Below are positions 1 to 64,000 of a stretch of DNA of 64,000 nt, in pieces (positions within the stretch are counted from its first letter, which is position 1; each line of letters starts with the position of its first letter). The DNA comes from a bacterium. Lineage in GTDB: Bacteria > Zhuqueibacterota > Zhuqueibacteria > Residuimicrobiales > Krinioviventaceae. The stretch spans positions 1,760,001 to 1,824,000 of the forward strand of contig OY843751.1 of assembly GCA_963693055.1 (NCBI GenBank), given 5' to 3'. Under the pieces are notes generated by a model. The model did not search any database. It was not told the origin of the DNA and was given only the letters and a program-made list of their open reading frames with translations. The translations under genes and the position numbers were made by a program.

Positions 1-61
1 ATCACGTTCCATGCATATGGAAGAAATTGTTGAAAATTTAAAATCCATAGAGGAAATGTAA

Positions 62-1147
62 ATGCTGTATTATTTACTAACACCTTTACGCGATCAATTT
101 ATTGGCTTTAATCTGTTCCGGTATATTTCTTTCCGGGCCGCATTGAGTGTGTTTTTTGCGTTTTTAATAAGTGTGCTGTTGGGTCCTGTCATTATTCGTA
201 TGTTGAAAAAGCACCAGATTGGTGAAGAAATAAGAAATGACGGGCCGGAATCTCATTTAAGTAAGCGCGGTACTCCCAGTATGGGCGGTTTGATCATTAT
301 TATAAGTGTTTTGATACCCACATTGTTATTTGCCAAGTATATGGAAATGTATGTTTGGTTAATATTGCTGGTAACGCTGGTATTGACAGCTATTGGTTTT
401 ATGGACGATTATTTGAAAATTGTAAAAAAAGAACCCAAAGGTTTAATTGCCCGTAAGAAATTATTATTTCAGATATTGTTAGGCCTTGTTGTGGGTGTCC
501 TTTTATACTTTTTCCCTCCTGTTGAAAATGCAAGAGCGGTTTCAACGGTACCGTTTTTCAAAGATTATGAATTTAATTTTGGTATTTTCTATATACCCTT
601 TATTGCTTTTATTATCACCGCTACATCGAACAGTTCGAATCTTACTGACGGATTAGACGGATTGCTTGCAGGATTAAGTGCTGTGGCGGCTTTGGCTTTT
701 GGTGCCATTGCTTATGTTTCGGGCCGTGTGGATTTTACAGATTATCTAAATATTATCTATTTACCAGGTGCGGGAGAAATTGCTATTTTTTGTGCTGCTT
801 TGTTTGGCGCCTGTCTTGGATTTCTCTGGTACAATACGTATCCCGCACAGGTTTTTATGGGCGACACCGGCTCTTTGGCGCTAGGTGGTTCTATAGCTGC
901 CATTTCAATTCTGGTTAAAAAAGAATTTTGGTTGTTGTTCATCTGTGCCATTTTTGTTATAGAGAGTTTGTCTGTAATTATTCAGGTAGCATATTTTAAA
1001 AGAACAGGTAAACGAGTATTTAGAATGGCTCCCATTCACCATCACTTTGAATTGAAACCTCTGGCAGAACCCAAAGTTGTTGTACGGTTCTGGATTGTAG
1101 GAATTTTGCTGGCATTATTAACACTTGCAACTTTTAAGATAAGATAA
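62..1147 (+). CDS. mraY: phospho-N-acetylmuramoyl-pentapeptide transferase
   Basis: [29 protein letters not shown] and MAPIHHHFE motifs; multi-TM. Confidence 0.98.
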
Positions 1148-1152
1148 AAAGC

Positions 1153-2409
1153 ATGTTGGATTTGTTTAAAAAAATAGATTTTTCTAGAGTAGATTATATC
1201 CTGTTATCCAGTGTCATGTTTTTACTGGTATTGGGTGCGGCTATTGTTTTTTCTTCGAGCTCTTATCGTGCTGACCAGTTAACAGGTGACAGTGCTTATT
1301 ATTTTAAAAATCATATGATAAAAGTTATAATTGGCTTGATATTTTTAGCTGTTTTGATATTGGTGGATTACAGGGTATGGTTAAATATATCTCCAATATT
1401 GTATTTGGGAGCTATTGTATTGTTGGTCACTCTTTTTTTGCCATTGCCAATTGTGATCAGTAAAAATGAAGCTTCTCGTTGGTTGGGATTGGGACCATTT
1501 ACATTTCAACCTTCAGATTTTGCCAGATATGTTCTAGTGTTTCTGATGGCAAGGCTATTATTTGAGAATAAAGAATATCTTGAAACCTGGAAGGGATTTC
1601 TTGTACATATATTTGTTGCTGGTGTCATAATCGTATTGATTGCTGCTGAAAAAGATTTGGGTACAGCAATCATGGTCACTATTATTGTATTTAGTATGTT
1701 CTTTCTCGCTGAAGTGAAATTTATCTATATTTTGTCGTTGGGAATGACAGCAATTACAGCTGGTTTAGCGTACCTTGTGCGTAATCCTTATATGTTGAAA
1801 CGTGTTTATTCCTATATCGATGTATCTATCAATAATAATTTTAGCGATTACCAATTACAGCAGTCGATAAATGCTTTTCGTTTTGGAGGTATCTTTGGAC
1901 GTGGTATTGGTAACAGTATTCAAAAATACGAGTTTTTACCAGAAGCCCATAAAGATTTTATTTTTTCGGTAATTGGTGAAGAATTGGGTATGATTGGCGC
2001 AATAGCGGTTCTGGTTTTGTTTTTTGTTGTCATGTACCGTGGATTTCAGATCGCTAAAACAGCACCTGATGGTTATGGGAAATTGCTTGCTGGCGGTATT
2101 ACCATTTGTATTGGTTTGTATGCTTTTTTCAATGCTGCTGTAACTTTGGCAATTTTACCCACAACGGGTATTCCTATGCCGTTTATCAGTTATGGTGGAT
2201 CTGCAATGGTAACACACCTTGCAGCGGTTGGTGTGTTGATCAATATATCGTCACAGAGTCGGAAATCGTTTATGAATTATCCGAGTCGTTCAACATATCA
2301 AAGTCGTATCAATCGGTTGAATGTGAATGCTTCAAAAGCAACACCCAAGCCCAAGAAACGGAAAAAATATAAAAGACGTCCTGCACCACAGTACAAGGTT
2401 GGTTTGTAA
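1153..2409 (+). CDS. ftsW: SEDS peptidoglycan polymerase FtsW
   Basis: RWLGLGPFTFQPSDF, LPEAHKDFIF, GIPMPFISYGGS; dcw context. Confidence 0.95.
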   Translation: MLDLFKKIDFSRVDYILLSSVMFLLVLGAAIVFSSSSYRADQLTGDSAYYFKNHMIKVIIGLIFLAVLILVDYRVWLNISPILYLGAIVLLVTLFLPLPIVISKNEASRWLGLGPFTFQPSDFARYVLVFLMARLLFENKEYLETWKGFLVHIFVAGVIIVLIAAEKDLGTAIMVTIIVFSMFFLAEVKFIYILSLGMTAITAGLAYLVRNPYMLKRVYSYIDVSINNNFSDYQLQQSINAFRFGGIFGRGIGNSIQKYEFLPEAHKDFIFSVIGEELGMIGAIAVLVLFFVVMYRGFQIAKTAPDGYGKLLAGGITICIGLYAFFNAAVTLAILPTTGIPMPFISYGGSAMVTHLAAVGVLINISSQSRKSFMNYPSRSTYQSRINRLNVNASKATPKPKKRKKYKRRPAPQYKVGL

Positions 2410-3530
2410 TGAATGATGGCGCTTTTAAAAAAACTTATATTTTTGCCGGTGGTGGAACAGGTGGCCATTTGTATCCTGCTATTGCCATAGGGCAGCGGCT
2501 GTTGGAGTTGGAGCTGGAAGCGCAGATTCATTTTATTGGTACTGAAAAAGGTTTGGAAAACCGGGTAATACCTGAAATAGGCTATCCTTTGCATAAAATT
2601 GCGGTTCGTGGTTTTTCAAGAAAGAATCTCTTTTCAAATGTTGGCGTTATTTTCCGATTGATATACAGTTTATTTCAATGTGTAGAACTCTTGAAGAAAA
2701 TTAAACCCCTGGCAGTGATTGGTACCGGTGGTTACGTAAGCGGCCCTATGTTATTTATAGCTAATTTAATGGGATACCCAACACTTATACAGGAACAGAA
2801 CAGTTACCCAGGTGTAACGACCCGTTTATTGGCTAAAAAAGTTGATCAAGTGCACCTGAGTTTTAAAGAATCTTTTAAATATTTTAAAAGTCAAAAGAAT
2901 TTGCATTTGACCGGAAACCCTGTCAGAAAATTTGATATGAATATTGGCACTGAAAAGGCCAGAACTTTTTTTAACCTGGATCCTGATAAGGTAACCGTGT
3001 TGATCTTTGGTGGTAGTCAGGGTGCTTTGGCAATCAATAAAGCATTTGCAAATTCAATTAGTCGGGTGTTGGCTGAAACCGATGCTCAGTTTATTTGGCT
3101 CAGCGGTAAATATAGCTATGAAATGGCTAAAAAAAGTTCAGCGGGACATGAACCCCGAATTTACGTGACGGATTATCTGGATAATATGAGTATGGCTTAT
3201 AATGCATCTGATCTTGCTGCCAGCCGTGCAGGAGCTATTGCATTATCTGAATTGGCGATATGTGGTTTACCATCGGTTTTAATTCCATATCCATTTGCGG
3301 CAGCTGACCATCAATCGTTTAACGCAAAAACATTTGAAAATGCCGGTGCTGCTCTGATATTAACAGAAAATGAAATTGCCAATAATTCTGAATTATTTAC
3401 AGACACAATTATTGATTTTGTTAACAATAAAGAAAAACGTATGAAAATGAGCCGGGCGGCAAAAAAGATGTCTTTTCCTAATTCGGTAGATAAACTGGCA
3501 GAGTCAATTACGTTAATTAGTAAAAAATGA
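2409..3530 (+). CDS. murG: undecaprenyldiphospho-muramoylpentapeptide GlcNAc transferase
   Basis: GGGTGGHLYP, GGYVSGP, EQNSYPG, GGSQGA motifs. Confidence 0.97.
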   Translation: MNDGAFKKTYIFAGGGTGGHLYPAIAIGQRLLELELEAQIHFIGTEKGLENRVIPEIGYPLHKIAVRGFSRKNLFSNVGVIFRLIYSLFQCVELLKKIKPLAVIGTGGYVSGPMLFIANLMGYPTLIQEQNSYPGVTTRLLAKKVDQVHLSFKESFKYFKSQKNLHLTGNPVRKFDMNIGTEKARTFFNLDPDKVTVLIFGGSQGALAINKAFANSISRVLAETDAQFIWLSGKYSYEMAKKSSAGHEPRIYVTDYLDNMSMAYNASDLAASRAGAIALSELAICGLPSVLIPYPFAAADHQSFNAKTFENAGAALILTENEIANNSELFTDTIIDFVNNKEKRMKMSRAAKKMSFPNSVDKLAESITLISKK

Positions 3531-3543
3531 AGCAGGTGTAGTT

Positions 3544-4266
3544 ATGGATTTTATGTTTCTCGGTAAAAAAGTATTGTTTTTCAGCCTGGCCCTGCTAACC
3601 GGTTTGTTTATTACACAGGCCATTATAGAAGCACATTCACCAGAACCCGAAAGTTTTGATGATGTTGTATTAATTGAAAATAATATGGAAACAGTGGAGG
3701 ATAAAGAATCCGTTAATACCTTGATCAGGTCAAGTATTCAGGAATGGGTGGGTGAAACAGAAGATAATATGGTATCCATAAATTCCCCCATAATATCAAC
3801 TGTTCTTGAATCCAGAAATGAAAAAGGGACTCCTTTTGCCTATGTATCTGCAAACAGAATTTTTATTGTAGACCACAAAGGTAAATTGCTGGCCCCGGCT
3901 GACTCGCTTGGATTTCATGATTTACCCATTATTTCAGGTGATTCGCTAAAAATTTATTCGTCAACTTTTCGACTAGCCGGTGACGGTGTTAGTGATGCGT
4001 TAAATCTGATCAAAAATGCACAAAAACAAGGTACTATTGTATACAGTAATCTTTCGGAAATCAACATTCAACCAAAATTGGGATTGGTTGTTTATAGTAA
4101 TATTTCCAAGGGATTGCCATTAATTGTAGGAAGTGGAAGCATAGAAAAAAAGATTCGGAACTTGAGAACATTTATCCAGGAATTTGGAGATTCAAAGTTA
4201 CTGACCCAAACCCGTTATCTGGATTTACGTCTGGATGGACAAATTATTCTTAAAAAACGGGTGTAA
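3544..4266 (+). CDS. ftsQ: cell division protein FtsQ/DivIB-like (divergent)
   Basis: single N-terminal TM, P-x-A...VD-x-x-G...DLPIISG and C-terminal YLDLR; directly upstream of ftsA. Confidence 0.75.
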   Translation: MDFMFLGKKVLFFSLALLTGLFITQAIIEAHSPEPESFDDVVLIENNMETVEDKESVNTLIRSSIQEWVGETEDNMVSINSPIISTVLESRNEKGTPFAYVSANRIFIVDHKGKLLAPADSLGFHDLPIISGDSLKIYSSTFRLAGDGVSDALNLIKNAQKQGTIVYSNLSEINIQPKLGLVVYSNISKGLPLIVGSGSIEKKIRNLRTFIQEFGDSKLLTQTRYLDLRLDGQIILKKRV

Positions 4267-4303
4267 AAAATCTATGTCAAGAACAACGTAGTGGGGTAAC
4301 ATT

Positions 4304-5548
4304 ATGGAAGCTATGGATATAATTACCGGTCTTGATATCGGTACAACAAAAATTGGTTGTTTTATAGCAGAAATCGGGCCAACCGGTCGATTGAAAATCA
4401 TCGGTGTGAGCACTGTACCTTCTGATGGTTTGCGATATGGAGTAGTAGTGGATATTGATAAAACCGTCGTGTCAATCCGTAATGCCATTAAAAAAGCTGA
4501 AGAAATGGCAGGAATTGAGGTAGATCTGGTTTTTGCGGGTATTGCGGGAGATCATATTCGCAGTATTAATGGAAGAGGTGTAGTTGCAATATCCGGAGAA
4601 AATGGAGAAGTATCATCAGATGATGTTCGCCGGGTAATAGATGCTGCAAAAGCAGTTGCGCTGCCTATAGACAGAGAGATAATTCATATTTTACCGCAGG
4701 AATTTATCGTTGACGATCAGCGTGGAATTCGTGACCCGGTCGGTATGAAAGGTGTTCGTCTTGAAGCCGAAGTTCACATTGTTACCGGTGCAATTGCATC
4801 GGCGCAGAACATTCATCGCTGTATTGAGCGTGCGGGTTATGGCGTTGCAGATCTTGTATTGGAACCGTTAGCTTCAAGTTTTTCTGTCTTGACCGATGAT
4901 GAGAAAGAGTTGGGTGTAATTCTTATTGATATTGGTGGCGGAACAAGTGATATAGCCATGTTTTATGAGGGTTGTATTCGTCATACCTCTGTTGTGGCTT
5001 TGGGCGGCAGGAATGTAACCAATGATCTTGCAATTGTGTTAAGAACACCACTAGACGCGGCAGAAAAATTAAAGATAAATCACAGCAGTGTACTTCACGA
5101 AGAAGATGATAAAGATAAAATTGTTGAAGTTGCAGGTGTAAACAATAGAGCACCTCGCAAGATTTCTAAAGGACTGTTGGTTGACATTGTTCAACCTCGT
5201 CTGGTAGAGATATTGACACTGTGTTATGAAGAAGTACGCAAATCAGATTATATTAATTTAATGACTACAGGACTGGTACTTACTGGTGGTGGTTCGATGA
5301 TACCAGGAACAGTAGAGCTTGCAGAAGATATTTTTAATATGCCTGTAAAAATTGGCATTCCACAGGGTTTCTCTGGTCTTGTAGAAGAGGCCCAGAATCC
5401 CAAATTTGCAACAGGTGTAGGACTGGTTCAATATGGTTATTTGCACCATGGAGAAATATTTGAAGCATTGGAAGGTGAAGAAGGAATTTTTGATTCGATC
5501 AAAAAACGTTTTCGCCGTTGGTTTGGTAGCGTAACCACTATGTATTAA
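4304..5548 (+). CDS. ftsA: cell division protein FtsA
   Basis: GLDIGTTK, DIGGGTSD, LTGGGS; C-terminal amphipathic helix (FDSIKKRFRRWF). Confidence 0.98.
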   Translation: MEAMDIITGLDIGTTKIGCFIAEIGPTGRLKIIGVSTVPSDGLRYGVVVDIDKTVVSIRNAIKKAEEMAGIEVDLVFAGIAGDHIRSINGRGVVAISGENGEVSSDDVRRVIDAAKAVALPIDREIIHILPQEFIVDDQRGIRDPVGMKGVRLEAEVHIVTGAIASAQNIHRCIERAGYGVADLVLEPLASSFSVLTDDEKELGVILIDIGGGTSDIAMFYEGCIRHTSVVALGGRNVTNDLAIVLRTPLDAAEKLKINHSSVLHEEDDKDKIVEVAGVNNRAPRKISKGLLVDIVQPRLVEILTLCYEEVRKSDYINLMTTGLVLTGGGSMIPGTVELAEDIFNMPVKIGIPQGFSGLVEEAQNPKFATGVGLVQYGYLHHGEIFEALEGEEGIFDSIKKRFRRWFGSVTTMY

Positions 5549-5562
5549 AATTGAGGTTTATT

Positions 5563-5769
5563 ATGAATTTTACCGAATTTGAATCTTTTGAAAATGTAAC
5601 AATTCCTATGAGCTTGATTGAAGATACGCTCGAATTGCTATTGAATCCTAAACGCATCATTTCGGATTCAAATGAAATTGTTTTGGATTGGAATAAACGG
5701 ACCGAGGTTTATAACCGTTTATTTGATGTGATGAAAAAGTGCAGCAGTACAGAACTTTTGAATAGTTAA
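5563..5769 (+). CDS. hypothetical small protein (68 aa) between ftsA and ftsZ
   Basis: GAGG SD at 5553-5556, ATG at 5563 (track uses TTG 5551); fills the ftsA-ftsZ gap on the same strand. Confidence 0.6.
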   Translation: MNFTEFESFENVTIPMSLIEDTLELLLNPKRIISDSNEIVLDWNKRTEVYNRLFDVMKKCSSTELLNS

Positions 5770-5853
5770 TTAATACCCTAATGATTGAAATTTTCGGTTT
5801 AGGCTGGTGTTGGGTCCAGCCATGTCCGTATAATTAAATAAAAGGAGTGGGCT

Positions 5854-7245
5854 ATGAGTAATATGACATTTGATTTTGATGATAGCCGCCAGAATGGCGC
5901 TATACTTAAAGTTGTTGGTGTTGGTGGTGCCGGAGGTAACGCAATTAACCGTATGATTGCCGAAGGTCTTGCAGGTGTAGAGTTTATTGGTATTAATACT
6001 GATGAACAGGCACTGAACCTTTGTAAAGCACCTGGTAAAGTATATGTTGGTACCAAATCTACACAAGGATTGGGTGCCGGCGCTGATCCGGAAAAAGGTA
6101 AACGCGCGGTAGAAGAAGACCGTAATGCCGTATATGATTATCTTTCTGATGCAGATATGGTATTCATTGCTGCAGGAATGGGTGGTGGTACCGGAACAGG
6201 AGCCTCGCCTATTGTTGCAGAAATTGCCAAAGATATTGGTGCTTTAACCGTAGGTATTGTTACAACTCCATTTATTTTTGAAGGCCCAAAACGCATCCAA
6301 CGAGCAGAAGAAGGAATAAATGAACTTAAAGAACGTGTAGACACCTTGATTGTTATTCCAAATCAGCGCTTGCTTACTATAGTTCCTAAAAATACACCAC
6401 TAGATGCTGGTTTTAGATATGCTGATGAGATCCTGTTTAATGCAACAAAAGGTATTTCTGATTTGATCACAATACCCGGTTTGATTAACCTTGACTTTGC
6501 CGATGTTCGCACAATCATGAGTGAAATGGGAGACGCTCTGATGGGTTGCGGTCAGGCTTCCGGAGAAGACCGTGCAAAAATTGCTGCACAACAGGCAATT
6601 AATAGTCCATTGTTGGAAGATGTTAGCATTTCAGGTGCATTGGGAGTACTTGTAAATATTACCGGTGGTTCAGAAATGAGTTTGCATGAAGTAAATGAAG
6701 CTGCCAGTATTATATCGGAAGAAGCAGGACCAAAAGCGAATGTTATTTTTGGTTCAGTTATTGATAATACTTTGGACGAAGAGATTCGCATCACTGTAAT
6801 TGCAACCGGATTAGCATCGCAACGTGGGAAAAAACGTTTTGGTATGTATGGTCAATTAAACCGCCCAAAATATGAAACACATAGCCCCTCAGGCTCAGAA
6901 AATATTGATCCTCGTGAGATTCCGGCATATGATAGAATTGAAAAAATAAATGAAAAAATGAACCAGAGTGCTAATATAGATATGCAATCTGTGAATCAGG
7001 CTAAAAAAATGAATCAACCTCGATATGAAGAGCCTAAACCAGAACCAACACCAAAACCCGAATCCCGTTTTGAGCACGTAGATCATACCAGTAATATGAA
7101 TCATGATAATGGTTCAAATGGGTACGGAAGTTCTTCAAACGGTTCTAATGGATATGACAAGCCTGCGAATGGATATACTAATGATGATTATCAAATCCCG
7201 GCATATAAACGTAAAAAATGGAATATGTTTGGTGATTTGGATTAA
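5854..7245 (+). CDS. ftsZ: cell division protein FtsZ
   Basis: [18 protein letters not shown] tubulin signature, NLDFADV; AAGGAG SD. Confidence 0.99.
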
Positions 7246-7329
7246 GTTGAAAACCCCACTCCCATGGCGCTCGACATCCCAACTCGTACAATTGGTTTAA
7301 CCAATTGTTGAGCGAGCTGCCTATAAAAC

Positions 7330-7363
7330 AAAAAAAGGCCCCAAATTACGGGGCCTTTTTTTT
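7330..7363 (+). terminator. intrinsic terminator after ftsZ (probably bidirectional)
   Basis: A7-GGCCCC-aaattac-GGGGCC-T8. Confidence 0.85.
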
Positions 7364-7377
7364 ATTCACTAGAAATG

Positions 7378-7404
7378 AAAAAAGCTTCTGTAAACAGAAG
7401 CTTT
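7378..7404 (-). terminator. intrinsic terminator after rpmB
   Basis: AAAGCTTCTGT-aa-ACAGAAGCTTT inverted repeat with T-run on minus strand. Confidence 0.65.
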
Positions 7405-7430
7405 ATAAATAAATAGAAGAAATTTTGGAA

Positions 7431-7622
7431 TTACAGGGCCTTTTCAACCTTACCAGAACGAAGGCAACGTGTGCAGACATATGCATTTTTAACCGAACCT
7501 TCATGGCGAATTCTCAATTTCTTGAGATTTGGCATCCAACGACGTTTCGATAGATTGTGTGCGTGACTAACATTGTTACCTACTAATGGCCCTTTTCCAC
7601 ATATGCTACATTTCTTTGCCAT
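7431..7622 (-). CDS. rpmB: 50S ribosomal protein L28 (Zn-ribbon form)
   Basis: CSICGK...GNNVSHA...RRWMPNL...CTRC. Confidence 0.97.
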
Positions 7623-7673
7623 TTTTAACTCCTGTATGGAAATTTATTCTATATTTCAACAATAAAGCTTATC

Positions 7674-7702
7674 AATATATACAATTTAACCTTTAAAATC
7701 AA
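7674..7702 (-). promoter_or_regulatory. sigma70-type promoter for rpmB
   Basis: TTGATT-N17-TATATT on minus strand. Confidence 0.6.
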
Positions 7703-7826
7703 GTTTAAAATTAAAAATTATAGATATTTGTGCTTTTTCTGTAATTTTTTTGTAATAAAAATCCAATATTGTATTTAAATATTAAATACATTACATTCTT
7801 TATTATAATATTTTGAGGCCTGTGGT

Positions 7827-9002
7827 ATGCGTTACATAATAACAATCTTAATCGTGATGGTTTTATTTGCAATATCATATTCAGATACAAACCCACTTTA
7901 TGTAAAAGCAAACAAAAGTGATTTTGACCAAAATCCTGCTTTGCTTGAACGTATTATAGATTCACCTCATGGATATTTTAGATTTATTAATATAGAATTT
8001 AGTCAATATATTTGCGAGCATTTTAAAGATATCGTTGAACAGGCCCCATCTTTAAATCTGCATGGTGATGCGCATCTTGAACAATATGCTGTAACTGATC
8101 TGGGTAGAGGTTTGACAGACTTTGATGATTCTTCTACCGGCCCCGGAATAATTGATTTAATGCGTTTTATAGTTTCTCTCCGCTTAACCTGTTTTCAGCT
8201 TGGGTGGGAGGAAAGGACTGAAGAGTTGGTTGACGAGTTTATTTTAGGTTATATTAATTCGCTTGATAAGCCTGAATTGGTTCCACAGGAACCGGATATA
8301 GCCAAACACATCAGAACAGAATTCAAACACGACAGAGATGCGTATTTTGATTGGATTGATTCAATAATGCTCCCCATGCCACAGACAGAAAAAGACTCTA
8401 TAATTGTTGCTATGGGCTTTTATGTTGAAACATCATTGATGGATAATCCTGATTTGAACAGAGATTTTTATGATGTTATCGATATGGGTTATCTCAAAAT
8501 GGGAATTGGAAGTGCTCTTGATTTAAAATATGTTGTTCGTGTTAATGGCAGTACAGATGAACCTGATGATGATATTGTGCTCGAAATAAAACAGGTCAGG
8601 GATCTTACCGGAATAGATTGTATTCAAACCGGGCAAAAACAGGATCCTTTCAGAATCCTTGTTGGGCAGTCTCGCATAGCATATGAGCCTTTTCATCATT
8701 TGGGTTATTTTCGTTTCAGGAATATGAATTTCTGGGTACATTCATGGGTAGACAATTATAAAGAATTATCAATAGATAAAAGCTATACATATCCTTCAGA
8801 GTTAAAGCAGGTTATTTATGATGTAGGTGTTCAATTAGGTAAAGGTCATGTTAAGCATATAGCAGCCCCTTTTGATCTGCATGTTAGACTTGAACAGATT
8901 AATCTGGTAGCAAAAAACAAAGAGAGAATTCTACGCGAAAGTAAAATTCTCTCTCAAAATGTGATAGACGCCTGGAGATTATTTAAAAGATCTATAGAGT
9001 GA
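7827..9002 (+). CDS. DUF2252-family kinase-like protein with signal peptide
   Basis: HGDAHLEQY, TDFDDS, GIGS, LEIKQ motifs; hydrophobic N-terminus MRYIITILIVMVLFAISYS. Confidence 0.7.
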   Translation: MRYIITILIVMVLFAISYSDTNPLYVKANKSDFDQNPALLERIIDSPHGYFRFINIEFSQYICEHFKDIVEQAPSLNLHGDAHLEQYAVTDLGRGLTDFDDSSTGPGIIDLMRFIVSLRLTCFQLGWEERTEELVDEFILGYINSLDKPELVPQEPDIAKHIRTEFKHDRDAYFDWIDSIMLPMPQTEKDSIIVAMGFYVETSLMDNPDLNRDFYDVIDMGYLKMGIGSALDLKYVVRVNGSTDEPDDDIVLEIKQVRDLTGIDCIQTGQKQDPFRILVGQSRIAYEPFHHLGYFRFRNMNFWVHSWVDNYKELSIDKSYTYPSELKQVIYDVGVQLGKGHVKHIAAPFDLHVRLEQINLVAKNKERILRESKILSQNVIDAWRLFKRSIE

Positions 9003-10077
9003 AATTTACTCCTCGTTTTTCTGCAATTTCACCCAGTGTTTTAAATACCGTATCTTGAATGGGTATACCTTTACTCATATATTCATCGTGCTTGTTATAT
9101 TCTTTTTCACCATGAATATAAATATGGGGTTCATCTTTTGCTTTAGCCGAGTTGGTTATTCTTTCAACCAGATCATCCATATTCGTTGTAAATGTATCAA
9201 AGTCAACAAAACAGTTAACATCAATTGCCCAAAAAAAGTGACTAACATTTGCCGGAGCGGGTTTGCCGTCTTTGGGTTTGTTGACCAGGTTTGCATACGC
9301 TCCACCCGAAAGCACACCACTAAGCACGTCAACCAAGACTGCCATTCCATATCCTTTATAGCCGCTGTATAGTTCACCAGCACCTCCCAGTGGTAGGATC
9401 CCACCTCCTAATCTTTGCAATACATTGTTTAAAACTGTTCCGGGATCAGTCATAACCAATCCTTCGGTATCAACTGCCCAACCTTCAGGCATTTGCTTGT
9501 GTTCGCGATTATAGACTTCCAGCTTTCCCCTGGGAACAACAGATGTTGCCATATCCAGAACAAAGGGGCGCTTTTTCTTAGTAGGTACAGCAAAACTGAT
9601 TGGATTGGTACCAATTACCATCTCTTTTCCAAAAGTAGGTACTACCAGAGGTGCAGAGTTGGTCATTGAAATACCAATCATATTTTCTTTGAGAATCATC
9701 ATGCTGTAATAGCCGGCTATACCGTAATGGTTCGAGTTTTTTACAGTAACCATGCCAATGCATGATGTTTTGGCTTTTTGAATAGCAAGTTTTGTTGCAA
9801 AATAGCCATTGAGTTGCCCTAATCCCGCATTGCCTTCAATTGCAGCTGTTACGGGATTTTCTTTGATTATTTCAGGCTTTGCTTGTGGAAAAATGGTACC
9901 ATTTTCCATTCCGTCAACATATCGTTTCAACCTGGCGACACCGTGTGAAGGTATGCCACGAAGATCTGACATGACCAGAATATCAGCACAAACCCCCGCG
10001 TCCTGACTTGACAGATTAAATGTTGAAAAGATATTTTGAGTAAATTCTTTTAGATCTTCAAATTTAACCGTCGGCAT
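8992..10077 (-). CDS. Ldh_2 family oxidoreductase (malate/L-lactate/sulfolactate dehydrogenase-like)
   Basis: DLRGIPSHG, NSNHYG, GTNPI, DMATS, YKGYG motifs; GAGGTG SD favours ATG 10077 over GTG 10080. Confidence 0.9.
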   Translation of the reverse strand: MPTVKFEDLKEFTQNIFSTFNLSSQDAGVCADILVMSDLRGIPSHGVARLKRYVDGMENGTIFPQAKPEIIKENPVTAAIEGNAGLGQLNGYFATKLAIQKAKTSCIGMVTVKNSNHYGIAGYYSMMILKENMIGISMTNSAPLVVPTFGKEMVIGTNPISFAVPTKKKRPFVLDMATSVVPRGKLEVYNREHKQMPEGWAVDTEGLVMTDPGTVLNNVLQRLGGGILPLGGAGELYSGYKGYGMAVLVDVLSGVLSGGAYANLVNKPKDGKPAPANVSHFFWAIDVNCFVDFDTFTTNMDDLVERITNSAKAKDEPHIYIHGEKEYNKHDEYMSKGIPIQDTVFKTLGEIAEKRGVNFTL

Positions 10078-10103
10078 CACTACACCTCATATGTTTGATG
10101 AAT

Positions 10104-12806
10104 TTATTTTAACATATCACGCAGAACGGTTTGTAAAATACCTCCCTGACGGTAATATGTGATTTCAACAGGTGTATCCAGGCGCAGTGTTACAGTGAAT
10201 GATGTTGTTTTACCGGTCTCGTCTACTGCATTAACATTAATTCCCTGCATGGGTTGCAAATCGTTTGTCAGTTGAATGGAATACTGTTCATAACCTGTAA
10301 GGCCCAAAGATTTTGCCGATTCGTTTTCATTGAATTGTAGTGGGAGAACTCCCATTCCTACCAGGTTACTCCGATGGATACGTTCAAAACTTTCAGCAAT
10401 TACTGTTTTTACTCCCAGCAACAAGGTCCCTTTGGCAGCCCAATCTCTTGAACTTCCCGTGCCATATTCTTTGCCAGCCAAAACAACCAGGGGAGTATTT
10501 TCTTTTTTATACATTTCTGCGGCATCATATATCCACATTTGCTGCTTTTCCGGCAAGTGTAATGTTACGCCACCTTCAGTGCCCGGAGCCAGGAGGTTTT
10601 TTAAACGAATATTGCCAAACGTGCCCCGTACCATAATTCTGTCGTTTCCGCGTCTTGATCCATAAGAGTTGAAATCTTGAGGTTCTATTCCCATTGATTT
10701 AAGGTATGTAGCCGCAGGACTGTCTTCAGGAATGGCCCCGGCAGGAGAAATATGGTCTGTAGTTACAGAATCACCCAATAACGCGAGAACACGTGCATTG
10801 TAGATTGAAGAAATGGGTTCGGGATTGGGTTGCATATCGATGAAAAAGGGCGGTTCCTGAATGTAACTGGAATCTGCCTGCCATTGATATAATGCTGAAG
10901 TAGTAACAGGGATATCATTCCATTGCTGGCTATAAGAATTGACATCAGCATACATTTTTTTAAATACTTTAGCGTCAGCAGCTTTTTCTACATAAGAAAG
11001 GATTTCTTTTTGTGTTGGCCAAATATCTTTGAGATAAACGGATTCACCAGAAGACGTTTTACCCAGTGGTTCGTTTTCAAGATCCACATCTACGGTACCG
11101 GCAATTGCATAGGCAACAACCAACGGAGGAGATGCAAGATAATTTGCTTTTGTATAGGGATTAACCCTGCCTTCAAAATTACGGTTACCACTCAAAACAG
11201 AAGCTGCAACCAGATCCTGTTCTTTGATAGCGGATGAAACTGCTTCTGGCAATGGACCACTGTTGCCTATACAGGTTGCGCAACCATAACCCACCGTGTG
11301 AAATCCGAGTTTTTCGAGGTATTCAGTCAGTCCTGCTTTGTCCAGATAATCTGTAACAACTCTAGAACCAGGAGCCAGGCTGGTTTTAACGTAACCCGGG
11401 ACTTTTAATCCTTTTTCTACTGCTTTTTTGGCCAAAAGACCTGCCCCCAGCATGACTGATGGATTGCTGGTATTTGTACAACTGGTAATGGATGCAATTA
11501 CCACCGAACCGTGTTTTAATTCATAGCCACCATTCATGTCAAGAGATGCTTTACGTGTAAGGTCTTTGTCTTCCAGACTAAATCCACGTTTTTCAGCGGG
11601 AGCTGTTAAAATATCTTGAAATGTTTTTTTCATATCGGAAAGGTTGATACGATCCTGAGGGCGTTTGGGACCGGCAAGACTGGGCACAACATCACCCAGA
11701 TCCAATTCTATGGTATCTGAGAATTCAGGATCAGGTGTTTGGTCTGTACGGAATAATCCCTGTTCTTTTGTATAGCGTTCTACAAGATCAACAAGATCAT
11801 CTGAACGACCAGTGCGACGTAAAAAGTTGAGGCTTTCGTTATCCATTGGGAAAAATCCCATGGTTGCACCATATTCTGGTGCCATATTGGCTATTGTTGC
11901 CCGGTCTGGTAAACTCATGCTGCCTACACCCGGACCATAAAATTCTACAAATTTGCCTACAACGCCTTTTTGTCTCAACATTTCTACAACTTTGAGTGCA
12001 ATATCAGTTGCGGTTGCACCTTGTGGAACAGCACCGGATAGTTTGAATCCTACCACTTGCGGTGCGAGCATATAAAGGGGTTGGCCCAGCATAACTGCTT
12101 CTGCTTCAATTCCACCAACACCCCAACCCACAATACCCAAGCCGTTGATCATGGTTGTATGTGAATCGGTTCCTACAAGACTGTCCGGATAGACCAGTGT
12201 TTCAGTTCCTGAATTGTCTGTAAATACGCCTCTGGCAAAATATTCCAGGTTTACCTGATGAATAATACCAACACCGGGAGGGACAACACCAAATTTTTTG
12301 AATGCCTGTTGACCCCATTTGAGGAATTCGTAACGTTCGCGGTTACGTTTAAATTCTAAATCCATATTAAATACGAGAGAACGTGCTTCGCCAAAACTGT
12401 CTATCTGTACAGAATGATCAATTACCAGATCGCAGGGGATGAGGGGTTCGATCTTTTGTGGATCTCCGCCCAGTCGCTTCATTGCTGAGCGCATTGCAGC
12501 CAGGTCAACCAGAGAGGGTACACCGGTAAAATCCTGCAGAATGACTCGTGCTGGTTTAAAAGGAACTTCTTTTAAAGAAGGATTAGATGCCTGCCATTGC
12601 GCAAGGTTGAGAACATCCTGCTCATTTATTATGGAATTGTCACAATTACGTAAAACAGATTCCAGTAATATTTTAATACTGAAAGGAAGTTTGGAAACTG
12701 CAATACCACTTTTATTTTCCAATGCTTGTAACGCGTACATGTACGCGGTGCCCCCGGCTGTTTTAATGGGAGATTTTGCGTCAAAAGAATTTTGTTTTAA
12801 AGACAT
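10104..12806 (-). CDS. acnA: aconitate hydratase A
   Basis: [48 protein letters not shown]. Confidence 0.98.
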
Positions 12807-12822
12807 GTTTAATCTTTCATGT

Positions 12823-13491
12823 TTAAGATTCTAACCAATAAACTGTTAATTTACGTGGGCCATGAGCACCCAAAATTAATATTTTTTCTATATCCGCTGT
12901 GCGGCTGGGCCCCGTAATAAAAAGCATATTTTTTTTCTTTTCATCCGGAATGATTTCCATGAGTTCAAACATATTGGCAACAAGTTGATCGGGCTTGACA
13001 ATCACATAGATACTGTCAGGTAAAAAGTGAGGATATAAGCTGGGTATATTGTCAAGCAATACAACCAGTGAAGCAACATCTGCAATTGCATAATCTACAC
13101 TTACCAACGATGCCTGTATATTTGCCAGTGTTGATTTTCTGTCCTGTTCAGGAATGTCAACAGTATTTGTACATTGAATGTCTGATAAATTTGACATTTG
13201 TGAAAAAATGCTATCTGTGCCCATAAATGCAATTGTACTATTGTTTCCTGCAAGCAAGTCTCTATAAAGATGCTCAACCAGTATTTTTTCACTGGAAACA
13301 GTTACAAACTCTGCTGAAACTGCTTGCAGTTCTTTTTCAAACTGTTCTTTTAATCCTTTATCATCCAAGGGTGTTATGGCTGTTAATTTGGATTCAATCT
13401 TTTTTTCAACATATTCCGGTTTATCCGGCAAATGGGATGAGGTTTTAACTGCCTTTTTTATGGCATTCAAGATTTTCTCTCTACTTGGCAT
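12823..13491 (-). CDS. lutC: LUD-domain lactate utilization protein C
   Basis: [11 protein letters not shown]...GAHGP; start reassigned to MPSREKIL (13491). Confidence 0.85.
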
Positions 13492-13589
13492 TATCGGTTT
13501 CCAAATTTTTGTTAATATTCTGAGATTAAACAACGAAAAACACAAAAGGTACGAAAAAGACCTTGAGGTTCGATTAATTTATCAAGCAA

Positions 13590-14984
13590 TTATTTATTTT
13601 TCATTTCTAAAAAGCGTTTTCTGAACCCTTTATTATCAAATTTGCCAAGGGCACGTTCTTTGGTATATCCGGGAGCAGGAAATGACTGTCCTTTGGGTAA
13701 TAACATTTGAATTTTTCCCGGGAACCATGTTGCAAATCTATAAAGTTTTGGGTGTCTGGCAAGAAATGCCCAAATGTCCATGCCTATTTTTTCAATTTTC
13801 ATAGAATATCCCTTTTCCACTACATTATTGCGGAGCTTTAACAGATGGTGAGGGATATTGATTCTAACCGGACAGATTTCGAAACAGGCTCCACATAAAC
13901 TAGACAGGTAGGGAGAATATTTGCCTTCTTTTTCTCCGAGATATTGGGGAATCAAAGTAATACCTATGGGGCCCATATACACCCAACCATACGCGTGGCC
14001 ACCTATTTGTTGATAAATGGGGCATACGTTAAGGCATGCTCCACACCGAATGCAAAAAAGGGATTCGCGCAGTTCAGGATCAGCTAGCATTTTGGACCGG
14101 CCATTGTCCAAGAGAACTATATGCATGTCTTCCGGACCTTCTTTTAATTTAGGAAAAGCAGGGCCGCCAACAATATTTACATAAACAGAAGCTTTTTGTC
14201 CTGTTGCGCTGGGACCTAATAGCTTGAGGAAAACGGCCAGATCATTCATATTGGGAATGATCTTTTCAATTCCCATAACCGCTATATGTGTTTTGGGGAC
14301 ACCAACAGTCAGACGGGCATTTGCTTCATTTTCAACGACAACTACCGAGCCAGAATCTGCAACAGCGAAATTTACACCTGAAATGCCAATATCTGCATTG
14401 AGAAATTTTTCTCTTAGTGTGTTTCTGGCTATGGTAAGCAATTCGTTAGGATCTTCAGTATAATCAATACCTAATTTTTCATGAAAAACCTTGCCAATAT
14501 CCTGCCGGTTTAAGTGTAATGCCGGAGCTGTAAGGTGAGAAGGAATTTGACCCAACAATTGTACAATATATTCACCTAAATCTGTCTCTAGCGTCTCGAG
14601 ATCATTTTCAATAAGAAAATCATTGAGGTGCAATTCTTCGGTGGTAAGAGATTTTGATTTTACAATGGTTTTGGCGTGTTTTTCGCGAGCAATGTTTAAT
14701 ATAATCTGTCGGGCTTCTTTGGCATTTGCTGCCCAATGAACATGAATACCATTGGAAATACATTTTTTTTCAAATGTTTCCAGATAGGTATCCAAATGCT
14801 CCATAACATCTCGTTTAATGGAGTGGGCTTTGTAACGTAATTCCTCCCAATAGGGAATTTGTTCTTTTTTGTCGTTACGTTTTGCTAATGATGTTTGTGT
14901 TGCTTTATCTACAGATGCTCTTAATCGACTGTCTAGCAGTGCTTCTTTGACATATGTTTTTGTTTTTGTAGGTGAAAGATTCAT
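13590..14984 (-). CDS. lutB: lactate utilization Fe-S protein B (LldF/YkgF-like)
   Basis: ETDLGEYI, CIRCGACLNVCP, SLCGACFEICP. Confidence 0.92.
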   Translation of the reverse strand: MNLSPTKTKTYVKEALLDSRLRASVDKATQTSLAKRNDKKEQIPYWEELRYKAHSIKRDVMEHLDTYLETFEKKCISNGIHVHWAANAKEARQIILNIAREKHAKTIVKSKSLTTEELHLNDFLIENDLETLETDLGEYIVQLLGQIPSHLTAPALHLNRQDIGKVFHEKLGIDYTEDPNELLTIARNTLREKFLNADIGISGVNFAVADSGSVVVVENEANARLTVGVPKTHIAVMGIEKIIPNMNDLAVFLKLLGPSATGQKASVYVNIVGGPAFPKLKEGPEDMHIVLLDNGRSKMLADPELRESLFCIRCGACLNVCPIYQQIGGHAYGWVYMGPIGITLIPQYLGEKEGKYSPYLSSLCGACFEICPVRINIPHHLLKLRNNVVEKGYSMKIEKIGMDIWAFLARHPKLYRFATWFPGKIQMLLPKGQSFPAPGYTKERALGKFDNKGFRKRFLEMKNK

Positions 14985-14997
14985 AATAAACCTGCTG

Positions 14998-15723
14998 TTA
15001 TAAATTCATGCTCTGGGCTAAAATATCTGCAATGTGTATTGCTCTGGCTTTCATATTGTGTTTTCGTAGGTAGCCATCAATATTCATTAAACAACTTGAA
15101 TCTGTACTTGTCACATAATCTGCACCGCTTTCATCTATATATTTACATTTTCTTGCAACCATGGAAATTGACATGTCTGCGTATTTATAAGAAAAGGTGC
15201 CACCAAATCCACAACAGGTATCTGATTTTTCCATTTCAACAAAATCAATTCCTTTGATGGATTTTAATAATTTGCGAGGTTGTTCTTTGATGCCTAATTC
15301 ACGAAGAGCATGACAAGAGTCGTGATATGTTACTTTATGGCTGAATGTGCCATCCACTTTATCCATATTCACAACTTTGATTAGAAACTCTGTAAATTCA
15401 AAGATTTTGCTACTTAGTTCGTCTCTTGCTGAATGCAATTGTGGATTAATATCAAGTTCGTGATAGAATTTCCTTACCATGGTTACACAGGAACCAGAAG
15501 GGGAGACAACATATTCTTTGCCCTGAAAGAGTTTAATGAATCTTTCAGCTACAGGTACAACTTGTTTACGATATCCGGAATTAAAAGCGGGTTGTCCGCA
15601 GCAGGTTTGATCATTTACATATTCTATTTCAGCGCCAATGTGCTCAAGAACTTTGACCATAGAAATAGCCGATTCCGGGTATAAATGTTCGGATAAACAT
15701 GGAATAAAAAGGGCGACTTTCAT
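14998..15723 (-). CDS. lutA: lactate utilization protein A (CCG-domain Fe-S oxidoreductase)
   Basis: QTCCGQP, SGSC, YHDSCH, CCGFGG; start reassigned to MKVALFIPC (15723). Confidence 0.92.
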   Translation of the reverse strand: MKVALFIPCLSEHLYPESAISMVKVLEHIGAEIEYVNDQTCCGQPAFNSGYRKQVVPVAERFIKLFQGKEYVVSPSGSCVTMVRKFYHELDINPQLHSARDELSSKIFEFTEFLIKVVNMDKVDGTFSHKVTYHDSCHALRELGIKEQPRKLLKSIKGIDFVEMEKSDTCCGFGGTFSYKYADMSISMVARKCKYIDESGADYVTSTDSSCLMNIDGYLRKHNMKARAIHIADILAQSMNL

Positions 15724-15954
15724 CAGAATTCTCACTTTAAGTCTTGTAATTGTAATGGTTAAGAACTTGGTAGAAAAGAACCTATAATTTAAAATAATTA
15801 ATTTTCTCTGAAAATCAATTAAATAATGTAAATTTGTTTCCTGTTGTATGATTTTGATGTGTACTGCAAACAGGTTGAGATAAATCAACTCATACGCAAC
15901 CCAGGGGAAATATGAGCCCCGGTATATATTATATAAAATGACTATTGATCATTT

Positions 15955-15994
15955 TAAAAATCACATCCGGCCAGCGTATATTCTGACCGGATGT
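15955..15994 (-). terminator. probable terminator after isocitrate dehydrogenase gene
   Basis: minus strand ACATCCGGTCAG-8nt-CTGGCCGGATGT followed by GATTTTT. Confidence 0.6.
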
Positions 15995-16012
15995 TTGTAA
16001 GCTTTATTTTAA

Positions 16013-17209
16013 TCAAGCAGTATATTGTTTGTATTTTTCGTCTAGATCAGGCAGTTGAACTGTTTCCAGGATGTAATCGCAGAATTCACGTCCGGTTACG
16101 CCATTGTCACGACCAGTAATGATCATTTTTTTCTCAAATTGCTGGCATATTTCAAGAGCTTTGCCAAGTTGATCAGCTTTTTCAATGTATCCGATATGTT
16201 CAAGCATCATTGCTGCGGCACGGATCAGGCTTGAAGGATCTGCATATTTCCCGCGTCCTTCTTTAATCATACGAGGAGCTGAACCATGAATTGCTTCAAA
16301 CATTGCATAACGTTTACCAATATTAGCGCTTCCCGCGGTACCAACGCCACCCTGGAATTCAGCAGCTTCGTCAGTTAAAATGTCACCATAGAGGTTGGGA
16401 AGAACCATAACCTTAAACTGGGTGCGGCGTTTGGGGTCAACCAGCTTGGCGGTCATAATGTCAATATACCAACCTTCCCATTTAACATTGGGATAATCTT
16501 TAGCTACGCGCTCAGCAGTTTCAAGGAAAAGACCGTCAGTTGTTTTTACAACATTGGCTTTGGTTACAACAGTAACGTCATTCAGGCCTGTTTTATGTGC
16601 GTAATCAAATGCCATACGAATGATACGCTCTGCACCTTGTTTGGAAATAACCTTAAAGTCCATTGCAAGGTCATCAGTTACCATAAGGCCTTTACTACCT
16701 AGCACATAGGCACCTTCAGTGTTTTCACGAAAGAAAGTCCAGTTCAAGCCTTCTTTTGGAACTTTGACCGGGCGAACATTGGCAAACAGGTCCAGTTCAC
16801 GACGCATAGCAACATTTGCGCTTTCAATGTTGGGGTAGGGCCCGCCTTTTTCCGGAGTTGTTGTTGGCGCTTTAAGGATGACGTGACATGCTTTGAGCTC
16901 TTTCAGAACATCATCTGGAATTGCTTTCATATGCTCAACACGATTTTCAATGGTCAAACCTTCAATGGGTGTGAATTCAAGTTTGCCTTTGGCAATTTCA
17001 TCTTTGAGAAGAATCTCTAAAAGGCGTTGGGTTTCCTGAGAAATGATGGGACCTATGCCATCTCCCCAGCAGAAACCGATTTTGATTGGTGATAATTTAC
17101 TATAATCAATCCAGTCTTCAGCTTGTTTCATCTTTTCTACGCGTTCAAGCTGTTCCGCAATCAGTGTTCCTAGATGTTCTTTTGCTTTTTCAATTGCTTT
17201 TTCACTCAT
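16013..17209 (-). CDS. icd: isocitrate (or homoisocitrate) dehydrogenase, beta-decarboxylating dehydrogenase family
   Basis: GDGIGP, SANVAMRR (IDH-type S-x-N-x3-R), FRENTEG, NLYGDILTD, FEAIHGSAP; clustered with citrate synthase and aconitase. Confidence 0.75.
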   Translation of the reverse strand: MSEKAIEKAKEHLGTLIAEQLERVEKMKQAEDWIDYSKLSPIKIGFCWGDGIGPIISQETQRLLEILLKDEIAKGKLEFTPIEGLTIENRVEHMKAIPDDVLKELKACHVILKAPTTTPEKGGPYPNIESANVAMRRELDLFANVRPVKVPKEGLNWTFFRENTEGAYVLGSKGLMVTDDLAMDFKVISKQGAERIIRMAFDYAHKTGLNDVTVVTKANVVKTTDGLFLETAERVAKDYPNVKWEGWYIDIMTAKLVDPKRRTQFKVMVLPNLYGDILTDEAAEFQGGVGTAGSANIGKRYAMFEAIHGSAPRMIKEGRGKYADPSSLIRAAAMMLEHIGYIEKADQLGKALEICQQFEKKMIITGRDNGVTGREFCDYILETVQLPDLDEKYKQYTA

Positions 17210-17241
17210 AATAACTCCTGTGTTGATTGGGGTCCCATGTT

Positions 17242-17754
17242 TTAATAAACATTTTGGTCATCGGAAAAATCTTTGCGATCTTTTTTATATATATAAAAAC
17301 GCTCTTTTAAGGTATTTAATTCATTTTGAATATCCAAAGTTTTAGAAACATAATATTTGGCAAAGTTGTCTCTTGCGACAGCAAATGCCCTGTTACATTC
17401 CGTTAATAATTCCACCAGTTCTTCAGATAAAGGATAGCAAGTGGTAAGCATACTCCAGAATTCATTCTCAAATATACGGATGGCTTTTTGTACTTCTTCC
17501 AATGTATAGCCTTCATTTGAGCGTTTGTTTGCAAGATTTTCCATATATTGAATTAATGGTTTGTCATCACAATCGGCAATTACTTTGAGCATTATATCAA
17601 GAAATTCTTCTTCGCGTTCCTGATGACGTTCAAAGTCAATAATCTCATAATGTGATTCTGACATTTTTTGCAGTTTATTACAAATTCTGTTTATCAGATC
17701 ATCGCGGTGTTCTTTGATGACACGTTTGAGATTACTGTTTGTGCAGTGTGTCAT
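17242..17754 (-). CDS. small all-helical protein, RsbRD_N / globin-like sensor domain
   Basis: LANKRSNEGYTLEEVQKAI pattern typical of RsbR N-terminal-like domains, plus C-terminal coiled coil; recognised by eye only. Confidence 0.55.
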   Translation of the reverse strand: MTHCTNSNLKRVIKEHRDDLINRICNKLQKMSESHYEIIDFERHQEREEEFLDIMLKVIADCDDKPLIQYMENLANKRSNEGYTLEEVQKAIRIFENEFWSMLTTCYPLSEELVELLTECNRAFAVARDNFAKYYVSKTLDIQNELNTLKERFYIYKKDRKDFSDDQNVY

Positions 17755-19624
17755 GCTTTTTGATTCTCCTGTTTCTCCGTTTCAGTTGCTCTTCAATTCT
17801 GCCAATGATACGCTGCGAATATTTACTGTATTCTTTGCCCATGCTTTCAGACTCTTTTTCCAATCCTTTTTCTATTGTAGTTATAAAGTCTTCAATGCTT
17901 TTTGCGGAAACGGGTTTGGGCTTGTCGGCCCATTTAAAAAGCATTGCTTCTATGGGTTCAAAATAATCCGGTTTTGGTAAAGTGTTACAAGATTTAAATG
18001 GATATGGATTTAATTCTTGCTGAAATCCCTTTAACGCCATGATTAAAGGCTGATAATCATATTCATAAAACAATCTGGAAAATTGGTATTCTACAACAGG
18101 AGTCCATTTGTTATCATCTGGTACTGTATGGTGTTTGTTTAATCGCGAAAAATTGAGCCCGGTTTCTTCGTGATCAATTTCCCGTTGATGAATACGCATT
18201 TCCCTCAAAATACCATTCCTATCTTCACGCAAGTCACCACCAAGTAAAAGGAGACAGAGGAAATAATCCGGATTATCAATTTCTTTAAATTCTTGATTTG
18301 GAGGTAACTGTATACTGAGATGCAGGCTGTGCGGTTTGATGTCTAAGTATCTAACCGCCAAATCAATCATTTGGGAAAGTACCCAGGGGTCCTGGGTTGC
18401 GGGTTTGGATACATCTCCCAGTAATTTATACCTTCCAAAAGCTAGTTCAAGAAAGCCACGGGTTCTGACGTTTGATGATGTCAGGAATCCATGATCATCC
18501 ACATGTGCACCAAGTTTCCACCCTCTGCGCATGATATCAAATTTATAGAAATAATAAAAAGAGTCGTAAAGCGGATCTTCACCTTCTTTGGAATTTACAG
18601 CACGATAACCGATATTGGAAAATTCCAGTTCTGCTCCCAATGGTAGGGAGCCAATGTGACGATTCTTTTTAAGCCATTTTACTATTTCGTCTGCTTTGGT
18701 GGGGTCATACAATTCTTCTGCAATGATTATTGCGGCAGCAGCATAGTCTGTATATAAAATATCAGGATTGTATCTGTCTACTTCCAGGTGAGAAATAGCA
18801 CTGGATAAATGTTGCTTTTGATTGACCAGTAGCTTTAGCGCCATTGTAGCAGAAAGGGTGTGGATGTAAAACTCGTCTGCAACATTTACCTGGCCCCTGT
18901 AATCATTCCTGAATTTTTCTTCAAGTTGATTAAATATCATGAAATTGAGTGCAAGCTTCATGTAATTGTCTGCATACTTTATTGCTTTTCTGTCGGTCTT
19001 TAACCAATTCAAGCGGGGAATGCTAGCTTTTTCTATTTCATGTTTGATAATAAATGCAGGAATACCTGTGTCTTGAAAATATTGGCGTAAAATGCTATGC
19101 ACTTCTTCAGAAAGCAATTCTCTTGTTACTTTGAGCGGAAGAGATTCTCGATCATAATTGAGCAGCATGTCTGCTTTTTGTTCAACATAGCGGTTTACAT
19201 TGCTTTCAACAAATTCTTCAATACGGTCCCGTTCCTGGAATCCTTTGTCGATATATGGCTTTATAGATCTGGGCTTGCCAATATATACAAAAGAATCAAT
19301 TACTTTATCATTAACTTGAATTTGGGCAACTTTGCGTTTATACAAACTGCCTTCGGCCTCGTAAGCATCGAGTTTTTCTAGTATATCTGGTGTTACATTG
19401 TACAGAACCCTGCCCTCAATGCTGTATCCTTTCCAGGGAAGCGCAAAGGTAAAGCTGTTTTCCGGTTGAACACGACGGTGATTAATTAACAAACCTTTTT
19501 CACTCAACAGTTTGGTACCCGTCAGCAATTCCAGATAATAATCATTATTCAGAGAACCATAAACAAATACTTTGTCTATGGTTTTCCAATCAATCTTTTC
19601 TGTTTTCTTATCTTTTGCGCTCAC
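17732..19624 (-). CDS. gamma-glutamylcyclotransferase (AIG2/GGCT) domain fused to putative carboxylate-amine ligase domain
   Basis: N-terminal VFVYGSL...LDAYE..LYKR (GGCT); C-terminal LGAELEF, FLELAF, HSLHLS, VVEYQ resemble GS/GCS2/amidoligase motifs; GTG start overlaps upstream TGA. Confidence 0.7.
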   Translation of the reverse strand: MSAKDKKTEKIDWKTIDKVFVYGSLNNDYYLELLTGTKLLSEKGLLINHRRVQPENSFTFALPWKGYSIEGRVLYNVTPDILEKLDAYEAEGSLYKRKVAQIQVNDKVIDSFVYIGKPRSIKPYIDKGFQERDRIEEFVESNVNRYVEQKADMLLNYDRESLPLKVTRELLSEEVHSILRQYFQDTGIPAFIIKHEIEKASIPRLNWLKTDRKAIKYADNYMKLALNFMIFNQLEEKFRNDYRGQVNVADEFYIHTLSATMALKLLVNQKQHLSSAISHLEVDRYNPDILYTDYAAAAIIIAEELYDPTKADEIVKWLKKNRHIGSLPLGAELEFSNIGYRAVNSKEGEDPLYDSFYYFYKFDIMRRGWKLGAHVDDHGFLTSSNVRTRGFLELAFGRYKLLGDVSKPATQDPWVLSQMIDLAVRYLDIKPHSLHLSIQLPPNQEFKEIDNPDYFLCLLLLGGDLREDRNGILREMRIHQREIDHEETGLNFSRLNKHHTVPDDNKWTPVVEYQFSRLFYEYDYQPLIMALKGFQQELNPYPFKSCNTLPKPDYFEPIEAMLFKWADKPKPVSAKSIEDFITTIEKGLEKESESMGKEYSKYSQRIIGRIEEQLKRRNRRIKKHDTLHKQ

Positions 19625-20988
19625 TCTACCTTGTCTGCGAAATAGAGTTCAAACTGCTTCATCATTTCCTCAGGAGAAATTGAAGTTACCCGACCATTTT
19701 CATATTGCTCTTCAACCCATTCAAATATCTTTGCAACCTGAGGATTTCTCTTGTCTACAGGAGGTAAACCACGTTTTTTAAGTTCACGGTTTACCCAAAA
19801 ACCTACGCCTGCTATTCCGGAACGATTGGTAAGATTTACACCAATTGGCCGATTTAATACTTTATCCGTATCAAAAATGTTATAAATTTCTTCATTTTTA
19901 ATCACACCATCGGCGTGAATTCCTGCCATTGTAACATTAAAGCGTTCACCTACAAAGGGATAGTTGTTGGGTATTACAGTACCTATCTCTTTGAGGTATT
20001 CTGCAATTTCAGTGATAGCGGTAAGATCCATTCCGTTAGTGCCGCCTGTTAGAGAGGCATATTCTACTGCCAGTGCTTCTACCGGAGAGTTACCAGTCCT
20101 TTCACCGAATCCAAGAATTGTACCATTTACTCCTGAAACACCGGACAACCATGCCGTGACTGAATTTGCATGAACTTTATGAAAGTCATTGTGTCCATGC
20201 CATTCGAGGTTCTCTGAGGTGATGCCTACTTCACGCTGTAAAAAGTATGCAATCTTGCGAATAGAGCGCGGAAGTGCTACACCGGGATAGGGGAGTCCGT
20301 AACCCATTGTATCGCATAAGCGGATTTTTATCTTTAATCCCGACTTTGCTGAAAAGTTCATTAATTCTTCTGCAAAGGGAACAACCGTACCCCAGAAATC
20401 GGCACGGGTAATATCTTCAAAATGGCATCTGATGGCTTCCAGACCTGCATCAGCGGCTGCCTGAACAACACCCATAAAAGCATCCAATACCTGGCGACGT
20501 GTTTTTTTAAATTTCATAAAAATGTGATAATCGGATATAGATGTCAACATACCGGTTTCTTTAATGCCCACACTTTTCACAAGTTCAAAATCAGCAGGAT
20601 TAGCGCGAATCCACGAGGTAACCTGTGGAAATTCCAACCCTTTGTTGCGAACTTCTTCAAGAATTTCTCTATCCATTTCCGAATAAATAAAGAACTCGGA
20701 TTGTCGAATTACACCTTTGGGTCCCGAAAGTTTGCTGATAAGATCAAACAGCTTTGATACTTGCTCGGGTGTATAGGGGGGACGCGCCTGTTGTCCGTCT
20801 CTAAAAGTTGTGTCCGTAATCCAGATATCTTTAGCAGGCTTGGCGTCTACTATTTCACCGTCAAATACGGTTTTGGGAATCTCGGAATAGGGAAATATAT
20901 CACGCATCAAGTTTGGTTCTTGAACATCGATCAAAGGATGTTTTTGTTGTTTTGATAAAATTCTCCAGTCAGAATTCACTTCAGCCAT
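19621..20988 (-). CDS. Re-citrate synthase (DRE-TIM/LeuA-like family)
   Basis: IWITDTTFRDGQQ, IRQSEFF, CHFEDITRAD, WHGHNDF, GERTGN, AGIHADG as in clostridial/Syntrophus Re-citrate synthases; no LeuA regulatory domain; AGGAGG SD. Confidence 0.85.
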   Translation of the reverse strand: MAEVNSDWRILSKQQKHPLIDVQEPNLMRDIFPYSEIPKTVFDGEIVDAKPAKDIWITDTTFRDGQQARPPYTPEQVSKLFDLISKLSGPKGVIRQSEFFIYSEMDREILEEVRNKGLEFPQVTSWIRANPADFELVKSVGIKETGMLTSISDYHIFMKFKKTRRQVLDAFMGVVQAAADAGLEAIRCHFEDITRADFWGTVVPFAEELMNFSAKSGLKIKIRLCDTMGYGLPYPGVALPRSIRKIAYFLQREVGITSENLEWHGHNDFHKVHANSVTAWLSGVSGVNGTILGFGERTGNSPVEALAVEYASLTGGTNGMDLTAITEIAEYLKEIGTVIPNNYPFVGERFNVTMAGIHADGVIKNEEIYNIFDTDKVLNRPIGVNLTNRSGIAGVGFWVNRELKKRGLPPVDKRNPQVAKIFEWVEEQYENGRVTSISPEEMMKQFELYFADKVE

Positions 20989-21101
20989 GATCCCTCCTTG
21001 TTTGTATAGTTAAAAAATTTTTACTAAATATACGAAATCCCTATTATTGCCAGTGGATGGCAATTAAAGCCAGGGATTGTCAGAATTGTAAAATTTGAGA
21101 G

Positions 21102-21773
21102 TTACGGTTCTTGAACTTCGGTCAGATATTGTAACGCATCAATAATTTTGCTATTATTGGGGCTGAGTTCGAGACCATGTTTGTATGCGTTAATCGCTTC
21201 AGGAATACGTCTTAGACGGTAATAGACGTTTCCAAGATGATAGTAAACACGTGAATCTTCACTACCAATCTTTAATAACTCTTCAAGATGTTCCAAAGCG
21301 CAGTGGTAGCATTGTTCTTCAATGCAGGATAATGCAGCATGATAATGTGCCATGGGTGAATCTGCTTTTTTCTCAAGCAATGTTTCAAAAGCCTTGCGGG
21401 CTTTGTGATATTTGCCAAGATGCCAGTATGTCATGCCCAACCAGTAATATGCCATTAGCATTTCAGGAGCTAATTCAATTACTTTTTTTAGAGCATTTTT
21501 TGCATCCCAGAGCTTTAGTTGGCGATAATGAGAAACACCTAGATAGTAATATGCGTAGGGGAGTTCCGGATTAACTATAATGGCTTTTTCAAAGACTTCA
21601 ATTGCGGATGAAATCTTGCCTCGTAAATAATAGCCATTTCCCAGCATTAATAAAGATCGTATGTCTTGTTCATCAGTATTGACTGTTTGTTCAAGCTGTT
21701 TCATTAATTCATCCAACTGGGATGAATTCATCATGTCCATCGATTCCGGCAGATTAATATCAGATGTAGTCAT
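21102..21773 (-). CDS. tetratricopeptide repeat protein
   Basis: about five TPR units (LGNGYY, AYYYLGV, AYYWLGM, YYHLGNVYY); GGAG SD favours ATG 21773 over GTG 21806. Confidence 0.85.
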   Translation of the reverse strand: MTTSDINLPESMDMMNSSQLDELMKQLEQTVNTDEQDIRSLLMLGNGYYLRGKISSAIEVFEKAIIVNPELPYAYYYLGVSHYRQLKLWDAKNALKKVIELAPEMLMAYYWLGMTYWHLGKYHKARKAFETLLEKKADSPMAHYHAALSCIEEQCYHCALEHLEELLKIGSEDSRVYYHLGNVYYRLRRIPEAINAYKHGLELSPNNSKIIDALQYLTEVQEP

Positions 21774-21814
21774 ATCGTTATGCTCCCATATATCTTTATA
21801 ATCCACTGCTTAAT

Positions 21815-21843
21815 ATAATAATGTGTTTCTGAATTAATGTCAA
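21815..21843 (-). promoter_or_regulatory. sigma70-type promoter for TPR gene
   Basis: TTGACA-N17-TATTAT on minus strand. Confidence 0.6.
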
Positions 21844-21956
21844 GTACTATTTGTGTTGAAAACAAAATCGATAGTTTTATATTGATTTTTAACAGTCAAA
21901 TGAATACATTTATTGCCAAAATAGTTTAATTTTTTTAAAAATTTACAGGATTATTT

Positions 21957-22508
21957 ATGTTTTATAAAGCTAAATTGTATGTTGTTTTATTTGCGGGAAT
22001 TCTCATGGTTGCAGGGTGTGCATCAACACCAAAGACCGTTGCAGTAGTACCAGATGAAAAAAAAACTAAAGTGGTAATGAATGAAGATTTCAATCCATTA
22101 ACATTAAATGATTACTCTTTACCTGTTGAACAAAAGTCTTCCGTTACAACATACAAGTTGGATCAATTTATGAAAGAGGATAAAGTAGACTCTACTAATT
22201 CCGACGAGATGGTTCCCGGGTATCGGGTTCAGTTAATATCAACCCGATATGAAGCAGAAGCCCGTACAGTTAAATTAGATGCCATGCTTACATTTAGAGA
22301 AAATGTATATGTAATCTTTGATGATCCATATTATAAAATAAGAATAGGGGATTGCTTAACCCGTTTCGATGCAAACATTTTGCAGGAAGAAGCGGCAGAT
22401 AAGAATTTCAATGAGGCCTGGGTAGTTAGAACCAATGTGTTTCGTTCTCCGGTTTTGCAAAGTGAAGAAGGAGAAGATAACGAGGACATGAACATAATCG
22501 TACCCTGA
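21957..22508 (+). CDS. SPOR-domain lipoprotein
   Basis: lipobox VAGC; GYRVQL...PYYKIRIGD...AWVV SPOR pattern. Confidence 0.8.
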   Translation: MFYKAKLYVVLFAGILMVAGCASTPKTVAVVPDEKKTKVVMNEDFNPLTLNDYSLPVEQKSSVTTYKLDQFMKEDKVDSTNSDEMVPGYRVQLISTRYEAEARTVKLDAMLTFRENVYVIFDDPYYKIRIGDCLTRFDANILQEEAADKNFNEAWVVRTNVFRSPVLQSEEGEDNEDMNIIVP

Positions 22509-22550
22509 TCTGAATACATGCATTAAACTACATTCTTTGTTATATTTCCC

Positions 22551-22579
22551 TTGAAATTTGCGAAAAATTTTACTATATT
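22551..22579 (+). promoter_or_regulatory. sigma70-type promoter for yebC-ruv operon
   Basis: TTGAAA-N17-TATATT. Confidence 0.6.
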
Positions 22580-22677
22580 CAAGGTCACGGATTTTCTGTG
22601 TTTAAATTGAATTTATTTGTTAATATGATCGAGTTCCGTGTTATTTTGTTATTGCGGAGAATAAAACAGGAGATTTT

Positions 22678-23427
22678 ATGTCAGGACATTCCAAGTGGAG
22701 CACCATTAAGCGTAAAAAGGGAAAGGCAGATGCTGAGCGCGGCAAGTTGTTTACCCGTCTGATTAAGGAAATTACCATTGCTGCCCGTCACGGCGGTGGA
22801 GATGAAAATGCCAATCCTCGATTGCGTTCTGCCATTCAGGCAGCCAAAGGTGCTAACATGCCATCAGCCAACATTGATAAAGCGATCAAGCGTGGAACCG
22901 GTGAGTTGCCTGGTGTTAATTATGAAGAATTAACATATGAAGGATATGGTCCCGCAGGTGTTGCTGTTTATCTAGATGTGCTGACGGACAATAAGAATAG
23001 AACCGTTGCTGAAATACGGCATTTATTGTCTAAATATGGTGGCAGTTTGGGTGAAAATGGCAGTGTTGCATGGATGTTTTCTAAAAAGGGTGTGATTATA
23101 GTTGATGAAAGTGCAACCACCGAAGATGATTTGATGATGGCTGCTCTTGATGCAGGAGCAGAAGACATTGATCAGGAAGAAGGTGTTTTCCGGGTATCTA
23201 CAGATGTTGCTGCATTGGAAACAGTGAAATCTGCTCTTGAAGAAAATAATATTCCTTATGAAAGTGCAGAAATTACCATGGAACCTGCTAACACTGTTAA
23301 AGTGGAAGGCAAATCAGCCGAGTCTGTATTAAAATTGATGGATGCTTTGGAAGATCACGATGATGTTCAGAATTTGTATTCAAACTTTGATATAGATGAC
23401 AGTGTTATTGAAGCCATGAATTTATAA
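22678..23427 (+). CDS. yebC: YebC/PmpR family protein
   Basis: [25 protein letters not shown]. Confidence 0.96.
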
Positions 23428-23429
23428 AC

Positions 23430-23909
23430 ATGCGAGTAATGGGAATTGACCCAGGAAGTGTGGTAACTGGTTATGGTATAGTTGATTTTGATGAGGAAGT
23501 TCGGCTAGTAGAATACGGATGTATACGGTTAAAAGCAAAGTCTGATTTTACTTGTCGATTAAAAGAGATTTATATTCGCGTTCAGGATCTTTTAAACCAG
23601 TACAACCCTGATTGTGTTGCATTTGAAGATATATTTTATGGCCATAATGTGAAATCAGCGATTCAATTGGGTCATGCACGAGGTGCCGCAGTAGTATCAG
23701 CAGCAATAGCTGAATTACCGGTTTCTTATTACTCACCCCGAGAAGTAAAACAAGCCATTACCGGATTTGGTGGTGCATCAAAGGAGCAAGTGCAAAAGAT
23801 GGTACAAAATATTTTGCAGGTCACTGAAACTATTTCACCTCTTGATGCTTCTGATGCGTTGGGTATTGCAATTTGCCATGCGTTCCGTTACAAAACTGAT
23901 GAATATTGA
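23430..23909 (+). CDS. ruvC: Holliday junction resolvase RuvC
   Basis: GIDPGS, LGHARG, DASDALGIA. Confidence 0.96.
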   Translation: MRVMGIDPGSVVTGYGIVDFDEEVRLVEYGCIRLKAKSDFTCRLKEIYIRVQDLLNQYNPDCVAFEDIFYGHNVKSAIQLGHARGAAVVSAAIAELPVSYYSPREVKQAITGFGGASKEQVQKMVQNILQVTETISPLDASDALGIAICHAFRYKTDEY

Positions 23910-23913
23910 TTCT

Positions 23914-24510
23914 ATGATATCTTATATACAAGGCAAGATAGCTGAAAAGTCACCCGCATATATAGTAATTGACAAGGGAGGAATTGGCATTCATTTGTTA
24001 ATTTCTTTGGCGACTTTTGCATCGCTTGGCGATAAAGGTGAACAGGCGCACCTGGAAACACATTTGCATGTAAAAGAAGATTCTTTGACTCTTTTTGGTT
24101 TTTCCACTCGGGAAGAGCGCGAGTTGTTTTTGCACCTATTATCTGTGAGTGGAGTTGGGCCCAAGTTAGCGATGGGTATTTTGTCTGGTGCAGAAATTGT
24201 CGAGTTGTATCATTATATAGCCGAAGCCGATGAAAATGCACTGGTAAAAATTAAGGGTTTGGGTAAAAAAACAGCACAACGAATAATACTTGATTTGCAA
24301 TCCGTTGCAAAAAAGAAAACTGGAGATTTAGAGTTAGGCAACTCTGCAATTCGTGTTGCGGATATTGGTTTTAAAGATGAAGCTGTTTTAGCATTATCCG
24401 CATTAGGCTATTCAGCAACAGAAGCAGATAAGGCTGTTTCAAAAGCTATCGTTTTGAATCCGGATTGTGAAAATGTTGAAACATTGATCAGAATAGCATT
24501 AAATAGTTAG
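23914..24510 (+). CDS. ruvA: Holliday junction branch migration protein RuvA
   Basis: MISYIQG, VSGVGPK, GLGKKTAQRI; start reassigned to 23914. Confidence 0.95.
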   Translation: MISYIQGKIAEKSPAYIVIDKGGIGIHLLISLATFASLGDKGEQAHLETHLHVKEDSLTLFGFSTREERELFLHLLSVSGVGPKLAMGILSGAEIVELYHYIAEADENALVKIKGLGKKTAQRIILDLQSVAKKKTGDLELGNSAIRVADIGFKDEAVLALSALGYSATEADKAVSKAIVLNPDCENVETLIRIALNS

Positions 24511-24516
24511 GTAGAT

Positions 24517-25545
24517 TTGGATTATAAAGAGCGCCCAACATATCCCGAGCCGTTGACAGGTGAAGGAGATATCGATTTATCACTACGACCATTGTCATTA
24601 CAGGATTTTGTAGGTCAAAGCAAATTGAAATCCAATTTAGAGGTCTTTATTAAAGCTGCAAATGCGCGCAGTGAACCTCTTGATCATGTATTGTTTCATG
24701 GTCCTCCGGGATTGGGCAAAACCACGCTTGCCAATATAATAGCTAACGAGTTGGGGAGCAAGGTTAAGGTTACATCTGGCCCTGCTTTGGAACGACCTGC
24801 TGATTTGGCGGGTATATTGACAAATTTAAAAGAACGGGATGTTTTGTTTATTGATGAGATACATCGTTTAAACCGCGTTATTGAAGAGTATTTGTATCCG
24901 GCGATGGAAGATTTTTCTCTGGATATTATTATAGATAAAGGAGCCAATGCGCGTACTGTTCAGTTGAAACTGCCCAGATTTACCTTAATAGGGGCAACAA
25001 CACGTGCAGGGCTTATAACGTCACCTCTCCGGGCCAGGTTTGGTGTTTCGTTCAGACTTGATTTTTATCAGCCGCTTGATTTGAGCAAAATTGTAAAGCG
25101 TTCTGCAAAGATTTTTGAAATGTCTATTGATAATGATGCGGCATTAGAAATAGCCGGACGCTCTCGCGGCACTCCACGAATTGCTAATCGGTTACTTCGT
25201 CGTGTAAGAGATTTTGCTCAAATTGAAGGTAAAAATATTATTGATATGGAAATTACAAAAGAGGCTTTGTTGCGTCTCGATGTAGATGAAGAGGGCCTAG
25301 ACGACATGGATAAGCGTATTATTCTTTCTGTCATTGATAAATTTAATGGCGGTCCGGTTGGTCTCAGTACACTTGCTGTTGCAATAGGTGAAGAAAGTGA
25401 TACCATAGAAGGTGTATATGAGCCCTATTTAATTCAGAAAGGATTTTTAAACCGAACCCCGCGTGGCAGGACCGCAACAGACATCGCTTATCAACACTTT
25501 AATCGAAAGCGCCGGGATAGCGGTCAACCGGGATTTTTTGATTAA
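24517..25545 (+). CDS. ruvB: Holliday junction helicase RuvB
   Basis: [27 protein letters not shown]; TTG start. Confidence 0.98.
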
Positions 25546-25587
25546 ACAAATGAATTAATTATTAATGTATATGGAGGTGGCCACATA

Positions 25588-26616
25588 ATGAAGCTATCCG
25601 ATTTTAAATACAACCTGCCTGAAAAGCTGATTGCGCAGTACCCGGAAGAAAAACGTGATAAAAGTCGTATGATGGTTGTTGATCGTGAACAAGAATCCTT
25701 TGAGGAACATGTATTTAAAGACATTGTCAGTTATATGGAAGAAGGCGATTGTCTTGTTTTAAACGAAACCAAGGTATTTCCGGCAAGGTTGGAAGGTACA
25801 AAAGACAAAACCGATGCCCGGGTTGAAGTTTTTTTATTGCGTGAATTGGAACAAGGGCTTTGGGAAGTATTGGTTAAACCAGCCAGAAAGGTCCGTGTTG
25901 GAAATCGGTTAAGCATTGGCAAAGAACTCTCTTGCGATGTAATAGATAATACTGTCTCTGGTGGGCGAGTAGTCCGCTTTAATTTTGACGGAGACCTTTA
26001 TAAAGTAGTTGATCAGATTGGCAAGTCTCCTTTGCCCCCATACATTAAACGTGAACCTGAACCCATGGATAAAGACCGCTATCAAACTGTTTATGCTCGT
26101 GTACGAGGAGCTGTTGCTGCTCCCACCGCTGGTTTGCATTTTACCAAAGAGTTGTTGTCTAAAATTGAGAAAAAAGGTGTAAAAATTGTTCCTCTGGTAT
26201 TACATTTAGGCTTGGGAAGTTTCAGACCTGTTGTGGTTGAAGATCTGGGACGCCACAAAATGGACTCGGAGTTTTATGAGATCACCCAGGAAGCTGCCGA
26301 AATGATTAATGAAACCAAAGAGAACAAGAAAAAAGTAATTGCCGTTGGTACCAGTGTTGTGCGTGCATTGGAAACCAGTGTAACATCTGAAGGATGGGCC
26401 AAGGCGAGCAGTGGATGGACAGACAAGTTTATTTATCCCCCTTATGATTTTAAAATTGTTGACAGGCTTGTTACCAACTTTCATTTACCAAACTCTACTT
26501 TATTGATGCTGGTTTCTGCGTTTGGCGGAAGAGATTTGATTTTTAAAGCATACCGAAAAGCTATTCGGGAAAAATTTCGTTTTTACAGCTATGGCGATGC
26601 GATGATGGTTAAATAA
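25588..26616 (+). CDS. queA: S-adenosylmethionine:tRNA ribosyltransferase-isomerase
   Basis: PLPPYI, AAPTAGLHF, TNFHLP, FYSYGDAM. Confidence 0.98.
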   Translation: MKLSDFKYNLPEKLIAQYPEEKRDKSRMMVVDREQESFEEHVFKDIVSYMEEGDCLVLNETKVFPARLEGTKDKTDARVEVFLLRELEQGLWEVLVKPARKVRVGNRLSIGKELSCDVIDNTVSGGRVVRFNFDGDLYKVVDQIGKSPLPPYIKREPEPMDKDRYQTVYARVRGAVAAPTAGLHFTKELLSKIEKKGVKIVPLVLHLGLGSFRPVVVEDLGRHKMDSEFYEITQEAAEMINETKENKKKVIAVGTSVVRALETSVTSEGWAKASSGWTDKFIYPPYDFKIVDRLVTNFHLPNSTLLMLVSAFGGRDLIFKAYRKAIREKFRFYSYGDAMMVK

Positions 26617-26630
26617 TAAAGGTGTGATCA

Positions 26631-27311
26631 TTGTCCAAGATTGCTGCGATTATAGCTGCTGCCGGCTCTGGTACGCGTATTGGTGGGCCTGTGAAGAAGC
26701 AATTTATTTCAATTCATGGAAAACCTCTTCTGCAATATACATTAGAGGTTTTTCAAAATTGTAAAGTGATTGATGAAATTGTTGTGGTAGGCCCAACATT
26801 TGGGTATGAGGAGCTGGAAAATACAATTAAATTCCAGTGGAATATATCAAAATTGCGATCAGTTGTGGCTGGTGGTGATGAACGATATATTTCTGTATTT
26901 AATGGTTTGAATGTAGTCAGTAGTGATGTAGAGTGGATAGCCATTCATGATGGAGTTCGGCCATTTGTAAGTGCAGAAAAAATAATAAATGTAGTTAAAG
27001 CAGCCAAATTGCATGGAGCTGCAATACTCGCAGTTAAGCCCAAAGATACTATAAAAGTGAATCGGGATGGTTTTGTAAAAGATACATTGGACCGGGATTC
27101 ATTGGCGTTGGTGCAAACGCCACAGGTCTTTAGTATTGATCTGTTAAGACGGGCTTATGATAAGGCAGTTGCGGAAAATTTGTTTGGTACTGATGACGCT
27201 TATTTGGTTGAGCAAATTGGTAGCAAGGTCGCTATTGTTGAAGGTGATTATTCGAATATAAAGATCACTTCTCCTGAAGATCTTTTGATTGCAGAAAAAT
27301 TTATAGGTTAA
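26631..27311 (+). CDS. ispD: 2-C-methyl-D-erythritol 4-phosphate cytidylyltransferase
   Basis: [23 protein letters not shown]; TTG start. Confidence 0.96.
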
Positions 27312-27312
27312 T

Positions 27313-27783
27313 ATGCGTATTGGTCATGGTTATGATGTGCATCGATTGGTGCCAAATCGGGATTTGATTTTGGGAGGTGTTAAAATACCGTTCGAGTTGG
27401 GTCTTTTGGGCCATTCAGATGCTGATGTGTTATGCCATGCTGTTAGTGATGCGTTGTTGGGTGCTGTTGCGCTGGGCGATATTGGAAAACATTTTCCTGA
27501 TACGGATCCCCAATACAAGGGGGCTTCCAGTATTTTGCTGTTAGAGCATGTTGTTGCCCTGTTGAAGAAAAAAGGATTTAGTGTGGGAAATGTGGATGCA
27601 ACTGTTGTTGTTCAACGTCCCAAGCTGGCACCATTTATACAAAAAATGAGAGAAAATCTTGCAAACAGCTTGAAAATTGATATAGCGTATGTTTCTGTCA
27701 AAGCTACTACCACTGAAGGTTTAGGCTTTACTGGAACCGGAGAAGGAATTGCTGTGCATGCTGTTGCTTTGATAAATGAATAG
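27313..27783 (+). CDS. ispF: 2-C-methyl-D-erythritol 2,4-cyclodiphosphate synthase
   Basis: [20 protein letters not shown]. Confidence 0.97.
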
Positions 27784-27797
27784 ACAAAGGTAAGTTT

Positions 27798-29234
27798 ATG
27801 GGATTAAATATTTATAATAGTTTGAGTCGTCAAAAAGAAGAATTTGTCCCAATTCAGGAGGGTCGTGTATCTATGTATGTTTGCGGCCCGACAGTTTATG
27901 ATTATCCCCACATTGGGCATGCAAAGAGTTATGTGTCATTTGATATTGTTGTGCGCTATTTAAGGTACCTTGGATATAATGTAAGATATGTTCAAAATAT
28001 AACAGATGTGGGACATCTGCTGGATTCTGGTGAAGATCGGATATTGAAACGAGCAGAGCGTGAAAAAGTTGAACCCATGGAACTTGTTGAAAAATATACA
28101 CATGCATATTTTCAGGCGATGGATGCATTGAATGTTATGAGGCCCGATATTTCCCCGCATGCTGCCGCTCATATCCCTGAGCAGATAGAGTTTGTTGAAA
28201 AATTGCTGGCAAAGGGATATGCTTACGAGTCGAAAGGGTCTGTTTATTTTGATGTTGATAAATGGCCCAATTATGGAAAGCTTTCGGGGCGAAAAGTAGA
28301 AGATCAACAGGCGGGAGCCAGAGTAGATGTTTTGGATGAAAAAAAGAATCCTGCAGATTTTGCGATCTGGAAAAAGGCTGAACCGGAACATATCATGCAA
28401 TGGAACAGTCCCTGGAGTAGAGGGTATCCCGGTTGGCATTTGGAATGTTCAGCCATGTCAATGAAGTATTTGGGTGAGAGTTTAGATATTCACGGTGGAG
28501 GTATGGAAAATCAGTTTCCACACCATGAATGTGAAATAGCTCAGAGTGAAGCCCTAACCGGTAAGTCATTTGTAAAATATTGGATGCATAACAATATGGT
28601 AATGGTTGATGGTGTAAAAATGAGTAAATCACTGGGCAATTTTACCACTGTATCTGACGCTTTGAGCAAATTTTCTGGCCAGCAAATCAGGTTTTTTGTG
28701 ATGCAGTCTCACTACAGGAGCCCTGTTGATTTTAGTGATATGGCAATTACAGCTGCCGGGCAGGGTCTTGAGAGATTGGTCCAAACCGTTAATAATCTTA
28801 CCAGTATGATAGGGCAGGTTGTTGACGGAGATGCAAGTGATGAAATTAAAGAAATAGCCGCTAAATACCGCAAGCAATTTGAAGCTGATATGAATGATGA
28901 TTTTAATACTCCCAATGCTATTGGCACCTTGTTTGATTTTAGTAAAGAGATAAACAAGCGAGTGCAGGAGGGAACCCTGGAGACAAAGCAGAGTTTAATG
29001 GTACTGAATGAAACATTTAGGGATTTGTCTGAAAATGTTTTAGGTTTGTCTTTTGAAAAAGAAGAGTCGGATGTTGAAGCGGCGCCATTTATAGATTTGT
29101 TGCTTGAGATTAGAAGAGAATTGCGTGAAAAAAAAGAGTGGCAATTGTCTGATCTGATTCGTGATGAGATGCAAAATAGAGGTGTTTTGATTAAGGATGG
29201 TAAAGAAAAGACGTCTTGGAGCGTAAAAAAGTAA
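27798..29234 (+). CDS. cysS: cysteine--tRNA ligase
   Basis: CGPTVY, HIGH, PGWHLECS, KMSKS. Confidence 0.98.
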   Translation: MGLNIYNSLSRQKEEFVPIQEGRVSMYVCGPTVYDYPHIGHAKSYVSFDIVVRYLRYLGYNVRYVQNITDVGHLLDSGEDRILKRAEREKVEPMELVEKYTHAYFQAMDALNVMRPDISPHAAAHIPEQIEFVEKLLAKGYAYESKGSVYFDVDKWPNYGKLSGRKVEDQQAGARVDVLDEKKNPADFAIWKKAEPEHIMQWNSPWSRGYPGWHLECSAMSMKYLGESLDIHGGGMENQFPHHECEIAQSEALTGKSFVKYWMHNNMVMVDGVKMSKSLGNFTTVSDALSKFSGQQIRFFVMQSHYRSPVDFSDMAITAAGQGLERLVQTVNNLTSMIGQVVDGDASDEIKEIAAKYRKQFEADMNDDFNTPNAIGTLFDFSKEINKRVQEGTLETKQSLMVLNETFRDLSENVLGLSFEKEESDVEAAPFIDLLLEIRRELREKKEWQLSDLIRDEMQNRGVLIKDGKEKTSWSVKK

Positions 29235-29262
29235 AAAAAACTCATTAAATTAAAAAAAGTAC

Positions 29263-29290
29263 TTGATTTTTCAATAAAATGTTCTAAATT
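29263..29290 (+). promoter_or_regulatory. probable promoter of tRNA-tuf operon
   Basis: TTGATT-N16-TAAATT preceded by A-tracts. Confidence 0.45.
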
Positions 29291-29320
29291 AAAAGGCTTG
29301 TTAGTTCACGACATTTTGCC

Positions 29321-29393
29321 GCCACCATAGCTCAGCAGGTAGAGCGCCTCACTTGTAATGAGGATGTCGCGGGTTCGATTCCTGCTGGTGGCT
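29321..29393 (+). tRNA. tRNA-Thr(UGU)
   Basis: GCCACCA/TGGTGGC acceptor stem, CCTCA-CT-TGT-AA-TGAGG, GGTTCGATT; no encoded CCA. Confidence 0.96.
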
Positions 29394-29409
29394 CTCAAGT
29401 AACGTGAAC

Positions 29410-29491
29410 GGGGAGGTTCCCGAGCGGTCAAAGGGAACAGACTGTAAATCTGTCGGCGACGCCTTCGGAGGTTCGAATCCTCCCCTCCCCA
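29410..29491 (+). tRNA. tRNA-Tyr(GUA)
   Basis: ACAGA-CT-GTA-AA-TCTGT, long variable arm, GGTTCGAATCC. Confidence 0.96.
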
Positions 29492-29584
29492 CAAAATGAT
29501 CGGACTCGGAATCTCTACAATCAAATGATGCTGAGCCGATCTTTTTTTGTAGCAGTAGGCAGTAGAGAAAAGAGAACGTTTTTG

Positions 29585-29658
29585 GCGGGAGTAACTCAGT
29601 TGGCTAGAGTCACAGCCTTCCAAGCTGTTGGTCGCGGGTTCGAGTCCCGTCTCCCGCT
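29585..29658 (+). tRNA. tRNA-Gly(UCC)
   Basis: GCGGGAG/CTCCCGC acceptor stem, CAGC-CT-TCC-AA-GCTG. Confidence 0.96.
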
Positions 29659-29668
29659 CGCAAGAGTT

Positions 29669-29741
29669 GCCCACGTAGCTCAGTCGGTAGAGCACATCCT
29701 TGGTAAGGATGAGGTCACCAGTTCAATCCTGGTCGTGGGCT
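29669..29741 (+). tRNA. tRNA-Thr(GGU)
   Basis: GCCCACG/CGTGGGC acceptor stem, CATCC-TT-GGT-AA-GGATG. Confidence 0.96.
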
Positions 29742-29801
29742 CAGCAGTAAGAAACGTTACAAGAAATTGGATTGAATTAATTTAGCTCAAAGGAGCAATT
29801 T

Positions 29802-30992
29802 ATGGCAAAGGAAAAGTTTGAGCGAACAAAGCCTCATGTGAATATTGGTACAATTGGTCACGTAGATCATGGTAAGACCACTTTGACGGCAGCGATTACT
29901 CAGACATTGAGCCGTCAAGGACTGGCCCAGGCTAGATCTTATGATGAAATTGACAATGCGCCGGAAGAAAAGGCACGTGGATTAACGATTAATGTGCACC
30001 ATGCTGAATATGAGAGTAAAAATCGTCACTATGCCCACGTTGACTGTCCGGGTCACGCTGACTATGTAAAGAATATGGTAACCGGTGCAGCGCAGATGGA
30101 CGGAGCGATCCTGGTAGTAAGCGCGGCAGATGGCCCTATGCCTCAGACCCGTGAGCACGTATTGCTTGCCCGTCAGGTAAACGTACCTTATTTGGTAGTA
30201 TTTTTGAACAAAGCAGATCAGGTAGATGATCCTGAATTGCTCGAACTGGTTGAGCTTGAAGTGCGTGAATTGTTGAGTCAGTACGAATTCCCAGGTGATG
30301 ACATTCCAGTAATTACTGGTAGTGCATTGCAGGCTCTTGAAAATCCGGAAGATGATGCCAAGATCCAACCGATTCTTGATTTGATGGAAGCAGTTGATAC
30401 TTATATTCCTGAACCGGAACGTGATATCGACAAGCCCTTCCTGATGCCGGTAGAGGATGTGTTCTCAATCACTGGTCGTGGTACTGTAGCAACCGGTCGT
30501 ATTGAGCGCGGTATTGTCAAGGTACAGGAAGAAGTAGAGATCATTGGTCTTGGATTGAAGAAAAAGACAGTATGTACCGGTGTAGAAATGTTCCGTAAGC
30601 TTTTGGATCAGGGTGAAGCCGGTGACAATGCAGGTCTGTTACTTCGTGGTGTTGACAAAGAAGAAATTGTTCGCGGAATGGTAATCGCGAAACCAGGTTC
30701 AATTACACCTCACAGAAAATTTCAGGGCGAGGTTTACGTATTGAGTAAAGAAGAAGGTGGACGTCATACACCATTCTTTAACGGATACCGTCCCCAGTTC
30801 TATTTCCGTACCACAGATGTAACTGGTGCAGTAGAGCTTCCTGAAGGAACTGAAATGGTAATGCCTGGCGATAATGTAACAATTACCGGTGAATTGATCA
30901 CTGATATCGCTATGGAAGAAGGATTGCGTTTTGCTATCCGTGAAGGTGGCCGCACAGTAGGTGCAGGTGTTGTAACTAAAATTATTGAATAG
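29802..30992 (+). CDS. tuf: elongation factor Tu (copy 1)
   Basis: [21 protein letters not shown]. Confidence 0.99.
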
Positions 30993-31019
30993 TAACATAA
31001 ATCTTGTGGATCAATAATA

Positions 31020-31169
31020 ATGAGAGATTTAGTCATATTAGAATGCACCGAGTGTAAGCAACGCAATTACACTACTGATAAAAACAAACGGCTTCATACT
31101 GGAAGAATTGAGCACAAAAAGTATTGCCGTTGGTGTAACAAGCGAACTGTACACAAAGAAACACGATAG
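31020..31169 (+). CDS. rpmG: 50S ribosomal protein L33 (Zn-ribbon form)
   Basis: translated by hand, absent from track: [49 protein letters not shown]. Confidence 0.96.
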
Positions 31170-31178
31170 CTTTGGCTT

Positions 31179-31252
31179 AGGCCTGTAGCACAATTGGCTA
31201 GTGCACCGGTCTCCAAAACCGGGGGTTGGGGGTTCGAATCCCTCCAGGCCTG
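31179..31252 (+). tRNA. tRNA-Trp(CCA)
   Basis: AGGCCTG/CAGGCCT acceptor stem, CCGGT-CT-CCA-AA-ACCGG; between rpmG and secE. Confidence 0.96.
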
Positions 31253-31299
31253 CTAAGTAAAGTTTGCTGTTTTAAACAAATTAAATAAAGAGCGGGAAT

Positions 31300-31482
31300 A
31301 TGTTTCAAAAGATTAGTAAGTTTCTTAAAGATGTGAATTCAGAAATGTCCAAAGTGAGTTGGCCATCCCGCCAGGAATTAAAAGGTTCAACAATTGTAGT
31401 GATTGTTGTAACCTTTTTCTTTGCAGCATTTATTTTTCTGATTGATCATGTTTTATCACGGTTGATTAATATTATTTATTAA
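31300..31482 (+). CDS. secE: preprotein translocase SecE
   Basis: EMSKVSWPSRQE plus one TM. Confidence 0.95.
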   Translation: MFQKISKFLKDVNSEMSKVSWPSRQELKGSTIVVIVVTFFFAAFIFLIDHVLSRLINIIY

Positions 31483-31535
31483 CTGGTTGATAAGAATCGA
31501 ACGGCTAGAAGAAAAAAAAGGATCAGGCTAATATC

Positions 31536-32078
31536 TTGGAAGATCACGACGATTTAAAATGGTACGCAATACATGTTTTGTCCGGACATGAAAAGAAGGT
31601 TAAATTGTACCTTGAAAATGAAATTCGGCATAACAATCTTGAAGAAAAGATTGAAAAGATCTTGATTCCTTCAGAAGAAATTACTGAAATGAAGGATGGT
31701 AAGAAACGTACGCGTACAAAAATTATGTTTCCTGGTTATATGCTGATCAATATGGCCTTTGATAAAAATACACGTCACCTTGTATTGAATACGCCAGGTG
31801 TTACAAATTTCGTAGGCAAGAAAAATGAGCCTGTAGCATTGCGTCCAGATGAGGTTGACCGGATTATTGGAAAGGTAGAAGGGACTGATAAGGACCGTTC
31901 ACAGGTACCTTTTCATGTTGGAGATCCAATCAAGGTTGTTGACGGACCTTTTACTGATTTTACAGGTTTTGTTGAAGAAGTCAGTGAAGAAAAGAACAAA
32001 GTCAAAGTTATGGTTAGTATATTTGGACGTTCAACACCTGTTGAACTTGATTTTTTACAAATTGAACTGGAATCGTAG
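31536..32078 (+). CDS. nusG: transcription factor NusG
   Basis: [30 protein letters not shown]; TTG start. Confidence 0.97.
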
Positions 32079-32089
32079 GAAAAGTTATT

Positions 32090-32515
32090 ATGGCAAAGAA
32101 AGTAACAGGCTTGATTAAACTACAAATTCCTGCTGGTAGCGCCAATCCATCACCCCCTGTGGGTCCAGCTCTTGGTCAGCATGGCGTAAATATCATGGAA
32201 TTTTGTAAAGCCTTTAATGCAAAAACCCAGGACCGTCAGGGATTGATTATTCCTGTTGTTATAACTGTATATGCAGATCATTCATTTACTTTTATTACAA
32301 AGACTCCTCCAGCTGCGGTATTGTTGAAAAAAGCTGCAGGACTGGCTAAAGGTTCCGGTGTACCAAACAGAGATAAAGTTGGTAAAGTAACTAAAGATCA
32401 GGTTAAAGAAATTGCTGAAACAAAGATGGAAGACCTGAACGCAAATGATGTTGAAATGGCCATGCGTATGATTGAAGGTACGGCCAGAAGTATGGGAATA
32501 TTGGTTGAAGGATAA
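32090..32515 (+). CDS. rplK: 50S ribosomal protein L11
   Basis: [13 protein letters not shown]. Confidence 0.99.
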
Positions 32516-32560
32516 GTAGATTGATCTATTTATCCAGTTTGAAACCGTTTTGGAGATAAA

Positions 32561-33256
32561 ATGAAACACAGTAAACGATTCAATGAAGCATTGTCCGGTA
32601 TCGATCGTTCTGTACTCTACCCGTTAACTGAAGCTGTTGGAAAGCTAAAAAATGCTCCTTCTGCAAAGTTTGATGAGAGTGTTGAAATTAGTGTACGGTT
32701 AGGTGTTGATCCTCGTAAGGCGGACCAGATGGTACGCGGTAGTGTAATGCTTCCGAGTGGAACAGGGAAAAATGTTCGCGTGCTGGTTTTGACAAAAGGT
32801 GACAAAGAAAAAGAAGCACAAGAGGCAGGCGCTGACTATGTTGGTGCAGAAGACTTGATCGATAAGATACAGGGTGGTTGGTTCGATTTTGATGTTGTTA
32901 TTGCGACACCTGATATTATGGGACAGGTTGGTAAGCTGGGTCGAGTTTTGGGACCACGCGGTTTAATGCCGAACCCAAAAATTGGTACCGTAACATTTGA
33001 AGTTGCCAAAGCCGTTGAAGATTCAAAGGCTGGTAAGGTTGATTTCAGGGTAGATAAATACGGTAATGTACATTCGCTGGTTGGTAAAAAATCCTTTAGT
33101 GATGGTCAATTGCTTGATAATATTCGTGCATTTATGGACACCATTCAAAGGATGAAACCTTCTACCGCAAAAGGCGTTTATATTAAAAATATCACCATAT
33201 CCAGTACAATGGGTCCCGGTGTTAAGGTTGACAAAAGCACATTAAATGAATCATAG
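32561..33256 (+). CDS. rplA: 50S ribosomal protein L1
   Basis: [17 protein letters not shown]. Confidence 0.99.
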
Positions 33257-33291
33257 AACAAGTATTTGATTCAAATAGGAAGTGAAATACA

Positions 33292-33810
33292 ATGCCACAG
33301 CCAGAAAAAATTTTAAAAGTTGAAGAGCTTAGCGAAACGCTTGGCAATGCAAAAAGCATTTTCATGACAGATTTCTCGGGACTTTCCGTTGAAGATATGA
33401 CTAAACTGAGACGGGAATTGAGAAAAGTTGATGTTAGCTTTATTGTTGTAAAGAATACATTGGCTAAACTGTCTGCTGAAAAAGTTGGTTTGGAAAAGAT
33501 GAATGATTTTCTTACCGGCCCAACTGGACTTGCAATTGCAAATGACGATCCTGTAGCACCGGTAAGAGTTATTTACAATTTTGCGAAAGACAAGAAAAAG
33601 CCAGAAATTAAAGCAGCTGTTCTTGAAGGTCAGTTTTTAGATCAAAAAGCTGCGGAAGAAGTTAGAAACATACCTACTCGTGAAGAGTTGTTGGCCAAGG
33701 TTGTTGGTGGAATTTCATCTCCACTTTACGGATTGGTTGGCGGTTTGAATTCAATGTTGAGCAAACTTGTTTATACGCTTGACGCAATTCGAGAAAAAAA
33801 AGAAGAATAG
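33292..33810 (+). CDS. rplJ: 50S ribosomal protein L10
   Basis: VVKNTLA, GPT, PTREELLA. Confidence 0.97.
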   Translation: MPQPEKILKVEELSETLGNAKSIFMTDFSGLSVEDMTKLRRELRKVDVSFIVVKNTLAKLSAEKVGLEKMNDFLTGPTGLAIANDDPVAPVRVIYNFAKDKKKPEIKAAVLEGQFLDQKAAEEVRNIPTREELLAKVVGGISSPLYGLVGGLNSMLSKLVYTLDAIREKKEE

Positions 33811-33847
33811 AATAGTATAATAGATTTAACCCTAACGGGAGGACAAA

Positions 33848-34285
33848 ATGCCCGAAAAAGAAGAAGCCACAGTTGATCAGGAAACTACTGCTGTAGTAAC
33901 AGATGAAAAAGTAGAAGAGATCATCAAAGCAATTGAGGAAATGAGCGTTCTTCAGTTGTCAAAACTTGTTAAAGCTCTTGAAGACAAATTTGGTGTAACT
34001 GCTGCAGCTCCTGTTGCTGTTGCTGCTGGCCCTGCTGCTGCTGGCCCTGCTGCTGACGCTCCTGCAGAAGAACAAACTGAATTTGATGTTGTACTTAAAT
34101 CAGCAGGCTCTAATAAAATCCAGGTAATCAAAGTAGTTCGCGGAATTACTAGCCTTGGTTTGAAAGAAGCTAAAGACCTTGTTGATGGTGCACCAAGCAA
34201 TGTAAAAGAACAGGTTTCCAAAGAAGAAGCAGATGATATAAAGGCCAAGTTGGAAGAAGTTGGCGCTGAAATTGAAATCAAGTAA
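33848..34285 (+). CDS. rplL: 50S ribosomal protein L7/L12
   Basis: [18 protein letters not shown]; GGAGGA SD. Confidence 0.98.
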
Positions 34286-34307
34286 TTCTTCAAAATTGCC
34301 AAATATT

Positions 34308-34352
34308 AAAAAAAGCCGGGCTAAAGACGTACGTCCTTAGCTCGGTTTTTTT
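34308..34352 (+). terminator. terminator/attenuator between rplL and rpoB
   Basis: A7-GCCGGGCTAA...TTAGCTCGGT followed by T-run. Confidence 0.7.
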
Positions 34353-34390
34353 AAGTATTAAAACATATATTTTTGAAAGGATGTGATTCT

Positions 34391-37300
34391 TTGGCCGTTC
34401 GTCCAAAAAGAGAAAGAAAGACATTTGCCCAAATCAAGCCGGTCTCAGAGTTACCGGACTTGTTGGATGTGCAATTGAAATCTTTTCGAGATTTCTTGCA
34501 GCATGATGTATCACCGGAACAACGCAAAGATCAGGGATTACAGGCTGTTTTTACAGGTATTTTTCCAATTGTGGACAGTCGTGAAAATTTTGAATTAGAA
34601 TTTATCGAATACTATATTGATCCCCCAAAATATAATGTTGATGAGTGTCAGGAGAGAGGTACAACTTTTTCTGTCGCTTTGAAAGCAAAACTGCGTTTAT
34701 CCATCAAAGATGAATATGATCAAAATAATCCTCTGGCTAATTCCATAGAGCAGGATGTTTATCTTGGTAATATTCCTGCTATGACCAATAGAGGTACGTT
34801 CATTATTAATGGTGCAGAACGAATCATTGTTAGTCAATTGCATCGTTCTCCCGGTGTGTTTTTTGATGAAATTATCCACCCCAATGGCACAAAGTTGTAT
34901 TCCGCGAGAATTATTCCACTGCGTGGATCCTGGATAGAGTTTACAACAGACATTTACGATCTGATGAATGTTTTTATTGATCGTAGAAAAAAATTCCTTG
35001 CCACAACCTTGTTACGTGCAATTGGTTATTCTTCTGATCGTGAAATTCTTGAAGCATTTGATTTAATACAGACACTTGAAATTGCTAAAATCACTGATGA
35101 CGATATTGTTGGTACCAAGGTTATTGACGATGTTATTGACGTAGAAACCGGCGAAGTCATTATTGATAAATATGGTGAAATTGAAGAAGATAAAATACAA
35201 TTGATTAAAGATCTTGGTATTAAATCTGTTGAAGTTTTAAAAACAGACAAGATTTTTGGTCAAGATATTGTTAGTAATACTTTGCAAAAAGATCCTACCA
35301 ACTCTCAAGCTGAGGCCCTGGATCTTATATACAGACAACTTCGTTCGGGTGAGCCACCTGATACTGATACTGCAAAAATGTTGATTGAACGTCTTTTCTT
35401 TAATCCTAAACGTTATGAATTGGGTGATGTAGGACGCCATCGTTTAAACCGCAAGTTGGGTATAGACATTGATGCAGATAATGTAGCTCTTACACGTGAA
35501 GATATTTTGGGTATTATTGGATACCTGTTGGATTTACGTTTGGGACGCAAAACAGCGGATGATATAGATCACTTGGGTAACCGTCGTGTTCGTACCGTAG
35601 GTGAACAGTTGTCTGCGCAAATGAGTGTTGGTCTTGCCAGAATGGCACGTACCATTAAAGAAAGAATGAATTTGCGTGAAAGTGAAAATCCAACTCCTCA
35701 GGACTTGGTAAATGCCAGAACTATTCTTTCAGTCATTAATACATTTTTCGGTACAAGTCAGTTGTCACAATTTATGGATCAAACCAATCCTCTTGCAGAA
35801 ATGACCCACAAACGTCGTCTTTCTGCGTTAGGACCTGGCGGTTTGACTCGTGAGCGTGCAGGCTTTGAAGTCCGTGACGTTCACTATACTCATTACGGCC
35901 GTTTGTGTCCTATTGAAACTCCTGAAGGTCCAAATATTGGTTTGATTTCATCGTTAACAACCTTTTCTCGTATCAACGATTTTGGTTTTCTTGAAGCGCC
36001 CTATCGTGTAGTTGAAGATGGTGTTGCTACAAACAAAATCGATTACTTGACAGCAGATGAAGAAGAGAAGCACATAATTGCCCAGGCAAATGCACCCTTG
36101 GATGAAAAAGGTGCCTTTGTTAATGACCGTGTAAAATGTCGTCATCGTGGTGAGTTTCCATTATCAGCTCCTGAAGAAATTAAATATATGGATGTATCAC
36201 CCAACCAGATAGTTTCTGCTGCTGCTGCGTTGATTCCTTTCCTTGAACATGATGATGCGAACCGTGCATTGATGGGATCAAACATGCAACGCCAGGCTGT
36301 ACCTTTGCTTGTGCCTGAGGCACCTATGGTAGGTACCGGAATGGAAGGCAAGGTTGCCAAAGATTCACGTGCTGTTATTTCATGTGATGTTGATGGTGTT
36401 GTTGAGTATGTTGATGCTAAAAGGATTGTTGTTCGCAAGACTATTAGTAAAGAACAGGTAAATGAATTAGATCAATTACTTGATTTTGATCAGTCTGATT
36501 TATATACTTATAAGCTAACAAAGTTCAAACGTACCAACCAGGATACATGTATAAATCAAAGGCCTATTGTTGATTTGGGTCAGGTTGTTAAAAAAGGTGA
36601 GATTATTGCTGATGGTGCTTCAACAGACCATGGTGAACTCGCTTTAGGACGCAATGTTTTGGTAGCATTTATGCCCTGGAGAGGTTACAACTTTGAGGAT
36701 GCTATCGTCATTTCAGAACGTGTTGTACGTGACGATGTTTATACATCCATTCACATTGAAGAGTTTGAACTTCAAGTACGTGATACAAAACGTGGTGAAG
36801 AAGAACTCACACGTGAAATTCCCAATGTAAGTGAAGAAGCTACCCGAGATCTTGATGAAAATGGTATTATCCGTGTTGGTGCTTCCGTGCAAGCAGGAGA
36901 TATCCTTGTTGGTAAAGTTACACCCAAGGGTGAAACTGACCCAACTCCTGAAGAAAAGCTGTTGAAAGCTATTTTCGGTGAAAAAGCTGGTGATGTTAAA
37001 GATGCTTCTTTGAAAGGTTCACCAGGATTAAAAGGTGTAGTAATAGACACTAACCTGTTCTCCAGAAAGAAAAAAGATTCCGCTACCAAAAAGAAAGATA
37101 AAGCTGATCTTGAAGCATTGGATGCATGGCTTGAAAAATCTAGAAACCAGGCTTATGCAATGCGGAATGAAAAACTTGCAGCAGTTTTAATGTCAAAAAC
37201 TGTAGACCAAATTCGTGATATTGAATCCGGTAAAGTTATAACAAAAGCAAATACCGTATTAAATGAACGAAATTTGGAGAAAATTGATTTTGATAAAGTT

Positions 37301-38215
37301 GATTATTCATTTACACTTACAACAGATGAAGAAACTAACTCTTTGATTAATCAAATTGTATCACGCTATAAAAAGAAACTCAAAGATATTGATAATGAAT
37401 ATGAACTAAACAAGTTCAAGGTTGTAGTGGGTGATGAATTACCTCCAGGTATCACTCAGCTTGCCAAGGTTTATGTTGCTAAGAAACGTAAACTTATGGT
37501 TGGTGATAAAATGGCTGGTCGCCATGGTAACAAGGGTGTTGTATCAAACATTGTTCCCATGGAAGATATGCCATACCTGCCAGATGGCACACCAGTAGAT
37601 ATTGTATTAAATCCACTTGGTGTACCTTCTCGTATGAACTTGGGACAGATATTGGAAACAAACCTTGGCTGGGCTGCTGAAAAGCTGGGTTGTAACTTTG
37701 CTACACCGGTATTTGATGGTGCTTCTCTTGAGCAGATTGAACAAAAGATGGTTGAAGCCGGATTACCTGCTCATGGTAAAACAAGGTTATATGACGGAAG
37801 ATCAGGTGAACCATTTGATGAAGAAGTAACAGTAGGAAAAATTTATATGCTGAAACTTTCTCACCTGGTTGAAGACAAAATCCATGCCCGTTCTATTGGA
37901 CCGTACTCTTTGATTACACAGCAACCTCTTGGTGGTAAGGCCCAATTTGGTGGTCAACGTTTTGGAGAAATGGAAGTCTGGGCGCTTGAAGCTTATGGTG
38001 CTGCGTACACATTGCAAGAAATCTTGACTGTCAAGAGTGATGATGTTCGCGGACGTTCCAAAACATATGAAGCCATTGTTAAAGGTGAAAATATTCCTGA
38101 ACCTGGTTTACCTGAATCATTTAATGTATTGATTCGAGAATTGCAGGGATTGGGATTGGATGTACAACTGCTTAATGAAAAACAAAAACCGAGAACAGTT
38201 GGTACACAATCATAA
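34391..38215 (+). CDS. rpoB: RNA polymerase beta subunit
   Basis: [29 protein letters not shown]; AAGGA SD favours TTG 34391 over TTG 34373. Confidence 0.99.
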
Positions 38216-38283
38216 TAAAGTAGAAAATGCCGAATTGCCTGCAAAGGTATACCAGGCTCAACAATAGAGTTTGGAGGTGAATT

Positions 38284-41200
38284 TTGACATATTTGATCGG
38301 ACAAGAAACTCCGACTAAAAGTACAAAATTTAACGCAATTTATGTGGGATTATCGTCCCCAGACAAAATTCTGGAACGTTCTCATGGTGAAGTTACCAAA
38401 CCGGAAACTATAAATTATCGCTCATTCAAACCTGAAAAAGATGGTTTGTTTTGTGAAAAGATTTTTGGACCGGTTCGTGATTATGAATGTCATTGTGGTA
38501 AGTACAAACGAATTCGATATAAAGGTATCGTTTGTGACCGTTGTGGTGTTGAAGTTACAACAAAGAGTGTACGTCGTGAACGTATGGGACATATTCGTCT
38601 TGCAGTTCCGGTAGTACATATTTGGTACTGGAAGTCACTGCCGTCCAAGATTGGTTATGTACTTGGAATGAGCATGAAGAACCTGGAACGTGTGATTTAT
38701 TATGAATCATATGTTGTTATTAATCCGGGAACCAGTGGTCTTGCAGAAAAAGATTTGATCAATGAAGATGAGTACCTGAAAATTCTGGAACAGGTTCAGG
38801 AAACTGAGGCCGAATTGCCTGATGAAGAGCGTTTTCGCGCTGAAATGGGTGGCCAAGCCGTTCTTGAATTGTTGAAGCAGGTGAATGTTGATAAATTGTC
38901 CAAGGTATTGCGCCATGCGGTAAACAATGAAACCTCATTGCAGCGCAAAGCAGATGCTTTGAAGCGACTCAAAGTTGTTGAAGCTTTTAGACGTGCAAAT
39001 AGGGATCGTGAAAATCGTCCGGAATGGATGATTATGACTATAATTCCGGTAATACCACCAGAATTACGCCCACTTGTACCTCTAGAAGGCGGTCGTTTCG
39101 CAACTTCTGACCTGAATGATTTATATAGACGAGTTATTATTCGTAATAATCGTTTGAAAAAATTACTTGAAATCAAAGCACCCGAAGTTATTCTTCGTAA
39201 TGAGAAGAGAATGCTCCAGGAAGCTGTTGATTCCTTGTTTGATAATGGACGTAAATCTGCTGCAGTTCGCAGTGATGGTAACCGTGCATTAAAGAGTTTG
39301 TCTGACATGCTCCGCGGTAAACAGGGAAGATTTCGTCAGAACCTTTTGGGTAAACGTATTGATTATTCAGGCCGTTCAGTAATTGTTGTTGGTCCTGAAT
39401 TGAAACTACATCAATGTGGATTACCAAAAGAGATGGCACTGGAACTTTTCAAACCTTTTGTAATTCGTAAACTTGTAGAGCGCGGATTGGTAAAAACTGT
39501 CAAAAGTGCTAAAAAACAGGTTGAACGCAGAGGTGCAGAGGTTTGGGATATTCTTGAAGAGATCATTGATGATCATCCAATTATGTTGAACCGTGCTCCG
39601 ACCCTTCATAGATTAGGTATTCAGGCTTTTCAACCTGTACTGATTGAAGGTAAGGCTATTCAGTTGCATCCGTTGGTATGTTCTGCGTTTAACGCCGACT
39701 TTGATGGTGATCAGATGGCTGTTCATGTTCCATTATCATTTTTTGCACAGATTGAAACTAAAATTTTGATGCTTTCAAGCCATAATATTCTTTCTCCTGC
39801 TAATGGTAGACCGTTGGCTATTCCCAGTCAGGATATTGTGTTAGGTATCTATTATTTAACCAAACGTCGTAAAGGCGCTACCGGTGAAGATAAAGAATTT
39901 TCTTCACCAGAAGAAGTAATTATTGCCTATAATGACAAGCGTGTTGAACTGCATGCTAATATTAAGGTTAGAATAAATGGTACAATGATCAATACGACTG
40001 TTGGTCGGGTAATTTTGAATGATATTTTACCAAAAGATTTAAGATTTGTTAATGAGCTTTTGACTAAAAAAGCTACTGAAGCATTAATTGCCCGTGCTTA
40101 TACACAATTGGGTAACTATCATACAGCTGTATTGCTGGATGATATAAAAGAACTTGGTTTTACTTTTGCTATGAAATCTGGTTCAAGTATTGGTATTTTT
40201 GATGTTATTGTGCCTGATGAAAAAGATCAATTATTAGATAAAGCCTTTGGCAATGTTGAAGCTATTCAAAAACGATATGAGCGTGGTATCATCACAGATG
40301 GTGAACGTTACAACCAGATTATCGATATCTGGACACACACCACAAGTGATGTTGCTGAACGAATGTTTGTACGCCTGAGAAATGACCGTGAAGGATTTAA
40401 TCCTATTTATATGATGGCTGACTCTGGTGCTCGTGGTTCGAAAGAACAGATTCGTCAGCTTGCGGGTATGCGTGGTTTGATGGCTAAACCTCAGAAAAAG
40501 ATGACCGGTCAAATGGGTGAAATTATTGAAAGCCCAATTACTGCGAACTTTAGAGAGGGCTTGACAGTACTTGAATACTTTATCTCAACTCACGGTGCTC
40601 GTAAAGGTTTGGCGGATACTGCTCTTAAAACTGCTGATGCGGGTTATCTTACTCGTCGTCTTGTTGACGTTGCTCAGGATGTAATTATTACCATGGTTGA
40701 CTGTGGTACCATTTTGGGATTACGTGTGGGTGACTTGAAGGAAGGTGAAGAAATCATCGAAACTATGCAGGACCGTATTACCGGTCGTGTTGTTGCCGAA
40801 GATGTTTTTGATCCAGAGACGGGTGATGTTATTATTGAAGTAGGTAGTCTTATTACCGAAGCTGATGCAGAAAATATTGTAGAATCTGGTATTGAAAATG
40901 TAATGATTCGTTCAGTATTGACCTGTGAAGCTGACCGTGGTGTTTGTGGCAAGTGTTATGGCCGTAACCTTGCAAATGGCAAGATGGTTTCCATTGGTGA
41001 AACTGTAGGTGTTATGGCTGCACAATCCATTGGTGAGCCTGGTACACAGCTTACACTTCGTACCTTTCACATTGGTGGTACTGCATCACGTATTGCGGCA
41101 CAATCTCAAGTTGTAACTAAAACTGCCGGTACAGTTGAATGGGATGGTTTAAAAACTGTTCAGCGTGAAGATGGTGATTTGATCACTCTTGGACGTAATG

Positions 41201-42528
41201 GAAGAATCAAGATCATGGATGATGATAACCGCGTTCTTGAAAGACTTACGGTTCCATATGGAGCGACATTGCTTGTAAATAGTGGTGATAAGGTAGAAAA
41301 GGGAAGTGTGATCTTTAAATGGGATCCATATTCAGCTTCTATTTTAACCAACTATGCTGGTACAGTCAAATTTAAAGATTTACTTGAGAATGTTACATTC
41401 CGCGAAGAGCTGGATGAAACTACTGGAATGAAACAACGTGTTATTATTGAAACCCGAAGCCGTAATTTGAGTCCTACTGTTCTGGTTGTTGATGAAGACG
41501 GTGCAGAATTGTCATCATTTGTTATTCCTACAGGTTCATTTTTGCAGGTAGATAATGGTGATGTTGTGGATGCAGGTGACAGCTTGGTCAAGATACCACG
41601 TGAAATATCGAAAACACGAGATATTACTGGTGGTTTACCAAGAGTTGCTGAGTTGTTTGAAGCACGTAAACCCAAAGAACCTGCGGTTGTTAGTGAAATT
41701 GATGGTATTGTTCGCTTTGGCGACATGAAACGTGGTGTTCGTAAGGTTATTGTTACTTCTGAAGATGGGCATGAAGAAAAGATTTACCTCATTCCTTACG
41801 GAAAGCACGTGTTGGTTCATGATGGCGATTTTGTACATGCCGGTGAAAAATTATCAGAAGGTTCTATAGCACCTCACGATATTCTTGCAATTATGGGTTC
41901 AAACAAAGTACAAGAATATCTTGTGAATGAGATCCAGGAAGTTTATCGTTTGCAGGGTGTACGCATCAATGATAAACATATTGAGGTTATTGTACGCCAG
42001 ATGCTGCAAAAGGTTAAGGTTGAAGATTCTGGTGATACCATGTACCTCGAGGGAGATCAGGTTGATCGCCTGGTATTCCTGAAAACGAATGAATATATTC
42101 GTAACCATGTTGTAATCACTGAGCCTGGTGATTCAAAATTCTCTGAAGGAGAATTGGTTAAAGTTGATGAATTTAAAGATACGGTTACAAAGTTCCAGGC
42201 AGCGGAAAAGGCTATTCCACAGGCGCGTCCAACGCAACCTGCAACATTCCAGCCCTTGCTGTTAGGTATTACAAAGGCATCTTTGACTACCGAAAGCTTT
42301 ATTTCAGCAGCATCCTTCCAGGAAACAACCCGTGTACTCACGGATGCTTCAGTAGAAGGAAAGGTCGATAGTTTAAATGGACTGAAAGAGAATGTAGTTA
42401 TGGGTCATCTGATACCAGCAGGTACCGGTATTGATGAATTCCGCAACATTCGGGTAATTGGTCCTGAATTAGAACTTCCGGATTCATTAGATGTTATGGA
42501 ATTGGAAGAAAAAGTCTCTAATGAATAA
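38284..42528 (+). CDS. rpoC: RNA polymerase beta' subunit
   Basis: NADFDGDQM, Zn-binding Cys clusters; GGAGGTGA SD then TTG. Confidence 0.99.
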
Positions 42529-42536
42529 AAAAAGAC

Positions 42537-42565
42537 TTGATTTTTGAAAATTAAATTACTATATT
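42537..42565 (+). promoter_or_regulatory. promoter of str operon
   Basis: TTGATT-N17-TATATT. Confidence 0.65.
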
Positions 42566-42596
42566 TTTTAGCTATGACGTTTTATAGGAGGTTTTT

Positions 42597-42968
42597 TTGC
42601 CAACTCTAAATCAACTGGTAAGAAACGGTAGAAAAAAGATCGTTAAAAAAGGTACTTCTCCTGCGTTGACAGGTTCGCCACAACGACGTGGAGTTTGTAC
42701 TCGTGTTTATACCACAACACCCAAGAAACCAAACTCTGCACTTCGTAAGGTTGCACGTGTTCGTTTGACAAATGGTTTCGAGGTAACCGCTTATATTCCT
42801 GGTGAAGGTCACAATTTGCAGGAACACTCTATTGTGATGATCCGCGGTGGACGTGTTAAGGATTTGCCAGGTGTAAGATATCATATAATTCGTGGAGTGC
42901 TGGATACCAGTGGTGTTCAGGATCGCAAGCAAAGTCGATCCAAATACGGTACAAAGGTTAAAAAGTAA
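42597..42968 (+). CDS. rpsL: 30S ribosomal protein S12
   Basis: [17 protein letters not shown]; TTG start after GGAGG. Confidence 0.99.
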
Positions 42969-42987
42969 TTAAAATAGAGTTTGCTGA

Positions 42988-43458
42988 ATGTCTAGAAGAA
43001 AAAAAGCTGCAAAAAGAAAAGTTTTACCAGATCCAAAATTCAATAATATTCTTGTAACAAAGTTTATTAATGGATTGTTAAAAGGCGGTAAACGCAGTGT
43101 AGCAGAAAAGATTTTTTACAATGCGGTTGACATTGTTGCTGAAAAGAGCAATGCTGATGGTCTTGCTGTTTTTGAAAAAGCAGTTGAGAATGTAAAACCC
43201 ATACTTGAAGTCCGTTCACGCCGTGTAGGTGGTGCGACTTATCAGGTTCCTGTAGAAATTCGCGCTGACAGACGTCAAGCGCTTGCCATACGTTGGATAA
43301 TTAATTATTCAAACAGCCGTTCAGAAAAGACGATGGCTGAAAAGTTGGCTAATGAATTGTTTTTAGCTTATAAAGGTGAAGGTGCATCTATGAAAAAGCG
43401 TGAAGATACGCACAAGATGGCCGAAGCCAATAGAGCTTTTGCTCATTTTAAATGGTAG
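42988..43458 (+). CDS. rpsG: 30S ribosomal protein S7
   Basis: [21 protein letters not shown]. Confidence 0.99.
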
Positions 43459-43693
43459 TTTGATCGAGTATAGATTTGCCGGTCTTGCAGTCCAACTCCA
43501 ATCCAAGTGAAGTACGATTACGAAATTATCGAGGACTGGAAAGTAGTTGCGAAGACTTGGCGTAAGGTTGTTTTCCCTGTTCAGAATGTTACCACATTCT
43601 TTAAATTCAGGTGACAATTTGCTACGTCATGTTTTTGTTAGCTATTGACATCTGAGGTTAGTTTAACCTATATTTAAAGATTGTGGTTTTTTT

Positions 43694-45778
43694 ATGTCTA
43701 AAAGTAACACGCTAGAAAATTTCCGAAATATTGGCATTATGGCCCATATTGATGCAGGAAAAACCACAACCACCGAACGGATTTTATACTATACCGGCAA
43801 AGTTCATAGAATTGGTGAAGTTGATGATGGTGCTGCAACGATGGATTGGATGCAGCAGGAAAAAGAAAGAGGTATTACAATTACCTCGGCTGCTATTTCT
43901 TGTAGCTGGAAAAAACATCAAATTAACATTATTGACACACCAGGACATGTCGATTTTACTGCTGAAGTTGAACGTTCTTTGAGAGTGCTAGATGGTGCCG
44001 TCGCAATTTTTTGTGCTGTCGGTGGCGTCGAACCCCAATCAGAAGCTGTTTGGTTGCAGGCCAACAAGTACAAGATTCCTCGAATTGCTTATGTTAACAA
44101 AATGGATCGGATTGGTGCTGATTTTTTCAACGTTGTTGAGATGATGAAAAATAGATTATCAGCCGAACCTATTGTAATACAGTTGCCAATTGGTGCTGAA
44201 AGTGAATTTAAAGGTATTGTTGATCTTGTGCGAATGAAAGCAGTTGCATATGATGAAGCATCTTTTGGTTCCAGTTGGGAGGAAGTCGAAATTCCTTCTG
44301 AAATGATGGAAACTGCTGAAGAATTTCGTACTTACATGATTGAATCGTTAGCAGATCATGATGATAGTATCATGGAAAAATATTTATCTGGTGATGATGT
44401 TCAGGAAGGCGAGATTGTATCAGCTCTTCGAAAGATAACGTTGGGTTATAAAGGTGTTCCGGTACTGTGTGGTTCATCAGTCAAAAACAAAGGTGTGCAG
44501 CATTTGCTGGATGCAATTGTAAGCTTTTTGCCTAGCCCGCTGGATGTTCCAAGTATTGTTGGTATTAATCCTTATACTAATAAAGAAGAAAAGAGACATT
44601 CTGACGAAGAAGAGCCTTTTGCAGCGCTAGCATTTAAAGTTGCTACTGATCCATATGTTGGTCGATTAACTTTTATACGAGTTTATTCAGGAAGTATTGA
44701 AGCGGGTAAGGTTGCTTTAAATACAGAATCTGAAAAAAAGGAAAGAATTGGTCGTATTCTTGTAATGTCTTCCAATAAACGGCAAGATGTTAATAAGGTT
44801 TCCGCTGGTGAAATTGTCGCTATAGTAGGTTTGAGAGAAACTAAAACAGGTGACACACTTTGTGATATAAAGAATCCAATCTCTCTTGAAAGAATGAGTT
44901 TCCCTGTACCTGTTATTTCGGTTGCAATTGAGCCAAAATCTAAAGCTGATGAAGAAAAGTTGATAAATTCTTTAAATATGCTTGCTGAAGAAGATCCTAC
45001 TTTTGAATTTAAAACTGATCCTGAAACTGGTCAGATGGTAATTTCGGGAATGGGTGAGCTTCATCTCGAAATTTTGACTGATAGATTGTTTCGTGAATTT
45101 AAAGTCCAGGCTAATGTGGGAAAAACTCAGGTTGCTTATAGAGAGACTATAACGGAAACAGTTGTTAGTGAAATTAAATTTGCAAGACAAACCGGTGGTA
45201 AGGGACAGTTCGCTCATATTGTGGTTGAATTTGAGCCAACCGAACCGGGAGTTCATTTTCAATTTGAAAACAAAATTACCGGTGGTGATATACCAAAAGA
45301 ATTTATAAAGCCGGTTTCAGATGGGATAAAAGAATCAATGGTGAGTGGTATTATTGCAGGTTATCCTGTGATTGATATCAAAGCCTCGTTGATTGATGGT
45401 TCTTATCACGATGTAGATTCTTCAGAATTGTCATTCAAGATCGCCGGTTCAATGGCGCTTCAGGATGCGGTTCGGAAAGGCAAATCCATTTTAATGGAGC
45501 CCATGATGAGTCTCGAGGTTGTTACACCTGAAGAGTATTTCGGTACTATTTTGGGTGACCTTGGAGTGAGAAGAGCAAAGATTGAGGGACACGAGAAAAG
45601 ACACGGCGCACAAGTTATTGATTCAATTGTGCCTTTGGCGGAAATGTTTGGATACGCAACCGCGCTTCGGAATATGTCTCAAGGTCGTGCATATTTTACA
45701 ATGCAGTTTTCTAATTATATTAAAGTTAGTGAAGATGTTGCCAAAAAGCTTCTTGAGAAAATGGGGCTTGCGGCTTGA
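43694..45778 (+). CDS. fusA: elongation factor G
   Basis: [35 protein letters not shown]. Confidence 0.97.
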
Positions 45779-45826
45779 ATATAGAAAAAAGTTTATTTTA
45801 AAATACAAATTTAAGGAGAATTTGTC

Positions 45827-47017
45827 ATGGCAAAGGAAAAGTTTGAGCGAACAAAGCCTCATGTGAATATTGGTACAATTGGTCACGTAGATCATGGTAA
45901 GACCACTTTGACGGCAGCGATTACTCAGACATTGAGCCGTCAAGGACTGGCCCAGGCTAGATCTTATGATGAAATTGACAATGCGCCGGAAGAAAAGGCA
46001 CGTGGATTAACGATTAATGTGCACCATGCTGAATATGAGAGTAAAAATCGTCACTATGCCCACGTTGACTGTCCGGGTCACGCTGACTATGTAAAGAATA
46101 TGGTAACCGGTGCAGCGCAGATGGACGGAGCGATCCTGGTAGTAAGCGCGGCAGATGGCCCTATGCCTCAGACCCGCGAGCACGTATTGCTTGCCCGTCA
46201 GGTAAACGTACCTTATTTGGTAGTATTTTTGAACAAAGCAGATCAGGTAGATGATCCTGAATTGCTCGAACTGGTTGAGCTTGAAGTGCGTGAATTGTTG
46301 AGTCAGTACGAATTCCCAGGTGATGACATTCCAGTAATTACTGGTAGTGCATTGCAGGCTCTTGAAAATCCGGAAGATGATGCCAAGATCCAACCGATTC
46401 TTGATTTGATGGAAGCAGTTGATACTTATATTCCTGAACCGGAACGTGATATCGACAAGCCCTTCCTGATGCCGGTAGAAGATGTGTTCTCAATCACTGG
46501 TCGTGGTACTGTAGCAACCGGTCGTATTGAGCGCGGTATTGTCAAGGTACAGGAAGAAGTAGAGATCATTGGTCTTGGATTGAAGAAAAAGACAGTATGT
46601 ACCGGTGTAGAAATGTTCCGTAAGCTTTTGGATCAGGGTGAAGCCGGTGACAATGCAGGTCTGTTACTTCGTGGTGTTGACAAAGAAGAAATTGTTCGCG
46701 GAATGGTAATCGCGAAACCAGGTTCAATTACACCTCACAGAAAATTTCAGGGCGAGGTTTACGTATTGAGTAAAGAAGAAGGTGGACGTCATACACCATT
46801 CTTTAATGGATACCGTCCCCAGTTCTATTTCCGTACCACAGATGTAACTGGTGCAGTAGAGCTTCCTGAAGGAACTGAAATGGTAATGCCTGGCGATAAT
46901 GTAACAATTACCGGTGAATTGATCACTGATATCGCTATGGAAGAAGGATTGCGTTTTGCTATCCGTGAAGGTGGCCGCACAGTAGGTGCAGGTGTTGTAA
47001 CTAAAATTATTGAATAA
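45827..47017 (+). CDS. tuf: elongation factor Tu (copy 2)
   Basis: protein identical to copy 1. Confidence 0.99.
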
Positions 47018-47058
47018 TGAATAGTTATTTTGAAACTATGAGATTTGGAGATAAATAA

Positions 47059-47367
47059 ATGGCGGGTCAAAAAATTCGCATAAAATTAAAAGCATACGAT
47101 CATCGTTTGATTGACAAGTCTACAGAGAAAATTATCAAAACTGCAAAACAGACAGGTGCTATGATTTCTGGACCTATTCCACTGCCTACTTGTCGGTCAG
47201 TATATACTGTTTTGCGTTCACCTCATGTTGATAAAAAATCACGTGAGCAGTTTGAAACCCGTATCCATAAACGTCTGGTAGATATTTTAAATTCATCTCC
47301 CAAGACAGTGGATGCACTGATGAAGCTGGAGTTACCTGCCGGCGTAGATGTAGAAATTAAAGTGTGA
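47059..47367 (+). CDS. rpsJ: 30S ribosomal protein S10
   Basis: [27 protein letters not shown]. Confidence 0.99.
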
Positions 47368-47429
47368 TCAAATTAATCAACGTAAATTTGACCTGTAATT
47401 GAAAGCTTAACTATTATTTCGGAATATCC

Positions 47430-48050
47430 ATGCAAGCGATAATTGGTAAAAAAATCGGAATGACCCAATACTTTGATGAAAAAGGCAACTCAAGTGCTGC
47501 TACAGTAATTGAAGCGGGTCCCTGTTATGTAACACAGGTAAAAACCAAAGAAACCGACGGTTACAATTCTGTACAGTTGGGCTTTGGTGAGAAAAAAGAG
47601 AAAAATGTTACCAAACCGGTAAAAGGTCACTTTGCAAAAGCCGGTGTCAAACCTGCAAAGATCTTGAAAGAGATTAGAGACTTTTATAGTGAAGAACCTT
47701 TAAAACCGGGCGACGCTATTACAGTAGATACTTTCCAAGAAGGTGATGTAGTAGCTGTTACTGGTGTAAGTAAAGGTAAAGGTTTTGCCGGTGTTATGAA
47801 ACGCCACAATTTTGGTGGTGGTGAACAAACACACGGACAAAGTGATCGTTGGCGTGCTCCTGGTTCAATTGGCCAATCCTCTTATCCGTCAAAGGTATTC
47901 AAGGGTATACGAATGGCCGGTCGTATGGGTGGTAAGCAAGTTTCTACATTGGGTCTAACTGTATTAAAGGTAGATCTCGATAATAATTTGCTTATCGTTA
48001 AAGGAGCCGTTCCTGGTGCAAATAAGGGAATTGTATTAATTAGAAAGTAA
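47430..48050 (+). CDS. rplC: 50S ribosomal protein L3
   Basis: GKKIGMT, SKGKGF, PGSIG. Confidence 0.98.
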   Translation: MQAIIGKKIGMTQYFDEKGNSSAATVIEAGPCYVTQVKTKETDGYNSVQLGFGEKKEKNVTKPVKGHFAKAGVKPAKILKEIRDFYSEEPLKPGDAITVDTFQEGDVVAVTGVSKGKGFAGVMKRHNFGGGEQTHGQSDRWRAPGSIGQSSYPSKVFKGIRMAGRMGGKQVSTLGLTVLKVDLDNNLLIVKGAVPGANKGIVLIRK

Positions 48051-48055
48051 AGATA

Positions 48056-48685
48056 ATGGAACTTGAAGTTTACACAAAAGACGGCAGTGCTACCGGCAGA
48101 AAAATTGAGGTTTCAGATAAAGTCTTTAATGCTGAAATTAACGATCATGCGGTTTATCTTGATGTTCAGTCTTATATGACGAACAATCGACAGGGTACGC
48201 ATGCTACCAAAACTCGCGGACTTGTTTCTGGTGGTGGTCGTAAACCTTGGAAGCAAAAAGGAAGAGGAACTGCACGTGCCGGTACGTCCCGTTCACCGAT
48301 TTGGCGTGGTGGTGGTACGGTTCATGGTCCTCAGCCACATCCTTATGTATTTCGTTTACCGCGTAAGGTAAAAAAACTTGCCAGAATATCAGTACTCTCA
48401 GGCAAGAACAGAGATGATCAGTTCCGCGTAATTGAAGATTTTAATCTTGATGTAGTAAAGACCAAAGAAATGTTTAAAGTTCTTACCGGTTTTGGTTTAG
48501 AGAGTACAAAAACTCTTGTTTTGTTGCCGGAATATAATTCCGACATTTTATTGGCAAGTCGTAATATCAAAAATCTTCGTGTTTTAACTGCCAAAGATGC
48601 ATCGACTTATGATTTATTGGATTGCAAAGCGTTACTTGTAATGGAAAGTGCAATCGAAAAACTGGAAGGTACGTTGTTATCATGA
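48056..48685 (+). CDS. rplD: 50S ribosomal protein L4
   Basis: GGGRKPWKQKG, WRGGG. Confidence 0.98.
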   Translation: MELEVYTKDGSATGRKIEVSDKVFNAEINDHAVYLDVQSYMTNNRQGTHATKTRGLVSGGGRKPWKQKGRGTARAGTSRSPIWRGGGTVHGPQPHPYVFRLPRKVKKLARISVLSGKNRDDQFRVIEDFNLDVVKTKEMFKVLTGFGLESTKTLVLLPEYNSDILLASRNIKNLRVLTAKDASTYDLLDCKALLVMESAIEKLEGTLLS

Positions 48686-48990
48686 GAAAAGATCAAGAAA
48701 TTTTGATAAAGCCCATTTTAACAGAAAAAATGTTAAGGTTGCAAGAAGGCCAGGGCAAATATGCGTTTGTTGTTAACAGTAGCGCAAATAAAATTGAAAT
48801 TAAACAGGCAGTTCAGAAAAAGTTTGATGTAACAGTAGATTCAGTGTGTACAGTTTTTGTTAAAGGCAAATCCAAAAAAATGAATACACGTAGAGGAATT
48901 ACCAGAGGTAATCGCCCGAACTGGAAAAAGGCTATTGTTACTTTGCGGAGTGGTGACTCTATTGATTTCTTTGAAGGTACAACAAGCTGA
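48682..48990 (+). CDS. rplW: 50S ribosomal protein L23
   Basis: PILTEK, ANKIEIK, WKKAIVTL; ATGA overlap with rplD. Confidence 0.97.
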   Translation: MRKDQEILIKPILTEKMLRLQEGQGKYAFVVNSSANKIEIKQAVQKKFDVTVDSVCTVFVKGKSKKMNTRRGITRGNRPNWKKAIVTLRSGDSIDFFEGTTS

Positions 48991-49015
48991 TTTGCTGAAT
49001 TGGGAGAGTATTTAA

Positions 49016-49837
49016 ATGGCTTTAAAAACATATAAACCTGTTACACCCGGACAGCGATTCAAAACGGTAAATTCATTTGATGAAATTACCAGCACTGAAA
49101 CTGTACGGTCGTTATTGGCCCCGGTTAAAAAAACCGGTGGACGTAACAATAACGGACGTGTAACATCAAGACGTCGTGGAGGCGGTCACAAGCGTCAATA
49201 TCGAATTATTGATTTCAAAAGAGATAAATTTGATATTCCGGCTAAAGTTGCTGCAATCCAATACGACCCAAACCGTAGTGCTTTTATAGCATTGTTAAAC
49301 TATGCAGATGGTGAGAAAAGATATATTCTTTCACCTGTTGGTTTAAAAGTTGATGACCAGATTATGTCTGGTGAAAATTCAGACATTCGTGTTGGTAACG
49401 CGATGCCACTTGCCAAGATACCAATGGGTACAACAATTCATAATATTGAATTGAAAAAAGGTAAAGGTGGTCAAATTGCTCGTGGCGCTGGCGCTTATGC
49501 TCAACTTGTAGCAAAAGAGGGTGATTACGCACTGTTAAAAATGCCCTCAAGTGAAGTAAGAATGGTTAGGCTGGAATGTATGGCAACCATCGGTCAGGTT
49601 GGCAATACTGATCATATGAATATCAGTATTGGTAAAGCTGGTCGTTCTCGTTGGATGGGAAAACGTCCCAAGGTTCGTGGTGTAGCAATGAACCCGGTAG
49701 ATCACCCAATGGGTGGTGGTGAAGGGCGTTCTTCTGGAGGTCGTCACCCGTGTACCCCATGGGGTAAGCCGACCAAAGGTTACAAAACCCGTAAAGCTAA
49801 ACAATCTGATAAATTTATAGTTAAACGACGTAAATAA
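49016..49837 (+). CDS. rplB: 50S ribosomal protein L2
   Basis: [19 protein letters not shown]. Confidence 0.99.
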
Positions 49838-49849
49838 CAGGAAATCCAG

Positions 49850-50131
49850 ATGGCACGTTCTCTAAAAAAAGGCCCTTACATAGACGAAAAACTTTTGATT
49901 AAAATCGAAGCAATGAATTCGTCTAATCAGAAAAAAGTAATCAAAACATGGGCAAGACGTTCAACAATTCCGCCGGAATTTATAGGACATACTCTTGCGG
50001 TTCATAACGGGAATAAATTTATTCCTGTATATATTTCCGAAAATATGGTAGGTCATAAATTGGGCGAATTTGCTCCGACCCGTACATATAGAGGACATGT
50101 AAATAAAAAAGCAGAAAAATCAAAGCATTAG
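49850..50131 (+). CDS. rpsS: 30S ribosomal protein S19
   Basis: [16 protein letters not shown]. Confidence 0.99.
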
Positions 50132-50163
50132 TCGTTAATACGTAAAGCTTTTGGAGATATTCA

Positions 50164-50505
50164 ATGGAAGCAAAGGCGATTGCGAAGTGGGTTCGCATGT
50201 CACCATTCAAGGTTCGGCGAGTAGCCAAATTGATCCGCGGAAAGGTTGTTAATGAAGCAATCAATATTCTGCATTTCAATGATACCGCCGCTTCAGAGCC
50301 GCTTGAAAAAGCAGTTCGATCAGCAGTGGCAAATCTGGTAAACAACCAGGATGCCAAAGTTTCGCCTGAAGATCTTTATATTAAAGAACTAAAGGTAGAT
50401 GGTGGTTTTCAGTTAAAACGTTTCCGCGCCGCATCAATGGGTCGCGCGTCACGTATCCGTAAGCGCACCAGTCATATTACAGTTGTTGTAGCCGAACAAG
50501 AATAA
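50164..50505 (+). CDS. rplV: 50S ribosomal protein L22
   Basis: [17 protein letters not shown]. Confidence 0.98.
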
Positions 50506-50531
50506 GTAAATTAAGAGATAAGGAGATACAT

Positions 50532-51170
50532 TTGGGACAAAAAACTAACCCAGTCGGTTTCAGACTTGGAGTTATCCGCACCTGGGATTCCAAGTGGTTC
50601 GATGAAAAGAATTTTGCCCACAAACTAAGTGAAGACTTGATGTTGCGACGCTACGTTCAAAACAGATTACAACGTGCAAGCGTATCCAAGATTGAAGTTG
50701 AACGTACGGCAAAGCAAATTACATTGACCATCCATACTGCACGTCCTGGTATTGTTATTGGACGTAAAGGTGCAGAAGTGGACAAGCTGAAAGAAGAATT
50801 ACAGCGTGTGACCGGTATGGATGTACAAATCAATATCAATGAAATTAAACGTCCTGAATTAGATGCTTATTTGGTGGCTACAAATATTGCAAATCAATTG
50901 GCCGGTAAAATATCATTTCGTCGTGCTATGAAAAAAGCCATCATGTCAGCAATGCGAATGGGTGCTGAAGGTATCCGTATTTGTTGTTCAGGTCGACTTG
51001 GTGGTGCAGAAATGGCACGTACCGAACAGTACAAAAACGGCCGTATTCCTTTGCACACTTTACGTGCAGATATAGACTTTGCACGTACAACCGCACATAC
51101 AACTTATGGCGCCATTGGTGTTAAAGTGTGGATATGCAAAGGTGAAGTAATTGGTGATGTATCCGAATGA
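50532..51170 (+). CDS. rpsC: 30S ribosomal protein S3
   Basis: [22 protein letters not shown]; TTG start. Confidence 0.99.
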
Positions 51171-51191
51171 TTTTAATGGAGCGATAATCCA

Positions 51192-51611
51192 ATGTTAATG
51201 CCAAAAAGAATCAAATATAGAAAAGTTCATCGCGGAAATCGTAAGGGTAAAGCTATCCGTGGTTCTCAGATTTCTTTCGGAAAATATGGTCTGAAAGCAA
51301 TGGAGCCACATTGGATTACAGCCCGTCAGATTGAAGCTGCTCGTATTGCGATGACACGTTATGTAAAACGTACTGGTAAAGTATGGATCCGTATTTTTCC
51401 GGACAAACCTATTACCAAAAAGCCCGCAGAAACTCGTATGGGTAAAGGTAAGGGTGCACCAGAATATTGGGTATCTAATGTAAAACCTGGACGTATTATG
51501 TTTGAGCTTGATGGTGTGTCTGAAGAACAGGCACGTGAAGCACTGCGTCTTGCAGCGCACAAGCTCCCCTTGAAGACAAAATTTGTCATGGTTGCAGAGA
51601 CTGGAGAATAA
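51192..51611 (+). CDS. rplP: 50S ribosomal protein L16
   Basis: RMGKGKG. Confidence 0.99.
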
Positions 51612-51615
51612 TGCA

Positions 51616-51807
51616 ATGAAAATTGATGAATTGCGGCAATTATCTGCTGAAGATTTAAAATTACAGCTGGAAGATGCGATGGAAGAAATGGAAAATCTCC
51701 GTTTTCAACATTCCACACATCAGCTTGATAATCCGCTGTTGATTAGATTTAAACGTAAAGAAATTGCACGTATAAAGACTTTAATTACTGAAAGTTCAAA
51801 TAATTAA
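51616..51807 (+). CDS. rpmC: 50S ribosomal protein L29
   Basis: ELR...LRFQ...RKEIARIKT; start reassigned to 51616. Confidence 0.96.
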
Positions 51808-51840
51808 GCCGTTAAAATAAATTTGGCTTGGAGAATTTAA

Positions 51841-52098
51841 GTGGAAGAAAGAAATTTTAGAAAGTCTATTGTTGGTGTTGTTGCCTCTGATAAGATGGAC
51901 AAAAGCCGGGTTATTGTTGTTGAGCGCAACATTATGCATCCACTTTACAAGAAATTTGTAAAGAAAACTTCTAAATTTATGGCACATGATGAAAACAATG
52001 AAAGCCATATTGGCGATACCGTCCGTTTGATGGAAACACGTCCTTTAAGCAAAAGAAAACGTTGGCGGTTAGTTGAAATCGTTGAACGTGCCAAATAA
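51841..52098 (+). CDS. rpsQ: 30S ribosomal protein S17
   Basis: SDKMDK, HDENN, ETRPLSK; GTG start. Confidence 0.98.
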
Positions 52099-52137
52099 TT
52101 GAATTTAAGCTAAACCGCGTAGAGAAGGATTGCAACA

Positions 52138-52506
52138 ATGATTCAAGAATATAGCAAACTCAATGTCGCAGACAATACTGGTGCTAAAAAAGTTATGTGC
52201 ATCAAGGTTTTAGGTGGCAGTAAAAGACGCTATGCAACAGTAGGCGATGTGATCATCGTATCTGTCAAACAGGCAATGCCTAACGGAACCGTAAAAAAAG
52301 GTGATAAAAGTAAAGCGGTTATTGTTCGTACAAAGAAAGAAAATCGCCGTAAAGATGGTTCCTATATCAGGTTTGATGAAAATGCAGCAGTATTGATCAA
52401 TGATGCTTTGGAACCCAGAGGTAGTCGTATCTTTGGACCGGTTGCTCGTGAATTGCGTGAAAAAGAATTCATGAAAATCGTATCGTTGGCACCAGAAGTA
52501 TTGTAA
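52138..52506 (+). CDS. rplN: 50S ribosomal protein L14
   Basis: [17 protein letters not shown]. Confidence 0.99.
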
Positions 52507-52539
52507 TTTGAATAATTTATCAAATAATCGGATAATATC

Positions 52540-52866
52540 ATGCGTGTAAGAAAAAACGATCAAGTATTGGTAATAGCTGGAGAGCAAAAAGGAACCAAAG
52601 GTAAAGTTCTTAAAGTGTATCCAGAGTCCAATAGAATAATTGTGGAAGGTGTAAATTTTATAAAGAGACATACAAGGCCTTCACAGCAGAACCCTCAGGG
52701 TGGCATTGTTGAAAAAGAAGCACCTATTCATGTATCAAATGTAATGGTTCTTTGCCCCAAAACCGGAGTACCAACCCGGTTGGGTTCAAATGAGATATTT
52801 GATGAGTCACGCAAAAAAAACAAGCGTGTACGCATTTGCAAAAAAAGTGGTGAAATGATCGTTTAG
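52540..52866 (+). CDS. rplX: 50S ribosomal protein L24
   Basis: KOW motif, EAPIHVSNV. Confidence 0.98.
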
Positions 52867-52890
52867 GTCAAAATTGGTGGAATAATAATA

Positions 52891-53451
52891 ATGGCAAAAC
52901 AAGATTACAAACCAAGGTTAATCGACGTCTATAAAAACCAAATTGCACCTCAGATGCAAAAAAAGTTCGAGTATGGCAACGTTATGGAAATTCCTAAACT
53001 TGAAAAAATAGTACTCAACATGGGTGTAGGCGAAGGTACCGAAAGTGCTAAAAATGTTGATACTGCAATGGAAGACATGATCAAAATTGCAGGACAAAAA
53101 CCAGTAATTCGTCGTGCCAAGAAATCCATATCAAATTTTAAATTACGCCAGGGCATGCCGGTAGGCTGTAGTGTAACACTGAGACGTAATCATATGTATG
53201 AATTCTTGGACCGTTTAATTTCTGTCGCTATTCCCCGTGTACGTGATTTTCGGGGATTGCCGGTAAAATTCGATGGACGCGGTAATTATAACATGTCAGT
53301 AAAGGAACAATTGGTGTTCCCTGAAATTGATTATGATAAAATTGATAAAATTCGCGGATTTAATATTACCATCGTTACAACGGCCAAAACAGATGAGGAA
53401 GCATTCGAACTGTTGAGTGCTTTTGGAATGCCGTTTGTTAAAAAGTCTTAA
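52891..53451 (+). CDS. rplE: 50S ribosomal protein L5
   Basis: [15 protein letters not shown]. Confidence 0.99.
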
Positions 53452-53467
53452 AAGGTGAGGAGTTATC

Positions 53468-53653
53468 TTGGCAAAGAAAGCATTGATCGTTAAGGCAAAT
53501 AAAGAGCCTAAATTTAAAGTCAGGAAATACAATCGCTGTTCCAGATGCGGTCGTCCTCGGGCATATTACCGCAAGTTTGGTGTATGTCGTTTATGTTTGC
53601 GCGATTTAGCCCTGGAAGGAAAGATTCCTGGCGTTATCAAAGCAAGTTGGTAA
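53468..53653 (+). CDS. rpsN: 30S ribosomal protein S14 type Z (Zn-binding)
   Basis: 61 aa, CSRC...CRLC, KASW; TTG start. Confidence 0.97.
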
Positions 53654-53711
53654 TTAATAATTAAATCCATTAGTAATTGTTTACGATTAAGGGTTGTTAG
53701 GGAGAACTTAA

Positions 53712-54110
53712 ATGTCTAAAACTGATCCCATCGCTGATTATCTGACAAGAATCAGAAATGCGAGTAGGGCTAAACATCGTAAAGTCGATATTCCGGCTTC
53801 GAGCTTGAAAAAACAAATAACAAAAATATTACAAGAAGAAGCCTATATAAAGAATCATTTGATTATTGAAGATGGTAAACAGTCCTTAATTCGCATTTAT
53901 TTGAGATATAATGAAAGCAATGAGCCCATTATCTCGGGTTTGAAGCGAATCAGTAAGCCTGGTTATAGAAGATATGTAGGTAAAGATAGAGTGCCACGTG
54001 TATTCAATAACCTGGGTGTAGCCATCATGACGACTTCTCATGGTGTAATGACCGGCCAGGAAGCCCGTAAAAAGGGTATTGGCGGTGAAATTTTATGTTA
54101 CGTTTGGTAA
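53712..54110 (+). CDS. rpsH: 30S ribosomal protein S8
   Basis: [19 protein letters not shown]. Confidence 0.99.
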
Positions 54111-54131
54111 AACGCTAATTAGGAGATTATT

Positions 54132-54674
54132 GTGTCACGAATTGGAAAACTTCCAATAATAGTTCCCGAAGATGTGAATGTTACGATCACGGGAAACGCT
54201 ATCACAGCAAAGGGCCCAAAGGGCGAGTTGTCTGTTGATGTCCATCCGGAAATGATAATTTCATTTGAAGACGGTCAAATTGCTGTCAAGCGTCCGTCCG
54301 ACGGAAAAATTCATCGCGAATTACATGGACTTTCACGCTCTTTGGTTAGTAATATTGTTGAAGGTGTGAAAACCGGTTTCGAAAAACGCCTGGAAATTGT
54401 TGGCGTAGGATACCGTGCAGAGATGAAAGGTATTAAACTTGTTCTTTCTCTTGGTTATTCTCACCAGATCATATTTGTACCCCCTGAAAGCATTGAAATT
54501 GCTGTTGAAGGAAAAGGAAACAATACGATTATTGTCAAAGGGATTAAGAAAGAACTGGTTGGCCAGGTTGCTGCAAAGATTCGGTCTTTCAGACCACCCG
54601 AACCATATAAAGGTAAAGGTGTAAGATATGCGAATGAAGTTGTACGTAAAAAAGCTGGAAAGACAGCAAAATAA
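54132..54674 (+). CDS. rplF: 50S ribosomal protein L6
   Basis: SRIGK, PEPYKGKG; GTG start. Confidence 0.99.
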   Translation: MSRIGKLPIIVPEDVNVTITGNAITAKGPKGELSVDVHPEMIISFEDGQIAVKRPSDGKIHRELHGLSRSLVSNIVEGVKTGFEKRLEIVGVGYRAEMKGIKLVLSLGYSHQIIFVPPESIEIAVEGKGNNTIIVKGIKKELVGQVAAKIRSFRPPEPYKGKGVRYANEVVRKKAGKTAK

Positions 54675-54714
54675 ACGTATAATAACCAGATAATTATTAA
54701 TCAGAGATAAGAAA

Positions 54715-55089
54715 ATGGCAAATAATACAAGTATAAAGAAATTGGCTCGTGAACGTCGCCGCAAACACATCCGCAAAGCATTAAGCGGAACACCTGAAAA
54801 ACCCAGACTGGTGGTTTTTCGTAGCAATAAGCAGATTTATGGTCAAATCATTGATGATGTAAACCGTAATACTTTGATATCTGCATCCAGTCAGACGAAA
54901 GAAATTGCTGCAGATGTTCAGAAAGCAAAAAGTAAAACTGAAGTTGCTCAAATTGTAGGTAAATATTTGGCTGAACAGGCAGTTCAGAAAAAACTGTCTA
55001 TTGTTGTTTTTGATCGTGCCGGATATATTTACCATGGCCGTGTTAAAGCTTTTGCAGATGGTGCAAGAGAAGGCGGATTGAAATTTTAA
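54715..55089 (+). CDS. rplR: 50S ribosomal protein L18
   Basis: [18 protein letters not shown]. Confidence 0.98.
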
Positions 55090-55113
55090 GATAATTGAAA
55101 TTCAAGGTGTAAA

Positions 55114-55662
55114 ATGAAAAATCGCGTGGAAAAAATAAATCCCAACGAATTGGATTTGACTGAAAAGGTTGTTCATGTTAACCGTGTTGCCAAAGTAGTC
55201 AAGGGTGGTCGACGCTTCAGTTTTAACGCTATTGTTGTTGTTGGTGATGGCAATGGACATGTAGGAATTGGTTTAGGTAAAGCCAACGAGGTAACCGACT
55301 GTATTTCTAAAGGTGTTGAAGCTGCTAAAAAGAACCTGAAATCAGTTCCCTTGATTAATGGAACTATAACACATGAGATTGAAGGCAAATACGGTGCAGG
55401 TAAAGTATTTTTAAAACCAGCTTCTCCTGGTACAGGTGTAATTGCTGGTGGCCCTGTACGTGCAATTATGGAAGCTGTTGGTGTTAAAGATGTTTTAACA
55501 AAAAGCCGTGGTTCTGCTAATCCACATAACGTTGTTAAAGCTACAATGAATGCCCTGGAATCACTGATGGATGTACAATCCATTGCAAGAAAACGCAATA
55601 TGACAGTTATGCGTGTTTTCAATACCGTACCTAAAGTACAGCCGGTTGAAGAGAGTGAATAA
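55114..55662 (+). CDS. rpsE: 30S ribosomal protein S5
   Basis: [17 protein letters not shown]. Confidence 0.99.
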
Positions 55663-55687
55663 GATTTAATTTTTGGGAAAAACCAAG

Positions 55688-55879
55688 ATGGCAAAAAAAA
55701 CAAAAAGAATTAAAATTACCTTGGTACGCAGTACCATTGGCCGACTGAAAAAGCAAAAAGATACAGCAATTGCACTTGGCTTAAATAAGGTAAATAAAAC
55801 TGTTGAACATGATGATTCACCTGTTATTCGTGGAATGGTGAACCGTATTTCGCATCTTGTTCAGGTAGATGAAGTTTAA
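55688..55879 (+). CDS. rpmD: 50S ribosomal protein L30
   Basis: ITLVRS.IG, LGL, IRGMV; ATG 55688 or TTG 55673. Confidence 0.96.
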   Translation: MAKKTKRIKITLVRSTIGRLKKQKDTAIALGLNKVNKTVEHDDSPVIRGMVNRISHLVQVDEV

Positions 55880-55911
55880 ATTATCAATTTGTATAAAGGA
55901 CTAGCGCGAAA

Positions 55912-56343
55912 ATGGATTTATCAACTTTAACATATGCCCCGGGTTCAAGAAAAAATAGAAAACGCGTAGGCCGAGGTGGCGCTCACGGTAAAACTTCTTG
56001 TCGTGGTCATAATGGTCAGCGATCCCGTTCCGGCTCTAAAAGACGTTTATGGTTTGAAGGTGGTCAAATGCCTATCATGCGTCGTTTACCGAAACGTGGT
56101 TTTTACAGTTTTACCCGGAAAGATGTACAAATCGTTAATCTTGCTGATTTGATCAAGATTCAAGCTGAAGAAATCACTCCTGAAGTATTGTTGGAAAATG
56201 GATTGATTCGTAAAATTGATGTTCCTGTTAAAGTGTTAGGCGATGGTGAATTGACAGGCAAGATTTCTGTTACCGCCAACGCTTTTAGCAAATCTGCAAA
56301 GGAAAAAATTGAAGCTGCTGGCGGGAGGGCTACAGAATTATGA
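55912..56343 (+). CDS. rplO: 50S ribosomal protein L15
   Basis: FEGGQMP, VKVLGDG. Confidence 0.98.
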   Translation: MDLSTLTYAPGSRKNRKRVGRGGAHGKTSCRGHNGQRSRSGSKRRLWFEGGQMPIMRRLPKRGFYSFTRKDVQIVNLADLIKIQAEEITPEVLLENGLIRKIDVPVKVLGDGELTGKISVTANAFSKSAKEKIEAAGGRATEL

Positions 56344-57674
56344 TGGAAAATGTTAAAAACATTTTCAAGATTCCGGAACTGCGCAAAAAGATCCTGTTTA
56401 CTGCCATTATCCTTGTAGTTTATCGTGTTGGTGGTCATATTCCGGTACCCGGTATCAATGCACCTGCATTGTTAGAATATTTTGAGCAGGCACAAAGAGG
56501 GCTCTTGGGTTTATACGATCTCTTTGCCGGCGGTGCATTCAAGCGCGCTACTATTTTCGCATTGGGTATTATGCCCTATATTTCCGCATCCATTATTATT
56601 CAATTATTGGGTGCCGTTGTTCCTTATTTTCAGAAATTGCAAAAAGAAGGTGAGCAGGGACGTAAAAAAATTACCCAGCTTACCCGCTATGGAACTGTTG
56701 CCATTTCTGCAATGCAGGGTTTCGGTGTAAGTGTTTTCCTCGAATCTATTGGTTATTCACCTGTTACCGGTCAATTAGTAGTTCCTATGCCAGGTTTTGG
56801 TTTCAGACTTTTAACCATGTTAACACTTGCAAGTGGTACTGTAATTATAATGTGGCTTGGTGAATTAATCACTGAACGTGGAATAGGAAATGGTATTTCT
56901 TTGATCATCTTTATTGGTATCATTGCTCGTTTCCCCAATTCTATTTTTAATGAAATTCAGTCGGTTGCAAGTGGAACTCGTCCCTTAATCACAGAACTTG
57001 TATTGTGGGCAATTTTTATCATTACTGTTTGGTGTACAGTTGCTTTGACGCAGGGTACTCGCAAGATACCTGTCCAATATGCCAAGCGTGTTGTTGGTCG
57101 TAAAGTATATGGTGGACAGCGTACCCATATTCCACTGCGTGTGAATACTGCAGGCGTTATGCCCATCATTTTTGCTCAATCAATTTTGTTTGTACCCCAA
57201 ACAATTATGCAGTTTTTTCCAAACAGTGACTTTGTAGCTTCTATGAATATGCTGTTTGATTATCAATCATGGACTTATTGGATTATTTATGGTTTGATGA
57301 TTGTATTCTTTACTTATTTTTATACTGCAATAGCTTTTAACCCAATTGATGTTGCAGACAATATGAAAAAACAGGGAGGATTCATTCCCGGTGTTAGACC
57401 TGGAAAAAAGACTTCTGAATATATTGATCATATTTTAACCAGAATCACCTTGCCCGGTTCTATTGCATTGGCATTGATTGCAATTTTACCTTCTATTGTA
57501 TCAAAGTTTGGCCATGTTAACTATGACTTTGCCAGCTTTTATGGTGGAACCTCATTACTCATTGTAGTTGGTGTTGCACTTGATACTCTGCAACAGATTG
57601 AATCACATCTGTTGATGCGTCATTATGACGGATTTATGAAAACCGGCAAGATTAAAGGTAGACGTAGATTCTAA
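56340..57674 (+). CDS. secY: preprotein translocase SecY
   Basis: ALGIMPYI, GIGNGISL, IPGVRPG, GGTSLLI. Confidence 0.99.
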   Translation: MMENVKNIFKIPELRKKILFTAIILVVYRVGGHIPVPGINAPALLEYFEQAQRGLLGLYDLFAGGAFKRATIFALGIMPYISASIIIQLLGAVVPYFQKLQKEGEQGRKKITQLTRYGTVAISAMQGFGVSVFLESIGYSPVTGQLVVPMPGFGFRLLTMLTLASGTVIIMWLGELITERGIGNGISLIIFIGIIARFPNSIFNEIQSVASGTRPLITELVLWAIFIITVWCTVALTQGTRKIPVQYAKRVVGRKVYGGQRTHIPLRVNTAGVMPIIFAQSILFVPQTIMQFFPNSDFVASMNMLFDYQSWTYWIIYGLMIVFFTYFYTAIAFNPIDVADNMKKQGGFIPGVRPGKKTSEYIDHILTRITLPGSIALALIAILPSIVSKFGHVNYDFASFYGGTSLLIVVGVALDTLQQIESHLLMRHYDGFMKTGKIKGRRRF

Positions 57675-57684
57675 AAAACAGGAA

Positions 57685-58341
57685 ATGACTGGAATGAGAA
57701 CGATATTTTTAGGTGCACCCGGAACCGGTAAAGGAACCCAGGCATCTGTTTTAGCTGAAAAATTTTCTATACCCCAGATTTCTACAGGTGACATCTTGAG
57801 ACAAGCTGTTAAAGATGGTACTGAACTGGGTAAAAAAGCAAAATCGATTATGGAATCTGGTGGTCTTGTATCTGATGATATTATCATTGGATTAATTGAA
57901 GAACGTCTGGAACAAGATGATTGTAAGAATGGTTATATTTTGGACGGTTTTCCACGTACAATTGCACAGGCAGAAAGTCTTGATGCATTATTAACCGAAG
58001 CAAAGCCTATTGAAGCGGTTATTTATTTTGACGTACCGGAAGATGAAATCATTAAAAGATTAACCAGCCGTCGTACATGTAATAAATGTGGTTACAATTA
58101 TAACATGATCACTGATCCACCACCTGCTGACAATGTCTGCAAATTTTGTGGTGGCCCGGTAATACAACGTGATGATGATAAGGAAGATACTGTACGTAAT
58201 CGTCTGGTTGTATATCATGAAAAAACTGCTCCATTGAAAGCATATTATGAAGAGCAGGATAAATTAAAATCAGTAGATGCAAGTCAACAAGTTGAAAAAG
58301 TACGTGTTGAATTGGTTGACATTTACGAAAATTTGAGATAA
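57685..58341 (+). CDS. adk: adenylate kinase (Zn-lid)
   Basis: GAPGTGKGT, LDGFPRT, CNKC..CKFC lid. Confidence 0.98.
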   Translation: MTGMRTIFLGAPGTGKGTQASVLAEKFSIPQISTGDILRQAVKDGTELGKKAKSIMESGGLVSDDIIIGLIEERLEQDDCKNGYILDGFPRTIAQAESLDALLTEAKPIEAVIYFDVPEDEIIKRLTSRRTCNKCGYNYNMITDPPPADNVCKFCGGPVIQRDDDKEDTVRNRLVVYHEKTAPLKAYYEEQDKLKSVDASQQVEKVRVELVDIYENLR

Positions 58342-58344
58342 ATT

Positions 58345-59094
58345 ATGATTCATATACGGAGTACACGCGAAATAGATTTGTTAAGAGCCAGTGCCAGAAT
58401 TGTTGCAGAAGCTTTAAAAATGATTGAATCTCGTGTCGCTCCTGGTGTTTCAACAGAGGATCTGGACAAGGAAATTGAAGAATTTATTCGTTCTAAAAAT
58501 GCAAGACCTGCATTTAAAGGATTTAATGGTTTCCCTGCGAGCTCCTGTATCTCTATCGATGATCAAGTTGTACATGGAATACCTGGTAAGCGAGTTTTAA
58601 AAGAAGGTGAAATAATAAGCATTGATATTGGTGTTGAACTCAATGGTTATTATGGTGATGCTGCCAAAACATTTCCTGTAGGACTAATCGATGAAGAAAA
58701 ACAGCGGTTGTTAAAAGTAACTGAAGAGTCACTTTACATTGGTATTGAAGCCGCTAAAGAAGGTAATCGTCTTTCTGATATTGGTCATGCGATACAAGCT
58801 CATGTTGAAAACGCAGGTTACACTGTGGTTCGTGATCTTGTTGGACATGGAATAGGTACTGAAATGTGGGAAGAACCACAGATACCAAATTATGGTGAAC
58901 CTAATCAGGGACCGCGTTTAAAATCAGGAATGGTATTCGCTATTGAGCCGATGGTAAATATTGGTACTTATGATGTAAGAACCGAGGCGGATAACTGGAC
59001 GATTGTTACTCAAGATGGTAAACCATCGGCACATTTTGAACACGATATTGTGATTAATGATGGTAAAGCTGAAATATTGAGCGCCGATCTATAA
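58345..59094 (+). CDS. map: methionine aminopeptidase type I
   Basis: VVHGIP, GHGIG, AIEPM, SAHFEH. Confidence 0.98.
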   Translation: MIHIRSTREIDLLRASARIVAEALKMIESRVAPGVSTEDLDKEIEEFIRSKNARPAFKGFNGFPASSCISIDDQVVHGIPGKRVLKEGEIISIDIGVELNGYYGDAAKTFPVGLIDEEKQRLLKVTEESLYIGIEAAKEGNRLSDIGHAIQAHVENAGYTVVRDLVGHGIGTEMWEEPQIPNYGEPNQGPRLKSGMVFAIEPMVNIGTYDVRTEADNWTIVTQDGKPSAHFEHDIVINDGKAEILSADL

Positions 59095-59106
59095 AGGTAA
59101 TTTTGT

Positions 59107-59325
59107 ATGGCTAAAGAATCAGCAATTAAAATTGATGGAACTATTTTAGAAACTTTGCCCAATGCTACGTTTAAGGTAGAATTGGAAAATGGGCACGTAG
59201 TTTTGGCCCATATCTCTGGTAAAATGAGAATGCATTTTATTAAAATTTTACCAGGCGATAAAGTTACCTGTGAACTATCGCCTTACGATTTGAGTCGTGG
59301 TAGAATTATTTATCGTTACAAATAA
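59107..59325 (+). CDS. infA: translation initiation factor IF-1
   Basis: LPNA.F, ISGKMR, SPYDL. Confidence 0.99.
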
Positions 59326-59363
59326 TACGCTGGTAAATGGAATATACAAGTTAGGTGCAAACC

Positions 59364-59480
59364 ATGAAAGTAAGAGCTTCGGTAAAAAAAATTTGTGAAC
59401 ACTGTAAAATCATAAGACGTAAAGGTGTTGTACGTGTCATTTGTGACCGTAACCCGAAACATAAACAACGTCAAGGATAA
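59364..59480 (+). CDS. rpmJ: 50S ribosomal protein L36 (Zn-ribbon form)
   Basis: translated by hand, absent from track: [38 protein letters not shown]. Confidence 0.97.
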
Positions 59481-59513
59481 TTTTTTTAATCAAGTATAAA
59501 AAAGGAGTGAGTC

Positions 59514-59879
59514 TTGTCTCGTATAGCTGGTATTGATTTACCCCGGGATAAACGAATTGAAGTAGCGCTGACCTATATTACGGGTATCGGATTAACAACA
59601 TCCCAAAAGTTGTTGGAAAAAACCGGTATCGATCCTAATATTCGTGTGCGTGATATAACCCCCGATCAGGTACAAAAAATTCGTGATGAAATTCAAAACA
59701 ATTACAAGGTCGAAGGTGCGCTGCGTAGTGAAATCCATATGAATATTAAACGACTGATGGATATAGGCTGTTATCGCGGTCTCAGACATCGTCGTAATTT
59801 GCCGGTTCGCGGACAACGAACACATACAAATGCCCGTACCCGTCGTAATAAGAGATCGGCAGTTGGTGGTAAAAAGTAA
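59514..59879 (+). CDS. rpsM: 30S ribosomal protein S13
   Basis: [18 protein letters not shown]; TTG start. Confidence 0.99.
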
Positions 59880-59913
59880 GTATAACCATTAAATGAATGT
59901 AAAGAGGTGTTAA

Positions 59914-60303
59914 TTGGCTAATCCAAGAAGAAGAACCACGAAAAAGAAAGAAAAAGTTGAAGCCAATGGTGTAGCTCATATCAAAGTGACATTTAACAAT
60001 ACAAATATCACATTGACAGACCAGTATGGCAATGTCATTTCGTGGGCAACAGCAGGTCGAGTTGGATTTAAAGGTTCACGTAAAAGTACTCCATTTGCGG
60101 CGCAGATGGCCGCAGAATCTGCTGCAAAAGAAGCGATGGATCTGGGTTTGAAACGGGTTGAAGTGTTAGTAAAAGGACCCGGTGCAGGCCGTGAAGCAGC
60201 TGTTCGTTCTTTGCAAGCTGCAGGATTAGAGATTACAGCTATTAAAGATTGTACTCCTATTCCTCACAATGGTTGTCGGCCCCCAAAACGTCGGCGTGTA
60301 TAA
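59914..60303 (+). CDS. rpsK: 30S ribosomal protein S11
   Basis: KSTPFAA, PHNGCRP; TTG start. Confidence 0.99.
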
Positions 60304-60368
60304 TTTTGAATTTGATTCTAAAGTGTACGGAACTCGTTTCCGTTTGATCTGTTAGGAGGTTTATATAA

Positions 60369-60998
60369 ATGGCTAGACATACAGGCGCTGTCTGTAAAAT
60401 TTGTCGTAGAGAAGGCATGAAGCTTTTTCTTAAAGGAAGCAAGTGCTCGTCTAATAAATGTACTTTTGATAAAAAAAGTTATGGTCCAGGACAGCATGGA
60501 CAAAGAAGAAGTTTTAAACAATCTGAATATTCTATTCAGCTACGTGAGAAACAAAAAATTAAAAGAATGTATGGATTGCTGGAACGTCAATTCCGTAATT
60601 ATTTTGAAAAAGCAGACCGTGCACAAGGTATTACCGGTGAAAATCTGTTACAGATGCTCGAATGTCGTTTAGACAATGTAGTACATAGATTAGGTTTAGC
60701 ACCATCAAGAATATCTGCACGTCAACTTGTTCGTCATAAACATATTTTGGTAAATGGACGCCGAGTTGATATTCCGTCTTTTCAATTGCAAACCGGAGAT
60801 GTAATAACTGTTGCAGAAAAAAGCCGCAAACTCGATATGATTCATGATTCCATGAAAAGAGTTCGCGATGGTAAATTGGTTCCATGGTTAACTTTGGATA
60901 AAGCCAAGATGGAAGGAACCGTTTTAGAGGCTCCAACACGTGATAGTATTCCGGTGAATGTGAATGAACAGTTGGTTGTAGAGTTGTATTCCAAATAA
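60369..60998 (+). CDS. rpsD: 30S ribosomal protein S4 (Zn-binding form)
   Basis: CKICRRE, PGQHG, LECRLDN, VELYSK. Confidence 0.99.
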   Translation: MARHTGAVCKICRREGMKLFLKGSKCSSNKCTFDKKSYGPGQHGQRRSFKQSEYSIQLREKQKIKRMYGLLERQFRNYFEKADRAQGITGENLLQMLECRLDNVVHRLGLAPSRISARQLVRHKHILVNGRRVDIPSFQLQTGDVITVAEKSRKLDMIHDSMKRVRDGKLVPWLTLDKAKMEGTVLEAPTRDSIPVNVNEQLVVELYSK

Positions 60999-61040
60999 CG
61001 TTTTCAATAGAAAAGTAAAATTAACGAATGGAGTTCATTT

Positions 61041-62042
61041 ATGGCTTTACCAAGTTTTCAAATGCCCGAAAGCATTGAACTGGATGAGTCAACATATAGC
61101 AATACATACGGCCGATTTATTGTGCAACCACTGGAGCGGGGTTTTGGTACAACTATAGGAAATTCCCTGAGACGTGTATTACTATCCTCAATTCCAGGAA
61201 CAGCTATCACCAGTTTTCGAATCGATAATAATAATGGAGAATCCATTTTACACGAATTCAGCACTGTTGGTGGCGTTCAGGAAGATATTTCCGAGGTTGT
61301 TCTCAATTTAAAACAGGTAAAAATTAAATTGATTGAAAAACGACCAGAAAAAGTTGTTCTGGATGTTAAAGGCCCCGGTGAATTTACCGCTGCTGATATT
61401 CAGCAGGGATCACAGGAATTTGAAATTTTAAATCCTGACCTTCATATTGCTACTTTGAATGATGAAGCTGATTTCAAATTGGAATTGCGTATTGGACGCG
61501 GTAGAGGTTATGTTCCCTCTGAAGAAAATAAAATGCCCGATATGCCAATTGGTACTGTACCAATTGATTCAATTTTTACCCCGGTCACACAAGTGACTTA
61601 TCAAGTAGAAAATACTCGAGTTGGTCAAAAGACCGATTATGAAAAATTAATTCTTGAAATTAACACAGATGGCAGTATCACACCTGATGACGCCCTCAGT
61701 TATGCCGGTAAAATACTCAAGGACCACATTCAGCTATTTATCACTTTTGATGTTGACACTGAAGAAGAAGAAGTACCGGAAGTAGATGAAGAAGTCATCC
61801 GTATTCGCAGATTGTTGAACATGAGTGTTGATGAGCTTGAACTCTCTGTTCGTTCTCATAACTGCTTGATGGCTGCAAATATTAAAACCATTTCAGATTT
61901 AGTAAGACGTGATGAGCAGGAAATGCTCAAATTCAGAAATTTTGGTCGTAAATCTTTGACCGAATTAAACAAAATTCTGGAAGAAAAAGGTCTTCATTTT
62001 GGAATGGATATAGAAAAATATTTGAAAAAAGGTGAAGAATAG
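61041..62042 (+). CDS. rpoA: RNA polymerase alpha subunit
   Basis: PLERGFGTT.GN, LSVRS.NCL, NFGRKSL. Confidence 0.99.
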   Translation: MALPSFQMPESIELDESTYSNTYGRFIVQPLERGFGTTIGNSLRRVLLSSIPGTAITSFRIDNNNGESILHEFSTVGGVQEDISEVVLNLKQVKIKLIEKRPEKVVLDVKGPGEFTAADIQQGSQEFEILNPDLHIATLNDEADFKLELRIGRGRGYVPSEENKMPDMPIGTVPIDSIFTPVTQVTYQVENTRVGQKTDYEKLILEINTDGSITPDDALSYAGKILKDHIQLFITFDVDTEEEEVPEVDEEVIRIRRLLNMSVDELELSVRSHNCLMAANIKTISDLVRRDEQEMLKFRNFGRKSLTELNKILEEKGLHFGMDIEKYLKKGEE

Positions 62043-62080
62043 TATAGTTACTGAATATACTTAATTAGGGAAATGTATTC

Positions 62081-62539
62081 ATGAGACATTTAAAATCCGG
62101 AAGAAAATTAGGACGTACTACAAGTCATAGAAAAGCGACACTTGCTAATTTGGCTACTGCTTTATTGACCCATAAAAGTATTGTAACAACTACTCCAAAG
62201 GCTAAAGAAGCACGATCTACTGTTGAGCGCCTGGTTACTTTTGCGAAAAAAGGTGATCTTGCTGCAAGACGACAGGTGTTGCGTACCATTCGTGACAAAG
62301 CCCTGGTTAAAGAGCTCTTTGAAGAAATTGCACCCAAGTATGCTGAACGTAACGGTGGTTATACCCGGATCATAAAAATCGGCCGACGTAAAGGTGACAA
62401 TGCACCGCTTGCAATTTTTGAGCTTGTAGGATATGAATCTGCAAAAGCTGAAAAATTAGAGAAGCAACGGAAAAAACGTGAAGCTAAATCTGAAGATCAA
62501 GAAAAGAAAGCTGAAGAAGAAGTTTCCGGCGAAGAGTAA
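62081..62539 (+). CDS. rplQ: 50S ribosomal protein L17
   Basis: MRH...KLGR, GGYTRI; charged C-terminal tail. Confidence 0.99.
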
Positions 62540-62554
62540 GAAAAAATTATTTTT

Positions 62555-62588
62555 AAAAAGGGCAAGCATAGGCTTGCCCTTTTTTTTT
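62555..62588 (+). terminator. intrinsic terminator ending ribosomal supercluster
   Basis: AAAAAGGGCAAGC-atag-GCTTGCCC-T9. Confidence 0.9.
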
Positions 62589-62770
62589 GTATATTTATTC
62601 ATCCCTTTTGGTTTTCCATTGGTTTTTTTCCTTCAAATGTTTATATTAGCTTTTTCCAGTCTTGCGTAACTTGTTGAGACTATATTTGAAAATTTGTGTT
62701 TGCTCGTAAGGAACTTATTTATACGAATTCAGTAAAAGAATACAAAAACAATCTTGTTATAGGAATCGGA

Positions 62771-64000
62771 ATGAAAAGACTATTAGCTTTATTATCACTT
62801 TCTTTTCTTTTATATTGTACTCACGACAAACCCCTGCCAAGCGGTTATGAATTGTTAAACCGTGAAAATAAGGGGGAAATCATTGTTAAAGAGTATCCAG
62901 CAACACGTACTGCAACGTATTGGAGCACTCCTCAAGCTGGTATACAAAATTCACTTATGCTTGGACAGTTGGGTGCATATAAATCCTTTATTGCTTTTCG
63001 TTTTGTGAATTTTTCTGCAATTGACACAACTACTGTTAATTCTGTTACCTTGAATCTTGAACAATTCTTTCATTATGGTGACGGTGGATCATTTCAGGTG
63101 ACCGCTTATCCTTTGACTGAACCCTGGATATCTACATATATTTATGAAAGTGACTGGGAATCTGCAGTTTGGGATGATATTCAAGGAAAGATAGATTACG
63201 GGAAACCTATTGGTTCATTTACTGCAGGACCAACAGATTCAGTTTCTACTATAAGTATTGATCTTGATACTGCCACTGTGAATAATTGGGTACGTCAATA
63301 TCAGCTATTATATAACGACGATGATACCGATAATATAGAAGAAAATTTTGGTTTTGTTTTAACACTGGAATCTGCTGATGTAATGTGTCAATATTATTCT
63401 GCTGAAGTAAGTGGAGCATGGCCTTTTCTTTCAATATCTTATGATCCCATTGATCAGGATGTTCAAGTTGAGACAGATACTGTTTACGGCTATATCGATG
63501 CAAGTATGATCCAGTACGATACTGATGTTTTGCCTGATCAGATAATTGAAAATCCTGATTATTTAAATATTGGAAATGCTTCCGGTTATAAAACTTTTTT
63601 ACAATTTCATACCGAAGATATACCCAAAGAAGCTACAATACATCATGCAATGATTACTATGAATGTAGTATCCGATGACGATACTACCAATTTAATACCT
63701 ATAAGTGTAATTCCGGTTTTTGGAGATTCACTTTGGGATCCTCAAGAAATGGTGTTGGATAGCTTGCACGAAGTTCCAACAGCATATGCTGCTTCTATAT
63801 ATGATGAATTCAATATGTCAAATTCTACAGCTACGTCAAACATGTCTACAATTGTACAGCATTGGGCGTGGAATCTTTATAAAAATTACGGCCTATTATT
63901 GTTTTCAGGTGACGAAGGATACAGTCTTTCAGAAATTAGTTTTTACTCTGGAAAGAATGATTCAACACTCGTACCAAAATTGCGCGTAACTTATTCATTG
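62771..64000 (+). CDS. lipoprotein with two DNRLRE-like beta-sandwich modules (runs off window end)
   Basis: frame open from ATG 62771 to the window end (not in track because no stop is reached); MKRLLALLSLSFLLYC signal plus Cys. Confidence 0.75.
   Translation, partial: MKRLLALLSLSFLLYCTHDKPLPSGYELLNRENKGEIIVKEYPATRTATYWSTPQAGIQNSLMLGQLGAYKSFIAFRFVNFSAIDTTTVNSVTLNLEQFFHYGDGGSFQVTAYPLTEPWISTYIYESDWESAVWDDIQGKIDYGKPIGSFTAGPTDSVSTISIDLDTATVNNWVRQYQLLYNDDDTDNIEENFGFVLTLESADVMCQYYSAEVSGAWPFLSISYDPIDQDVQVETDTVYGYIDASMIQYDTDVLPDQIIENPDYLNIGNASGYKTFLQFHTEDIPKEATIHHAMITMNVVSDDDTTNLIPISVIPVFGDSLWDPQEMVLDSLHEVPTAYAASIYDEFNMSNSTATSNMSTIVQHWAWNLYKNYGLLLFSGDEGYSLSEISFYSGKNDSTLVPKLRVTYSL

Follow-up and report, generated by a model that had tools for sequence, protein, structure and literature searches.

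The protein described here joins a gamma-glutamyl cyclotransferase (GGCT) domain to a domain with the predicted fold of glutamine synthetase (GS)-type carboxylate-amine ligases, and its models and genomic setting suggest that it may be a hitherto undescribed on/off switch for a route to glutamate. Its gene overlaps one of the Re-citrate synthase (Re-CS) family in a 64,000-nucleotide stretch of bacterial DNA, which we call the window. The following features, given by position in the window, bear on this reading:

10104..12806, reverse strand: aconitase AcnA (NCBIfam above cut-off), beyond a lutABC-like block
15963..15994, reverse strand: terminator-like hairpin after the IDH-like gene
16013..17209, reverse strand: isocitrate-dehydrogenase-like (IDH-like) gene (Iso_dh E 1e-65; NCBIfam matches below cut-off)
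17242..17754, reverse strand: gene for a 170-aa RsbR-N/RsbRD_N-like globin-fold protein (Pfam Rsbr_N E 5e-5, below cut-off)
17732..19624, reverse strand: GGCT-middle-ligase gene, 630 aa, GTG start, one copy in its own genome
17735..18658, reverse strand: GS-fold carboxylate-amine-ligase-like domain, aa 323-630, with E332/E334, D376, E393, H435, R477, R494/N496/H498, E512 and R517
18659..19249, reverse strand: middle region, aa 126-322, all-helical, with conserved N232-Q-x-E235 and D293-Y
19250..19576, reverse strand: GGCT domain, aa 17-125
19621..20988, reverse strand: Re-CS-family gene, short form, 455 aa, without Cache domain, HMGL-like
21102..21806, reverse strand: TPR protein gene
21815..21843, reverse strand: sigma70-like site (11/12, the best of the region) upstream of the TPR gene

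The Re-CS and ligase genes overlap by 4 nt, the ligase gene and the small globin-like gene downstream of it by 23 nt, and the IDH-like gene starts 32 nt further on. The TPR gene is likely the first gene of the operon. The 11/12 site is suggestive by position only, as the region holds 42 sigma70-like sites where 40.4 are expected by chance; its terminator-like hairpins number 11, against 11.6 by chance. Among 80 loci with the ligase gene, an IDH-like gene is found in 27, an aconitase gene in 26 and the TPR gene in 19.

At least 115 full-length homologues, which share 33-70% identity with the query, make up the family. They come from many lineages, most of them uncultured (KSB1, KSB3, Zixibacteria, Lentisphaeria, Auribacterota, Poribacteria, Desulfobacterota and others); no relatives were found in viral contigs. 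The motifs from which the initial annotation had read a GGCT-ligase fusion lie where it placed them, namely VFVYGSL (19-25), LDAYE (85-89), LGAELEF (329-335), FLELAF (391-396), HSLHLS (432-437) and VVEYQFSR (510-517), and the invariance of key residues over the 115 homologues argues against their being there by chance. AlphaFold models the whole protein with a pLDDT of 91.6. The proposed GGCT domain and its putative catalytic Glu were recovered: aa 19-118 match GGACT PF06094 (E 2e-14, 54.6 bits against a cut-off of 22.8), and D86, E89, G92, R97 and Y114 are invariant (115/115). Glu89 aligns with the Glu of the human GGACT sequence DDFES in a profile alignment to 3jub (3jud being the E82Q mutant entry), and Y22 and G23 of the YG[ST]L loop are kept in 111 of 115 homologues, the other four having gaps. 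The domain is thus an HMM member of the GGACT/AIG2-like cyclotransferases, with their loop and catalytic Glu, but differs from them in being fused to its putative writer. To our knowledge, the GGCT-fold enzymes characterised so far act on small molecules, a point against the protein acceptor considered below. No fold could be assigned to the middle region (best structural match Z 5.7; no usable Atlas match), which carries part of a predicted docking surface (269-304).

The C-terminal domain is predicted to have a GS-type carboxylate-amine ligase fold with a six-stranded cradle. When its AlphaFold model (aa 322-630, pLDDT 90.8) was compared with 48,161 chains using VIA-align, the top 19 all belonged to the GS-fold ligase superfamily (Z 15.2-6.1), and the next, unrelated chain scored 4.1. 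The initial annotation had made its ligase claim depend on such a fold, and it is the one that emerged: PafA (Z 15.2, rmsd 4.3, 251 residues aligned) and Dop (14.7) lead, followed by GshA (13.8), and guanido kinases score 4 or less (McsB 4.0, arginine kinase 3.1). Foldseek also matches the model to PafA (E 4e-5), and the Atlas features of the domain lie at 0.93 to COOH-NH2_lig PF14395 clusters. None of 76 copies of the domain matched a ligase-family Pfam model, whether PF03136 (Pup ligase/Dop; 0/76) or Amidoligase_2 PF12224 and COOH-NH2_lig PF14395 (0/76 at E up to 1). Pfam and NCBIfam did not detect a ligase domain in the query, searches of the PDB by sequence or profile returned no match for it, and hhalign to a four-row PafA/Dop profile gave nothing (probability 0.04).

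Residues 326-545 are the most conserved stretch of the protein, with 77 of 220 columns at least 90% conserved, compared to 17 of the 111 GGCT columns. G330, E332, E334, D376, H378, E393, H432, S433, E475, R477, H498, F515 and R517 are invariant in the 115 homologues, and H435 (114/115), E512 (113/115) and Q514 (97/115) vary little. We set equivalences to GS-fold ligases by motif order and predicted strands, so the residue register is approximate. Strand 1 carries the superfamily motif GhExE (G330, E332, E334), described in PMC2588565 as distinctive of the ligases, and the acidic residues D376 and E393 fall on predicted strands 2 (373-376) and 3 (391-396). On strand 4, [HD]-x-[NH] may be represented by H435 with Ser in the last position (S437, 111/115), where 39 of 41 stand-alone rows and 5 of 30 fused representatives have Asn. 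The loop Arg is probably R477, which is invariant; strand 5, again by motif order, has R494 (105/115), or R496 in all 41 stand-alone rows, together with H498. Strand 6 reads E512-x-Q514-x-x-R517 and keeps only the first residue of the superfamily E-x-[RK]-x-x-D. From the alignments, all six likely metal-ligand positions are kept, and the arginines of strands 5 and 6 appear rearranged.

The acidic and His residues on whose conservation the ligase claim also hinged are indeed retained: E332, E334, D376, E393, H435, R477, E512 and R517 are each present in at least 113 of 115 fused rows and in 41 of 41 stand-alone rows (duplicates included), and all eight occur together in 23 of 30 full-length representatives at 30-58% identity. 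E512 is missing in 7 of the 30, and two, P0151 and P0154, have lost most catalytic residues, D376, E393 and H435 included; the degenerate members retain the GGCT Glu. The initial annotation was right that the last motif, ExQ..R, is non-canonical, but its suggestion of inactivity does not follow from this motif by itself, since PafA and Dop also lack the Arg at E+2 (Iyer 2008) and the six likely metal-ligand positions are kept. The departure on strand 6 separates the protein from the described families and not from the GS fold, as PafA departs too, with [QH]-x4-D. PafA/Dop (PF03136) further share GhExE, the strand-2 Asp (in a Y-x-D in 41/41 stand-alone forms), a write/erase logic on gamma-glutamyl amides and, with less certainty, H-x-N/S (H-x-N in 39/41 stand-alone forms) and the loop Arg. 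They differ in sequence (8-10% identity, no Pfam match) and in their link to Pup and the proteasome; here the eraser is a fused GGCT, implying a free glutamate donor, and Arg517 replaces the late Asp. GshA, GshF and YbdK share the fold (Z 13.8-12.9) and the metal-ligand pattern, but our domain lacks a Pfam match and E-x-[RK]-x-x-D.

The ligase and GGCT domains are coupled, since split relatives keep a separate GGCT gene adjoining the ligase gene in 23 of 32 loci. Three layouts occur, fused, convergent neighbour (20/32) and tandem neighbour (3/32), and the split forms lend independent support to the write/erase pairing first suggested from the motifs. Among cultured bacteria, the split form occurs in Desulfurispirillum indicum (Selin_2111) and Flexistipes sinusarabici (Flexsi_2188). 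GS-fold ligase and GGCT pairs were described for Amidoligase_2 PF12224 and COOH-NH2_lig PF14395 with AIG2-GGCT neighbours (Iyer, Burroughs, Aravind 2008); the protein described here differs in being fused, chromosomal and tied to Re-CS, with a 200-aa helical middle region and predicted globin-like docking.

Where in metabolism might this protein work? The genomic evidence links it to Re-CS, a tie that, like the docking partner, was absent from the initial annotation. The neighbouring Re-CS-family protein is 53-55% identical to five proteins named citrate (Re)-synthase by JGI, and such a gene is present in 75 of 80 genomes carrying the ligase gene, also where the two are unlinked. In the query's own phylum, Re-CS occurs in 27 of 27 carriers and in 29 of 133 genomes overall. 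Among 301 Verrucomicrobiota genomes it occurs in 16 of 17 carriers, always on another contig, and in 22 overall; these co-occurrence counts include related genomes and so are not independent. A distant clade (G638) again adjoins a short Re-CS; against the tie, none of 9 genomes with stand-alone ligases has Re-CS. Carriers' Re-CS is short in 72 of 75 cases. In a Desulfobacterota sample, about 138 of 149 Re-CS were long, with a length typical of the Cache type (all 6 that were scanned had the Cache domain), none with the fused ligase; the short/long pattern is largely lineage-bound, with the ligase accompanying 1 of 6 short and 0 of 138 long forms once the seed genome is removed. Attempts to find a signature within Re-CS were unsuccessful. 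Lysine K162, at 92% in ligase-linked Re-CS and 31% in 13 negatives, fell to 69/75 and 23/42 with a larger set; Y230 and L306 likewise seemed to discriminate with 13 negatives and faded with 42; and the idea of a single Re-CS subtype was rejected, as carriers' Re-CS do not form one clade.

The overlapping globin-like protein is predicted to bind the ligase protein. The modelled complex scored 0.79, compared to 0.36 for the best of three controls; the mark used passes 116 of 157 solved pairs and 2 of 215 mismatched ones, and is rough here, as we used our own alignments. Runs agreed in at least 95% of contacts, with a partner pLDDT of at least 85. Position 520 is Tyr or Phe in 31 of 31 ligases with the partner and in 5 of 41 without, and in three of four groups without the partner the interface columns have eroded faster than the rest of the alignment; the fourth shows no such erosion (fraction 0.90). 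The small protein is present in 32 of 80 loci and missing from many carriers. As a universal partner it was rejected: it was found in 1 of 46 genomes, mostly picked for having no adjacent copy, the single find being the positive control.

It is tempting to take these observations as signs of a single chain that both writes and erases a gamma-glutamyl tag and would regulate the Re-CS route to glutamate, and this is the explanation we tentatively prefer, while rating it somewhat short of an even chance. Judging from the fold and residues of the predicted model, free glutamate would be activated in the C-terminal domain by phosphorylation of its gamma-carboxyl, at the expense of ATP and with Mg, and then coupled to an amine, D376 being the likely base. 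The GGCT domain, by its family and catalytic Glu, would remove the tag as 5-oxoproline; as the alpha-amine of the tag must be free for this step, the donor should be free glutamate and not a Pup-like protein. Where present, the globin-like neighbour would dock at the cradle end, which we take to be the glutamate entry in GS/PafA structures, and tune the write/erase balance, as the predicted complex and interface co-erosion suggest. The weakest step concerns the acceptor, which would most likely be a lysine of a pathway enzyme, Re-CS first. Glutamate would then serve as both signal and tag, much as in GlnD, GlnE and AceK. These bifunctional converter enzymes are alike in architecture only (one chain, opposing activities, a regulator protein, central metabolism) and have other folds and tags.

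The same chemistry could instead make and break a gamma-glutamyl amide of a small molecule, be it an amino acid, a polyamine or another amine, which in cells producing glutamate through Re-CS would serve as a signal, as a store of nitrogen or as an intermediate in protected form. Such peptide or metabolite chemistry is what Iyer 2008 predicts for GS-fold ligases beside AIG2/GGCT genes; GshA, GshF and YbdK rank close behind PafA and Dop by fold, the aromatic segment 350-372 is highly conserved, as might be expected of a substrate lid, the search for an acceptor lysine on Re-CS yielded none, and Lentisphaeria neighbours include an ArgA-like acetyltransferase and a glutamate racemase (9/80 loci each). 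We rate this only slightly below the preferred reading; against it, the 80 loci show no recurring transporter, dehydrogenase or tailoring gene, and a high flux would waste glutamate, as no 5-oxoprolinase of known type was found in the query's genome. PxpA is missing from all 50 carrier genomes searched and an OplA-type enzyme from the 27 own-phylum carriers, whereas 35 of 106 non-carriers of the phylum have one or the other; this absence fits a low, regulatory flux. It would also suit a glutamate-salvage route in which GGCT releases 5-oxoproline from gamma-glutamyl amides for the GS-fold domain to convert, the latter acting as an ATP-dependent 5-oxoprolinase of a new kind with phosphorylation at the lactam oxygen. 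We know of no GS-fold oxoprolinase, and lineage confounds the exclusion, both known enzymes being missing also from the 9 genomes of the same order that lack the ligase. The context of glutamate supply, the missing Arg at E+2 and the ability of Dop to phosphorylate an amide oxygen (PMC8599861) favour salvage, but it leaves the docking sensor unexplained and seems to us quite improbable. Other metabolic roles were discarded: a LysW-free aminoadipate route to lysine (a search for LysW found none, DapB is encoded and the aconitase is of the AcnA type), glutathione synthesis (the query's genome has no GCS2 or GshA family members) and replacement of glutamine synthetase (the genome already encodes a GS of GS-III size, along with glutamate synthase).

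Could the GS-fold domain be no ligase at all? As a glutamate- or nucleotide-binding sensor or scaffold, it would leave function to GGCT and the docking partner, in keeping with the non-canonical arginines and with the degenerate members that drop ligase residues and retain the GGCT Glu. The joint retention of the eight core residues, including the likely catalytic Asp, in most fused representatives and every stand-alone row makes this improbable. With PafA and Dop as the best fold matches and the small protein predicted to dock at the cradle end, presumably the end used by Pup, one might also think of Pup-like tagging or Dop-like deamidation with the small protein as tag. Yet this protein is dispensable, and its 27 aligned copies show neither a conserved C-terminal Glu/Gln nor a G-[EQ] terminus; cyclisation by GGCT is impossible when the alpha-amine of the glutamyl sits in a peptide bond, and Pup-ligase family members number 0 in the query's genome and occur in 3 of 40 carriers. 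We consider such tagging very unlikely.

The boldest form of the writer-eraser proposal is a new bacterial post-translational switch: reversible mono-gamma-glutamylation of a protein lysine from free glutamate by a PafA-like writer, a 5-oxoproline eraser and a docked globin-like sensor, throttling Re-CS in lineages without a built-in Cache sensor. We regard it as possible but doubtful. Our literature searches found no such modification or regulatory system described for Re-CS. In either case, a GS-fold enzyme family without annotation exists in many mostly uncultured lineages. The 2008 prediction of GS-fold ligase and GGCT pairs named no substrate; here the pair is a single chain in a defined metabolic operon with a predicted partner, which brings the question within reach of work on five purified proteins. 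Should a protein prove to be the acceptor, this would be a new modification and a new regulatory system for Re-CS.

The fused ligase is encoded as one 630-aa ORF (window 17732-19624, minus strand), present in a single copy in the complete 6.5-Mb genome and overlapping its upstream and downstream neighbors by 4 and 23 nt. The motifs quoted in the initial annotation all lie where it placed them. Only the Pfam family GGACT scores above cut-off (aa 19-118, E 2e-14), and an NCBIfam scan of the protein gave no match. The full-length model (pLDDT 91.6) predicts three parts; the elements of the putative ligase site, assigned using definitions from excerpts of Iyer et al. 2008 (PMC2588565) and one PafA homolog, fall in the third.

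Layout and putative active-site elements of the fused ligase (minus strand; residue numbers)
aa 17-125: GGCT domain
aa 126-322: helical middle region
aa 323-630: C-terminal domain
G330-A-E332-L-E334: strand 1
D376: strand 2
E393: strand 3
H435-x-S437: strand 4
R477: loop Arg
R494-x-N496-x-H498: strand 5
E512-x-Q514-x-x-R517: strand 6

The C-terminal half had been proposed to resemble ligases of the glutamine-synthetase fold, and the predicted structure agrees. Modeled alone (76 rows, pLDDT 90.8), this domain matched PafA in Foldseek (E 4e-5). VIA-align gave Z 15.2 for PafA (rmsd 4.3, 251 aligned), 14.7 for Dop, 13.8 for GshA, 13.4 for GshF and 12.9 for YbdK, with glutamine synthetases below; rows 1-19 all belong to the carboxylate-amine ligase superfamily, the next row scores 4.1 and McsB 4.0. 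The closest ESM Atlas clusters are COOH-NH2_lig (0.93). The likeness did not carry over to sequence, where Pfam matched a ligase family in none of 76 members and hhalign against PafA/Dop was blank. The predicted fold and mode of action would be those of carboxylate-amine ligases, but the protein has neither the Pfam signature nor the strand-6 motif of any named family. For a different family, Iyer et al. had predicted in 2008 that a GS-fold ligase pairs with an AIG2-GGCT gene (PMC2588565, excerpt). A full-text literature search, with most subscription papers outside its scope, returned no paper on the fused-ligase family.

The homology search matched 215 proteins, of which 120 were listed; the alignment behind the conservation counts has 115 rows (the query and 114 listed homologs), one near-identical and five partial rows being left out. 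Among the matches listed, E332, E334, D376, E393, R477, H498 and R517 are each present in 115/115 rows, H435 in 114 and E512 in 113, which bears out the acidic and His conservation that the initial annotation had made its test. D376 occupies the position of the aspartate proposed as catalytic base in PafA/Dop (PMC3511204, excerpt), this and the other equivalences being by motif order on predicted strands, not superposed coordinates. The late motif, already suspected to be non-canonical, is indeed E512-x-Q514-x-x-R517 in place of E-x-R-x-x-D. The GGCT Glu89, also in 115/115 rows among the matches listed, corresponds in a profile alignment to the Glu of human GGACT, for which an E82Q mutant entry exists. 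A set of 30 full-length representatives taken at the 50% level includes 23 with eight core ligase residues intact; seven lack E512, all retaining the GGCT Glu, and two (one named Phycisphaerae) lack most core residues, which counts against uniform activity across the family. These two, P0151 and P0154, with a decayed ligase site and intact GGCT Glu, are likely pseudo-ligases.

Ligase relatives of 420-490 aa have no GGCT domain; this split form occurs in the cultured species Desulfurispirillum indicum and Flexistipes sinusarabici. Of 32 metagenome loci, 23 have GGCT as a gene of its own after the ligase (20 convergent, 3 tandem), and in three of the other nine the sequence ends within 135 nt of the ligase gene. 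Five genomes of a 281-genome Desulfobacterota sample have two intact stand-alone copies; GGCT adjoins one copy in four, and the corresponding copy in the fifth sits at a contig end. Stand-alone ligases keep all core residues plus Y-x-D, H-x-N and R496 (41 rows, duplicates included). This adjacency, together with the retained core, argues that the ligase and GGCT domains work together. The GGCT partners carry a C-x3-C-x5-C tail and C-G-[NQ]-W in 18/18 cases (L095:6167-6877 and 17 similar), possibly a metal or Fe-S sensor. Directly upstream of one stand-alone clade lies an uncharacterized 160-aa protein (L096:629-1114 and 13 similar rows), whose strongly conserved C-terminal helix bears E-K-[YF] and finishes in R-G-D-Y; it is possibly a docking partner or acceptor. 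At nine loci (L104, L111, L116-L121, L124) an acetyl-CoA synthetase gene adjoins the stand-alone ligase and GGCT, most also having exonuclease-like and cNMP-CBS-DUF294 genes.

The gene order at the window locus is TPR, Re-CS family, fused ligase, globin-like and IDH-like, with AcnA nearby; one further gene converges on the operon end.

7827-9002, plus strand: DUF2252 kinase-like protein whose N-terminus is hydrophobic and resembles a signal

The Re-CS-family neighbor is 53-55% identical to five proteins that JGI names citrate (Re)-synthase. Re-CS has been described as O2-sensitive and as the enzyme through which anaerobes enter the oxidative 2-oxoglutarate route (PMC12016533, excerpt). Neighbors in the best 80 of 101 GTDB loci include Re-CS (37), the small partner gene (32), IDH (27), aconitase (26) and TPR (19); Re-CS lies elsewhere in the genome for 38 of 43 carriers without a linked copy, making 75/80. 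Among 133 genomes of the organism's own phylum, 27 have the fused ligase, 29 Re-CS and 27 both; the corresponding figures for 301 Verrucomicrobiota genomes are 17, 22 and 16, on different contigs each time. The link is one-way: in the Desulfobacterota sample Re-CS occurs in 149 of 281 genomes but the fused ligase in only two (one the seed), and Re-CS occurs in 0/9 stand-alone carriers. About 138 of those 149 Re-CS are long, and 6/6 long forms scanned have a C-terminal Cache domain. By the amino-acid-binding motif definition in an excerpt of PMC8915833, 29/30 long forms have a partial motif, R-x-W-[FY]...[YF]...D, with the first Tyr missing (L176-L204, L094, L138, L159, L160). This cytoplasmic Cache is likely an allosteric ligand site in most Desulfobacterota Re-CS; a full-text search for a Cache domain on Re-CS returned no matching paper. 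Re-CS of carriers is short in 72/75; this complementarity is largely lineage-bound and counts as weak evidence. A candidate ligase-specific lysine on Re-CS lost its signal after more negatives were added. A gene of the Si-type citrate synthase family lies elsewhere in the genome (G000:C1:4494864-4496039), so that two unrelated citrate synthases coexist. In one clade (L031, L035, L036, L039, L045, L075) the operon adds upstream genes for GcvH, a LarA-like protein and an FAD oxidase, with a lipoate ligase in some members, and downstream a GlnD-like nucleotidyltransferase of >900 aa.

The putative partner, the 170-aa product of the globin-like gene, is RsbR-N-like by a match below cut-off. Its modeled complex with the ligase scored 0.79 vs 0.36 for the best of three controls, passing a mark (rough with our own alignments) reached by 116/157 solved and 2/215 mismatched pairs; with contact agreement of at least 95% between runs and partner pLDDT of at least 85, the model supports binding. 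Conserved H35, F153 and Y156 of the partner are predicted to contact the ligase middle region (269-304) and 425-431, 465-471, 518-522 and 613-620, with no catalytic residue listed among the contacts. We take this patch to be the glutamate end of the cradle, by GS/PafA geometry. An independent check on the model came from ligase position 520, which is Y/F in 31/31 proteins with the partner vs 5/41 without. Interface columns drift beyond other columns in three partner-less groups (fractions of random column sets: 0.0001, 0.0035, 0.011), with no excess in a fourth (0.90). The partner is dispensable. At KSB3 loci L013, L016, L019 and L027 the small gene is succeeded by one for a 130-aa protein that belongs to no family.

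The ORF, its conservation, the GGCT family assignment and the gene linkage are observed, and the fold and complex are predictions; what chemistry and acceptor might we infer from them? The partner has no Pup-like C-terminal end, and a Pup-like system is highly improbable. As for 5-oxoproline, the expected GGCT product, the organism's own genome yielded no PxpA and no OplA-type enzyme; PxpA occurs in 0/50 carriers and an OplA-type enzyme in 0/27 own-phylum carriers, vs 35/106 own-phylum non-carriers with one or the other (one unpublished genome in each set, G170 and G173). This distribution, and the ability of Dop to phosphorylate an amide oxygen (PMC8599861, excerpt), would suit a new oxoprolinase with a salvage role; however, both enzymes are also missing from nine ligase-negative genomes of the same order, and we consider that role quite improbable. 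The absence is also in keeping with low flux through a ligase/GGCT cycle. It is improbable, too, that the ligase-like domain is a sensor devoid of ligase activity. Probably, the fused ligase runs a ligase-plus-cyclotransferase cycle of some kind; we tentatively suggest that it may act as a regulatory switch on a protein acceptor or, slightly less likely, may make and break a small-molecule amide.
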